A stretch of 64,000 nucleotides of DNA, taken from positions 1,054,001-1,118,000 of the forward strand of contig CM074813.1 in NCBI GenBank assembly GCA_037447605.1, given 5' to 3'. The stretch's first letter is position 1. Each line of letters begins with the position of its first letter. The translations under genes and the position numbers were made by a program. The stretch comes from Zygnema circumcarinatum SAG 698-1b (Eukaryota > Plantae > Zygnematophyceae). Below, piece after piece: positions 1 to 64,000 of this stretch. The notes below the pieces were generated by a model that did no database searches, was not told where the DNA came from, and saw only the letters and a program-made list of their open reading frames with translations.

Positions 1-427
1 ACCACTACTGTACAGTTCTAATACCCTCCATCTGCCAAGCGCCAACCCCAATGGCCATTTCTAATCATTGCGGAATTCCTCCCTACAGCACCAATGACCT
101 ACAGGCTCTAAAAGCCGCCTCCGTTTCTCACAATTACAAGGGCCTGCAACACCTACAGCCTCCAAGAACGACCAGCACCTCAGACACTCTCAACTTTTGT
201 CGACCTTAAAAAACTCTTTCCTGGCGACCACTCTCATTCCAATCTTTCGACGCTCCTTAGTCTCTGTGCCTCTTTTCAACAGATTCTCGCTGCAATAAAC
301 TACACCAAGTGCAAAAATAAAAAATTTGTCTCCAAATCTCAAAAAATGTTGATTTTTCTTCTCCCTTTTTTTGTTTTTTTAAGCTCAGACTCCTTGCGGC
401 GTCCATGACAATAGAGAACAGCCACGG

Positions 428-3280
428 CTACTGCATGGCCCCAAACTCCAAAGGACGCAGAACGCTCACAGCCTGCGACACGTGCGAATGCGCCACGTGT
501 CCCCTCCCCATGGCGCCGCGACCTCCCAACTGTGGAGAAGGCGGCCAACCGCCTCTCCTTGCAGCCGATTTTAGGGTTCCGGGGGAGCCGAGCGTGGGTG
601 ACACGTGTCCTCCTCCCAGCAGACTCCCTGAGAGAGCTCCTCCTCCTCCTGTTCCTCCTCCTTGCGGCGCTGCCACGTGTCCTCGGAGAGAGGAAGAAGA
701 AGAGGACGAAAGGGTGCTGGTCATGGCGGGCATGGGCAGCTGCAGGCCCGGCATAGTGAGCAGGACCGCATCCTTTTCAGGAGGTTTAGGGTTTTGACGG
801 AACTGAGGGAGAGGTCTTGCTCTCATTACTTCATCGAGGAGCGGTCCTGCTTCCTCCACAGCCTTCAGAAGCTTTCCTTGGGAAGGGAGGGATCTGAGAA
901 GTACCGTTCTGTCAGCTTCAGGGGGTTCAGGAAGGTGGCGCTGCTGCAGATTTAGAGTTAAGGGGGGCAGGGGGATTTCAGGGCCGATTATGGAGTCCAT
1001 AAGGGTTGAACGGGTTGGCGACGAAAGTAGGGTTGGAGCAGGAGGTGAGATTAGGGTTGTGAGCCGCGGGAGATTGGTGAAGACTGGAAGAGGCGCCGCC
1101 GTAGCGAATGTTGTTGACGTTTTCGGCTCAGGGATGGGTAGGGGGGGCGGGAGAAATTCAGTTTTGAGGGTTTGCAGAGGCGAGGAAAGTTGTGAATGTG
1201 TGTCGGAGGAGGGAAGGTGCTGTTGTTCAGGAAGGGGATGATGCAGTTCCGCCTGCTGCTGATGATGTTGCCACTGCTGAGATGGATGATGTTGCGGATG
1301 TTTGTGATGGCGTTCATGCATGTTGTCTGAGTCCCTGGAATCTTCCGACCGCTCCTTCTTCAGGCTTGGCATCGCTCCCTGCGCCTCTATGTCCTCCTCG
1401 TGATCCAAATTCCGCTGCCGTTTCGGAACCGCCATCTGCAACTGCATCTGCACCTGCTGTTGCAGCTGATGCTTTGCTCCTGCTTGGAACTTGAGCTGCT
1501 GCTGCCTCTGATACTGCTTGGGCTGCTGCGGCTGTGGCAGAATATGCAGAGCCTGCATCTGCATCTTCATTTGCTGCTGCTTCAAATCCGCCTGCACGGC
1601 GTCCAGCTGCTGCAGGAGCTGCATGGAAGGGCTGCTTGAAGCTCCGGGAATCTGCGCTGCGAGCTCAGAAAGCTCCTTCAGCTGCTGCTGCACGTCGAGC
1701 TGTATCATGGTAGCAGGAAGCTCATGCCCCTCCAGCACTCCCTCCAAACCTCGATATCCTCCTCCTCCTCCTACTGCCACTCCAACTGACGTTGTTGCCG
1801 CTGCAGCAGAAGCCGCTACAGCCGCTACCGCCACAGCACCTCCCCCCCCTCTTCTCCCTTCCAACTGCTGCTTCAGCTCCTCTAGTTGTTGATGTTGCCG
1901 GAGCTCTTCTACCTGAATGCTCTCTAACTCCATGGCCAGCACCTGCTGGAGTTCCTCCTGCTGCTGCAGCTCCTTCTCCTGCTGCTTCATCTCCTCCTCC
2001 TCCTGCTGCTGCTGCTGCTGCTGCTTTGTCTCCTCAGAATACTCCGCTCCCCCCGGCTCTCCCGACATCTGCAGAAGCTCCTGCGCCAGCTTCTGCATGG
2101 GCTCCACCATGTCCTGCAGCTCCATCTGCTCCTCCAAACTGATGGGCGGCAGCTCCATGCTCTCCTCCAGCTGCTGCTGCTGCTGCTGCATCTGCCTGCA
2201 CACTTCGTTCAGAGTTGCAGAAACCACTGCCTCTGCAGTCATCTTCTCTGCGGGGAGGGTCCCAGCGAGGAGCGAATTCTCCTCCTGCGCGGAGGCGAGC
2301 GCGCGCTGCAGGTCCGCGGCGCGGCGCTGCTCGAGCGCGCACTGCTGCTGCGCGGCGAGGAGCCGCTCCGCGACCCTCTCCCGCTCGCGCCGCTCCGCGC
2401 AGAGCTGCTCCTCCAGCGCGCGCACGCGCTGCTCCTGCCACTCCGCCATCTCCGCCTGCACGAACCGCCGGATCTGCTGGAACCGCTCCGCGTCCTGAAA
2501 GGAAAATTTGAGAAAGAGAGGAGATAAATTAGAACGATGAAGTATGGGAGACGGTTGCTGCAGGGTCGTCCGCTCTCTCTCTCTCTCTCTTTCCTTCCTT
2601 CCTCCTTTCTTTAAGAACATGTATCCAAAACTGTCCAAGGGAGAGAGCATGGGTTCCCAAGTGGGTGGAAATTGTAGAATCTTTCAATTTCAATGCCAAT
2701 GAAAGGTGGAAAGTATTCAAGTACTTTTCAGTCAGCCGAAATCGCATCAACGAACAATTTGAAGGTATGTACTGTTTTGCAGATTTTTTTATAGAATCGT
2801 TTGAAAGCTATTTATGTCTTTTAACAAGATTTAATTTAGTTGAAACAGATTCCTGTCTTTAATAAAGCAATCGGCAGGATGCAATCATATTAATGTATTA
2901 ATGTCCTTTGAAACTGGCAGAGGCGAGCAGTGGAGGTGGGAGATAAGCAGTAAGAAGGGAGGGAGAAAGGGAGGGAGAGAGGGAGGGAGAGAGGGAGGGA
3001 GAGAGGGAGAGAGGGAAGGAGAGAGGGAGGGAGAGATTGTATAAGGCAAGGAACAAATTTTTTAAATGATGACGAGGGCGGCGAGGAGAGGGCGAGGCAC
3101 AGGGGAAGGAAGAGGGAGAGGGAAGAAGAAAAGAAGGCAGAGAGGGAGGCGTGGGAAAAAAAAGAGAGAGAAGAGGAGCGAGAGAGGAGGGACCCGGGAG
3201 GCAGATACCTGGAAGTGCTGGCAGCAGAGAGGCTGCACCACGTGTCGGGAGAGGAGCGGCTCCATGGCTGCAGCATCCAA
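428..3280 (-). CDS. DUF1635-like coiled-coil/polyQ protein; exons 3280-3209 and 2494-428
   Basis: Exon 1 MDAAAMEPLLSRHVVQPLCCQHFQ ends at CAG|GTATCT and joins in phase 0 to TTTCAG|GACGCG (DAERFQQ). It has an N-terminal coiled coil and long polyQ tracts. The motif LPSQGKLLKAVEEAGPLLDEVMRARPLPQFR resembles the plant DUF1635 signature LPEKGKLLQAVMxAGPLLQTLLLAGPLPQWR (recalled, not searched). The 3' end could contain an unseen intron. Confidence 0.75.
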
Positions 3281-5500
3281 CTCGCACTCGCCCTCTCTCC
3301 TCCTCAGCTCTCCGTCCTTAGAACCCCCTTCTCCCCGACTTCTTCAATCCCTCAGCTCCCCTTTGCCTCGATTGTCCCCTCCGGCCTCCCTCCCGTCCCT
3401 CCCCTTCTCAATCTCCTCTCTCTCCCCCTTCCTCTCTTCCTCCCCCTCTCCCTCCCTCTCTTCCTCCCCCTCTCCCTCCCTCTCTCCCTCTCCCCCCTCT
3501 CACCGCCCAGGAGCCGTCTGTTGCCTCCCGCTGCCAGCTGGTGCGAGCAACTGCCCCTCCCGCCAGTTGGCGTCCCCCGCGGCCGAGCCAACCGCTGCAG
3601 CTACGCGCGTCCCCCAACTCGCCGATCACGTCCCCGGCCGTCCGCCGGCTGCCTGTACTGTGCCCGACAGGCGGCTCGGTTGTCGTACCGAGTCGGTATG
3701 ACACTGCCGACACGCCGCACGTGCGGGAATCGCTCTGTCCACAAGGGCCCGCCGGCCGTTGGCCCGTGCCGACACGGCCCGGGCGGCGGTAGAGGAGAGG
3801 ATTATGGCGGGCCGTACGAAAGTGGCACGTGGCAGCGGGACGGGAGCTCCGGGAATGGACTCACGTACTAGACGACAGAATTTAGCTACACGACAAACTT
3901 CTGGAAGGTCGCTCCATTGGTCGGATGATGTACGAACATCGGTGATGTTTGTCTTATTTGGTCTGAGAAAGAGTGACGTGGGAAGCGCCGCGGCGTGCAA
4001 ATTGCTGACTGAATAGGTACTCCGCAGATTTGAACTTTGGACTTTTGCCCGCGGACGGCCGCCAGTGGGCACCGACAGGACACGTCAGCGACTGCTGGTG
4101 GCCCTTGGGGAAGCAGTCTGGGTGACGTCACGTGTGACGTGACAGTAGGCTTGAAGCGACACGTACTGTTTTGACAATACTTGCGACGTGGCAAAACGTG
4201 ATTGGGGACGGGCCGGCCGGAGGGATTTGATTGGCGGAGGACGCCCTAAGGAGTGACACCTACGGCTACGGAGTAATGATGCGTTGGGCAGAAAAAGAAC
4301 AAAAAAAGGACGGTGTGGTTTGGCTCGACTTGGGACACGCGACTTAACGTGAGATTTTTGGATTTTGGAGATACCGAAATTTGTTCTAGGGCAGAAGGAA
4401 TGTTTATTTTTTTTGGTGTTGAAAAAAATTTGGAATTTCCGTTCTGTAGTGAAAGGTCTACGTTTGAAAGCACTTCAACCAGGAATCTGTTTTTTCGGAA
4501 ATTATAATTTGAGTTTGAGAAATTTTTAGACTCGCTGCCTTGTGCATTCCGTCGTTTCGAAAAACTCCAAATTCAAATCTGATCTAAATCTCAATTTGGC
4601 AACTTGGCAATTTTGCCCGCACCGATTGCCGCTCTTATTTTGTCGTTTCCCAGTCGTCCTAGCGCAGGATGTCGCCACGTGGCACGTGCTGGCCGTGGAC
4701 GGTGCCCCGACCTTCCGATTCGACCGTCCGTTTGTCCTTTTCGTGTGTGCGAGTGGGGACCACAAATTTTCGCGCGTCATTTTAGCCCAATCGAAATTTT
4801 CCATGTCATCTCAATTTCCCTTTTTCGACGAATTAGCGTCAAGCGATTCGATTCCTGCGATCCGTTCCGGGCCCGCGTGACAGGCGACGCGATATTTCTG
4901 AAAAACGACAACATTTCGATGTGCATCTGCCCGATTTTTGGAATAATTGTTAACCATACATAGATCGTCATGTGTACAAAATTCACACGCGGCGGGCTTT
5001 GATTGGTTATTCAGCGTCGCGGGAGACGGGCACGTCCCAAAAAATGTCAATGTATCCATTCACCGGTCTGCCTTACAGTCGGCTATTTTTCGTACAGTTT
5101 CTTGTCGCTATTTGACGAATTTGGTCGGCACCAGCGAAAGCCGACTCGTTAGAAAAGCCAAATTATGTATTCTACGTGGCAACCGCTGATTGGGCATATC
5201 GGGTCGATTTTTTTCTCGGATAAGAAAAAATGAACAAATCCGATGGCCGCCAAGATTGTACGAACCGTACGGTCGGCGCTATGACGGCCGGCAGCTTTTT
5301 TGTCATTTTCTGACCGCGTAGCGCCCCCTCGGGCCGGCGGGGGCGTGCCCCCGCCCGCGTGGAGGCACATGACTGGCGATGAATCTTGCCCAGATGCGGT
5401 CCAGGTTCAGCCGAAAGCGAGAGCCAATTCTACCCGAGAGGATCAGATTGGTGATGTCAACAACAACATGGTGCGAGCAGCAACTGGGTGGGGACCAAGC

Positions 5501-5720
5501 CAGCCATTGGTTGGCGGGTGTAGCCAACCGCTGCCAATGGTTGCAACCATTCGTTGGCGGACCCTTTGAACGATTGCTGATGGTTGCAATCATTGGTTGA
5601 GGGCCGTGCCAACCAATGGTAGTGGTTGTAACTACTGTATCGTTAGCCAATTGTTTGCCATTATTGTTTGCTGATGGTGGCGAACCACAGACCGGTCAAC
5701 CATTGGCAGGCATTCGTTGG
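5501..5720. repeat. Degenerate ~43-bp tandem repeat with internal palindromes
   Basis: CARCCATTSGTTGRSGG-like units start at 5501, 5544 and 5587, with a decayed unit at 5629. A perfect 16-bp palindrome AATGGTTGCAACCATT lies at 5536-5551. Confidence 0.55.
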
Positions 5721-7006
5721 CCAAAGTTGTTCAACCGGTGCTGCACGAGTACTCTAGATGGCAGTTTCAGTGTACCGGTACCGTTGTTAAATGTATCGAG
5801 TCCTGTAAAATGTAAACAGATTTTGAATTCATTCATTTGATGTTTGCATTCATTTCCTTATGTGCATCAACAATTCAAGGCAATAGCTTCTCGCTATTCA
5901 TAATTTACTGTGTTCAATTCGATACTGTGAGTTTGATATTTTCCCCCTTGTTTCTTCACCTACAGTTCTACAGTACAGTAGAGATGTGCAGCGATGCTTC
6001 AGCCATATATGTACGCATACATAACATGAGGTCTGCATAGGCACATGCGCAAGGAGGCATGCGTGTGCAGTGTACGGACTACGGAGGCATGCATGTCCGA
6101 TGTAGACGATGGCAGACTTAGTCAAGTCCGGAGAAGCCCAGCCTCTCGCGCCTGGCTTGGCTCAGAAATTGACTTGGATAAATCTGACTTTTGAAAGGAC
6201 CATTCCACTAAGAGAGGGACAAACGGTTCCTTGGCTTGGCTGACAGGCTTTCTCTTAGCCAAGGGATTTGTCGAAGTTTAGTAATTGCTACCACCACAGT
6301 AGTCTGGCGAATGCACCTGTCAGTGATGACGACATTGGCGGTGATTGAACTTACGGAGTCACCCTCTACTTCACCTCGGCATGCCTCCAATAGGCCGCAG
6401 AAAAGTGTCACGGCATGAACAAATTCAGAGCAAAGTACACAAGCGATGCATTGCTTCCATTTCACGAGTCGGGATTCCCCGTCTCTGTTTATTAAGAATT
6501 AAGGAACAGTTTGAAACCAAAGTCAAGACCCACATCCCAGACTGCTTCTGAACCCCAGCACACCCCTCCCCTAAATCTTATTGCCGAGTCCTCCACTTAG
6601 GAGGGCCACTTTCTCCTTTCACATTGATCATTCTAACTCTTTAGACTTCTAAACCCTAACAATCCCTCCCTCCCCCGCTCCATTCCTCTCTCTGCTCCCC
6701 TGTATCCTGTGGAAGGACCAACATCAATCATTTTGTTCCAACTCTCTCTCACTGCCAGCCTCCTACCCCCCTAACATTCGGACCAATCAAGAAGAATAAT
6801 GATGAGAAGTCCACTCAACTTTGTAGCTCCCTCGGCCCTAGTAGTTCCATCCGAGGGAATTTTAATTATAGTTAAGAAACCCTATCCATAAAACTCATTC
6901 TTTCATCCTATCCATGAGTTTGCGGATATCACTTTTTTCCGAGTTTACACTTTCTGATCCATTCTTTGGAAGGAGAGCCCTCCTTCCGTCATTAATTTTA
7001 TTGGAG

Positions 7007-10000
7007 TCACCTGAACTCGTCGTATCCAGAGGAAGCGACTGAGGGGCTGCTGAGATATTCCTCATCAAGGCTGTTCCCCGCTGCTTCATTCTTCGGAGCG
7101 GCATCGGATTCCGAAATTTTGAGCCGTTCAATGAGAGCGTTTTTTACCTCACCCATAGTGGGCCGCCTCGATCCCGACCCCTGCAAAATGAGGGACAGAC
7201 AGATAGAGCAATTCTGCTACTGAGCACTTCCTTAGGGGATAACTGAAAAATCAACATAGTAGTTATGCTTGAAGAAAGTGAAGGAGAGGGCCAATCTGGT
7301 TTGCTGGGAGCCGTTACTCGAGTTTCCCTAAAAGACTTCGCTGCTTTACCTCAAGAGCCTTGCCCTGCCTATCCCACTTGCAGACACTATTCACATGTGA
7401 CGTCTGCAATTTGGGACGGGGGAGAGAGGAGGGGGGAGATAGGGAGAGAGAGGGGGAAAGGGGAAGAGCGAGGAGAGAGAGAGTGAAAGAGTGAAGGAAA
7501 CATGAAGAGTGGGAAGGGGAGAGAGAGAGAGCGAGAGAGACGGAGGGCGGGGAGAGGGAGACTTCACATCCAGACTCCTCACACTAACTCAACTGAGAAC
7601 AGCTACAAAACAAAAGGCCCCACGAAATCTATCTACCTGGCAGTACGTCGAATCGACCTAGGCTCAGATACCCTCGTCCTTCCCAAAGAAATGGAACAAA
7701 GAATGCAATCTTGAAACAAAAGACAATCCTACAACACCGGAATTCAAGAAGAAGCCCTCTACTTCTTTTTTTTTTTCCCGGAAGAGAGAGCACACCCGTG
7801 TGCAGGCCTGCGCCACAGCTACCACAGCCTCCAGCTCCGCTACGGGCACACTCTCCCGAATGGAGGGATCCACCATTTGTGGAAGGCGGTCTCGCGTTAC
7901 AAGATAATCTTGTACCTGCTCATGCACACAAGATTTGATTCCTGCTTAATGGGTCAGGAGGGAGGGAGACAGATAGAGAGAGAGGGGGTGGGGGGGAGAG
8001 AGAGAGAGAGGGGGAGAGAGAGAGGGGGAGGAATGGGCTGCAGGTAGAGTATTATTGTTGCGCTCCAGAATGAGATCGAGCAGGTGAAACAAGAAGCAGA
8101 AAGTAGCAAGTTGATAAGGAGTAGAAAAACATGTAGTTGCTGCGCTTGCCTTCATATAGAAGCGATGCGAGATGGGAGGACGGAGAGGGAAAGAGAGCGG
8201 ATAGGAGGAGAAAGCTGTGAGAGATGGGATAAATCAAAATCAAAATTGGAAGCATGGTAGTCAACAAGCGAGTAACGCCCACTCACCCAGACTACCAAGG
8301 TGCTGGAATCTTCCTGCAGGGCTTTTCGTCCTGTTACGAGCTCAAAGAGGAGGACTCCGAAGCTGTACACATCGCTCTTCTCCGTCATTTTGTAGTCCAC
8401 CGTGTACTCGGGATCTAAATAGCCCCACGAGCCCCGCGGGTTGACGTCGGTTGTGAGGGGATTGGCCTCATGGCCGAGAAGCTTCTCTTTGTCGAAACTG
8501 TAGTCCGTAACCTGCAACCAATCAGCATATCCCAACGTGGAACAGGTAGGACAAGGCGAAACTCAGACAGCTGACGAACAGGGAGGGAGTTACAAAATGA
8601 CAAAAACTAAAGGAAAATTTATTAAGTTATTGCGAAAGATAGATGATTGTTACCTTTGCTGCCAAGTCATCAGTAAGAAGTACATTGCTTGACTTAATAT
8701 CGCCATGGCAGACGGAAGGGCTCGCTGTGTGGTGGAGATAGTCGACTCCGAGAGCTACTCCCACAGCGATATGCATGCGATCATGCCAACTTAGCTGAGA
8801 CCTACGCTCTGCAAAAAAAAAATTCCAAAAAACAGAATTCTCCATAAACGACACGAAAACAAAAGCACCCAGACCGAGAAAGTGGCACAAACCCTCTAAC
8901 GCCACAGCAAATTTAAAAACCCCTCTAAACCTCTCGAATACCGTAAAGAGAAAAGTCTGTGGTTCCATGATAAAGAAATTCGACTAGTCCTGTTCTGTTC
9001 CAGGAATCGAGTAGTTTACCGTGAAGGTGATCGTACAGAGAGCCGTTGGTCACATATTGGCTGACAAATGCTCGGACTCCATCTTCCTGGCAGTAAGCGA
9101 CAAGGCTTGCAAGGTGGCGATAGTGTAGCCTGCAGAAAACATTTCAAGAGTAAAACAGAGAAGCATCCTGCCGGCAGTTTTTACGACTGAAATAATTTGG
9201 TCTTTCATCCTTTGAGTTAGGACAATTTCAGGTAACAGCAGTTTACAATATTGGTGCTAGTGCCACCCTCCGTTCTTGTCTTCAACTTTTCATCTATTTT
9301 CATTTCCTCCTCTCACTTTTTACTTCTACTCTTTCTCCTTCTCTGTCCATATTCTACTTCCTCCTTCCTTTTCTACAATTTCCACTCCTCCTCGCCCTCC
9401 TTTTACTTCTCTCCTACTTCCCATCCTCTCTTGCTCGCCCCTCCCCCACTCATCCTCCTCGTTCACCACTTTACCTATTCCCACCCTCCCCTCCCCACCC
9501 CGCCCCCGGTCCCCGAGCTTCCACCTCCCCTTTGCCTCTACATTCTCTTCCTCTTCATCCTCCTCCTCCACCTCTTCCCCTTTTCTGCCTCCTCCTCCTC
9601 CACCTCTTCCCCCTTTCTGCCTCCTCCTCCTCCTCTCCCCCCTCTTCCCCCTCCCTGCATCCTCCCCCTCGTGGTGCATGCAGCAGGGACGGACATAAAC
9701 AGCCAAATCTTCACGAGAGAGAGAGAGAGAGGGGGCACCTGTGAAGACTCTCCACCTCGTGCAGGAAGGCCTCGTCGCTGAGTGTGCGGCGCTCCGAGGT
9801 TTTGAGCATCTTCACCGCCACCACCCGCCCGTGGCGGAGCGAGCCCTGAAAGGTCTCGCCCAGCGAGCCCGCCCCAATGCGCATTGAAAAGTTGTCTGTT
9901 GCGATGCGGAGCTGCTCCAAGCTCAGCTTCAAAGGCTGGCCATCTGCAGTACCAAATCAAGGGAAAAAGAAAAGGAAAGAAAAATAAAATGCTTCGATAA

Positions 10001-13000
10001 TGACGCAGAAATTCCAAGAGAGATAGTAGGGTTAAAGAGAATTCCGTCGAGACAGGCGGAAAGTGAAGATGAAAGATAGAACAAAGAATTGGTTGAAAAG
10101 TGCGAGGAATGGGGGCTAGGGGGGGTGGGTGGGTAGGGTAGTAGAGTACCTCGAGGAGGCGAAATAGTCAATGAAGCCTTTTTAGAGGTAGACTTGTCCT
10201 TTGCGACCGCCACGGCTACAGCTGACCCTCCTGCTACTGGAGCCACAAGTTCCGCCGGGATGGGCTCTTCCAGCTCTGCATATATGATGGCATACATGAA
10301 AAGTTTCAACCAGACGAAAAAACACTTAGCTGGAGATGCTGCTGATGTTAGGATCTTCATTTCCTATCCCACATAGCTACTGGGGCTATCAGGTTTTTAC
10401 GGTTACTCCATGAATTTAACACTAAAGCTACTCTATCTTTTTCCTGCCATTTGTGTAGGTTTCCTCATTCTTATCACCTCACCTACAAGTTTCGCTCCTT
10501 CCGACCCTCCCTGCTCTTTTCTCTGTCCTCTTGCCTCTTTCAATTGCTCACTTTCCTCTCCTCTCACCTTTGCCTTTCTCCAAGTCCTCTGCAGCTCCTG
10601 CTTTGCCGCCTCCCCTCGTCACCTTCATAGACAAAATGGGGCCTCCTTTCTTCACACTCACTGACTTCACCTTCATACGAACTTTGTCCTTCTTCTTGGG
10701 GATGCAGATCAGCCCCATTCCGATCAATAAGGAGACAAAAGCAGCAGCCCCAACGATGGAGAGAATAACGACAGTCACAATAGTATGGCGCTCGGGGTGC
10801 TCAGTCTCAAGAGGGGGAACAGCTGGGAAGAAAAAAGGAATACGAGCTATTAGGGGTTCTAGAATGCTTCAGGTTTTGTTTGGAGCTTTCAGAGTGCTGG
10901 AGAGCATAAGGAGCATTTTGAGTTCTTACTTCAAAAAGCTGTATCATTCAAATACTCAGTCTCAGACAAGGATTTGACATTTCAGCTTCACACATGATGT
11001 TGGCGAGGCGAACATCACATGATGTCAGCGGAACAGACATCACATGATGTTGCAAAAACCACATAGTTGGCACTCCACCACCCTCGCTCTGCCCCTGATG
11101 AAGCGTTCCAGTGTGGGAGACAGAACACGCAGGCCAATCTAAGGGCTGCATTAAGGGTTTCAGAATTCCGGGTTGTTTGACGAGCTTTGCTTTTAGGGGA
11201 TGGCTTACAGCACTCGATAGGCGATCGCTGGTCCGGGTAAAAGCAAATTCCGTTGTAGAAAGTTGTACAGGTGGTGCTTGGGTCGCCTTGGAAACAATTT
11301 CCCTTAATGAGATCGAGATACCTTCAGAAGAACAAATGAAGATTGAAGTTAGAAAAGGACATTGAGAATGCAGCCAAATCCAAATTGAGGCCTTTCTTGC
11401 TTTGTCCACTCTGCCAGTTGAGAACAACAGAGTCCTGTGATGGGCGAGACACGATTCTTCTTGTTTTTGAGTTGAATATGTTCACTGAAATACTCGCACT
11501 CTGAATCTTCAAAAACAGGTCGGATCTAACACTCAAAAAACCCCAACGGCGAGGACCCAAAAAAATACAACAGGAAGACCAAAAAAACGAAAAAGTCAAA
11601 AGACTCAAATGCCCAACACCCCTACACCCTAGAAATTCTGGAAGTACAATAACTGTAAAAGTCCTAAAGTCCCAATCAACAAAACAGTCGCGGCTCAAAT
11701 ACCCAAAAGACTTAACTGGAGAAAGACAAAAACTCTAAATACGATAACATTCCGGCACAGAATTCAGAACTTACGGCGCTCCAGAAGAAAGAGAGCCATT
11801 TTCGGGCAGTCCAAGAAATTTCCGCACTGCTTTGGACAGAGTTCCGTTGAAATAATTGCCAGAAAAGTTGAACTTTTCCAGCGCTGTGAAGGGGGCTAGG
11901 TCGGAAGGAAAGGGCCCCTCCCAATGATCATCGTTCATTGACCTGCGAACCCCATGGATGCAGATTCCTTTAGAGGAATTTTAGCGGGTTTGTAAAATAT
12001 TTAGCTAAAAGCGAAGCCTAGCTCTAAAAATTTAGAATTTCTTGCCAAGACACTTTCAACACGTAGGAGTAACGAAATTGGAGGAAAGCATAAAGCATTC
12101 AACAATGCATTGAGACGAGGATAAGTTGCAGAAATGAACCTACAATGTCTTCAATGAGGAAGCAGCGCTGAGAAGACCTGATGGAAACGGTCCTCCTAAA
12201 AATGGATTTTTGCTTAAATCAACATAAGTAAGGTTCACCAGATTTGACATGTCCGGAAAAGGGCTTGAGAAGTTGTTATTGTGTATGTCCAAGTACTGGA
12301 GCGTTGTCACATTCGATAAATCGGATGGAAGGCTGCCCGAAAAATTGTTATTGTTAAGAGTCAACAACTGGAGGACTTGGAGAGAAATAAACCCGAACGG
12401 AATGCTGCCCGACAAACTGTTGCTGTGCAGGGTCCTGCAATGTCCGCAGCCACTAGTCAAACCAGGGAGGGGGAGGGGAGGGGGGAGGGGAGGGGGAGGG
12501 GGAGGGGGAGGGGAGGGGGAGGGGAGGGGGAGGGGGAGGGGAGGGGGGAGGGGAGGGGGAGGGGAGGGGAGGGGAGGGGGAGGGGGAGGGGGAAGGGAAG
12601 GGGGAGGGGGAGGAGGAGGGGGAGGTGGAGGGGGATGGGGAGGGGGAGGGGGAGAAAACGTACAAATTGGCAAGGCTTGGACACTTGAACACCTGGGTGG
12701 GAAAGCTTCCTGTGAACTGGTTTCCGTGAAGGAGAAGGTTGGTGAGGGAAGTGGCATTGCACAACGTAGCCGGGATCGTTCCAGTAAAAGAATTATTGGC
12801 AGCGCCGAGTACTATGAGATTGGGGATACTGCCGATTGTTTCAGGTAAGGGACCGGAGAAACTGTTATTGCTCAATCGCCTGTCCGTGAAATAGCACATT
12901 CAAAACTGGTTAAAAACAAAAAGGAATGTAGGGAAGCTCAAAGGAAAGAGATAGTCTTCTGATGGATCAATCGTTATCAACAACATTCAACGAGAAGCTA

Positions 13001-15660
13001 GCCGCCTAATCCAACCAATCTGACTTCTCCTCGTCGATTAAGACATTAGCGGGTCGAACAGTCAATAGAAACACTAAACTTTGAAAAATCTCCCTCATTC
13101 ACGATTGAAAGACAGCGTCTTTTCAAGGTTTGGAAAAACCGAAGGTGAAACAACTTCCCAACCACTTGGCCGTTTCATCCCTCAACAGACTTGTTCTTTT
13201 CACGAAATCACGTTAACTTTCTTCACAAAATCATAAGTTGTTTAGGCTTCCCTTTGCATGTCTGTAGATTCAAAGGAAGTGAACTTACAGAGTCAAAAGG
13301 CTTTGGAGATTGCTGATGGAAGGTGAAATCATTCCAGTCAAGTTATTGTCGGCCAGGTTCCTGCAGACCACATCACGCCGCGTGACTCTCAACGCCCCGC
13401 ATCTATGCTCAATGATTCCGTGTTATCCCCTTAGGAAACTGCCTTACCAGCTCCACCATAACCCCATAACTGCAGCAAAAAGGATCCACGGACTTCCTCT
13501 GGAAAGACTGTTCAAAGATAATGCATAGCTATGTTTAAAAGTTCACAAAACAAGAACGACTGTCAAGTGTTCTGAGCAGCAATCAAGCCTATCCCATAAA
13601 GGAGACAAACAAGAGAAAGTTAAAGGGAGAAATTTAAAAAATTGGTTTTGTGATCTCAAACGGTTCCTTAAAATCGTGTCACTTGGTAGCCCTAAAATGG
13701 ACACCCAAAAGCTCCATGGGTTGGAAGGAGAAGCCCTAAGGAGGGAGGTTTTTAGGAAACTATGCAAACCCTAACTACAACGAACAAAGGCCTCACAGCT
13801 GCTTCAGGGTGGAGGCATTCCACAAAGACACCGGAATCGTGCCGGATAGCTTGTTCCCGTGTAAAAGTCTGTCAAGAACAAATTCACTCCACATGCAAGA
13901 AAACACGATTAGACGACGAAGTTGAGGTATAATGACACAAAGGCTAAGTATTTGCAGAAGCTTACAATACACAATCTAATAGCAGATTCTACGTCAGCTG
14001 ACAAATGCCCACCCATTACTCTTGAAATTGAAAGTGTTCATGTTTAACTGTTTACTTGTTCAACCGTTCTGTTTCTATGTTTGTTTGACTCACAGGGTTC
14101 GGAGTCCCACTCTGCCAAAAGTGGATGGTATGTTCCCCTCCAGATTGTTGAAGTTGAGTTTTCTGCAAAAAACATAAACTACTAATTAATTACCTGCTGC
14201 ATCCTCTCTGCACGAAAGAAAGCTGTGCAGGAGCGTATAGGGAAAGCCAGCCTATTCGTAGTCAATTACGTTTGTTTATGATGTTATGAAACAAGAATAA
14301 ATGCAAATGCAGTATATTGAGGTCGCCCCTCACAACCCTACAGCATTTAAAGTCTTTCGAATCCCCAATCTGCCTGTCTTATTGCCTGCAGATTTTACCT
14401 TTACATCCAGCCCCAGGGGAGGGGTTTGGAGGAAGAAAAATGACCTACACAGTGATGAGAGACGGCATTGCTGCCACCACCCTCGGAATGCGCCCACTTA
14501 TATTGTTATTCCGCAGTTCCAAACTACGCAACAGCGTCAACTTTGTAATTCCGGGAGAAAGGGTTCCAGTCAGATTCACACTTGTGAGGTACCTGCGTAC
14601 CAGGCGGACACGGACAGGCTTTGTCACAGATAAGACAAATCGTGAAAAACAAGCCTTACATGTCGTTGTTGAAATCGGCTGCTAAACAGTCTTTCCCAAA
14701 CGTGAGTTATAACTTCACCTTAATCTTTAAAAGAGATAAACGATCACGGCTCCCTTCAATGTCTCTGGAAACATCTCCCCTGGAGCTTGATCTCTCTCTC
14801 TTCCCACTCCCCTCCCAAAAACGAAAAGAAAAGGTTCATGGAGTTTTCAGAGCATACAAGTAAATGACATTGCCTTCTTTACTGCACTGTACACCGGTCC
14901 ATAGGCACAAATCCGGCTCTATGGTTCGATCCCAATTGCTCAATACTCTAGGATCTGAAAGTGCTGATTTGAATGCAAGGAGACCAATTTCTGTAAAAAA
15001 AGAAAGAGAAAATCCAAAGTCAAATGTCAGAAACGGCACGGAAACGGCTGGATCTGAGATTCTGCGAGAACTTTCCCTACCCATGAGAGTAAATTTCTGC
15101 AAATAGCAGTTAAAGCAAGGGAGAGCTATTGACACTTTCTCCTCGTTCACCTCCCTCTCTCCTCTATCTCTTAGCTTAACCTATTTCTCGCTCTCTGTGT
15201 CCCTGACTAGGTCTCGCCCCCTCTCTCCCTTTACGTGTCGTTTGGCACCTCCTATCGTTCAGAGCTACTTTCTCCTGCTTTTTACCTACGATTTTCCCCT
15301 TCCTCTCCCGTCTTGTCGCTCATACACCGTCCTCGACACAAGTAAAGTATATGCCTATTCTCGTGCCTTAACCTCAAATCCATAAATACAGAAGCCATAG
15401 CTACGTGAGTACTTTAGCCCGGAAATTCATATCAAGCCTCCTTTCTGAACCCCAACTTTTCTCGTCTCTGAGCCGTACACCGCAAACCTAGGCTCCTCAC
15501 CTTCCTCAGGGTACATCAAGGTTCCATTTGCAAATGTGGAAGTTCCTTCCTGCTGCGCATTCGCCCGGACACAGAACAGCAGCACCGCTGCGAGGAGCGT
15601 TTTCAACATCACCGTCTTCCCGCACGATCGCATGTGGCGTCTCACTAGACAGCTGTCCAT
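7007..15660 (-). CDS. LRR receptor-like kinase (signal peptide, LRRNT, roughly 14-15 LRRs, Cys cap, TM, non-RD kinase); many exons
   Basis: Signal peptide ([15 protein letters not shown]), then LRRNT ([25 protein letters not shown]). LRR exons include [22 protein letters not shown] and [11 protein letters not shown], followed by the cap GNCF..QR..EC (~11320-11205) and the TM segment [24 protein letters not shown]. Kinase motifs: [46 protein letters not shown]. The last exon reads to TGA at 7009-7007. Confidence 0.93.
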
Positions 15661-18600
15661 GGCTCCGTCCTCTCTCTCTCTCCCTCTCCCTCCCTCTTTG
15701 GAGATATGAGAAAAAATGGGCCTTCAATGGGGAAATGATTGCCAAAAACCTAAATCCAAAAAGGAGGAAAAAAGAAAAGAAAAATGTGATTGAAAATTCC
15801 AGTGCAAATGGCCTTTATTAGAGGTAAGTCGCAGTTTCCTGGAACTAACCAGACTGTAGAAAGCTTGCGTAGAGAAAAATGTGAGACAGTGAAACGTTTT
15901 CTATTCTGTGCCGCTCTTGCCGTGCGTATAGCGATCCTTGCATTAATCGAGACTAAATCGAGATTAAATGAACACGCTTATCAAAAGTAAATTCCGGCGT
16001 CTTCAATATTTGTTCCAGAAATAGCCCATCTTTGAATGCAAGCATTCTTCCCGACAGGTAGAAACTTTCCTTCTGCTTAGTTTACGAAAAACTCGTGAAA
16101 TGTATTCTCCACTGCCAGAACGGTAAACTAGTTATAAACCAGAGTGGAAGCAAACATGCTCCTATATAATGGTTGATGGCTAATGATTAACATAATGCAC
16201 AGCCAGCTGCATTGCAGAGCCAAGCTCCAAATGCTGCAAGGAGATGCCGCATATTGAAGCAAGCCTCGACACCGCATACCACCGGTGATAATCAGAGAAC
16301 CAGACCATTAATTCCAGGAAAAGAACAGGAAACCTACCTGCAAATAACTGCAAATGGAAGACCTCCTTCTTGGATCCCTCCCTCCTGAAACCTTTCAAAT
16401 GCGTGATACCAAAGAGTGCACCGACAAGAAGCAGTTTCAGAGAGGGGCTATGGCTGCCTGAAGGGGCGCGCCATGGCGTGGGGAGCGCGGCGGGACCGCC
16501 GCCATGGCTGCTCCTTGCTGCTGCAGGGCAGGGCCAGCTGGCGACAGGGCTGGCAGAAGTGGTCGTCAAGCAGGGGCGGCGTTACAGGGAATCGGACCTC
16601 GTTCGTAAAATGATATCCAGAAAATTATTTTTCGGTTCAGGTTTGGTAAAGGTACGGTCGTCATTTTCGGGCAGAGGAAACATTTGGAATCTCTCTCCGG
16701 ATGGCGTGATTGGTGCCTGAACTTCTTTTGCTGGAAATTTCAGGTCTAGGGCAAGTCGGGCACATTTGGAAAAACTATTCTCAATTTTTTGGCACCTTCA
16801 AAAATATAGAAAAGACATGACCGACAAAATATAAGACTTCAACAGGACCTCCCAAATTTGGACCGATTCGGTCCAGGACACCTGTCGCCATCCCATTGTG
16901 TGGTTTCGCTCTGTTACGAAATTATCGAAGCCGTCGATCTCGACGATCTAACGGTCCATGTTAATAATTTGTCACGTGGCGCGTCGTGACTGGGTTACGA
17001 GTCCGGTAAGCCCTGCCCGTCGACGGGCGATCTGTCGTTTTGTCAGTCGGTCAGCGGCTCCCGCGGACAGGGAGGGAGGTTCTATGGACCGTATGATTCC
17101 AAAATCAAAAAATACGTTAATTACACTAAGGACCACTCATGACCTGCCACGTCACTCACGGAATTTACGCAACCTATCAGAAATCGTCACGCCATATACT
17201 AACACTTGTCGTTTTGTGGGAAGAAGTTAATGCCCAGATTCCCAAAATTGTCTCTTTACCGAGAACTGCCGACAATTAATTAATTCGATATTTGCCGCGG
17301 CTTAATGTACAAACGAAAACTAGTTTTCTTTCGAAAACCAAGTTTTCACATGCAATGGGTTCGACAAGTGAGTTGTCCAATAAAATAATAATCGCCACGT
17401 GGAAAACAAGTCATATGGTTCCAAATTTGGGTCCTTGAAATTAAAAAGTGTACGGACTCTCTAAACCACAACGACATTAGGGGGAGTCAGACCTTGACCA
17501 TCGCCCGCGGAATTGCAAGATTTCGACCGCGGAAAGGTATTGATTTCGATTTCCGAATTCGGATCGGAAACCACGGCTCCCCCCGAACCTGTCTGTCACG
17601 TCCGTACGGCGGAATAGGTTACAAAAATGCCCCCAAATTTCAGAATTCCGCGCTCCGAAACGGGGGGCCTCGGGAGGCCCCCCGTTTCGAAATTCCAGCT
17701 TTCCGCCGATGAGGAATCGTGCCCCGCCTTGTCGCCATGCGCGTCACGCACGTGCGAGCGTCTCTCTGCCGCCGCCCGGACGCCGCGACCCGCCGCCGCG
17801 CAGAGCAGCGTTTCAGTGCTGGCACAGGTTTAGGGTTTCGCTTCCCCCGGCACCAGCGTCCTCTTTCCGGCAACTGTGAGCACCACGGGAGAGCGGTGAG
17901 CGAAGACGCCAAGGCGACGAGGTACTCCCTCTCTATTCCCCTCTGTTGCTGTCTCCCTCGTCTCTCCCTCTCTGTTCCCCCTTTCTCTCTCTCTTGCTAT
18001 CTCCCTCTATCACTCTCGCCCTGTTATCTCTCCCACATTCTCCCCGCCTGTGCCACTCTGCCCTGCCTCCCTCGGCCTGGCCCATGCCTCCCTCGTCTCC
18101 CTTGCTGCTGCTTTTCTCGCTGCTTCGTTTTCTGCTGCTGCTGCTGCTTTTTCTGCTGCTGCCCCTGCTGCTGCACCAGCTGCTTTTAGTGCTCCTTCTT
18201 TCTCTGCTTCTGCTGCTGCTGCTGCTGTTTCTTTTTCAGCTGGTTTTGCTATTGTTGTGCTGTTGCTGCTGCTGCTGTTGTTGCTCCTGCCGTCTTTTCT
18301 GCTGCTGCTGCTGCTTTATTTGCTGCTGCTGCTGCCACTGCTGGTGCTCCTGCTTTTTTTGCTGCTTCTTCTCTGCTACTGCTGCTGCTTTTGCTTCTTT
18401 TTCTGCTACTGCTCTTTTTACTGCTTCTTTTTCTGTTGCATTTTTTGCTGTTTCTTTTCCTGTTGCTGTTGCTATTGTTGTTCTGCTGCTGCTGCTGCTG
18501 CTGATTTTTTTGCTGCTTCTTTTTCTGTTGCTTTTGTTGTTGCTTCATTCTCTGCTGCTGTTGCTATTGTTGTTCTGCTGCTGCTGCTGCTGCTGATTTT

Positions 18601-18930
18601 TTTACTGCTTCTTTTTCTGTTGCTTTTGTTGTTGCTTCATTCTCTGCTGCTGTTGCTATTGTTGTTCTGCTGTTGCTGCTGCTGCTGCTATTGCTGTGCT
18701 GCTGGTGCTGGTGCTGCTGTTGTCCTTTCTGCTGCTGCTTTTTCTGCTACTGTTGCAGCATTCATTTTCTTTTTTGCTACTGCATTCTTCTTCCGCATTC
18801 CGCATTGCCCTGTCCTTGTGCTTCCCGTTCCTTATGCTTGTGTTGTGTGTATGATTGCATATAATTCCTCCCCTTCCTTGTGCTTGTGTTGTGTGTATGA
18901 TTGCATATAATTCCTCCCCCTCCCCATTAA

Positions 18931-19001
18931 GTCGAAGTGGCGGATTGGTTACGCAACTGTTGCAAAACAGGAATAAAGGGGTTCAAATCCCCTCTTCGAC
19001 C
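18931..19001 (+). tRNA. tRNA-Cys(GCA)-like cloverleaf, copy 1; 6-nt anticodon loop, probably non-decoding
   Basis: GTCGAAG TG GCG GATTGGTTA CGC A ACTGT TGCAAA ACAGG AATAA AGGGG TTCAAAT CCCCT CTTCGAC C. Acceptor stem 7/7, T stem 5/5, D stem 3 bp, anticodon stem 4/5. A and B boxes are present. Confidence 0.75.
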
Positions 19002-20271
19002 TGCACTGTTCATTCATTCTTCCATTTGTATTCATTTATAGTTTTTGTGTTTGTGCTTCATGTCTTATATTTGTTGTTATTTTTCCTAGTTGTTTTTATT
19101 GCTTTTTGCCTTTTCCTTCAAAACTTTGAATACGTTTTACATCATATTTTCTTTTGAGCATATATAGGTAGTTTGCTAACAAAATTATGCCGGCACACTC
19201 AGGAAAAACTGTCTTCTTTGGTTTTTGGAAACCTTGGTGGTATAAGCAACCATATCAAGTGCGGCAATGGGCTGTATTTGATGCCATCAGTACAATTATA
19301 GAATCCCTTGTAACTGCGTGTGCTAAAAATCCAAAACGTCCGGACTTAGGAGAAACAAGCTGATAAAGGTGCAATTGATTCAACAACAATACAAAAAATA
19401 TCATTAGAATGATCGACGTGTGGGCAAAGGAGGGNNNNNNNNNNGGGAGAAACAAAACAAGCTGATATAGGTGCAATTGATACAACAACAATACAAAAAT
19501 ATAATTAGAAATAGAATGATGGACGTGTGGGCAAAGGAGGGACAACGTGGGTGGGGGTTGGAGGAAGAGGATCAACAAGAGAGACTGGAGAGGGTTGAGA
19601 TCCACTAAGGAGGAGAGTGAGAGTGAGTCAGGGATAAGGCATAAGAGGGAGACAACAACAAAGAAGACTGTAAGGAAGGGGCAAAGAACACTAGATGCTA
19701 AGATGTCACATACTAAGGGGGAAGGAGACACACGGGGTGGAACAAGAAGGGAAGTGACAGAAAAAAGAGAGGGCAAGACACAGCAAGGTAAGCGAAAGAG
19801 AGATAAGAAGGGAGGGGACAGGAAAGGGGGGGGGGAAGATGGAAGAACAAGGCAGGGAATAACAGAGAATGGAGCGTGAGAGGGAGAGAGAGTGGGAGGG
19901 AGGGAGCAAGTGAGCACACGGAGACAAACATGAGGAGAGATGGGCAAAAGAAAGGGTCGCAGGTGGCAAACTAGACGGACGTCTATATGAATAATCTTAA
20001 CAGACAGGAAGACAGTCTGTCAGCAGACCAGCCGTTCAAATGGAGTTTCCAAACACCAAGCTGCGAAGAGAGTGAAAAACAAAAAACAAACGCACCAAGG
20101 CCAGCATAAAGAGAGAGGAGGAAGCGGGTGAGGGATGGGGGGAATGCACAAACAACAGAAGTGAGAATGGGAGAGAGAGGGCACAAAGAGGGGGGAGGGG
20201 CAGAGAAAAAGCAAAAGAACAAACACAAAAACTATAAATGAATAAAAATAGAAGAATGAATAAATCGTACA

Positions 20272-20342
20272 AGTCGAAGAGGGGATTTGAACCCCTTTAT
20301 TACTGTTTTGCAACAGTTGCGTAACCAATCCGCCACTTCGAC
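20272..20342 (-). tRNA. tRNA-Cys(GCA)-like cloverleaf, copy 2; all stems perfect, U73, 6-nt anticodon loop
   Basis: Reverse complement reads GTCGAAGTGGCGGATTGGTTACGCAACTGTTGCAAAACAGTAATAAAGGGGTTCAAATCCCCTCTTCGACT. The anticodon stem ACTGT/ACAGT is 5/5. Confidence 0.78.
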
Positions 20343-20776
20343 ATAATGGGGAGGGGGAGGAATAACATGCAATCATACACAACACAAGCATAGGCAAAGG
20401 AACAGGCACCAGAAGAAGAAGAAGAAGAGGCAGCAGCAACAGCAGAAAAAGCAAGAGCAAAAAAAGCAGCAGCATAGAAAGCAGCAGCAACATCAACAGC
20501 TGCAGCAGGTGCTGCAACAGCAGTAGCAGCAAAAATAGCAAAAGCAGGAAAAGAAACACCACAAAAAGCTGCAGCAGCATCAACAGCAGCAGCAGCAACA
20601 GCAGCAGAAACAGCAGCACAAAACAAAATATGGTATACAAGGTATTCAAAATTTTGAAAGAAACTCAAAAAACAAAAAAAAAACAACTAAGATAAATAAC
20701 CACAAATATTTTACATCAAATGCACAAACACAAACACTATATATGAATCAAAATAAACAAATGAAAAAATAGTACG

Positions 20777-20847
20777 AGTCAAAGAGGGGATTTGAACCCC
20801 TTTATTACTGTTTTGCAACAGTTGCATAACCAATTTGCCACTTCGAC
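20777..20847 (-). tRNA. tRNA-Cys(GCA)-like cloverleaf, copy 3
   Basis: Reverse complement reads GTCGAAGTGGCAAATTGGTTATGCAACTGTTGCAAAACAGTAATAAAGGGGTTCAAATCCCCTCTTTGACT. The D stem is GCA/TGC and there is one G-U pair in the acceptor stem. Confidence 0.75.
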
Positions 20848-22135
20848 TTAATGGGGAGGGGGAGGAATAACACACAGTCATACACGCAACAAAAGCATAA
20901 GCGAAGGAACGAGAGGCACAAGCAAAGGAAGAGAAGACTGAGGCAAAGGCAACATAGCAAGGGGCAAAGGCAAAGGATGTCGGGGCAGGGGCAAGGGAGG
21001 TAAAATACGGAACGTGGAATGCGGAATGCGGAATGATGAATGAAGCAACAATACAAATAAAACAAAACCTACAGCAGCATTAGCATAAAAGCAAGAGCAA
21101 AAAAAGCAGCAGCAGCAGGAGCTGTAGCAGCAGCAGCAGGATAAGAAGCGGTTGGAGCTGCAGCAGTAGCAGCAGAAAAAGCAGCAACAGCAGTAGCAGC
21201 GGCAGCAGCACAACACAAAAACAATAGCAGAAACAGCAGATGAAGAAGAAGAAGAGGCAGCAGCAGCAGCAAAAAAACCAAAAGAAAAAAAGCGCCAGCT
21301 TAAAAAGCAGGAGCAACATCAACAACAGCAGCATAAAAAGCAGCAGCAGCAGCAGTAGCAAAAAGAGCACCAATGGAGACAAGGGGGGCATGAGCAAAGG
21401 CGAGGGAGGCAGGGGCAGGTGCAAGAGCACAGGAGGCAGGGGCAAGGGAAAGGGAGGCAGGGGGAAGGGCAGAGAAGGCAGGTGCAGAGGCAAGGGCAAG
21501 GGAGGCAGGTGCAAGGGCACGGGAGGCAGGGGCAAGGGTAAGGGAGGCAGGGGCAAGGGCAAGGACTCACCGCTGCTCAAGTCCGCCGTCGTCCCTAAAA
21601 ACCGATCGCGCTTTTGCCGTGGTCGACGGCACACCGCTCACCGTTCACCGTTCACTGGGGTGAGGCGAGAGGACGCTCTGCTCACTCCGCTGCAAGGATG
21701 GCTCGGGCGATGGCGAGGGAGGAGCCCTATACCCTAAACCCGAGGTGATCTGAGCTCGCAGCGAGCGAGCAGACGGGCAGGCGGCGGGCGCGAGGCGCCG
21801 CGGCGGGACGCCGCTCGAGCGGTGGTGACGCGCATGGCGACAAAACGGAGGGCGGCGGGCGGCGGGCAACGGAGGGAGCGCGTGGGGCCGAAAAGGGGGA
21901 GTCAGCCCTGGGCCGGAGATACGGAGGCAAAATAATTGCTCTCTGGAATTCGTGACGCCCGAGCCTGTCGAACGTCCACTTTTCGCGGAATTGGGCTGCC
22001 GTACAACGCGGAATTAGGGTCGGGGGTTTTCTGAATTGATTTGGCGCTGGTCTAAGTCTGACTCCCCCTATTGATGTCGAAAAAAACTGCATATCTGGTA
22101 CCTCATAACTGGCTAAGCATGGAACAGCGTGCATA

Positions 22136-22430
22136 CATGGAACGGCTCACTCGTGCAAGGGGCACTTAACAGAACTGCACTGATTTTAGATTCCATGCAC
22201 GGAACGGATACTGAACAATACTGAACTTTGGTCCTCATTTCATGCATGGAATAGTTCACTCGTGCAACGGATACTGACCAGAACTGAACTCGGGTTCAGA
22301 TTTCATGCATGGAACGGTCTACTCGAACAACGGATACTGAACAGGACTGAACTCTGGTCCAGATTTCATGCACAGAACGGTCCACTCGTACAACGGATAC
22401 TGAACAAAACTGGATTGAGTCCAGACTTCT
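22136..22430. repeat. 63-bp minisatellite (~4.5 degenerate copies)
   Basis: Units CAYGGAAcggtccACTCGtaCAACGGATACTGAaCAgaACTGaactcnGgtcCAGATTTCATG start at 22245, 22308 and 22371 (exact 63-bp spacing). Decayed units start at 22136 and 22198. Confidence 0.85.
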
Positions 22431-22859
22431 ACGAAGCCTTCCGAAAACTGCAAACCGCAGCATAGAGCCTGACCTTCTTTAAATTTGCCTTTCCTTTTAT
22501 CTTTTCCAGAAAGTGTTTTATTTTATTTTGTTGGGGAAGGAAAATGGGATTGAACTCACGATGGCGTTTTATTTATTTTATTGCGTGTTACTTTTGGCAT
22601 CAAATGCTGCGCGCGCAACTTGCATGAAACGCGAGCACGTGATTGGTTCACATGCAAACAAGTGCAAAAATTGAGTTGCAGAAAAGGGGACGACGGAGGG
22701 AGATGCCAGCGAAGACCAAATACTTCAAAAAACTTGGCATCTGTCGATGAAAGCATATTTTTTTTTTTTTTTGCTGTCGTCAAAAAAAAACCATTCTTTT
22801 TCCGGTTCTCCCAAAGTATTTTTTCTCCGCCGAAATTTTCACTTCCTTTTTGGTTCGAT

Positions 22860-26707
<3,848 letters not shown>

Positions 26708-28042
26708 GCTTCTTCTGCCCACTTGAAAAGCACAAATGTGCTCAAACGCGCACTCTTCTAAATTTTTTACAGCGTCACAGGAACGGGTATAGAATTTTAA
26801 AAGGGCTTGAATTCAACTTGAGAAACGTATTGCGAGCTTTTCAGAAGTGAAAAAAGTTATTTCACTGCATTTGAAATTTATTTGCCTTCACCGATGAGAG
26901 TGGAGAAGCTTCTGGGACTAGGAGGAAAGGCAGGCGACAGGATGTATGTCCAGTTTGTAGTTCCGTGAAGTCGGCAGCCCGTTACAGTCCCACATCACAG
27001 CGTGATTTCCCCGCAACTGCAGCATAGAAGTGTACGGATGCCAAATTTCGATATATCGTGAAGTTGTCTGATACGATATATTGTGTCCCTCCTTCGATAC
27101 AGTACGCATCGGTTTGACCTCCCTCCTGCTGTCCTCCCCTCCCCCTGTCGTCGCTCCCAACCTCACTCCCTCTCTCTCCCTCTCGCCCTCTCTCACGCCC
27201 TCTTACTCGCTCTCCCTCTCCCTCTCCCTCTGCCTCTCGGAAAAGAGCTTACACATAAAAGCATGTTTACGTGTTGTGGGTCGAATGGTTTTGCCCTTCT
27301 GAACAACTTGGCAGTTCGTTCACTCTCCAATGACGACTCGCTCACCGTGTTCCGAAACAGCTCGATCTCCTCCTCCTCCTGCAAAGCGAGGGCGGGTCTC
27401 GCCGCATTCATCTCCCTCCCTGCACTTTGCTTCATTCGCCATTTATTTTCACTTTTTTATATTGCGCCCAAGAACTGGAACTTTTGAAGATTTTTTTTAA
27501 TTTATTTGATTTTACTTTTTTATTTTTTTCTCTTGCACCGTGACCGAAGCTAATAGGCGACCGTGAGAAAATGCGTAGTGAAAAAAGAAAAAAAATGCCC
27601 CTACATCACCGTAAAAGCAACCCCCCCCCCCCCTTCAAATAACAGCACCAGGGCAAGACGCGGACCGGGCCGTTGGGCGCGTCCAACGGCTACTGTACGG
27701 AATGTATCGTCCGTACAGATCGCACATGGTGAAAACCACGAGCTCGCTCGTCGTTGCGACACATTTCAGCGAATGAAAATGTGCCACGTAGAGAAAGTGT
27801 ACACGTGGCGAGATACCCATTGGACGATGTCCTCGACGGAGTAACGGTCAACAAAAACATTGTTCTCGTGAATGCGAACCACGCGCACACACACCACACT
27901 TTCCCTAATTATTGCTCTGAACTTCTCTCGCTCCCCCTACTTCCCCGACAGCTGCCTCCTCCCTCTCCCCGTCTCCTCTCACTCTCCCTCCCTCTCACTC
28001 CCTCTCCCCGGGGAGCCACAGGTGGAGGGAGAGGGGCGGGCC

Positions 28043-31000
28043 ATGGCGGCCCTGAACGTGAACGCGGGACTGTTAGGGCACATCGACAGCGGGAAGACGG
28101 CGCTCGCGCGCGCTCTGAGCACAGCGCTGAGCACCGCCGCGCTCGACCGCGCGCCGCAGAGCGCCGCGCGGGGCATCACGCTCGACCTCGGCTTCTCCGC
28201 GCTCACTGTGCGCGCTCCCCTCCGCGTTAATTTAACTGCAGATTAGGGTTGGAATTTTTGAAGTAATGGATTACGTTTTTTTTTAAATGGTTTAAGTCAC
28301 TGCTTTCTGGCTTACTTCTAATGGAGAGTAAGGTAGTTTCTGTTGCATTAGATGGTAAGGAAAGCAGGGTTACTGCCTCCTGCCTTCCTTCTGGTGCGGT
28401 TTAGGGTGACAATGATGAAGTTAGTAGCTTAAACTGTTAGGGTTAAGGCCCAGGTTAGAGTCAATACTTTGAAAGATTAAGACTTATAGTAAGAGCTAGA
28501 AGAATTAAATTTAATTTTACAACATGCAAACGATGTAATTGGCAATTAAAAACGCATCGACTTGAAAATGTGAGATTAAGAAGTTATAGTTTTCGTGAGA
28601 GGTGACGACGAAATTGTGAGGACTCTCAATTCGTACAGGGGGGAAATCTGATTTCTTTAAATTAAGTAATCAAACGAGGAGCTGAAAGGGTGTCAAGAGA
28701 ATGCACCGCGCTTGAGTAAGCGGACTTATGAAAGGAGATTAACTTCATGTTTTTTGGAAGAACCAACTTTTTAGTGCTTAAGTGAGGTTGGAAGGCACTG
28801 AGTTTAATTGTTTTTGTTAACATGAACTATTAATTCAATTCCACAAACATTTGTTTCCTGTTTCATCGTTTGATCGTTTGTCAAGGACATCTCTGCTGCC
28901 GCTTCCTCCCCTGACTTTGAAACTCCCCTCTCCTCCCCCTCCCTCTCCCACACTCTCCCCCCCTCCCTCTCCCACTCCGTCCCCATCCCTCTCCCTCTCC
29001 TCTCCTCCCCCTCACTTCCCATCCGCTCCCCTCCTTGTCCTTCTCCCCTCCTCCCTCTCCTCTCCCCCCCTCCCTCTCCCTCTCCCCTCCCTCCCCTCCC
29101 CTTCCCTCCTCCTCCCACTCTTCCCCTTCCCACTCCACTCTCTTCCTCCCTCTTCCACTCTCTTCCCCTACCTCTTCCTCGACTCTTCCGCCCTCCCGCT
29201 CCAACTTTTTCCCCCCTCCTCCCTCTCCCTCTTCCCCCCCCCCTCCCCTCACACTCCCATCGTTGCCCCCTCCTCCTCTCCCTCCCTCCTTCCAGGTAGA
29301 CATGCCCGAGCACCTGGCTGGTCTTCCGTACGAGAAGTTGCAGATTACCTTGGTGGACTGTCCCGGGCACGCCTCGCTCATTCGCACCATCATTGGCGGT
29401 TAGGCTAAATCCTATCTGTTGAATTCTCCTTTTTCTTTTTTCGTGAGGAAGGTAGGAGATGCCATATTTCATTTCACTTGAACTTTGCGATTTGCGTAGA
29501 AGTTGTACTAAGGTTTCTTTCATCACCTGCAGGAGCCCAAATCATCGACATTATGATTCTTGTGGTGGACGTCACGAGGGGGATTCAGACGCAGACGGCG
29601 GAGGTGCGTGCCGGAAACCAGGGCCAAATTAGGGCTAGGGTTTTACAGACGGTGAAAGCAGCAGCAGCACTGCAGGTCCTATTGAAGGCCTCCATTTGTG
29701 TCATCCTGTCCCTTCCTCAGAGTCGCATTGCAATTGCCCTTTTCCCTTCCCCCCTCACTGTGGCCCTCGCGGGGGGGCGGCAGAGCAGTGTCTGGTCGTG
29801 GGCGAGATCTCGCCGACCCGCTCCATGGTGGTCGCGCTCAACAAAACGGTGCGCCGCTTCGGCTTTTCACCTCTCGACTTGACTTGACTTGACTTGACTT
29901 GACTTGACTGTACTTGACTTGACTTGACTTAATATGAATACGTTTTTTTGGCAGGATCTCCTCCCTGAAGCCACAAAGCAACAACAAATTGAAAAGGTGT
30001 GCTTTCCTCTTACTACTCTGTCAAGAGCAGCTAATCTCAGTTCTCTTCCCCCCCTTTCTCTCTCTCTCGCTTTCGTTTTTCTCGCTCTGCCTCCCTCCCT
30101 CTCTCCCTCTCACTTCCTTTCCGAGTTTAGCCCTCCTTTCCTTATTCCCCTCTCTCTCTTTTTCTCCTTCCGCTTCTCCACTACGTCACAATAGACTTCT
30201 GCTCATGTTCCTCACAAAGTTCATGTCACATAGCATTCTCTCACTCCCGTCGTTTTTCTCGTCTCTATCTAATTGTCATGTTAAGGTTTTACTTTTCCAA
30301 GGATTCTCTTTTGGTTTTTGTTTCCCGGTCCACTATTTACGTCTATTTGCCTTATTTTTCATTTTCGCAACTTCGTAAAATTCTAGGTGCAGCGATGTCC
30401 CTTTGATGTATGAGTTTCAAGAATCGATGATAGTATAATTTCATGTACACCTGTTGAACTGCCAGGTGGCATTCTGTGATTGGATGCTTTTCAGATGAAA
30501 AAACGCCTCCGCGCCACTCTTAAGGGGACAAAATTTTCGGACTGCCCGATAGTAGCCACGGCAGCTCGCCCGGGCGGACCCGAAGTACGAAAATAATCTT
30601 CGAGATTTCTCGATGTTTCGAGACAAAAAAATTGTGGTGTAATGTAATGATGTTATGAACATCCTTTTCTAAGTTAAATGTGCCGATCTGTCTCAACATC
30701 CGCATGAAGGAAATGTGACATCGCTATTCGCAGTCCTAATCTCTGCGAGAGTGGCCTTCAGGGCGAGGCCGCGGGCCGCTCCGTACAAGGCGTCGGGGAG
30801 CTCGTCAAAGAGCTCACCGCCCAAGTGACAGGTCAGTGCTTGCTGCTGGGAGGGGGGAGGGNNNNNNNNNNGAGAGGTAGGGGAAGTGGGGGAGTGGGGG
30901 AGGCGGGAGGGGGCAGGGAGCAGGGGACAGGGGGGGAGTGGGGGAGGCCCCTTGAGCTCAGTCTGAGTGGCTTTTAGGGTTTCTCTTTTTGGAGGCAGAT

Positions 31001-31538
31001 TTGAAGAGAACAGCGGAAGGCGCGTTTCTGTTTTCCATCGATCACTGTTTTCCTATTCGCGGCCAGGCAGCTCCTTGCCCCCTTTTCGAACGTCTTTCTT
31101 GAATGTTTTATACATTTCTACGTTTGTTTGAAACAATGTTGATGGTTTTCCAAGGTTTCAGGAAATATCTGGTTTCTGTTTCTCTGTTTGTTGTGTGTTT
31201 TTTTTGTTTTTCCTCCTTTTCCTGTCTGTCTGTCCTCCATAAAGGCACTTTCTTTTGATTCGACGATTGCTTATGAGGTTTGTTGTTGAGTGCAGGGAAC
31301 TGTTTTGACCGGAACAGTTCTTCAGGGGAAAGTTTCCGTAAATCAGAACATAGAACTGCCGTCTTTAAAAATACAACGTAAGGTGCGCTTTTGCAAATCA
31401 CATTTTTCTTTTTTTCAATTTGATGATGACCATTGTATTTAACCCTTTAAGATTCCATAATCCTGTACCGGCTCTCTCTGGCAGGTGAAGAGCATGCAAA
31501 TGTTCCATCGTCCCGTTGAATCAGCGATGCAGGTAGTC

Positions 31539-31619
<81 letters not shown>

Positions 31620-34600
31620 CCCCTCTGGCCTTCTCTCTCTCTTCCACCCTCTCACTCTCCCTCCCTCTCCATCTCTCTCTCTGGCCTACTTTCTCTCTCT
31701 TTTTCTCTCTTCCAGCCTTAGTCCATTCCGTGCCCCCATCCTCTCCCAATAATCCTTGGAACGAGACAATCGCACGACTCAGCAGCTGCCAGGTGGCACG
31801 ACGGGACTGGCCAGGGAGATCGCGTGGGAATCTGCGTCACCCAATTGGACGCCAAACTGCTCGAGCGCGGCCTCGCGGTATTCCTCCAACCATTAAAACC
31901 TAATTCCTGCAAACCACAAACCTGGTTTTTTTTTCTTTCTGGTTATACATATTTTCAAATTGCTGAAACTTGATTTGATGTTTTTCTTGGCACGGAAGGT
32001 GGGGGAGATGGGACTGTTTCCTCCCTCCCTATATTTTTTTGAACATAGGATGCAAACTTATGCTTTTGAAGGCTCCCGTTTTGCTGCCGATTTCTTTTTT
32101 TTTTGGATTTGGATGCAGGCCGAGCCTGGGACGGTGCCAACTGTCAACGGAGCGATTGCGAGAGTACAAAGAATTCGATTTTTCAAGGGCAGAATAGGCG
32201 GAAAAATAAAATTTCACGGTAAAGAAAAAAAAAAAAAAAGCACCTGGAAAAGCAGGCAACTACAAGCATCATCATCTCATCTTGCTTCAGAAGTTTGGAC
32301 TGTGAGAAATTGTTGTGAATTTTGGGAGGGAGTTTTATGGAAATGGCCTCTTTTTGTATTTTTTTTCTTGTTCTAATGAGCGGCGGATGGGGGAGGATGG
32401 CAGTGACTGTCGGTCACACAACTGTTATGGCTGAGGCAGTATTTTTTGGTCCGGGCAGACCGCTGGATCGGGCAGGTCCAAAAAACGTCTCGACATCGAT
32501 AGCTCCCACAGGTTAAGATTTTCCTTTCAAAACTTTGGACTTCTTTTTGATTGCAGATTCTTTTCTTGCATGATTAGAGTTTTTAGTTTTATGGTTCATT
32601 TTGTCTGAATTCTGGACCCCTTTTTGACTGCTCCCTTGTTTCTTTTTTTCCCCATACTCTCATTCTGAGTCACAGCTTTCAGCTTCGACCGCGAATACTT
32701 GTATCAGGTGCACATTTTCATGTTTTTTTTATTTTTTTGAACCTCTTTTCTGCTTTATTTTCCTTTTCGTCTGCTCTCCTTTTCCCCCTCCACCCCCCCC
32801 CCCCCCCTCCCCCTTCTCCCTTTCTATCTTGCCTCCCTTATCCCCTTCTCTCCCTACCTCCCCTCCCCCCACTCTCTCCCTTTCCTCCCGTTCTCCTCCC
32901 TCTACCTCTCCCTCCCTCCACCCTTCACCCTTATCTTCCTGTCCAAGCTCCCCCTTCCTCGGCCTCTACCCCCCCCCATAGCTTGCATATAAACAAAGTC
33001 TTTCCCGCAAAAAGAATGTTTCTTTTCTGCTCCATTACCTCACTTCTCACATCTGTGACCCTGTATAGCCCTCCTCCTTTTTCTTTTATTCACACGTAAC
33101 TTTTCTTCACATGTAAGTATTTATATCCAATCGATAAAACCCACCACTGCCACCAATATATTCTTCAAATACCCCCTAGAGTTTTTATTCCTTAAATGCT
33201 TCCTCCCTTTTTTTCTCCTCCGTTAACTTTCCTCGGAGCTGCTTCTCTCTTTGCAGGACGAGCTCCACGGTGGAGAGGAAGAAGCCGACAAAAACTGTAC
33301 TCCCTCTCTACCCCCATTATGCCCCAAATGTCACAACTTTCTATGTGTTCAAACTGCCACGTGTTCAAATTTGAGAAAGGGCTCTGGAAGATCCCAAGCC
33401 CTAATCCTGACTGCCACGTGTACTTGCAGGCGGCGGATCGCCCTCGGAGGGTTCAGAGCAGTGGGCGCTGCTCCGCTTCGAGGCTCCGGTCAGCGCTGAA
33501 CCCCTCCCTCCCTCCCTCCCTCCTTCCCTCCCTCCNNNNNNNNNNCCCTCCCTCCCTCCCTCCCCCCCTCTCTCCCTGCGTGCGTGTGTGCAGGCCACGT
33601 GGCAACCTCTGAGCTTGCCGTGTGGCTGCCAGCTTGTCTGTCACTGGAGCACCAGATGCCACGTGGCAGCTTCTGAAAATGCTTCTTATTTCTGTGAATG
33701 TCTGTCTTGTGGAACTGAAAAAATTGAGCCGGATCGTGGAACGATTTGGGTGCCACGTGTCGAGTGCAGGTCACGTGTCCGAAAGACGCGCTTCTCATCG
33801 CCTCTCGGTTTGACACCGACATCCGTATCCTCTCAAAGTTTTTCTTTTGTTGTTGGTTTGAAGTTAAGTCGAATGAAGCTGCGATTCCTTGTGTTGGAAC
33901 TATTTTGCTGAGTAGTTAGTTCAGTCTTTTGGCATCCCTTCTGTACTCACTTCTAAAGCCGTGGAAACGAAAATGCAAGTGAACAAACTTCAGTTGGAAC
34001 TTAACGAACTGAACTGAACGCACAGACAGCAACACATGTAGACTTGCTTTCCATGGGCAGCTGCTCGAAGCGGTGGACCAAAGCAACAAAACAGCGCTGC
34101 AGGTCAGGATGGAAAATGAGCTTAGGGGAAACCATACACTTCCGTTTCTCCCCCATTCTCTCTCTCTTCCTTTCTCTCTCTCCCTCTTTCTTCATCCCTC
34201 GCTCTCTCTCTCTCCCTCGCTCTTCCCCTCCCACCCGCCATTCTGTCTGTCCTTTCCTCCCCCCTTACGTCTCCCTCTCTCTCTCTCCATCTCCCACCCT
34301 CTTCCATTCATGGGTCCATGGGGGTGCTGACATTGGCCGGCGCAGAAGCTGCGGGTCTATAAGGAGAAGCAGCGAGAGGGAGCCGTTGAGAGGGTAATTC
34401 TGACTTCCTGAAATCCTAGAACCCTAAAAATCTTGAGACTCCTAAAGCTCTCAGGAGTCTGAAAATCGTAGGAAGTGATTCAACCTCTTGGTTGGAATTA
34501 TCCTTAGGGGATAGGGAACTTCTTGAAAGTGACTGCTTATTTGTTTTGTTTATTTTTTTCAATTTATTTGTTTGACTTCTGTCTGTGAGGAGAAAAGCTT

Positions 34601-35305
34601 TCGATCCAGACTTCCCTTCCTCTTCCTCCTTCTTTTCTTCCTTCTTTACCTGATTAATTTTTGTCTTCGTATGAGCAGGTGGTGGATTCTTATACGGTCG
34701 TAGGTCGGAGCCTGTTTAAGAAAGAGACCGACATTTCATCCTTCATCGGCCTGCAAGTGACAACCTCATCAGGTCGGTTCTTTTTTTCTCTCTTTTTCCT
34801 TTGTACGATTCCTTATGAGTTACTTGAAATGTGGTAATAAAAGGTTACAAAAGTAACTGTCGCGGAAGGGATTGCAGGGGAAAAAGGCGTCATACAATCG
34901 TCGTTTGGGAAATCGGGAAAATTTAAGGTGCTGCATGGCCGACTTCCCCAACCCTATTTTTTTGGCCGTAATTGGTCGATTGGATTTTTTCAAAAAGAAT
35001 AAAATGAATCAAGCGAAGGTCTCTCAAAACGTTTCAAGTTTTGTCCAAACCAATTATTCCTTTTTTTGGTTGGATTTGATACCAAACTTCGTGAGGCCGT
35101 CTGTCTTTTTTGGCTCCAGAAATGCCTGCGTGAGTGGCTGTTTGACTTAGCTTGACTTGAATTCATCAACTTTTTACAGGTTTTCTTCAAAGATGGGCTG
35201 CAAGACAAAGAGAGCATGACCAAGCCCGGAAGCAACGGGCTGATCCTCAAGTTCAAGAGGTTCATTTTTGACCCGTTGAAGCACATGGTGCAGGAGCAGG
35301 TTTGA
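28043..35305 (+). CDS. EEFSEC: Selenocysteine-specific translation elongation factor (eEFSec/SelB); many exons
   Basis: Motifs MAALNVNAGLLGHIDSGKTALARALST..RGITLDLGFS, TLVDCPGHASLIRTIIGGAQIID, TQTAECLVVGEI, LNKTD, FLFSIDHCFPIRGQGTVLTGT, VKSMQMFH, GDRVGICVTQLD, QWALLRFE, CRLAFHG, KLRVYKEKQREGAVER, SFGKSGKFK and LILKFKRFIFD. These match eukaryotic eEFSec along its whole length rather than EF-Tu or eEF1A. Confidence 0.95.
29877..29930. repeat. (TTGAC)n pentanucleotide repeat in an eEFSec intron
   Basis: About 10 copies of GACTT with one interruption, read directly. Confidence 0.9.
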
Positions 35306-35555
35306 ATTTTGTAACTTACTCGGAGCAGGCGCGTTCTTTGTAGTAATCCCATGGATAGCAGCTCTTCGTTCGAGGGCTTATTCGTCCCGTTTGTAAATAC
35401 AATTCAACGTTTCTGTATTTTTGTTTTATGTTTCGTATGAAATAAAGCAGGGCAGTTGTGCGGAAATGCGACATAATTTTTCTACTCAGTAGTGTCGTTT
35501 ATATGCTTGTGCTGTGAATCTGCTGTAATGTTACGATGGTAAACCTAGAACGCAA

Positions 35556-36027
35556 TTAGGGTTAGGGTTAGGGTTAGGGTTATGGTTAGGGTTAGGGTTA
35601 GGGCTAGGGCTAGGGCTAGGGTTAGGGCTAGGGTTATGGCTAGGGTTAGGGTTAGGGTTAGGGTTAGGGTTAGGGTTAGGGTTAGGGCTAGGATTAGGAT
35701 TAGGGTTAGGGTTAGGGTTAGGGTTAGGGTTAGGGTTAGGGTTAGGGTTAGGGTTAGGGTTAGGGCTAGAGTTAGGGTTAGGGTTAGGGCTAGGGTTAGG
35801 GCTAGGGCTAGGGCTAGGGCTAGGGTTAGGGTTAGGGTTAGAGTTAGGGTTAGGCTTTAGGGTTAGGGTTAGGGTTAGGGTTAGGGTTAGGGTTAGGGTT
35901 AGGGTTAGGGTTAGGGTTAGGGTTAGGGTTAGGGTTAGGGTTAGGGTTAGGGTTAGGGTTAGCGTTAGGGTTAGGGTTAGGGTTAGGGTTAGGGTTAGGG
36001 TTAGGGTTAGCGTTAGCGTTAGCGTTA
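35556..36027 (+). repeat. Interstitial telomere-like array (TTAGGG)n, 472 bp
   Basis: About 78 hexamers. Variants (CTAGGG, TTATGG, TTAGGA, CTAGAG) cluster in the left half, the right half is nearly pure, and it ends in 3x TTAGCG. Confidence 0.95.
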
Positions 36028-36529
36028 ACTTGAGCAGACCACGGCCTTGCCCGTTCCCAGTTGCCAGCGTGGCCGGCCTCCCAAACGCGCCAATCGCCGC
36101 GCGCCCTGGCGCGAGCGAGTACTCCCGCGCGGCCAGTCCGCGGGTGCCACGTGGCTAGCGCTTGAGCGTGAAGGCGGTACTGTACCTGTAACCGCGAGCT
36201 GCCGCCCGACGGGCGGACGGACGGACGGACGGACGGACGCGCTCACATGGACGGGCGCGGCGCGTACGGCGTGAGACGTCAGCGGTTGCTTGCTGACGTC
36301 AGGCCTCGGAGTTAGGGTTGAAGCAAGCCAAAGCTCCTGGCCTTAGGGCTTACAGTATTAGGGCTGCAAGGCAGGTCAGGGTTAGGGTTGGCCGGCAGGG
36401 CTTGGGTCGGGGTCAGGCTCAGAAGGTTTTCCCCGCTAGGGCGGGAGAAGCAAGCGGACGCCGGCTGCTGCGGAGAGGGTGGAGTTGAGGGCGGTGGAGG
36501 CACGCAGGCACGAACTCGGGTCGCCCGCC

Positions 36530-39292
36530 ATGGTGCGGCCCTCCTCGTCTCTCTTACCCCCTCTGCCCCCCACTTCCCTCCCCGATCGTCGTCTTCCTTC
36601 CTCTCTCCTCCCCATTTTTTGCGCTTCCTCAATGCTCTCCTGCTCTCTTCCTGCCCTTGAGTCCTTTCTCACAGCTGCAACTTCACATTGAGCTCATCGG
36701 ATATGCAAAAATCGCACTCGCAAACTTCAATTGAGGTTCCGAACAGGCAACAAATGTGGCAATGTTTTCTCTGTGATTCCTCCAATTTCGCCCCCGTGCA
36801 CTCGTTTTGACACTTTTCCCCTCCCAGTCTCGCTGCTCTCTTTCTCTCCTGTCTTCTTCTCTCGTCTCCAGAACCCCCCTCCTCCCTTCACACTCTCTCT
36901 TCTCCTGGACCAAAGTGCCAGTTCGTTGCGCAGCACCTTTCTCTAAACACTATGCGGCATTTGAATCATTTTTTTGATGTCATCGCGGAAAGGGGGTTGA
37001 TGTCAATTCCAGGAGTTGTTACGTCGAAGTATTCGAAAATTCTCAAGCTCCTCGAGGGGTCTTAATAACCCCAGTCAAAGGAGGCAAGTGGGAGCTCCGG
37101 TGGGACGACTCGCAATGGAAAATGTTGACCACATTATCGCTGTTGCTTCTGGAAAAGGAGGCGTCGGAAAATCTACTACTGCCGGTATCGTACTCACATT
37201 CTTCACTCAACCTGCATGTCGTTATGTTGACAACATGACGACATGTTGTTGTCGTTTTGCTTCTCCTTTTGCATGGTCACTACGACGAGATCCACAATTC
37301 TTGTCGGCCTCCTACACTCTTGAAAATTCAGCGGCTAAATTTATCTGAGTTCTCAGTGCCGTAAAATTCTGACCCCTGCTTTAATTCTCAAGAATTAAAT
37401 AAAACAAATCAAATGGTACCAAGAACTTAAAAAAGAATGAACTGAAAATAGTGTTGACCTATCCGGCGATGCGTAAAATGTTTTAACGTATCTCGAAAGT
37501 GCCGCACATTTAAGCTTGAAATGTGACCGGGTGCAGTGAACCTAGCGGTAGCCATGGTGCGCGAATGCGGGCTCCGGGTGGGCCTACTCGATGCAGACGT
37601 ATATGGGCCGTCCATTCCGAAGCTGATGAAATTGGAGGGCAGGCCACAGGTGAATGCAGGTCGGCATATATGGATGTTTCTGCATTGCATTACAATTTGA
37701 GCCCACACTTCTTGTTCTGGCCGTATATGCATTCCTTCTGAAATTCTGTGTTGGGAGTTTTCCACCGAAGTGCTAAAAAATAGCCCGTGCAGCCCTAGGC
37801 CGTTAATGAAATGTCAACTTTTGAATGCTAAAGTCCAAATGATGTACTAAGCCTGATCACTGGGTGGTGTGTGCATGGCAACAGAGGGGTTGATGATCCC
37901 TCTGCAGAACTATGGTGTGCGCTGCATGTCAATGGGCTTTCTCATGGAGGATGGGGCGCCGGCAGTCTGGCGAGGCCTTATGGTCAGAGATTGCACTCCC
38001 CTCTCATATCTGTTGTCCCCCTCTATCTCTGCCATTCCTTCTCCCCGTCTCCATGCGCCTCTATCTCCCTCTCTCCCTCTCTCTTCTTGCACTCTTTTGC
38101 GTCAATTTCTATCCTTTCTTCATCTCAGCCTTTGTTGGTATCTTGCCTTGCCTCTCTTTCGCTATCCTCTCTTCGTTTACCTCGTATTCATTCTCTTCCC
38201 TCTTTCGCCCCTCTCTCTCCCACTCTCTCCCACTCTCTCCCGTTGTCACACGGATGGCTGAAGGCGAATGCGGACTTTGCAGGTGATAAAGGCACTGGAG
38301 CAGCTGACTCGCCGTGTGGCCTGGGGGAGACTGGACGTGCTCCTCATAGACATGCCACCCGGAACAGGAGACGCTCAAATATCCATCACGCAGCGACTCC
38401 CTCTCTCGGGTATCGTAGTTCAATTCCATTTCTTCTTCATCCCCCCTTTTTTTCCATGTTCCTTGATTTGCTTACGTTAGTTCTCTGCATGAAGAGTTGA
38501 ATCATATCTTAGGGAGGGCTAAGCCACCATTGCAGGGGCGGTAATCGTCTCGACGCCGCAGGATATTGCGCTAATTGACGCAAGGAGGGGAGCCAACATG
38601 TTCCGCGCAGTGCAAGTACCAGTAAGGCCCCTGCTTCCTCCCTCAGTTTGAGCTCTGATGTATGAATGTATGTGTGGGTTTTGGACTTTTAGGACATTGC
38701 CCTGACTGCCATCTCCAGTGTTTCTTTTTGAAGGGGTAAATGGCGGAGGGGGTTTGTGGGTGTGTATTGTATGAGATTGGAGGATAATCCAATGAAATGG
38801 TTTGGCTTTTGGGGAAGCTAGATTTTGGGAATGATAGAAAACATGAGCTATTTTCGCTGCCCGAGCTGCGGAGAACATTCTGAAATCTTTGGTCGCGGGG
38901 GCGGTCGGAGAACGGCGGAAGAGATGGACATGGAGTTCCTCGGGGAGGTGAGACAAAAATCTGAATCGAGTTCTGGAAACTTCCCGTTCTGTCTGAGTTC
39001 AATGTAATCTTCACTTTATTGAGAACTTGAACTGCGTTTTAGGGTCTAATGGTAAGCTCCCCTCCTCTCCCCAAAAAAATTGGAAACTTATTACTTTTTG
39101 GGCGTATCCGTTGGCTGGATGAAGCAGGTGCCGTTGAATGGAAGCATCCGAGAAACTTCCGACGAGGGGCGGCCAATTGCTGCAACTGCGCGCGATTCAA
39201 AGGAAGCCAAAATTTACGCTTCAATATCTTCACGCATTGTAGAAAAGCTTCAACATGGGGCGGCATCCGCACCCAGAATAGAAATCGAGTAG
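36530..39292 (+). CDS. IND1: Mitochondrial Fe-S cluster carrier ATPase IND1/NUBPL (Mrp/NBP35 family)
   Basis: Motifs [72 protein letters not shown] and [12 protein letters not shown]. It has an Arg/Ser-rich presequence ([16 protein letters not shown]). The start is inferred as an ATG-only exon at 36530-36532 spliced to 37013. Confidence 0.93.
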
Positions 39293-39779
39293 TGCTTCAG
39301 TTTAGAGCTAGTTTATAGGTCAGTAAGAAATAATATGAAGGTTATCAAGGAAATAAATGTATGAAGGAAAGGAGGACAGAGAAAAAACTGTGCCGATTCA
39401 AAAGCTGGAAGTCCCTCCCTGGGTTTGGACAAGTAAAGAACTGTGTCGCATGTAAAGCTTGCAATATATGTGGAGGAGACCACCATTGCCATCCTAGAGA
39501 AGATGCATGCATCCATTCATGCATGCATGGATATGTGGGACTTTGATGGGAGGCTCAACACAAAGTATTGCGAAGTATGAACTGTTTCCCTGAAGTAATC
39601 CGTTGAACATTTTTTTATCCTTTATGACGGCCACAGCGAACACTGCCCCTAGTTCCCGTCAGCAGTTGACAGGAACCAGCGGCCGCCTCTGGACACAGAA
39701 CGCCGCAATCTTATCCGCCCGCACTTTATCAAACCTCGCCGCGCCTTTCCAGAAGGAAGGCGCGGATACTTGCTCTCCG

Positions 39780-39995
39780 GCTGCCACGTGGAGTCCTCCA
39801 GTGACGACACGTGGCGCTTCTTCCGGCCTCCTCAGAGGGCCCAAGCCTCTGTGCCGCCACGTCGTGACCCCACAGCGCGACAGCTGTCCCAGTAGCGCGC
39901 TCCGCACTCCCTACTCGGCCAGGTGGATCTCTGCAGGAGTGCCACGTGTCACTTCGCTTAGCTCTCTTCCCCCCGCCTGAGCGACACGTGGCGTT
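39780..39995 (+). promoter_or_regulatory. G-box/ABRE (CACGTG) cluster upstream of HCF106
   Basis: CACGTG occurs at 39785, 39808, 39943 and 39985, within 265 bp of the ATG, and again at 40058 in the transit-peptide CDS. Confidence 0.45.
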
Positions 39996-40047
39996 CTTAA
40001 AACCTTCCTGCCTAAAACCCAAAACCCCTCAACCCTCCGTTGCCGCA

Positions 40048-43030
40048 ATGTTGGCAACACGTGTCGCGCAGCCGTACGCTGCTCTGCAGTATGACTGCCA
40101 CAGTGGCGTCCTGTCGTCGCGCCAGCTGTCCGCCTCCTCCGCCCCCCATCATTTACCCGACGCAATCTCACCATGTGCCCGAGCTCCCATCGCTGCTGCC
40201 AGGCTCCATGCGTCCGTTAGACGGAACAGATGCGGGCAGTTCCTATGCAGCAAAGATGTAGGTTTTAGGGTTAGTTCCGCGCAGGTGGCAGTGCGAGGCG
40301 TGGAGCTGCGGAGGAGGTTTGCGGAGAGCTGGGATGTGAACGGCCATTTGGGAGGAGCGAGGAGCTTCCGTACACTGCAGGAGACAGGTGGGGGCTAAGA
40401 GGGGGGTATAAGGGGGGATTGTTTGGGGGGGAAAATTGGGGGGGGGGGGGGGGAGGGGGGAAGGAGAGGAGGGAGAGAGGGGAGAGAGTGTTGGGTGGAA
40501 GGAGGAGAGGGGTGGGAGGGAGTGGAGGAAGGATTGTATGATTGGCGAAGTGGGGAGAGGGAGGGGCACGGGAGAGAGGAGCGGAGAAGAAGGATGGGGT
40601 AAAACAGAGCGGAGAAATTAGCGACAAGAGTTGGTGGGGGCAAGAAAAGGGATTGAAGGGACGACGAGGAAAGAGGGTTCAAGTTGGTGTGGGAGAGCGA
40701 GAGGGGTTTGGGGGGGGAGTGAGAACCGGAGTTAGTGATGGAGCCAGAAAGAGTCCACATTTTGTTTGGGTTATGGACTGTAAGCTCATGTAAGGCTCAG
40801 CAGGGCGGAAAGAGATGCTGTCATTGTGAAAGTTGATCAAACCTATGTTCCAGCTCAAACATTCCGCAAGCGAAAAGGCTCCACCTGCTTGCTCGTTTTG
40901 CCACGGTTTCTTCGGTGGTCGTCAAATGTTCTACTTCCTGGTTTTTAAGCTGTTATAGTTTAAATCGTTTGGAGCAGTTACGGTTGCCGAGCTTAATATT
41001 TTCACTGAAAAAATAAATGGGATGTCATTAGCATACATTTGAGTGGCAAAAATCGGGAGCTGGACGTGTTGGATTCATGAGGAGAAGTTGATGAGCTGAA
41101 GATTATGAGCTCACACATGTCCTCTTCCTTACTCCCTTGCCCTCTCCCTCTCTCTGCAGCCCTAGAGAGGAGGCGTGCGAGTGCCAGCGGTCAAGCACGC
41201 GCATCATTATTGGGAGTGGGAGCGCCGGAAGCGCTCGTCATCGCTGTGGTGGCCCTTCTTGTGTTCGGCCCTAAAGGCCTTGCTGAGGTCAGCAACTGCA
41301 TGCAGAATTCACACACGTCCCTTGCTGAGGTCAGCGTAGCAGAAGCGGGACGCATGTAATGGTTCTGCTGAAGTCAGCACAGCGGAAGCAGACAGCAGAA
41401 TGCTGCAAGATACTGGGTGAGAAGAAGGGCATTATGTGGAGTCTTGTATCGTTGCTGATCAACGATGGATTTGAGGCAGTACTAATGGCAGTTCGTGAGT
41501 GCACGAGTACAAATGACAGGTCTAATGCAGTTGTGGAGATGGGTCGGGATTTTGACTTAAGTGCAGGTGGCCCGCAATCTTGGCAAGACGTTGAAGGCCT
41601 TCCAACCCACCATCAGAGAGCTGCAGGTATGTTGACTTTTTAACCGTTTAATGCAGTACTTTTTGGAGGAAGCAGATAGATATCTCTGTAGAGTCGGGAA
41701 AATGTATATCTCTGAAAAGGGACACGTAATACAACCTGGCTTTAGAATTATGAAATTCGTGGAATTGCTGGCAAAAGAAGCACAAGATACCCTAAAATTT
41801 GAAAGTCCAGGAATCTCTGACTGATGTTTTCATAAGGTGGCTATATAGAAGCTGAAACAAACTTTGCCTCATTTTCATAGGTAGGAGCCCATCACAGTGT
41901 TTGAGGACGTCTGACTGTCAAGAAATAAAGCACTGGATAGGTGATTAAGAACTGGACCTATCCCACTGTTATCCAAAATTTACCGCCTTTTGACTTAACT
42001 GAACTATAGACCGCGTTTGAAATTCTGATTGCTTCTATCCTCCTTCATACTTTTCTGTTGAATTATAGAATGTTAAACTTTCCCTACTGGACCTAACCAA
42101 TTGCCTCTTCTCATCTGTGCATAGGATGTATCTCGCGAATTCCGTTCGACTCTTGAGCAAGAAATCGGCCTTGATGAGCTGCGGCAGCCGTACCGTGCTC
42201 CCCCCACTGCTCTCCCTCCATCTACTCCATCCACATCCCTCCCTTCTTCGCCCCCTTCGGCTCCCACAAAAGATGGAGATTCCAGTGTTGGAACATCCGC
42301 ATCACTCCCGAAAGGTGAAGTTCAATCACGAATTGTGCACCAATTTAAGTCATTGAACTTATTCATATGATGCCAGATTATGGTAGCATGACCAGATCAA
42401 ATGTTATTCAGAGTCGGGGTTAATGCAGGCAGCTTAGCCCTAATTAAAGTAGAAGGAATGACACGAGCTGTTTGATTTGATGTCCCAGGATGTCGGTGTT
42501 ATTGTGGCTATCTCTTCACATGCATGCATACGGATGCAATTTGAAAAGCTGAAAGTTGTGGGAATTGGGGTCTCAGAACTTTCAGCGTATTCAGCAGAGG
42601 ACTATGCGCGCGTGACAGAGGAACAAGCACGGTCGCTTGTGTCTGAGGACATGCGAAAAGGTGAGGAGAGGCCAAGCGAGAAAGGGAGAGGAAGTGGGAG
42701 AGCACTTTCTTGGCTGCTCTGAACCTTTGTTACCCTCCTCTTTCTCTCTCCCTCTCCTCTCTCTCTCTTTCTTTCTTTCTCTCTCTCTCTCTCTTCTCGC
42801 TTCACTCTCTACTTGTCTTTTCTGTGTTTTTTAATTTTCATATGCGATGGTTTTGTGGGTTCACAGCGGCTGCGGCTGCAGCTTGGGGAGGTGCACCTCC
42901 TCCACCTCGACCTCAGGGCGGCGCAGCGCCTGCGACTGAACTGGGCACTCAGCCGCCGGCCGCCGCGGGGGCGATAACGAAGGAGGCCACTGAAAGTTCG
43001 AAAGTGGGAGGGGATGCTCCGAGGCAATGA
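40048..43030 (+). CDS. HCF106: Thylakoid Tat translocase subunit TatB (HCF106)
   Basis: A transit-peptide exon is followed by ASLLGVGAPEALVIAVVALLVFGPKGLAE|VARNLGKTLKAFQPTIRELQ|DVSREFRSTLEQEIGLDE and AYSAEDYARVTEEQ. Stop at 43030. Confidence 0.93.
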
Positions 43031-43802
43031 GTGGGGAGAGGGCGAAGGAGGAAGGGTTGGGGGTTCTGTTTGAAGCGTGCGCATTCAACAAAGTGGAGGT
43101 GGTGTTGGGGTGTGATGTCCACGCTCAAGTTTTGCAGTTGTTTGGAGTGTCTCTGTGTTCTTGTTCGAAATTAGGGTTTGGTCGTGCAGTGCACGTGTGT
43201 GTCTGCATGGTACAGCGCATGCAGGAGTATGGCCATGGCCATGGCCATTACATCGACCATGATCGTGACCACGGTCCGCACCTGAAAGTCTGATTGGCAG
43301 CTCCACTGTTAACTTCATTGTCGACTGTGCGAAAGTTGCAAAGCGCCAACGTGTCATCCACAACAAAAAACCTTAAGAATTCTTTACTATGCCGCAGTTT
43401 CGTCCAATTGCAGCGTAATGTTTCAAAAGTTGCTTGTGAAGCATAGCGCATTACTACTTTAGCCTTCGTGCCTCATGGCGCACGCCATGCATGGCTATGC
43501 ATATGCGCATGCTTCCCAGTGCTCTCCATGTCATCGATATGTTCTCAACCAAATGTTGGCACAAAAGAGGAGTCCGGATGGTCTAAATTTCCAATATTCA
43601 ACCCAACAATACCGAATACCGTGTACACAATACTGAATACTATATCGAGTACCGAATGCCACACTGAATATCGCATGCTGAACGAATGCTGAATACTGGA
43701 TATCGCAACAATTACTGAACACCGTATCGAAGCGGTGACCGGATACCGAACTCCGAAAATCATGTTGAATACCGAATTCCGGATTTCGCGAACACAGCCC
43801 CG

Positions 43803-43905
43803 CCCCGCGGTATATCGGTGGCCCCGCGGTATATCGGTGGCCCCGCGGTATATCGGTGGACCCGCGGTATATCGGTGGACCCGCGGTATATCGGTGGCCC
43901 CGCGC
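43803..43905. repeat. 19-bp tandem repeat (CCCCGCGGTATATCGGTGG)x5
   Basis: Five near-identical units at exact 19-bp spacing. They are preceded (43600-43790) by many ATACCGAA/ATACTGAA motifs. Confidence 0.9.
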
Positions 43906-44677
43906 TTAAAACAACGTGTTACATTTATCTCCACCTCCAGCTTCCACCCCGCCGTCACTTGCTTGGAATCAGGCCATAAAATAATCTAGCAGAGGAGCTG
44001 CTTCCACTCACAGTGAGTGGCCTTGTACAGTCGAGCATGCAATGTACTGTTAATATTATTTTTTCCCTCTGTACACGAGTCATGCGAGTGCTTGTTGCTT
44101 TCTTTGGCCGAGCTGGTGGTTGATTTGCGAAAGGAATGTCCATCTGTCCTATACATAGCCATCAAATGTACATGGACAAAATCAACAGGGGGAATCACGA
44201 GGAACTGATCACAAAAGACCCAAGGACATTAGAAAAGCTATGAGCGGATATCTTCTTTTGGCCTCAAGAACGCCTAGAAGCAGCCGCCGACGGAACCTGT
44301 TGTGCGCTCGCGCAGAGTTTCTCATTTCCTTTGCACTGCGCCCTTCGCCTCCGTCTTCTCCTTTTTGGCTTTGTTTTAGGACAAGGACATCGCGTGTGAG
44401 GGTGTTGGGTTTGACCGTTGGATATTGAGGATACTGTTTCCATAGTTTACTCTTACTGTTTACTCTTTTGTCGCAGCCTTTCCCCTCCCTCCGCCCATTT
44501 ACTTTTTTCATTTTTTGTTTTTGTTTTGTTATGTAACGTCTGAGAACAGCCTAACGCGACAGCCTGTAACGTCTTCGTCACTCTGATCATTTCATGTCAC
44601 ACTTCATAGATTAACAACTGGAACATTAGAAAGGAATCTTGTTAAAATTAAATGTTTATTGCATGCGGCACCTTACT

Positions 44678-47161
44678 TCAAGTCACGGAGTCGAGCCACG
44701 CGTCAAAGTCATCATCTTCACTGGATGCAACATTCGCCGTTTTCCCAGCTGACGCCAAATTCAAGAAACTACTTTTTGTCGGGGGTTCAGCCTCACTCCT
44801 AGAGGGGGGAATGCTGCTGCTTTTATTATTTTCTTGTCGAGAGAAACCTCCAGAATTTGCATCTTGTAACTTGTTTCCATTCCACAATGTGCCGACATTC
44901 TCCTTCCTCGTCGAAGGGCGGTCAATCTTTTCTATCTCCAGAAGGGAATCGACCTCCTCCTCCTCTTTCCTTTCCTTGGAGCTCCCAACCTTTGTGGCAG
45001 GCTCTGCCTCCGTCTCCCACTCTGTAACTTGCTGGCTATAGGGAGAGAGAACAGGTGGATGAGATTTTTCCCAATTTGGCTCAATTGATGTAGGCAGGTG
45101 CACCTTTTTGATTGGACTTTTCACTCCGTAGAGGGTTGAAGCTACTTTCTCCGTTTCTTGAGACTTAAACGTGTGTGGAGATACGGAAATCTCTCCTAGT
45201 AGTTTCATGTTTTCCCATTCCCATTCCCATTCCCATTCTTCATCGTCATCTTCTTCCAGATCAAAAAGGTTGCCATGGTTTCTTTCCGTTCCGCTCTCTT
45301 TGAGTTCGTTTTCCTGAACATGCTCAACAAAAGAGCAGCTCCTATGAGAAACCATAGTAAAACTTCAAACAATGTCTGCATGAGCATAGAGGCCAGAAGC
45401 TTAGAAGCTCAATAAAAGCTCTCTCTCCCTTAAACCTCTCTCTATCTCTTTCTCCTCCCTTCCTAGTCTATGCCATTCCCGCAACTCTCGCTCCTGCCCT
45501 TTCCCTTTTCGTAACCCTGAAACCTCTAAACACTGGAAACAGTAATGCACTACATCCAGAAGGGTAACACTCAAATATGAAGGATGTCAGGGGTGTATGG
45601 TCAATGTGAACATGCATATTTACCGTTGGAAGTGATAAAAACTGTTGCGGAATATCGAGTAGGGAGGAGAGAGGCAGGAGGGCAAGTTGTGAAGCCATGG
45701 CTTGGAGGTCCAAGGACAGAATGTCAGCCTGCATGAAGGTGTAGACAGAGGGAGCCACACGGGAGTAGACTTGGAGAAATAAAACCAAGGTATATGAAAA
45801 CAAAGTGTATGCTTGAGTCACATCAGAATGGAACCTTTTTTTTTTTTTTTTTAATCATGCAATTGGACTGAGCGTGAGAGGTTGTAGTAGATCTAAAACA
45901 TTAAACCCATGGGATGAGTGAGAGGATATTTAGCATCCAGCACACAGAGATAAAAAACCCGACTGAAACGAGCTTCTGAACATGTGTTATCAAGGCTTTT
46001 GCAAACTACTTAGCTGCACCCAAAAAAAAAAAACTTATCAAGTAAAAAGGCTGTCAACCATGAAAATGCTCGTTTTTTCAAAAAACCCACCGGCTCAGAA
46101 GGCTGAGTGGATATGGGAAGGCTGTCTATGAAGGCCCACTCATCGAGAGGAGAAAAAGACCCTAAGCCTGATGACAGATGGAAAAAAGGATCTGGAAAAT
46201 CCAAGAAACGCAAAAGAAATCTTAAGAAACTTGAGTACAAAATAAGATCCTTCCTTCAATCTACAGAGCATATGACTAGACATGACTACTAGTATCTATC
46301 CTGCACATGACTAAACATACTCAAACGTGAGCTTTAGAACCTTCAGGTATAAGAAAATTGCAAGAGGAACAAAAACAACACACGTCGATAAGAGCCCTCC
46401 TCCCCCCCNNNNNNNNNNCCCCCCCCCCCCCCCCCCCCCCCCCCAACAAAAAAAAAAGCCTTCAATTTCCAACGACCGTGCCAGCTCCCAAAACTGTAAA
46501 ACCCTCCAATTATCCAAAATTCAGAACCGTCCGAAGTCTCAGAAAAACTCCAGAGTCTCAAATACCTCCGCTTCAACCCACCCTTGAAAGTTTAAAGAGC
46601 ACCATTACCTGCATGTTTCTCGCTCAAGAGGACGCCATAGTCTGCTCCTGCGCTCTTCCTTTGAACCTCTGCGGGCCCCTCCCCCTCCCTCTCCCTCCCT
46701 CCTCCCTCCTCCTCCGCCTCCGCGTACTGCGCGGCGTTGCTGGGCAGGAAAGTATGTCTGTTGGGCAAACACGGCCATCCCATGCCATGACTTCAAAGGA
46801 TTTTTCGAGTTTTATAGCCTCTCTAGGACTTGAAGATGTTGTGGGGTTCTAGCAGTCATACCCAAGTTAGAATTTTCTAAGTCTCGTAGAAATTCTTTCA
46901 ATTCATTCATTCGTCCTAGTCATTTCTTCAAACATTGATATCTCTCTATCGCCCCGCTCTCGCCATTTTTCCTACTCTCTCTCCTTTTCTCTCTCCTCCT
47001 CTCTCTCCTCCTCTCCCTCCCACACCCTCTCTACCCTCTCTCACTCCCCCCCTCTCTCACCCTCTGCTCTCCGGGGGCCCTCCCCCTCCCCTCCGCCCCC
47101 CCCGGCCTTTGTGGCGGAGGTTGTTGACGCGCTGCTTGCGCGCGTCTGCCTTGTGCTCCAT
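44678..47161 (-). CDS. CER16/Aven-like protein
   Basis: Exon 1 MEHKADARKQRVNNLRHKGRGGRRGGGG splices in phase 2 to HTFLPSNAAQY...RKSAGADYGVLLSE. A middle exon reads LSLDLQAMASQLALLPLSSLLDIPQQFL and the C-terminus is EDDDFDAWLDSVT. These resemble Aven/CER16 motifs (LPSNWDRY, KGADY/F, EELEDWLDSM; recalled, not searched). Confidence 0.72.
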
Positions 47162-47495
47162 CACTCGGTTAGGGCTGATGTGGCAACCGGCCGCAGCGCC
47201 ACGTGTCAGGTCGCTGCACAACGCTTTTCCTCCGTTCCCACGTGGCAGAAGGTAACAAGCCCCGCGCGGTACCCGCACACCCAAGGTCGTTGATACAAAA
47301 AAGAAAATAGTTTTTGCGAAAGGTCGAAAATTAAAATTTATTCAAAATTTTGAAACCTGACCCCCAATTTGAAGATCACGTTTCGGCGGATGGTGGATGA
47401 CGGGAGATCAAGACCAACACCGTACGGCTTTGAGATCAACAGTGGAAGAGAGCACTTGTGGCGGCAATCAACCGGGACAAGAGCCATTTCGAGTA

Positions 47496-47980
47496 CAGTC
47501 TAATCACGTTATAGTGACTGTGTCGGTCCCCACATGTTTGTGTCACTATATCGGTAATGACCCGTTTGTCATTTCACATTTATAGTAACAATGTTATTAG
47601 ATATGTTTTTGCGGTATACCCGTACGCCTTTGATACCGTACATTGTACTTTTTGGGCAGTCGTCACGTGGGTAGGTGTGTACGAACCCTAGTAAGCATGT
47701 GTACGGACAAGTCGATATGTACGGTAAAGTCGATATCTGACGGTATTAGTCGATAATGTGTACAGTCCTAATATATTTGATAACACATATTCCAATACGT
47801 GGGTGGATAATATCGACATTTTGAACATATAGTAACAATTAGGGCTTTTCAGCGTCGTTATATCCGTAATGGCGTCACTACTGGCGCAGGATCTGCAGTG
47901 GTGCAATTCCGTTCCCGGAAAAAAAGTCAGTATATCCATGCTGTTCTTATAAACAGTGTCACTATAACGTGATTAGACTG
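47496..47980. mobile_element. Tc1/mariner-type MITE, 485 bp, TA TSD
   Basis: Perfect 23-bp TIRs CAGTCTAATCACGTTATAGTGAC, flanked by TA at 47494-47495 and 47981-47982. No coding capacity. Confidence 0.85.
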
Positions 47981-47982
47981 TA

Positions 47983-48086
47983 CAGTCTAATCACGTTATA
48001 GTGACTCTGTCGGTCCCCACGTGTTTGTGTCACTATATCCATAATGACCCGTTTGTCATTTCACATTTATAGTAACAATGTTATTA
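47983..48086. mobile_element. Truncated second copy of the same MITE (left ~104 bp), head-to-tail
   Basis: Near-identical to 47496-47598 and begins immediately after the shared TA. Confidence 0.8.
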
Positions 48087-48434
48087 AATAAGGGAGGTAC
48101 TTTCATTGAACTCGCGATGGCGAGGCCATCAAATGTACATGGACAAAGGCAAAATGTGGAACCACGAAGGACTGGTCACAAAGGACCGAAACACAATAAA
48201 ACGAAGCTAGGAGCGGAAAACTACGCCTAGGCACAACAAGCCCTGCTAAGAAATAGTTTCAAATTCTAATATTTTAAGAGATAAGGTTTCATTCCATCTC
48301 TCCATCATAACTTCAAGTCGAGCACTAAAAAGAAACTCGTATCACATAACTTGAAGCGTCTAAGCATATTTATTTCTGCTACTTTTTGCACCTGTTCAAC
48401 AAATGGCCTCTTTCATCCAGAACGGAAGCCGTGA

Positions 48435-50918
48435 TCAGGAGCGCGGCGGGCATTTGGTGACGTAAGATATGACGACAACACCATCAATAAGCACAACTTT
48501 GGCATAGTCTACTTCCTCGGTGTAGCAAAAACAGGAAATTTCCTCCTCCTTGAGTATCACAAAGCCAAACGTTCTTCGACTGCAGAGGAAACTGCATCCC
48601 GATGCTGCCGATACAGTCGCTCGATACTCGTAATCAGCGTCAAACAAAACGGGAAGCTGATAGAACCTGGATGGGCTTGTGCTGTTGGGTGGCAGCCAAC
48701 AACCGGAGGATGCCGGAGGTGGTGCAGAAAAGGGCTCGCCCGGGGGGGGGAATGGGAGTGACGAGGGGGAGGGAGAAGGAGGAGGAGGAGGAGGAGAAGG
48801 AGGAGGACGAGGAGGAGGAGAAGGAGGNNNNNNNNNNGGAGGAGGAGGAGGAGGAGGAGGAGGAGGAGGAGGAGGAGGAGGAGGAGAAGGAGGAGGAGGT
48901 GAGCGTTTTAGAGGAGGGGGAGGCTTCGACCGGCGCCGCGGGGGCGGGGGAAGCCGGCGCGAAGGAGGCGGTGAAGAAGAGGTGGGACTGGGCGCGGGCG
49001 GAGAGGGGGGATGGGGAGAGAGGGCAGAGGTAGGTGGGGGGAAAGGAACGTGAGGGGGAGGAAACGATGACCGAGGTGGGGGAGGGGAAGTGGACGGTGG
49101 GGGGAGGGGGAAAGGGGAAGGGGGAGGGGACGGGAGGGGAGGAGGAGAAGGAGAAAGCGAGGGGGAAGGAGAGGGTGGAGAGGGAGGAGAGGGTGGAAGG
49201 GGGGATGGGGAACTTGGAGGTGTCCGAGGTGCAGCGGGAGGAGGGGTAAAGGGGAGAGAGGGCGGAAGGCGGGCTGGTGGTGGTTGGCGAGGTGGAGCCA
49301 AGGGCTTGGGAGAAGGTGGAGGTGTGCGGGGAGGGAAACGAGTCCATGGAGGAGGTGAAGGAAAAGGGGGAGGTCGATTAGGGGGATATGCGGAAGGGGC
49401 TGATGGAGGAGTGAGAACCAGATGAGGGGGAGGAGAGGTAGGTGAAAGATGGGGAGGAGGTCGATGGGAGGGTGGTGGAGAACGGGGAGGGGGGAGAGGA
49501 AAGGGAGGACGAGGGAAGGGAGGAGGCCGGGATGGGCGACGAGGTGGTGGACGGCGGGAGGGGCGCGGACGAGGTGGGGGGAAGAGAGGCGATGGTGGAG
49601 GGGAAACTGATGCGGATTCAGGAGGGCAAGCTTTCACATAGGACTGAAGGATTCCTTCAGCAAACTTTGTCTCAAAGGACACATCTCTCGTCAAGCAAAC
49701 GCAGTATTCAGCGTCATTTACAGAATAAACCATAAAACCAAATGGAAAGAAACAGATTGCCGCACACTCTGAAGCGTCAGCCACTGGGCCGTAAAGGTCA
49801 TAGTCGATAGTATTGAAGCCATAGTTGAAGAAAAAGTATCCAGAGGGGTCCGTGCTGTTATACAAAAATGGGCAAGCGGAAATTGGTGAAGGTGAAGGTG
49901 GGGGCCGCATGTCAATGTCAGTTTCCGGGGGGCATTGGGGCACCCACGATACAGTAGGCACGTTCACAATTGAGGTAGCGTCATAGGCAATCTCCTCAAG
50001 GTAACAAAAGCAATAAGGAGTGCCAGATTGCACTTGCAAAACGAAACCAAAGCCTTCTTGTTCACAGTGGTGGAAACATCCCATCGACCCCGTTTCTTTC
50101 ACATCGAACCCAGAACCTACTCGAGCATAAAAGAGAAATGGGTACTGATAAAAGTTTGGTGGGTTTGTGCTGTTCGGCTGCACCCAACAAGGGGGTGGAG
50201 GAGGCACAAAGGGCGGGGGGGAGGGAGTTGGGGGACAAAGCTTGACGTAAGAAAACGTATCCGAATCAGCGACAATGTAGTTTTCGTAAGTCACTTGAGT
50301 CTTCAAACAGAAACAAAGCCACCGTCCGCTTTGCTTTTGAATAGTGAAACCGTCGCGGTATGAGCGGCTTGAGCATATTGTGCTGCAGTTGGTGGGAGTA
50401 TCGACAATACCGAATCCAGAAGTCGACACATTGAAGATTCGATTGAACACAAAGTAATCTTGGGGAGAGGTGCTGTTGGGTGTAAGCCAACATGAGTCGC
50501 CTGCAACAATTTCAAACAGTAAGGAAAAAAGATGGTTCAGAATGTGTACTGTCATTTTTCAACTTCTGATTCAAATCATAATTTACATAAAGAAGAAACA
50601 TATTCATAGGCTGCAGCTTTATGTTTTCACATAATATCCTCAGGAAGTTATTTCTCAAAAAATCAATTTACACACTCTTTCTAGGAAAATGCCATCTTCC
50701 AGTGGGCATCCAATTAGTCAGTCTTTAAGAAAATTTAAAGATGTTTTGCAAAAAAATCCTCCTTCTTTCAGTTTCCTAAATTTCTGATAACTCTCACCAG
50801 CTGCAGTGGACGGCAGAGTGCTCAGAAAAATAACTGAAATAAAAACAATCCCTGGATTGTGGGTCAGGAGGTTAAGCTTCCTTCCACGATAGAGATACCT
50901 CCCCTCCATGACTTCCAT
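48435..50918 (-). CDS. Secreted hydroxyproline-rich (extensin-like) protein with four Cys-rich ~85-aa repeats
   Basis: A signal-peptide exon (GIVFISVIFLSTLPSTAAG; ATG at 50918 or 50909) splices in phase 1 to TTGCAG|GCGAC. Three repeats precede a long SPPPP/Pro-rich rod and one repeat follows it. An N gap lies in the poly-Pro tract (48828-48837). Confidence 0.85.
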
Positions 50919-51212
50919 TTGCTGCTTCTCTGTAACCAACAATACTCCTCACAGTTTCCGTTACTCCAATTCAGTCCTGAGCTTTGAAACCCAAACGAAG
51001 GGGAGAAAAAACATGGGTTTTGTCGATATATTTCTTGTAATAAAAAAAATGAGTTGCGATATAGCGCTGCATGTGCGGAGTCCCAAGGCCCTCCCCTTCC
51101 CTCTCCCTCCCCCTCCCCCACTCCTCGGCACAGCACGGCGGAGAGAGAGAGAGAGCCAGCGAGAGAGAGAGACAGAGGGGGAGGTGGTGGGGCCAGCGGG
51201 GCGGAAATGGTT

Positions 51213-51262
51213 CGTACGGTACCAAACTGTACGGTCCAACACTGTACAGTAAAAAACTGTAC
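51213..51262. promoter_or_regulatory. GTAC cluster (possible SBP/SPL-type sites) in the divergent promoter
   Basis: GTAC occurs at 51214, 51219, 51229, 51244 and 51259. The last three are ACTGTAC at exact 15-bp spacing. Confidence 0.35.
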
Positions 51263-51520
51263 GAATTTGTCGTTTATGCGTGTCCGGTTGCAAACCCGCG
51301 GCCGAAAATGCGCGCACCGGATTTCAAAATCACTTTTTGTCGGTGGACTAAATTTGTTATTTTGTTCTTACCGCATTTTTTTTTCTTTGTCCGTGACCGA
51401 AAACTGGACCCGACAAATAAAAAGAGCCTCGAAATGTTCAAATGGAACCACGAGAAACTGGACCTTACATGTGACCCGTTCTCGTGTTGATGTTAACGGG
51501 TTGACTGTGGCATAGAACGG

Positions 51521-57312
<5,792 letters not shown>

Positions 57313-58458
57313 CGCTGCCTGTGCGCTTAAGTGGCAGCTCTTATCAGCCGGTGAGGAAGGACTGTAAAAAGATAGGGGAGAGAGAAAAAAAGAGAGACGG
57401 GATCTGTATCCAACCACATATGGAGCCAGTTTCGCCAATCTTAATGTATTTCAAATGTTGTATGTCATTGGCGATATCTCTTGCAACCATGCGGTTCAAT
57501 CGGCATTGGCCCTTTGCAAAGAACGACTGACTCTACCCGGGAAACCGCTACTTGTACAGCAGCTCGTGAAGGGCAAGAGGGGCAGATCAACAGTCTGTTT
57601 CAGATGCCAAACGACCTGTTCTACTGTAGACATCCGCAATAGGAAGGAAGTTTTAGGTTCTTTTGCATTTACTATCTGTTATGTGGTAAGAAATAGCCAC
57701 CATAAAAACAGGTTCAGGAGGTTTTTGACAAAGTCAAACCTTCTGTCATTTTAATGAAGCCTCTCAATTGCAAAAAAGCCATTTTCGCAAGTTTAGATTT
57801 GGGCGTTGCACTCGGTGAAACTGAAACACCCTTGGTGGAACATTCATAGCTTGCAGAAAGGCCAAGCCGTATTGAGCTTCAGCCCAGGCAGCAACATCGG
57901 CCGCGTTTCACAACCTCCAAGCACGCACTTGAGACAAACCCTACAAAGAGATGCGGCCACATTCCAAAAGACAAATTCTAGAGAAATCGCCCATCTCCTG
58001 CCCCTAGCCAACCGTGAAGTGGCCTAAGGGTGACAAAGTGACTGACGACGACAGAGAAATCTATAAGTCACAGTCATTTAGTCAGCATGGGCCACAAGCT
58101 GGTCAGTAGAAGTCCATATGGGGTAAAACGAGCATAGTATTCCACAGTTGAAGGGCGCAGCAGTTTATAGATCTATATCATGGATTTGCATGTCCTGCGT
58201 GCCCATGCCCAGGCTCTACAGCAATAATCTACAGACAGGAGGGACTACACCCTAAAACACTCAAACAAAGGTCCCATTGCATCTAACTGCACCACAATCC
58301 ATAATAAGAGGACTCAAAGGCTCGCCATAATACGCCAGCACCTTCCCAAGCTGCGCTTTGAGAGCCTGCTGTCCTCTGCAGGGAGATGGGTTTTTCTTTA
58401 CGACGTTTGGAAAGGATTGACAAATTCGGCGCAGATTTGAAGTAAACTCCGCACCATT

Positions 58459-60735
58459 TTAAGCGCGGGACTGGCCAGCACGGGAGGACAGGATGATGCC
58501 TACAATGAGACCGTACAGAGCCAAAGCCTCGGCGAAAATGAGAATGAGAATCATTCCCACGAACAGTTTGGGCTGCTGGGCGTTTGCCCTGCAAACAAAT
58601 TCAAAACCGCGAAATCGTGAGAAAAGGTTGATACCGACATGTTTGAGACAGCAGGCTGAACGGAAATGAATCAGAGAGCGCTACCACTGTCTCATATAAA
58701 GGAGACTAATTCCAAAATACTGTTTTATGCAACGAATGGACCTGAAATCGATAACTTTCCCAAGAGGGAAAAACAACACAATAATAGGTCAATTATTCCA
58801 CGCAGGTCAGCCAGAATATCGATAAAAATGTGGATTGATGCAGTGACGTAATTAAAACCCTAAGAAAAAGAACCTGTTTAAGTCCAAAACAGATGCCATG
58901 CTCTAAAGAACAAACAATGGCATATTTAATCTGCACCATGCAGCTACATGCACAACAAAGCATGCCTTAAAACATCGAAGATGGCAGAAAGGATTTCCGT
59001 TTCCTCTGTGAGGAAAATGCAAAAAAACTCACAAAAACCCGAGCTAGCCAAATGATCTGCCCCCAAGAAAACCACCCAATCAAACGAAAGCTTACAACCC
59101 AAACCATTCAATCCTCACCTCACTCCCGCATCACCCACGATGCCAATGGCCATTCCTGCTGCAAGACCTGCCAAACCGCAGGAAAGTCCGGAGGACAGAT
59201 GCGCGTAACCGTCGAAGGCATAATAAGGCTTAGCCGTGGGGTTGATCTGTGTACTGATGATGACGGCAATAATAAGACCGTAGATACCGAGCACTCCCGC
59301 CATGACAATGGGCACAATGGACTTCATCACTAGCTCCGGTCGCATCACTCCCATGGACGCCACTCCCACTCCACTCTTGGCAGTGCCATACGCTGCTCCC
59401 ATGCCTGCATGCGACCTACCAGAAGGATATCAGAAGACAATTGCATACGAAACAGACTGATAAATAACCGTGAAGCAGAAAAAAACGATAATCAGTTGAT
59501 GCTGCACAGGTTGGCAATACAATACGACACATCAACCACACCTCTTTCGCAGGCGACATAAGCTGCTAGGACGTCGGAATGATCATTTAACACAAACATA
59601 TCATGACAATCCGAGGAAAAGCAGCCACAACTGTACGAGTTTACATCCAGTCCCAAATCTCCCATCCACTAACTCCACGACTGCGTCTGTTCCTCAGATG
59701 CACGCCTCTGCCGGCTAAAAGGTACACTACACGACTTTCAAGAATATCAGTACCAAAAATATTTCTATTACCAATAATAACCACGCGTGGCACATGCGAT
59801 TCGTAGCGGCAAGGTCACTTTCAAAACAGGCTTTGCTCGAAAGAAGCTACGTCAACATCCAGATTACGCAAGGAAGCAAGCCGCAAAGCAGAACAAAAGG
59901 GATTAACACAGGAGCCTAATTCAACAACTAGGACAGAAACGAGGGAGTGCAACAGACAATCAGAACTCTGACCATCCGCATTGAATCCGACCTAACTTCA
60001 TCGAGTACAGAGAGTGTCGAAAAGGCATTCTTGTAACCTAAAACACTGCATGATGAGGAAAGCAGGGTCTAAGTTTAAGGAAGAAATGGCAAGCCATCTC
60101 AGCATTAGCATGCAGGCGCTACAGGTCACTGCGCTTAGAGCTACAACAGATTCAACTCGGCAGTACATAAACAAATAATCCAATCATGCAAATATAACCA
60201 CTCGACGGCGGCAAGAAACTAATCAAGATGGATAACACACAGTCAGTAGACAATCAAGTATCGTACGATACAAAGCAAATAAGAAAAACATTACCTTCAA
60301 CAGAGAACCGTGCAAGGCACGAAGATCCTAACAAGCACAACACCAACACTTGACAAGTTCCAGCAAGAGCCAATTCTTTTCTGACCAATTCTTTTCAGAG
60401 CAGCAGCCATCGGCAACCACCGGACAACCTAATGACCTAGGTAGTAGGCACAGCACCATCTAGATATACGACAGTTCCGGAAGTAGATAATCCAACAACC
60501 AGCAACGTCCATTCGAAGAACATCCCTACAGCTGAGCCTATCCACAGAAATCAGCATCCTTGAAAAACACATCAAATCCAGCAGAGGCCAACCAAACGCG
60601 ATAACGGCATTCGATGCAGCAGCGACAGCAGACATCTAAGAGCTCCGTCGACATACATGAGAACACCAGGGCAGATGATGCCCCGAGGAACCCGAAGAAT
60701 GAAGCTGTCTCATCGCCTTCGAACGCGGTACTCAT
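58459..60735 (-). CDS. VHA-c: V-type H+-ATPase proteolipid subunit c; 3 exons
   Basis: [27 protein letters not shown]|[29 protein letters not shown]|[42 protein letters not shown], with in-phase GT-AG junctions. Confidence 0.98.
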
Positions 60736-61986
60736 CTTGCCAACTGTTTACAAAATTCTTCAAAGAAAACACTGCCAAAATCTCCCCTTTCTCTAAGTGA
60801 TCCTGTAGCTGATCAATACACCCGCTTATTATCCTGCACTCTGCCCTGGACAAGCGCCCAGCTTCCGCTTCAGCTGCTCTCCTCTCAACTCTCGTCCTCT
60901 CTCTCTCTTCAGCTGCACAGCACTCCAAAAATAAGCAGCGCTTCTTCCTGCCCGTGCGACACAATTCAGAGCCGTGCGACGACATTTGGATCCCTGCGAC
61001 TCAATGCGACGCCGCCGAGCAAGGCAGCAAGCGCTGTGCGACGCTGTCGGAGTCGTTTGACGACAGCGCTGATCGGACGGCTGAATCGCGCAGATTCGGC
61101 GAGAAGTGGTCCTGGCCGTCGATGTTTTTCATCGGACGGTCGGATTTGATCGCGGAGGTGGAATTATTTTGGGACGGGGAGGCCGCAGAAGCGCCGGAAC
61201 GGGATCGGTCGGTCGGTGGTTCGCCGAACCGGGCGGGCGCGCGCTCAGTTCCATGTGCGGCCCAGTTCGGGGGCCGCTCCACGGAATCTGGACGGTGCAG
61301 CACATGGAACCAGGAGAGGCCCACGGTACAGCGGGGGGGACCCTCCAGACCTGAGTGACAGGCAGCGCAGAGACTCAGTGCAGGTGCTTGAAGGGGAGAG
61401 AAAAGGCTTTACTTTCTTGAGGCATTTTTGCATACTTTTAAGTTTTTATGTGTACTGTGAGGCTTCACTTTTGGCGGCCCCACTTCGGGATGTGTTCCCC
61501 CCTTCCTTGTGTTTCCCAGGATATGTGGTTTATCGCGATTGTGAAAGGGAGAAGATGAGTTTGTTTCAAAATCGACGGCATGTTACAGCACAGCTCACAA
61601 TGCGTGGTACAAATGAAGACTAACGATATGACTGCCAATGCTTGGACTTCGCATACTGAAATGGACGGCACAATAAGTCTGTAGTACTTCTAACCTTTTT
61701 CCCTGGACTTTTTAATCTAACCAATCTAAAACAATCGTGAGCCACTAAAACTGCTTCTATTTCTTACTGGAAAAAATGCACTATTGTTCACTGCACGACT
61801 AGTTGAGACTGCTACAGCAATCTCTCTACCTTTGTCAGCTGTACAACTTGCCAAGATCGACCATTTCATCACAATAGCGACGGCTAGCTTGATGAACTTA
61901 TCCCATTCATCAAACTAGCAGCCTTAGCTTTTCTCAACCACTCCTGCGTTCAACAGTTGAAAAGAAACAGCGCTTCTTATTGCCAA

Positions 61987-63526
61987 TTAAACCACAAACT
62001 TCAAGCAGCGCGTGTCGGTGTGGACGGTATTACATCGTATTGAACAGAACCGTGACCCGCAACGGACACATGTGTACGGCGCAACGTAACCGCACACGGA
62101 ACAGAAGTGTCGCCGTGACCCCGTTGACGGAGGGCCAACTGCCGCTGTCAAGTATGACGGAACATGGACCGGAAGCGCCTCAAGATTGGCCTGCAAATGG
62201 CAGCACAGACAACCCCAATCCTTTAATGGTGTACTCTCTCAATCTAAACTAGCGCATTTTATCTTCAAGATAATGAAGCAGTATGGATGATACGAAGGAT
62301 GAGCTTTCTTAACAAATATCTTGCCCTTCACTTAACTGAAGCAAATGCAATTCGAGATTTGAATGTTTAAACTCAGGCTGTGAAATCGGTGAATTAAGCT
62401 ACGGTGCAAGCCAATACACAATTAACGTACTCTTGCACATCGAGACAACGAGAAATATGCAACACGCCACCGGCTTACAAGAGAGCACTCCCCTGTCTAA
62501 AAACATTCGAGCACGTGGCGATATGAAGTGAGGAAAAGAGACGACAGCATTCGAGCGAGTGGATAGAAGAGAGGAATAAGAGGCGATAGGGAGAAGCAAA
62601 CGAGTGGTAAAAAGAGAACAGAAAACGACAGGGAGAGCAGGGAGACATAGAGAGCGCACAAATGAATCAGTCAGATTCAGATCAGTCAGATGAGATTGAT
62701 GATGAATCAGTCAAGCGTTCGGTATTACTAAATAGAAAACAGATGGTGAAGGGCAAGAGAAGCAAGAGGAAGGGAGGGGAATGCATGGGAAGCAGGAGGA
62801 AGATCAAGAGAACGGCGTAGAGGAGAGAGAGGGAGAGATGGGGACGAGCGAGAATGTGAGCGAGAGAGAATGTGAGCAAGAGACTGTCTAAAGCTTGAAG
62901 CTTTCACAGACTAATCAGAGTGGTTAAGCAAATGTTTGGTTTAAGTAGTACCTCCTGAAGGAGCTCTGCAAAGCTTTTGAACCCTTTCTTTCCCGCTTGT
63001 CTCTCTCTTTCTAACGCCTTCGACTGCCTCGTTTTCCGCTTTGTGCTAGTAGGTTGCTTTTTGGGATGACCAAATACACCTGGATTGTAAAAATAATAAT
63101 AACACGATCAAGGTTTCAGCGTATATGGTTACGGGTGAATGAAACTAGTAACTAAGGAGTTCCAAGAAGAAGCAAACACCGATAATTCTCATTTTCTATG
63201 TGTCCGGCGACGTACAGCTCGCGAATTCTTCTCATCTTCATGGACAATGAATCACCAACATTCTACACCTGCGAGTGATAAGTGAAACATAAGATCACCC
63301 AAACTTTTTTTGATTTGGTGGGACAACACAAGACACTTAGCAACAGACCTCATCTGTGCAATCAACCCAGAGGGAAGGCAGAAAATGGTGTGCATTAACC
63401 TAAGTAAATGGGAGCAAGATTCTGACCTTCCTCCATGTCCTGCGCTTCAAAATTTTCGTCGTCTTCTTCTGGTTCTGCTGCGTCCACATTGTCGTTTTCA
63501 AGTGATTCGAGTCTCGCTTGAGCGGC
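61987..63526 (-). CDS. SWC6: SWR1 complex subunit 6 (SEF/ZNHIT1), zf-HIT; partial, 5' exons lie outside the window
   Basis: Exons AAQARLESLENDN, KRKTRQSKALE..KSFAELLQE and PSYLTAAVGPP..RRHFCSVCGYVAPYTCVRCGSRFCSIRC..HTDTRCLKFVV*. Confidence 0.93.
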
Positions 63527-64000
63527 CTGCCCTTTAAAAACAAACACCCCAAGAAAGGGTCAGGAGATTTTGAAGGAGATTTTGAACCAAGGATACGAAA
63601 TGTGAAGAAACAAAGGGTATTTTTTTGGGTTTTTGGAAGTCAATTCCATTCTTCCAATGGGAAATTAGAATGGAAGAAAAGATAGACGTATCTGGGGAAA
63701 GCAGGATCCAAAAAAAGCCATACAAGTTGGGGAAGGGAAGAAAGGAGAGGGATTCACAAGAGGAAAGGTGAGGGGCAGATGGAAAGGGAAATGAAAGGAA
63801 AGAGGTAAGAGAAAGTATAAGAGGGGGAAGAGAGAAGTCGAGAGACGGGAGTGTGGTGAGAATGGAGGGGCTATAAGGAGGACGAGAAATAAAAAATGAC
63901 GAAATAAACTAGGGAGGGGAAGAATAAACTGGAGATGGAAAAACCGCTGAAGGATAGACATAGAGAGAGGGATAGAGAGCGCGAGGGAGAGAGAGAGAGA

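Follow-up and report, generated by a model that had tools for sequence, protein, structure and literature searches.

A TA-flanked element with foldback arms and tRNA-Cys-like relics in Zygnema circumcarinatum, probably a copy of a high-copy non-autonomous transposon family

What kind of sequence places tRNA-like units in inverted arms between two TA dinucleotides? The question is raised by positions 17478-22070 of a 64,000-nucleotide stretch of the Zygnema circumcarinatum SAG 698-1b genome (GCA_037447605.1, contig CM074813.1; hereafter the window), which a sequence-only reading had proposed as a mobile element and as an undescribed system. Our best explanation, to which we give a probability of roughly 80%, is that the segment is one copy of a high-copy, non-autonomous class II transposon family that targets TA, ends in terminal inverted repeats (TIRs), has foldback arms and carries tRNA relics. 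All its parts are of known kinds: a TIR element that is non-autonomous, arms of foldback type built from tandem arrays, and a tRNA-derived sequence that was captured or travels as a passenger. The element is thus a curious variant of known mobile DNA and not the new system that had been suggested.

Ends, target site and copies of the element

The features that delimit the element are as follows.

17478-22070: whole element, with TA on both flanks, TIRs and inverted arms
17478-17479: left-flank TA (target-site dinucleotide), constant in contigs of other copies
17480-17505, + strand: left TIR, 23/26 identical to the reverse complement of the right end
21895-21907, + strand: internal TIR-like 13-mer with one mismatch, oriented as the left end is, 160 bp from the right end
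22043-22068, - strand: right TIR, pairing with the left TIR
22069-22070: right-flank TA, beyond which depth is back to the single-copy level

TA flanks and imperfect TIRs of about 28 bp had been predicted, and both are present: the TIRs are 26 bp long and identical at 23 of 26 positions after reverse complementing, and the first 13 nt, GGGGGAGTCAGAC, are exact at both element ends. The internal copy of this 13-mer is possibly a subterminal transposase-binding repeat. Taken together, the flanks form one palindromic site, CGACAT-TA-TTG-ATGTCG, in which TA is the only target duplication. The flanks have no repeat of 3, 8 or 9 bp, which speaks against PIF/CACTA, hAT and Mutator, as the lack of TTAA does against piggyBac. 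Judged solely by the 2-bp TA, the enzyme is most likely of the Tc1/mariner or pogo type. None of the ten open reading frames examined in the element, all of low complexity, matches a Pfam family, in line with the earlier remark that no transposase is visible, and a protein search with a spurious 135-aa frame over the right end returned no match. Since the element has no coding capacity, a transposase made elsewhere must move it; such an enzyme, supplied in trans, would act on the ~26-bp TIRs and mobilise the element into TA.

The proposed termini coincide with the edges of a multi-copy family. Word depth summed over Logan contigs from public runs of the same organism, a rough proxy for copy number, is 12-14 (X1) and 35 (X2) in the flanks, 3313 and 6404 in 17482-17675, in the hundreds across the interior, and 12 and 0 after 22137. 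The steps fall at the TIRs, up at 17480 and down after 22068, and the tRNA modules and the centre lie at roughly 15-85 times flank depth. At the left boundary, loose ends of other copies occur at 17474-17478 in three runs, all keeping the TA and then diverging. On the right, a single-copy X1 contig begins at 22081, past the TA. An X2 contig at single-copy depth spans the left junction, so the site is occupied in X2. No empty-site allele was seen in the two DNA samples, X1 and X2, in both of which the insertion is occupied. A BLAST search for further copies in the masked 64-kb window gave chance matches only, and the TIR pattern had no match in JGI metagenome contigs.

The family contains both long and short forms. 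Internally deleted copies have joints at 17629->21956 (depth 1467 in X2), 17766->21828 and 17791->21819, with a few filler bases at the joints, and short, MITE-like relatives reduced to the ends outnumber the long form. Among the aligned X1 contigs, 823 of 2170 show at least 99% likeness to the copy at 17478-22070, which we take as a mark of recent amplification.

Arms, centre and the gap between the halves

Between the TIRs, the following features are arranged from left to right.

17656-17689: GC-rich hairpin of the left subterminal region, perfect 16 bp with a 2-nt loop, read directly from the sequence
17729-17747: mirrored 19-mer, left, the reverse complement of 21825-21843
17829-17838, + strand: telo-box-like TTTAGGGTTT, inside the CpG-rich left subterminal region
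18132-18739, + strand: CTG-rich array, including a 92-bp unit repeated 3.1 times at 18403-18687
18823-18923, + strand: 46-bp unit repeated 2.2 times, directly upstream of M1
18931-19001, + strand: M1, tRNA-Cys-like, Rfam tRNA 46.4 bits
19002-19434, + strand: AT-rich block, left arm, containing a T5 run 41 nt past M1
19353-19541: N gap (10 N at 19435-19444) and its near-duplicate flanks, probably an unmerged contig overlap
19542-20211, + strand: unique purine-rich centre, without counterpart in the left arm
20272-20342, - strand: M2, tRNA-Cys-like, Rfam tRNA 52 bits
20400-20630, + strand: inner CAG-rich array, right arm
20776-20847, - strand: M3, tRNA-Cys-like, Rfam tRNA 49 bits, with 3/4 CpG sites mutated
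21072-21564, + strand: outer CAG-rich array (to ~21380), followed by arrays of the GGCAGGGGCAAGGGA type with 21/48/69-bp units
21732-21741, - strand: telo-box-like CCCTAAACCC, the mirror motif, inside the CpG-rich right subterminal region
21825-21843: mirrored 19-mer, right, partner of 17729-17747

A CpG-rich, promoter-like subterminal region lies at each end, with a GC content of 62% and a CpG o/e of 1.26 on the left (17480-17930) and 65% and 1.18 on the right (21560-22068). The mirrored 19-mer and the telo-box-like motif, also anticipated, are present in both arms. In a variant copy, other letters replace 17584-17701 (joint 17583->17702), a stretch that spans the GC-rich hairpin. Scans for bacterial-type promoters and terminators have no meaning for this DNA.

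Further inward, we propose a repeated module that would consist of a CT/CTG-rich tandem array, a conserved leader of ~45 nt, a tRNA-Cys-derived cloverleaf and an AT-rich trailer. Three such modules would be set about the purine-rich centre, one in the left arm and two, inverted, in the right. The CTG/CAG block, tRNA-like unit and AT-rich block attributed to the arms are all there, as is the internal tandem duplication of the right arm, where 176 nt at 20212-20387 recur 505 bp away at 20717-20892 with 88% identity. Tandem units of 92, 87, 69, 48, 46, 21 and 3 bp occur in the arms, which match each other in BLAST at 72-92% identity. The description of the arms as long inverted repeats holds for the CTG/CAG-rich interior, where they are complementary, and fails, outside the TIR, for the outermost ~250 bp, which are not homologous and resemble each other only in patches. 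Of the 1500 pairs in the minimum free energy fold, 997 bridge distances above 1000 nt and follow one another inward from the TIRs in collinear order, and the core folds at -498 kcal/mol compared to about -343 for shuffles. The foldback character thus appears, from this model, to stem mainly from the element interior. The hairpin/siRNA idea is plausible on thermodynamic grounds: read-through RNA of a long copy is predicted to form a long imperfect hairpin, which would be a plausible trigger for silencing the family through RNA.

The strength of the predicted hairpin also fits a different origin, in which a host inverted-repeat locus, either a hairpin-RNA/siRNA gene or convergent promoter fragments, merely came to lie between two MITE ends. 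The CpG-rich, telo-box-bearing subterminal regions facing inward on both sides agree with such a locus, as does the fact that MITE-size relatives of the ends are far commoner than the interior. We nevertheless regard it as very improbable, because a single host locus would not be expected to have a multi-copy interior (~15-85 times flank depth), and the depth shifts only at the TIRs.

The two halves of the element are separated in the assembly by the N gap, the flanks of which are near-duplicates of 82-87 bp, 88% identical with indels, amounting to ~107 bp of extra sequence. Contigs of X2 (1114 bp), X7 and X18 cross the gap with a single copy (joints 19414->19522 or 19409->19513). Because contigs of three runs read through, the family does have the arm-centre-arm layout; the bridging contigs are at multi-copy depth (122 vs 35), so the architecture is proven for the family and not for this exact locus. 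With this limit, the check across the gap that had been called for, made here with independent contigs, finds the halves contiguous. The gap is probably an unmerged contig overlap, and once it is collapsed the element measures ~4.5 kb instead of the assembled 4.6 kb.

Alternatively, the copy at 17478-22070 could be an assembly chimera of two family members, in which case the exact 4.6-kb sequence is absent from the locus. The 10-N gap lies midway in a high-copy repeat, its duplicates are only 88% identical with indels, which is low for an overlap at one locus, and the bridging X2 contig differs unevenly from the two sides (2 differences in 386 nt on the left against 13 differences plus 15 gap letters in 723 nt on the right). 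We consider a chimera fairly unlikely, since both outer junctions adjoin single-copy contigs in the right orientation (X1, X2), the flanks make one palindromic site as for a single target, and the order left arm, centre, right arm is the same in family contigs. A set of contig joints that appear to link opposite strands, which were not counted, is best explained by contigs of other copies in which one part aligns to M1 and another to the inverted M2.

Defective tRNA-Cys-like units

M1, M2 and M3 are the three tRNA-like copies, all directed to the element centre, that had been described before. They score 46-52 bits against the Rfam tRNA model (gathering score 29) and are all called by ARAGORN. 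Their anticodon loops align as UUGCAAA, the anticodon being GCA; at the discriminator, position 73, M2 and M3 have U where M1 has C. All three share a one-base deletion at position 31 in the anticodon stem, so that either 4 bp close a loop of 8 nt or 5 bp close a loop of 6 nt. None has the 5-bp stem and 7-nt loop of a functional tRNA-Cys, and ARAGORN can call only a 4-base anticodon. The shared deletion means that the units cannot be ordinary decoders. As for their expression, contigs from RNA libraries cover them only within longer pieces that start 130 nt upstream. The idea that the arms deliver a tRNA-like cassette is, given the deletion and these longer pieces, overstated.

Very few substitutions separate the units, and we read them as passengers descended from a single tRNA-Cys(GCA)-like ancestor that was damaged before it was multiplied. 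Neither 185,579 prokaryotic species genomes nor IMG/VR contained an exact match to the 23-nt 3' half comprising T arm and acceptor. A loose pattern for the 5' half matched a single odd tRNA, unrelated and with a different 3' half, from a Burkholderiaceae MAG. A bacterial-type tRNA is therefore not supported, such exact-pattern scans being a weak test of a prokaryotic or viral origin.

M1 and M2 have perfect acceptor and T arms. Pol III A and B boxes are kept in all three units with T4-T6 runs 7-41 nt downstream, from which we infer that the units may still be transcribed. Between M1 and M2, the tRNA core differs at 2 of 71 positions and the module flanks at 21 of 124 (P=0.002), and the core is also less diverged in the remaining pairs (P=0.007 and 0.016). 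The flanks compared are AT-rich and slippage-prone, and the three tests depend on one another. Lower divergence of the core is not what would be expected if the units were purely dead relics. In addition, of the 40 best-supported family variants, M1 and M2 contain none and M3 contains one.

These observations are the case for regarding the units as working parts, transcribed by Pol III or cut by RNase P/Z from a long hairpin transcript and serving as promoters, processing punctuation, chromatin boundaries or small-RNA sources that would favour the persistence of the family: intact boxes and nearby terminators, perfect arms in M1 and M2, a core 3-6 times less diverged than the flanks (P=0.002-0.016) and the sparing of M1 and M2 by the top variants. 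Set against them are the anticodon-stem deletion common to all units, the appearance of the units in RNA-library contigs only within longer pieces, and conservation that also extends outside the tRNA part, in patches of 17 nt upstream and about 25 nt downstream. M3, moreover, carries four changes, three of them CpG transitions that hit 3 of its 4 CpG sites, as expected of methylated, unconstrained DNA. The replacement of G12-C23 by A12-U23 in M3 might be taken for a selected compensatory change, but both substitutions, like that of C69 to U, are CpG transitions. On balance, we find working parts distinctly unlikely. The narrower proposal that selection on the family keeps the damaged tRNA-Cys cloverleaves, which as Pol III units or RNase P/Z signals within a foldback transcribed convergently would shape the making or processing of its hairpin RNA or its chromatin marking, seems to us quite improbable.

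Known elements of similar design and RNA of the family

A passenger relic inside a TA-targeting transposon remains our preferred reading, and it can be set beside several known kinds of element. Stowaway-like MITEs and other non-autonomous Tc1/mariner-pogo elements are alike in their TA flanks, short TIRs, lack of coding sequence and high copy number, and the short internally deleted derivatives with filler bases found here are a further likeness; these MITEs are, however, far shorter than 4.5 kb. The TIR 13-mer had no match in the literature searched. The birth of a MITE through internal deletion of a Tc1/mariner element is described in PMC3814204.

Long repetitive inverted arms, a short centre, high structural variability and satellite-like arrays within a TIR element are shared with the foldback-type transposons FB, Galileo and Tetris. 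These belong to other superfamilies and make target duplications of 7-9 bp, and to our knowledge none has been described with tRNA-like units. Here, the flanks share only TA and the arms lack homology over their outermost 30-250 bp; the element works like a foldback element but is no member of the FB, Galileo or Tetris families. Foldback-type transposons with tandem-repeat arms include FB of Drosophila, Galileo of the P superfamily (PMC3573991) and Tetris (PMC4079207).

Pack-MULE, Pack-CACTA and Pack-Tc1/mariner elements are likewise bounded by TIRs, non-autonomous and co-amplified with foreign cargo, and both the CpG-rich, promoter-like fragments and the tRNA-derived sequence resemble captured DNA. 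In Pack-type elements the cargo consists of exon fragments, whereas here it is the relic of a non-coding RNA gene together with microsatellite arrays, and no donor locus was identified. In Arabidopsis thaliana, tRNA-Cys clusters in 0.4-kb repeat units overlap annotated Helitron fragments; their mobilisation by Helitrons is unproven and would, according to the authors, be the first capture of non-coding RNA by a Helitron (PMC10701932). Both cases involve tRNA-Cys(GCA)-derived sequence, pseudogenes included, that is multiplied in a transposon-associated repeat (PMC10701932). The Arabidopsis clusters are local, in tandem and mostly of intact genes, whereas the units here are all defective, occupy inverted arms and have spread together with a TIR element. 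Multiplied tRNA-related sequence with A and B boxes is also typical of tRNA-derived SINEs. The present units differ in their full 7-bp acceptor stem, ~45-nt upstream leader, lack of a 3' tail and carriage inside a DNA transposon, and the 45-60 nt that the modules share upstream of the tRNA part, with no target duplications of their own seen around the units, argue against a SINE.

The family would represent a DNA transposon that has brought a tRNA-derived sequence to dozens of copies. Besides SINE retroposition, this would be another way in which tRNA-like loci arise and counts of tRNA pseudogenes become inflated; transposon-borne tRNA cargo had no precedent in the literature searched. The family would also explain recurring "odd tRNA-Cys" annotation calls in this genome. 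If selection does act on the units, a DNA transposon would be using tRNA-like modules as functional parts. The family further offers a natural long inverted repeat that holds Pol III-type units. If transcribed, it would lend itself as a convenient test of the processing of tRNA-punctuated hairpin RNA into small RNAs in plants or algae; otherwise it is an ordinary non-autonomous transposon. RNA-type libraries contain family sequence while the local flanks are at zero depth, and their depth profile does not track DNA copy number.

Termini, arms and folding of the element

The foldback-like element (17478–22070) has TA as its first and last dinucleotide, and its terminal inverted repeats (TIRs) agree at 23 of 26 positions between 17480–17505 and the reverse complement of 22043–22068, the outermost 13 nt being exact. 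This bears out the sequence-only reading, which had proposed imperfect TIRs of about 28 bp with TA on both sides. The TIR 13-mer has no further exact occurrence in the 64-kb window.

Features of the element
17729–17747: 19-mer, mirrored as the reverse complement of 21825–21843
17829–17838: telo-box-like motif TTTAGGGTTT, mirrored at 21732–21741 as CCCTAAACCC
18132–18739: left-arm CTG-type triplet array, holding a 92-bp unit ×3.1; after this array comes a 46-bp unit ×2.2
18931–19001, + strand: M1, tRNA-Cys-like unit, 46.4 bits
20272–20342, – strand: M2, tRNA-Cys-like unit, 52 bits
20776–20847, – strand: M3, tRNA-Cys-like unit, 49 bits
Right arm: AGC-type arrays, plus 21/48/69-bp GGCAGGGGCAAGGGA-type units
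21895–21907: TIR-like 13-mer with one mismatch, left-end orientation, 160 bp from the right end

The repeat at the flanks is a 2-bp TA only; target duplications of 3, 8 or 9 bp and TTAA were considered, and none fits. Because only TA is repeated, the flanks point to probable mobilisation of the Tc1/mariner/pogo type. Combined, the flanks (17470–17479 and 22069–22081) read as a palindromic target, CGACAT-TA-TTG-ATGTCG; an element-free allele would be expected to read CGACAT-TA-TTGATGTCG. The palindrome may mean that the transposase prefers such sites, or it may have arisen by chance. ACAT also precedes the TA in one other family copy.

Mirrored subterminal motifs had also been described, and the 19-mer and the telo-box-like pair are real, but the mirroring does not extend through the outer arms. 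In a global alignment of the outer 450–500 bp, the 30–250 bp adjoining the TIRs are non-homologous between left and right, with patchy similarity farther in. The subterminal regions have a GC content of 62–65% and a CpG observed/expected ratio of 1.2–1.26, i.e. no CpG depletion, compared to 0.30 in the interior and 0.72 as the window average. In the left subterminal region, two GC-rich arms of 16 bp form a perfect inverted repeat across a 2-nt loop (17656–17689), around which a variant copy in X18, one of two public RNA-type runs from the same organism, has 106 other letters in place of 17584–17701.

Each module consists of a tandem array, a leader, a tRNA-Cys-derived cloverleaf and an AT-rich trailer, with one module in the left arm and two in the right. 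The proposed right-arm duplication proved to be a direct repeat of 176 nt at a spacing of 505 bp that carries M2 and M3, and the M1 region forms inverted repeats of 172–191 nt with the two right-arm units (92% and 83% identity). Given their strands, all three units point toward the centre, as had been noticed. When the gap-collapsed element (4482 nt) was folded as a single strand, 997 of 1500 minimum free energy (MFE) pairs lay more than 1000 nt apart, collinear inward from the TIRs. The core (18860–20400), with its 187 long-range pairs, reached an MFE of –498 kcal/mol, whereas shuffles gave about –343. The element's 10 ORFs are all low-complexity translations of the arrays, and none matches a Pfam family. 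The collinear long-range pairing and the absence of Pfam matches together confirm a foldback-like element with no transposase.

tRNA-Cys-derived units

M1, M2 and M3 all exceed the Rfam RF00005 gathering score of 29, are also called by ARAGORN, and align over the full 71-position model in Infernal. All three show an acceptor stem of 7 bp, a D arm and a T arm whose loop reads UUCAAAU, and the anticodon loop UUGCAAA is that of tRNA-Cys GCA. In the Infernal alignment position 31 is deleted in all three, leaving A39 unpaired; the identical deletion implies that the defect is older than the multiplication of the units. A unit RNA folded alone gives a 5-bp stem with a 6-nt loop or a 4-bp stem with an 8-nt loop, and ARAGORN assigns only a four-base anticodon. 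M1–M3 are thus not ordinary decoders. The A and B boxes (TGGCGGATTGG and GGTTCAAATCC) persist in the units, with runs of T4–T6 7–41 nt downstream, so Pol III could conceivably transcribe them.

M1 and M2 differ at 2 of 71 positions in the core compared to 21 of 124 in the module flanks (P = 0.002), and the other two pairs of units give P = 0.007 and 0.016, although the pairs are not independent. The lower divergence of the 71-nt core hints at constraint. However, conserved patches are also present outside the core, the AT-rich module flanks are slippage-prone, and CpG transitions account for three of M3's four changes, as methylation-driven decay would give. The change of G12-C23 to A12-U23 in M3 is only apparently compensatory, as both substitutions belong to these transitions. 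We regard it as improbable that the tRNA-like modules play a functional role in the element.

Exact-pattern scans revealed no prokaryotic or viral source of the unit sequence. A looser tRNA-half pattern matched an unrelated Burkholderiaceae MAG (L001, 1380–1453), where a tRNA-like call with a two-base ARAGORN anticodon overlaps the start of a tRNA-Ile; this is a chance match rather than a relative of the units.

Family copies, locus integrity and transcription

Public Logan contigs of the same organism, from two DNA runs (X1, X2) and two RNA-type runs (X7, X18), were aligned to the window at 85% likeness. Summed contig word depth, a rough proxy only for copy number, was 12–14 (X1) and 35 (X2) in the element flanks and rose to 3313 and 6404 over the first 200 bp of the element. 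It stayed in the hundreds across the interior (578 and 234 over M1, 1112 and 1154 over M2) and returned to 12 and 0 past 22137. This step of 15- to 250-fold is located at the proposed termini. At the left boundary, contigs from other loci (X2, X7, X18) lose likeness at 17474–17478, each keeping the TA before the TIR. In X1, 823 of 2170 contigs are at least 99% like the window copy, so many family copies are very similar to it.

Joints in the contigs
17629→21956: internal deletion with 14 filler letters, found in X1, X7 and X2 (in X2 at depth 1467)
17766→21828: internal deletion
17791→21819: internal deletion
19414→19522: bridges the gap, X2 (1114-bp contig)
19414→19522: bridges the gap, X7
19409→19513: bridges the gap, X18

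The deletion joints show that the family includes short MITE-like members with internal deletions, which make the element ends several-fold more abundant than the interior. The transposon reading is well supported at the level of the family. No empty-site allele, which the sequence-only reading had looked to as a check, was seen in the two DNA runs; X2 as well has an occupied site, as a 2846-bp contig of single-copy depth spans the left junction there. Another X2 contig (depth 399) runs through the right arm to 21975, then eight filler letters, then a left end from 17476; this arrangement, a truncated copy with another left end behind it, seems to be itself repeated in the genome. The flank bin 17288–17481 has a mean depth of 789 in X2, more than its two element bases contribute, and in X1 these two bases account for the whole excess.

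The N gap (19435–19444) sits between near-copies (19353–19434 and 19455–19541) that are 88% identical, and contigs from three independent runs cross it with a single copy of this segment. In the family, the left arm therefore runs on through the centre into the right arm. Most simply, the gap and its duplicate flanks are an unmerged contig overlap, which would put the true element length at about 4.49 kb. As the bridging contigs have multi-copy depth (122 vs 35 in X2), the layout that they establish is that of the family and not of this exact locus, where assembly might have joined two family members. Such a chimera is unlikely, since single-copy contigs abut both outer junctions and the two flanks read as one palindromic target.

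In the RNA-type libraries the units were found only within longer contigs, such as an X18 contig (20801–20977, depth 255) that starts 130 nt upstream of M3; standard libraries miss tRNA-size RNA anyway. Both X7 and X18 have zero depth in the local flanks while family sequence is present. Relative to the DNA profile, the interior in X18 (M3, outer CAG array, AT-rich block and centre) is enriched over the ends. This departure argues that long copies somewhere in the genome are truly transcribed, rather than being DNA carry-over. On thermodynamic grounds, read-through RNA might form a long hairpin, which could in turn be a source of siRNA.

Comparable known elements and neighbouring repeats

Like Stowaway-type TA elements (PMC3814204), the element is non-autonomous, TA-flanked and has MITE offspring. 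It shares tandem-array arms with the foldback transposons FB, Galileo (PMC3573991) and Tetris (PMC4079207), but lacks the target duplication of these families. It seems to carry foreign DNA, as Pack-type elements do. Its tRNA-like units qualify neither as SINEs nor as functional tRNA genes. Calling it an undescribed system was therefore an overstatement, as it combines Stowaway-type, foldback and Pack-type features. The literature searched gave no account of tRNA-derived modules being amplified by a TIR transposon, and the searchable literature has no mention of the TIR 13-mer as a transposon end. The nearest case is an Arabidopsis tRNA-Cys cluster overlapping Helitron annotations, whose authors remark that a Helitron would in this way have captured a non-coding RNA for the first time (PMC10701932). 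The TIR pattern had no match in the metagenome contig collection, and a spurious ORF of the element, used as a protein query, gave none either.

A 63-bp unit repeated 3.3 times (22203–22412, 83% matches) starts about 130 bp beyond the right end of the element, with a weaker fourth copy at 22094–22177; this repeat has single-copy depth in X1. Depth rises again over 22526–22700 (210 in X1, 518 in X2, 102 in X7) with a loose end at 22533, so another multi-copy repeat starts about 460 bp past the element's right end. Farther on, 23640–23792 is a (GA)n microsatellite with some 77 units.

Follow-up and report, generated by a model that had tools for sequence, protein, structure and literature searches.

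ARAGORN called exactly three tRNA-like genes, and no other tRNA, in the window (here the whole 64-kb stretch of DNA that was analysed). All three are 71-nt cloverleaves of the tRNA-Cys type, and all matched Rfam family RF00005 over the full length of the model, with scores of 46.4, 52, and 49 bits for copies 1, 2, and 3, respectively (E-values of 1e-6 to 3e-8; the gathering score is 29). An earlier sequence-only reading had proposed three such genes and had named ARAGORN as a check, and the two programs placed them where that reading had put them. No other Rfam family rose above its threshold in the window, and at a permissive threshold neither a snoRNA nor any other RNA appeared beside the units. 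The three copies are as follows.

18931-19001, + strand: tRNA-Cys-like copy 1, with an A27-G43 mismatch and C73 (ARAGORN, Rfam)
20272-20342, - strand: tRNA-Cys-like copy 2, with all stems paired and U73 (ARAGORN, Rfam)
20777-20847, - strand: tRNA-Cys-like copy 3, with A12-U23, A13, G4-U69, and U73 (ARAGORN, Rfam)

The anticodon loop, TGCAAA, is 6 nt long in all three copies, exactly as had been noticed from the letters, and the Rfam alignment placed one deleted position per copy on the 5ʹ strand of the anticodon stem. A 7-nt loop with U33 and with GCA at positions 34–36 is absent, and the anticodon that ARAGORN assigned to every copy was the four-base gcaa only. When a cloverleaf with an acceptor stem of 7 bp, a D stem of 3 bp, an anticodon stem of 5 bp, a 6-nt UGCAAA loop, and a T stem of 5 bp was assumed, standard pairs occupied 59 of the 60 pair cells across the three copies. 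The stems had been described as perfect, which is true of copy 2 as a whole and is marred by A27-G43 in copy 1 and by G4-U69 in copy 3. The D stem consists of 3 bp plus a G13/A22 mismatch (A13/A22 in copy 3). The A and B boxes are kept in all copies as claimed, with the reservation that the A box of copy 3 is altered, reading GGCAA for GGCGG, together with a matching A12-U23 pair that replaces G12-C23. U73 and the GCA letters are identity elements for CysRS; the discriminator is U73 in copies 2 and 3 only, in agreement with the earlier description, and C73 in copy 1. The copies differ from one another at 2–6 positions and also in their flanks, and T-runs can be read downstream of each of them. 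Free-energy folding of the copies gave z-scores of -3.1 to -5.0, and in the minimum-energy folds of copies 1 and 3, the anticodon arm is a 5–6-bp helix closed on GCAA, a predicted cap that can be regarded as a GNRA-type tetraloop.

Homology among the copies is not confined to the tRNA-like body. In all copies it covers at least 50 nt before the 5ʹ end of the tRNA and 60 nt after the 3ʹ end; between copies 1 and 3 it continues to about 160 nt downstream, and the 20 nt directly upstream of the body are invariant in the three copies. A low-complexity stretch rich in GCT precedes every unit when read in the direction of that unit, and its reverse complement (CAG-rich) marks the upstream side of copies 2 and 3. 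The latter two are arranged in tandem with a spacing of 505 nt. The following parts were delimited.

18050-18880, + strand: GCT-rich low-complexity stretch upstream of copy 1 (repeat families D1, D2, and D5; inverted pairs I3-I25; 69-73% identity by BLAST)
18823-18914, + strand: 46-nt tandem duplication of the upstream part of the cassette, in copy 1 only (family D12; 96% identical)
18881-19058, + strand: cassette core of copy 1 (pair I2; 92% identical to 20215-20390 on the opposite strand)
20215-20390, - strand: cassette core of copy 2 (BLAST)
20717-20937, - strand: cassette core of copy 3 (family D10; 85.6% identity over 222 nt)

Around the individual units, neither an A-rich or simple-repeat tail nor a flanking duplication was seen. 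The C-rich tract before the tRNA was also considered as part of a splice acceptor, and this was rejected because copy 2 lacks the AG. For the ORFs crossing the unit, a protein word search and two exact look-ups recovered no further copies.

All three copies lie inside one 4.6-kb, TA-flanked, non-coding element (17480-22068), copy 1 in its left arm and copies 2 and 3 in its right arm, and all of them face the centre. The features of the element are listed below.

17478-17479, no strand: TA at the left end, a candidate target-site duplication, matching the TA at 22069-22070
17480-17505, + strand: left terminal inverted repeat of 26 nt, beginning GGGGGAGTCAGAC, 23/26 identical to the right end
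17729-17747, + strand: 19-nt subterminal box of the left arm, about 250 nt from the left end, identical in both arms
17827-17836, + strand: telomere-repeat or telobox-like motif GGTTTAGGGT of the left arm (pattern search)
21731-21740, - strand: telobox-like motif of the right arm (pattern search)
21825-21843, - strand: 19-nt subterminal box of the right arm (exact match)
22043-22068, - strand: right terminal inverted repeat (pattern search)
22069-22070, no strand: TA at the right end (read directly)

The pattern of the terminal inverted repeat has two matches in the window, compared to 0.00 expected. The 19-nt box has two exact matches in inverted orientation, compared to 0 expected, at about 225–250 nt from each end, and the telobox-like motif has four matches in the window, compared to 0.09 expected, with one in each arm. 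The TA on both sides of the element amounts to only 2 bp, and the next flanking bases are mirrored as well (CGACAT). Seven ORFs of at least 150 aa in the element gave no match in Pfam and are of low complexity. On these features, we class the element as a putative non-autonomous terminal inverted repeat (TIR), foldback-like DNA transposon without a transposase of its own. A BLAST comparison detected no second copy of the element within the window. That the copies are transposon cargo is absent from the earlier reading.

A run of N (19435-19444) interrupts the centre of the element, at a distance of 433 nt from copy 1 on its left and of 827 nt from copy 2 on its right. As the gap is at least 433 nt away from every copy, no copy and no frame depends on it. 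It coincides with the junction of two direct repeats.

19353-19434 and 19455-19541, no strand: two direct repeats of about 85 nt with the gap at their junction (families D13 and D14; 87.5% identical)

Both contig ends are therefore in the same local repeat, and the join is plausible, with the assembled length of the centre provisional. The inverted layout of copy 1 relative to copies 2 and 3 spans the gap; the two ends of the element at 17480 and 22068, which match as inverted repeats, provide independent evidence for it.

The D arm of the unit is GGCG(G/A)ANUGGUNACGC, and its spacing to the T loop is that of class I. A search of bacterial and archaeal genomes, one per species, in which three positions of this D arm were degenerate and GGTTCRAATCC had to follow at class-I distance, yielded at least 120 loci. 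Among the matches listed, ARAGORN made 117 tRNA-Cys(GCA) calls versus 10 other calls. In viral (phage-type) contigs, seven of the nine matches to the D-arm pattern were tRNA-Cys, and the closest agreed with the unit at no more than 55 of 72 positions, so the viral tRNA search that had been proposed returned the same kind of D arm and no close relative. The anticodon loop was 7 nt long in all 109 parsed relatives among the matches listed, with the form CUGCAAA in 91, UUGCAAA in six (that is, YUGCAAA in 97 of the 109), and CUGCAGA in eight; bacterial relatives carry A37, and CUGCAGA was found in the archaeal members checked. These counts support the earlier impression that A37 and the D loop look bacterial, organellar, or viral.

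The commonest D arm, GGCGGAGTGGTTACGC, occurred in 53 of the 109 listed relatives, mostly, going by record titles, in Alphaproteobacteria and Patescibacteria, and is one base away from that of the unit (G15 instead of U15). L125, a metagenomic tRNA-Cys in which the CCA end is encoded, has a D arm identical to that of the unit; when metagenomes were scanned for the exact U15 D arm, this was the single tRNA-Cys obtained, the rest being His and Asn tRNAs with a different D stem. The best match among those listed was from Candidatus Peribacteria (L089), which was identical at 58 of 72 positions, had the loop UUGCAAA, and aligned with a single gap located in the T-run of the unit, at the junction of stem and loop. 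Since all 109 listed relatives have a 7-nt loop and the alignment with L089 places its only gap there, one T has been lost, and the unit is, judging by its sequence, a prokaryote-type class-I tRNA-Cys minus one T. Within the bacterial, archaeal, and viral sets compared, its D arm reads as a prokaryotic tRNA-Cys signature. Plant cytosolic tRNA-Cys has a different D arm. A class-II (Leu-CAA-like) origin, which the D arm had suggested, was rejected because the variable region is 5 nt long and the D-arm pattern selects Cys.

The GC content of the module is 41–49%, compared to a mean of 61% in the bacterial set, and this low value fits an AT-rich donor, for example an organelle such as the mitochondrion. 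A donor tRNA closer than 81% was not found among the matches listed. No exact match to the diagnostic anticodon arm, whether the missing base was restored or not, occurred in metagenome or viral contigs, and the acceptor stem GUCGAAG combined with the end of the T arm had no match in bacterial or archaeal genomes or in viral contigs. The candidate sources are a mitochondrial insert, a bacterial transfer, and a viral transfer.

We consider it probable, at roughly 0.6, that the three copies are repeats of a cassette that was amplified as transposon cargo and that they are relics without a decoding role. The cassette comprises about 50–75 nt of upstream sequence, the 71-nt body, and 60–160 nt of downstream sequence, preceded by the GCT-rich stretch, and is built around a tRNA-Cys(GCA) gene of prokaryote or organelle type. 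The missing T of the T-run where stem and loop join was lost before the amplification, and the resulting 6-nt loop, or equally a 6-bp helix with a GCAA tetraloop, would not present an anticodon normally. The 4.6-kb TA-flanked element, as delimited above, carries one such cassette in its left arm and two tandem ones in its right arm. Because the copies are cargo of a TIR transposon, neither their multiplicity nor their common defect needs a tRNA function; both are probably due to cut-and-paste spread combined with local tandem duplication. As the A box, the B box, and the downstream T-runs are intact, TFIIIC and Pol III may still bind to each cassette, which in that case is predicted to give a short tRNA-shaped RNA. 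The conservation of the block from about -45 to +73 could come from the youth or homogenisation of the cassette, or else from mild constraint on a Pol III unit. The evidence against the relic reading lies in this very block: neutral cargo does not predict that the tRNA block is the best conserved segment.

In a global alignment of the two arms, the mean identity was about 50%, while the segment holding the tRNA reached 91.5%, a score attained by 1.6% of all 71-nt windows, and the ten best 71-nt windows all overlapped the tRNA-like unit and about 14 nt just upstream of it. The arm-to-arm profile jumps from an identity of 0.39 to 0.86 at about 18870-18885, which suggests, at the level of the alignment, that the cassette is younger or more homogenised than the rest of the arms. 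In the three-way alignment, variable columns numbered 6/71 in the body, 9/50 upstream, and 20/62 downstream. The body was thus less variable than both flanks taken together (6/71 versus 29/112, p=0.004), and the contrast with the upstream flank alone gave p=0.16. We read the excess conservation over the block from about -45 to +73 as real but modest; this is the extent that a Pol III unit, with its upstream region, A box, and B box, would need. The four changes of copy 3 are without exception transitions from G:C to A:T, and three of these (G12A, C23T, and C69T) affect CpG sites, which is the decay expected in methylated repeats.

These observations are where a second reading, tentative and less probable than relic cargo, has to be weighed, namely that selection retains the cassette as a working part of the transposon or of the host, in which it acts as a tRNA mimic and not as a decoder. 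Its role could be that of an internal Pol III promoter, a boundary bound by TFIIIC, or a signal for RNase P/Z in longer inward transcripts. The peak of conservation in the arms over the body and about 45 nt upstream of it, together with the difference in variable columns given above, is what such a role would predict, and so are the retention of the stems in 59 of 60 cells and the boxes kept in every copy, the changes in the A box of copy 3 falling at free positions. Each arm additionally has a promoter-like telobox running in the same direction as the tRNA-like unit of that arm. The sequence-only reading had argued in the same sense that retained pairing suggests that the fold matters, and the comparison of the body with both flanks is in line with this. 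The signal is, however, not specific to the fold, because conservation of the upstream flank does not fall significantly below that of the body, and the pairwise contrasts between body and flank with substitutions only were borderline (p=0.057-0.080). The covariation analysis that had been proposed, confined here to the stems of the three copies, was not significant, with 194 of 500 shuffles reaching the observed score. Moreover, the sole two-sided stem change, the seemingly compensatory A12-U23 pair, can be explained by two CpG transitions because the CpG in the stem pairs with a CpG opposite. Gene conversion between inverted or tandem cassettes, an alternative source of the excess conservation, could also mimic the signal.

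A more specific and considerably less probable form of the selected mimic is a device of the transposon itself. Each arm would contain an inward-facing tRNA mimic, its anticodon arm turned into a closed, GNRA-capped helix, that recruits TFIIIC/Pol III or is cleaved by RNase P/Z and thereby insulates or breaks inward and read-through transcripts, so that the mirrored arms would not be transcribed into a single long hairpin RNA and RNA-guided silencing would be avoided.

That the copies are working tRNAs, either a tRNA-Cys with a tolerated 6-nt loop or, as had been suggested, a frameshift suppressor with an 8-nt loop that reads the quadruplet GCAA, is very improbable. The four-base anticodon, which is the only one that ARAGORN reads, the U73 and GCA letters of copies 2 and 3, and the T-run after each copy are what such genes would show. 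On the other hand, none of the 109 listed related tRNA-Cys has a loop other than 7 nt, and the 8-nt loop requires a 4-bp stem, whereas folding favours a 5–6-bp stem with a tetraloop. A frameshift suppressor amplified many times would be harmful. Copy 1 lacks both U73 and one stem pair, the units are situated in a transposon with decaying CpGs, and a prokaryote-type body is not expected in a cytosolic system.

Slightly less probable still is that they are heads of tRNA-derived SINEs or scattered retro-pseudogenes, with which they have in common a tRNA-like body with A and B boxes in multiple copies. A SINE must begin at the tRNA, and the homology here already starts 50 nt or more before the 5ʹ end of the tRNA, which rules out a SINE head, as the sequence-only reading had also leaned; the units also have no A-rich or simple-repeat tail and no duplication around each of them, and they are located in the mirrored arms of a TIR element. 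Least probable of all is an artefact of assembly at the N gap as the source of the triplication or of the inverted layout. The gap does separate copies 1 and 2, with near-duplicate sequence on either side, but the copies differ mutually at 2–6 positions and also in the flanking sequence, one contiguous stretch holds both copy 2 and copy 3, and the two inverted ends of the element match each other across the gap.

If the copies are relics, such non-decoding matches of 46–52 bits should be masked when tRNA genes are counted or when codon–anticodon supply is inferred, and the element would be a record of a tRNA gene of prokaryote or organelle type that was captured and spread by cut-and-paste and not by retroposition. 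If the conservation instead reflects selection, this would be a DNA transposon that keeps a Pol III or tRNA-like module for its own regulation.

Among known systems, the closest kind is bacterial tRNA-Cys(GCA), notably of Alphaproteobacteria and Patescibacteria, together with organellar tRNA-Cys by descent. The likeness comprises a D arm one base off the commonest form and identical to that of L125, the G13/A22 mismatch, a variable region of 5 nt or 4 nt, GCA followed by AA, the T loop UUCAAAU, and, in copies 2 and 3, U73. The units differ from this kind in the 6-nt loop (7 nt in bacterial tRNA-Cys, with 0 of 109 listed relatives deviating), in U15 for G15, and in AU-rich stems, and in being nuclear, repeated, and placed within a transposon.

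The nearest published parallel found is the tRNA-Cys clusters of Arabidopsis thaliana, which consist of repeat units of about 0.4 kb (about 420 bp) overlapping Helitron annotations (PMC10701932). Those units are 84–94% identical, include some stem-breaking variants, and adjoin a pseudogene, and their genes are ordinary cytosolic tRNA-Cys, most of them of high confidence, with 11 of 13 sequence variants expressed (PMC10701932). Like that cluster, the locus described here has tRNA-Cys(GCA) in transposon-linked units of a few hundred base pairs (505 nt here); unlike it, the present locus has a body of prokaryotic type, one and the same disabling deletion in every copy, and as its carrier a TIR element whose arms are mirrored. 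The horizontally transferred bacterial cysGCA gene in angiosperm mitochondria (Kubo 2000 and Kitazaki 2011, cited in PMC8662596) is single-copy, mitochondrial, and, going by the title of Kitazaki 2011, aminoacylated. It is a precedent for the entry of a bacterial-type tRNA-Cys into a genome of the plant lineage.

SINEs derived from tRNAs are comparable in having a genome-multiplied tRNA-like body with A and B boxes, but the present unit begins ahead of the tRNA, lacks both a tail and a target duplication of its own, and moves, if at all, within a cut-and-paste element. With the mascRNA of MALAT1 and the t-elements of plant mitochondria it shares the idea of a non-decoding, tRNA-shaped module that is a possible substrate of RNase P/Z, a likeness that here concerns shape only. 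According to a review, the proliferation of transposons has probably inflated the number of tRNA genes counted in some streptophyte algae (PMC13578239). In the part of the literature covered, no description was found of a TIR element with mirrored prokaryote-type tRNA-Cys cassettes or of a common 6-nt anticodon loop, and searches on foldback or tRNA-like transposons in algae and on tRNA-bearing MITEs brought up no account of this element. Transposon-amplified tRNA-derived sequence is a kind already known, and what is new here is the test of D-arm specificity, the location of the lost base within the T-run, the interpretation of the anticodon arm as capped by a tetraloop, the CpG account of the compensatory pair, and the arm-to-arm conservation profile.

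The two arms of the element, a non-coding DNA transposon with inverted ends, share a 19-nt box, TTGTCGCCATGCGCGTCAC, situated 225-250 nt in from the element ends. The sequence of the arms around this box is only about 50% alike, whereas the box itself is identical, and we regard it as a candidate subterminal transposase-binding site. Each arm also has one inward-pointing copy of a telomere-repeat/telobox-like motif, GGTTTAGGGT, for which a pattern count over the 64-kb window gave four matches versus 0.09 expected. The positions of both sequences were as follows.

Positions of the 19-nt box and the telobox-like motif
17729-17747 (+), 19-nt box, left arm
21825-21843 (-), 19-nt box, same sequence in the right arm
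783-792, telobox-like motif, outside the element
17827-17836, telobox-like motif, left arm, inward-pointing
21731-21740 (-), telobox-like motif, right arm, inward-pointing
28398-28407, telobox-like motif, outside the element

Downstream of the telobox-like motif in each arm there was a GT splice-donor-like site (~17913 on the left and ~21570 on the right). The arms may carry a piece of a host-like Pol II promoter.

Outside the TA, the flanks of the element are mirror images of each other, with CGACAT-TA on the left (17472-17479) and TA-TTG-ATGTCG on the right (22069-22079), indicating either a near-palindromic target or true inverted ends that extend a few bases outward. About 130 nt past the right end, three to four 63-nt tandem units, 81-85% identical, occupy 22203-22412.

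Elsewhere in the window, 42649-42801 and 53060-53215 gave weak, sub-threshold matches of 25-35 bits to several plant microRNA precursor models, the gathering scores of which are 64-96. The matches at 42649-42801 fell on both strands. Neither stretch is likely to be a microRNA gene; both are probably inverted repeats that form hairpins, for example MITEs. At its C-terminus, the ORF at 51521-52324 (+) enters a class-I methionyl-tRNA synthetase domain (PF09334, E 1.5e-5), of which it covers the initial ~33 residues; it probably represents exon 1 of a MetRS gene. Another ORF, at 428-2650 (-) and of 740 aa, matched the plant domain DUF1635 (E 1.6e-8).

Two alphaproteobacterial MAG contigs (loci L064 and L099) carry tRNA-Cys-like genes with a D arm matching the pattern of the window copies. 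For both genes, the sole ARAGORN reading was a 4-base anticodon, tgca, in an 8-nt loop, CUUGCACG; therefore, bacterial members of this tRNA-Cys lineage can also have odd-sized anticodon loops.
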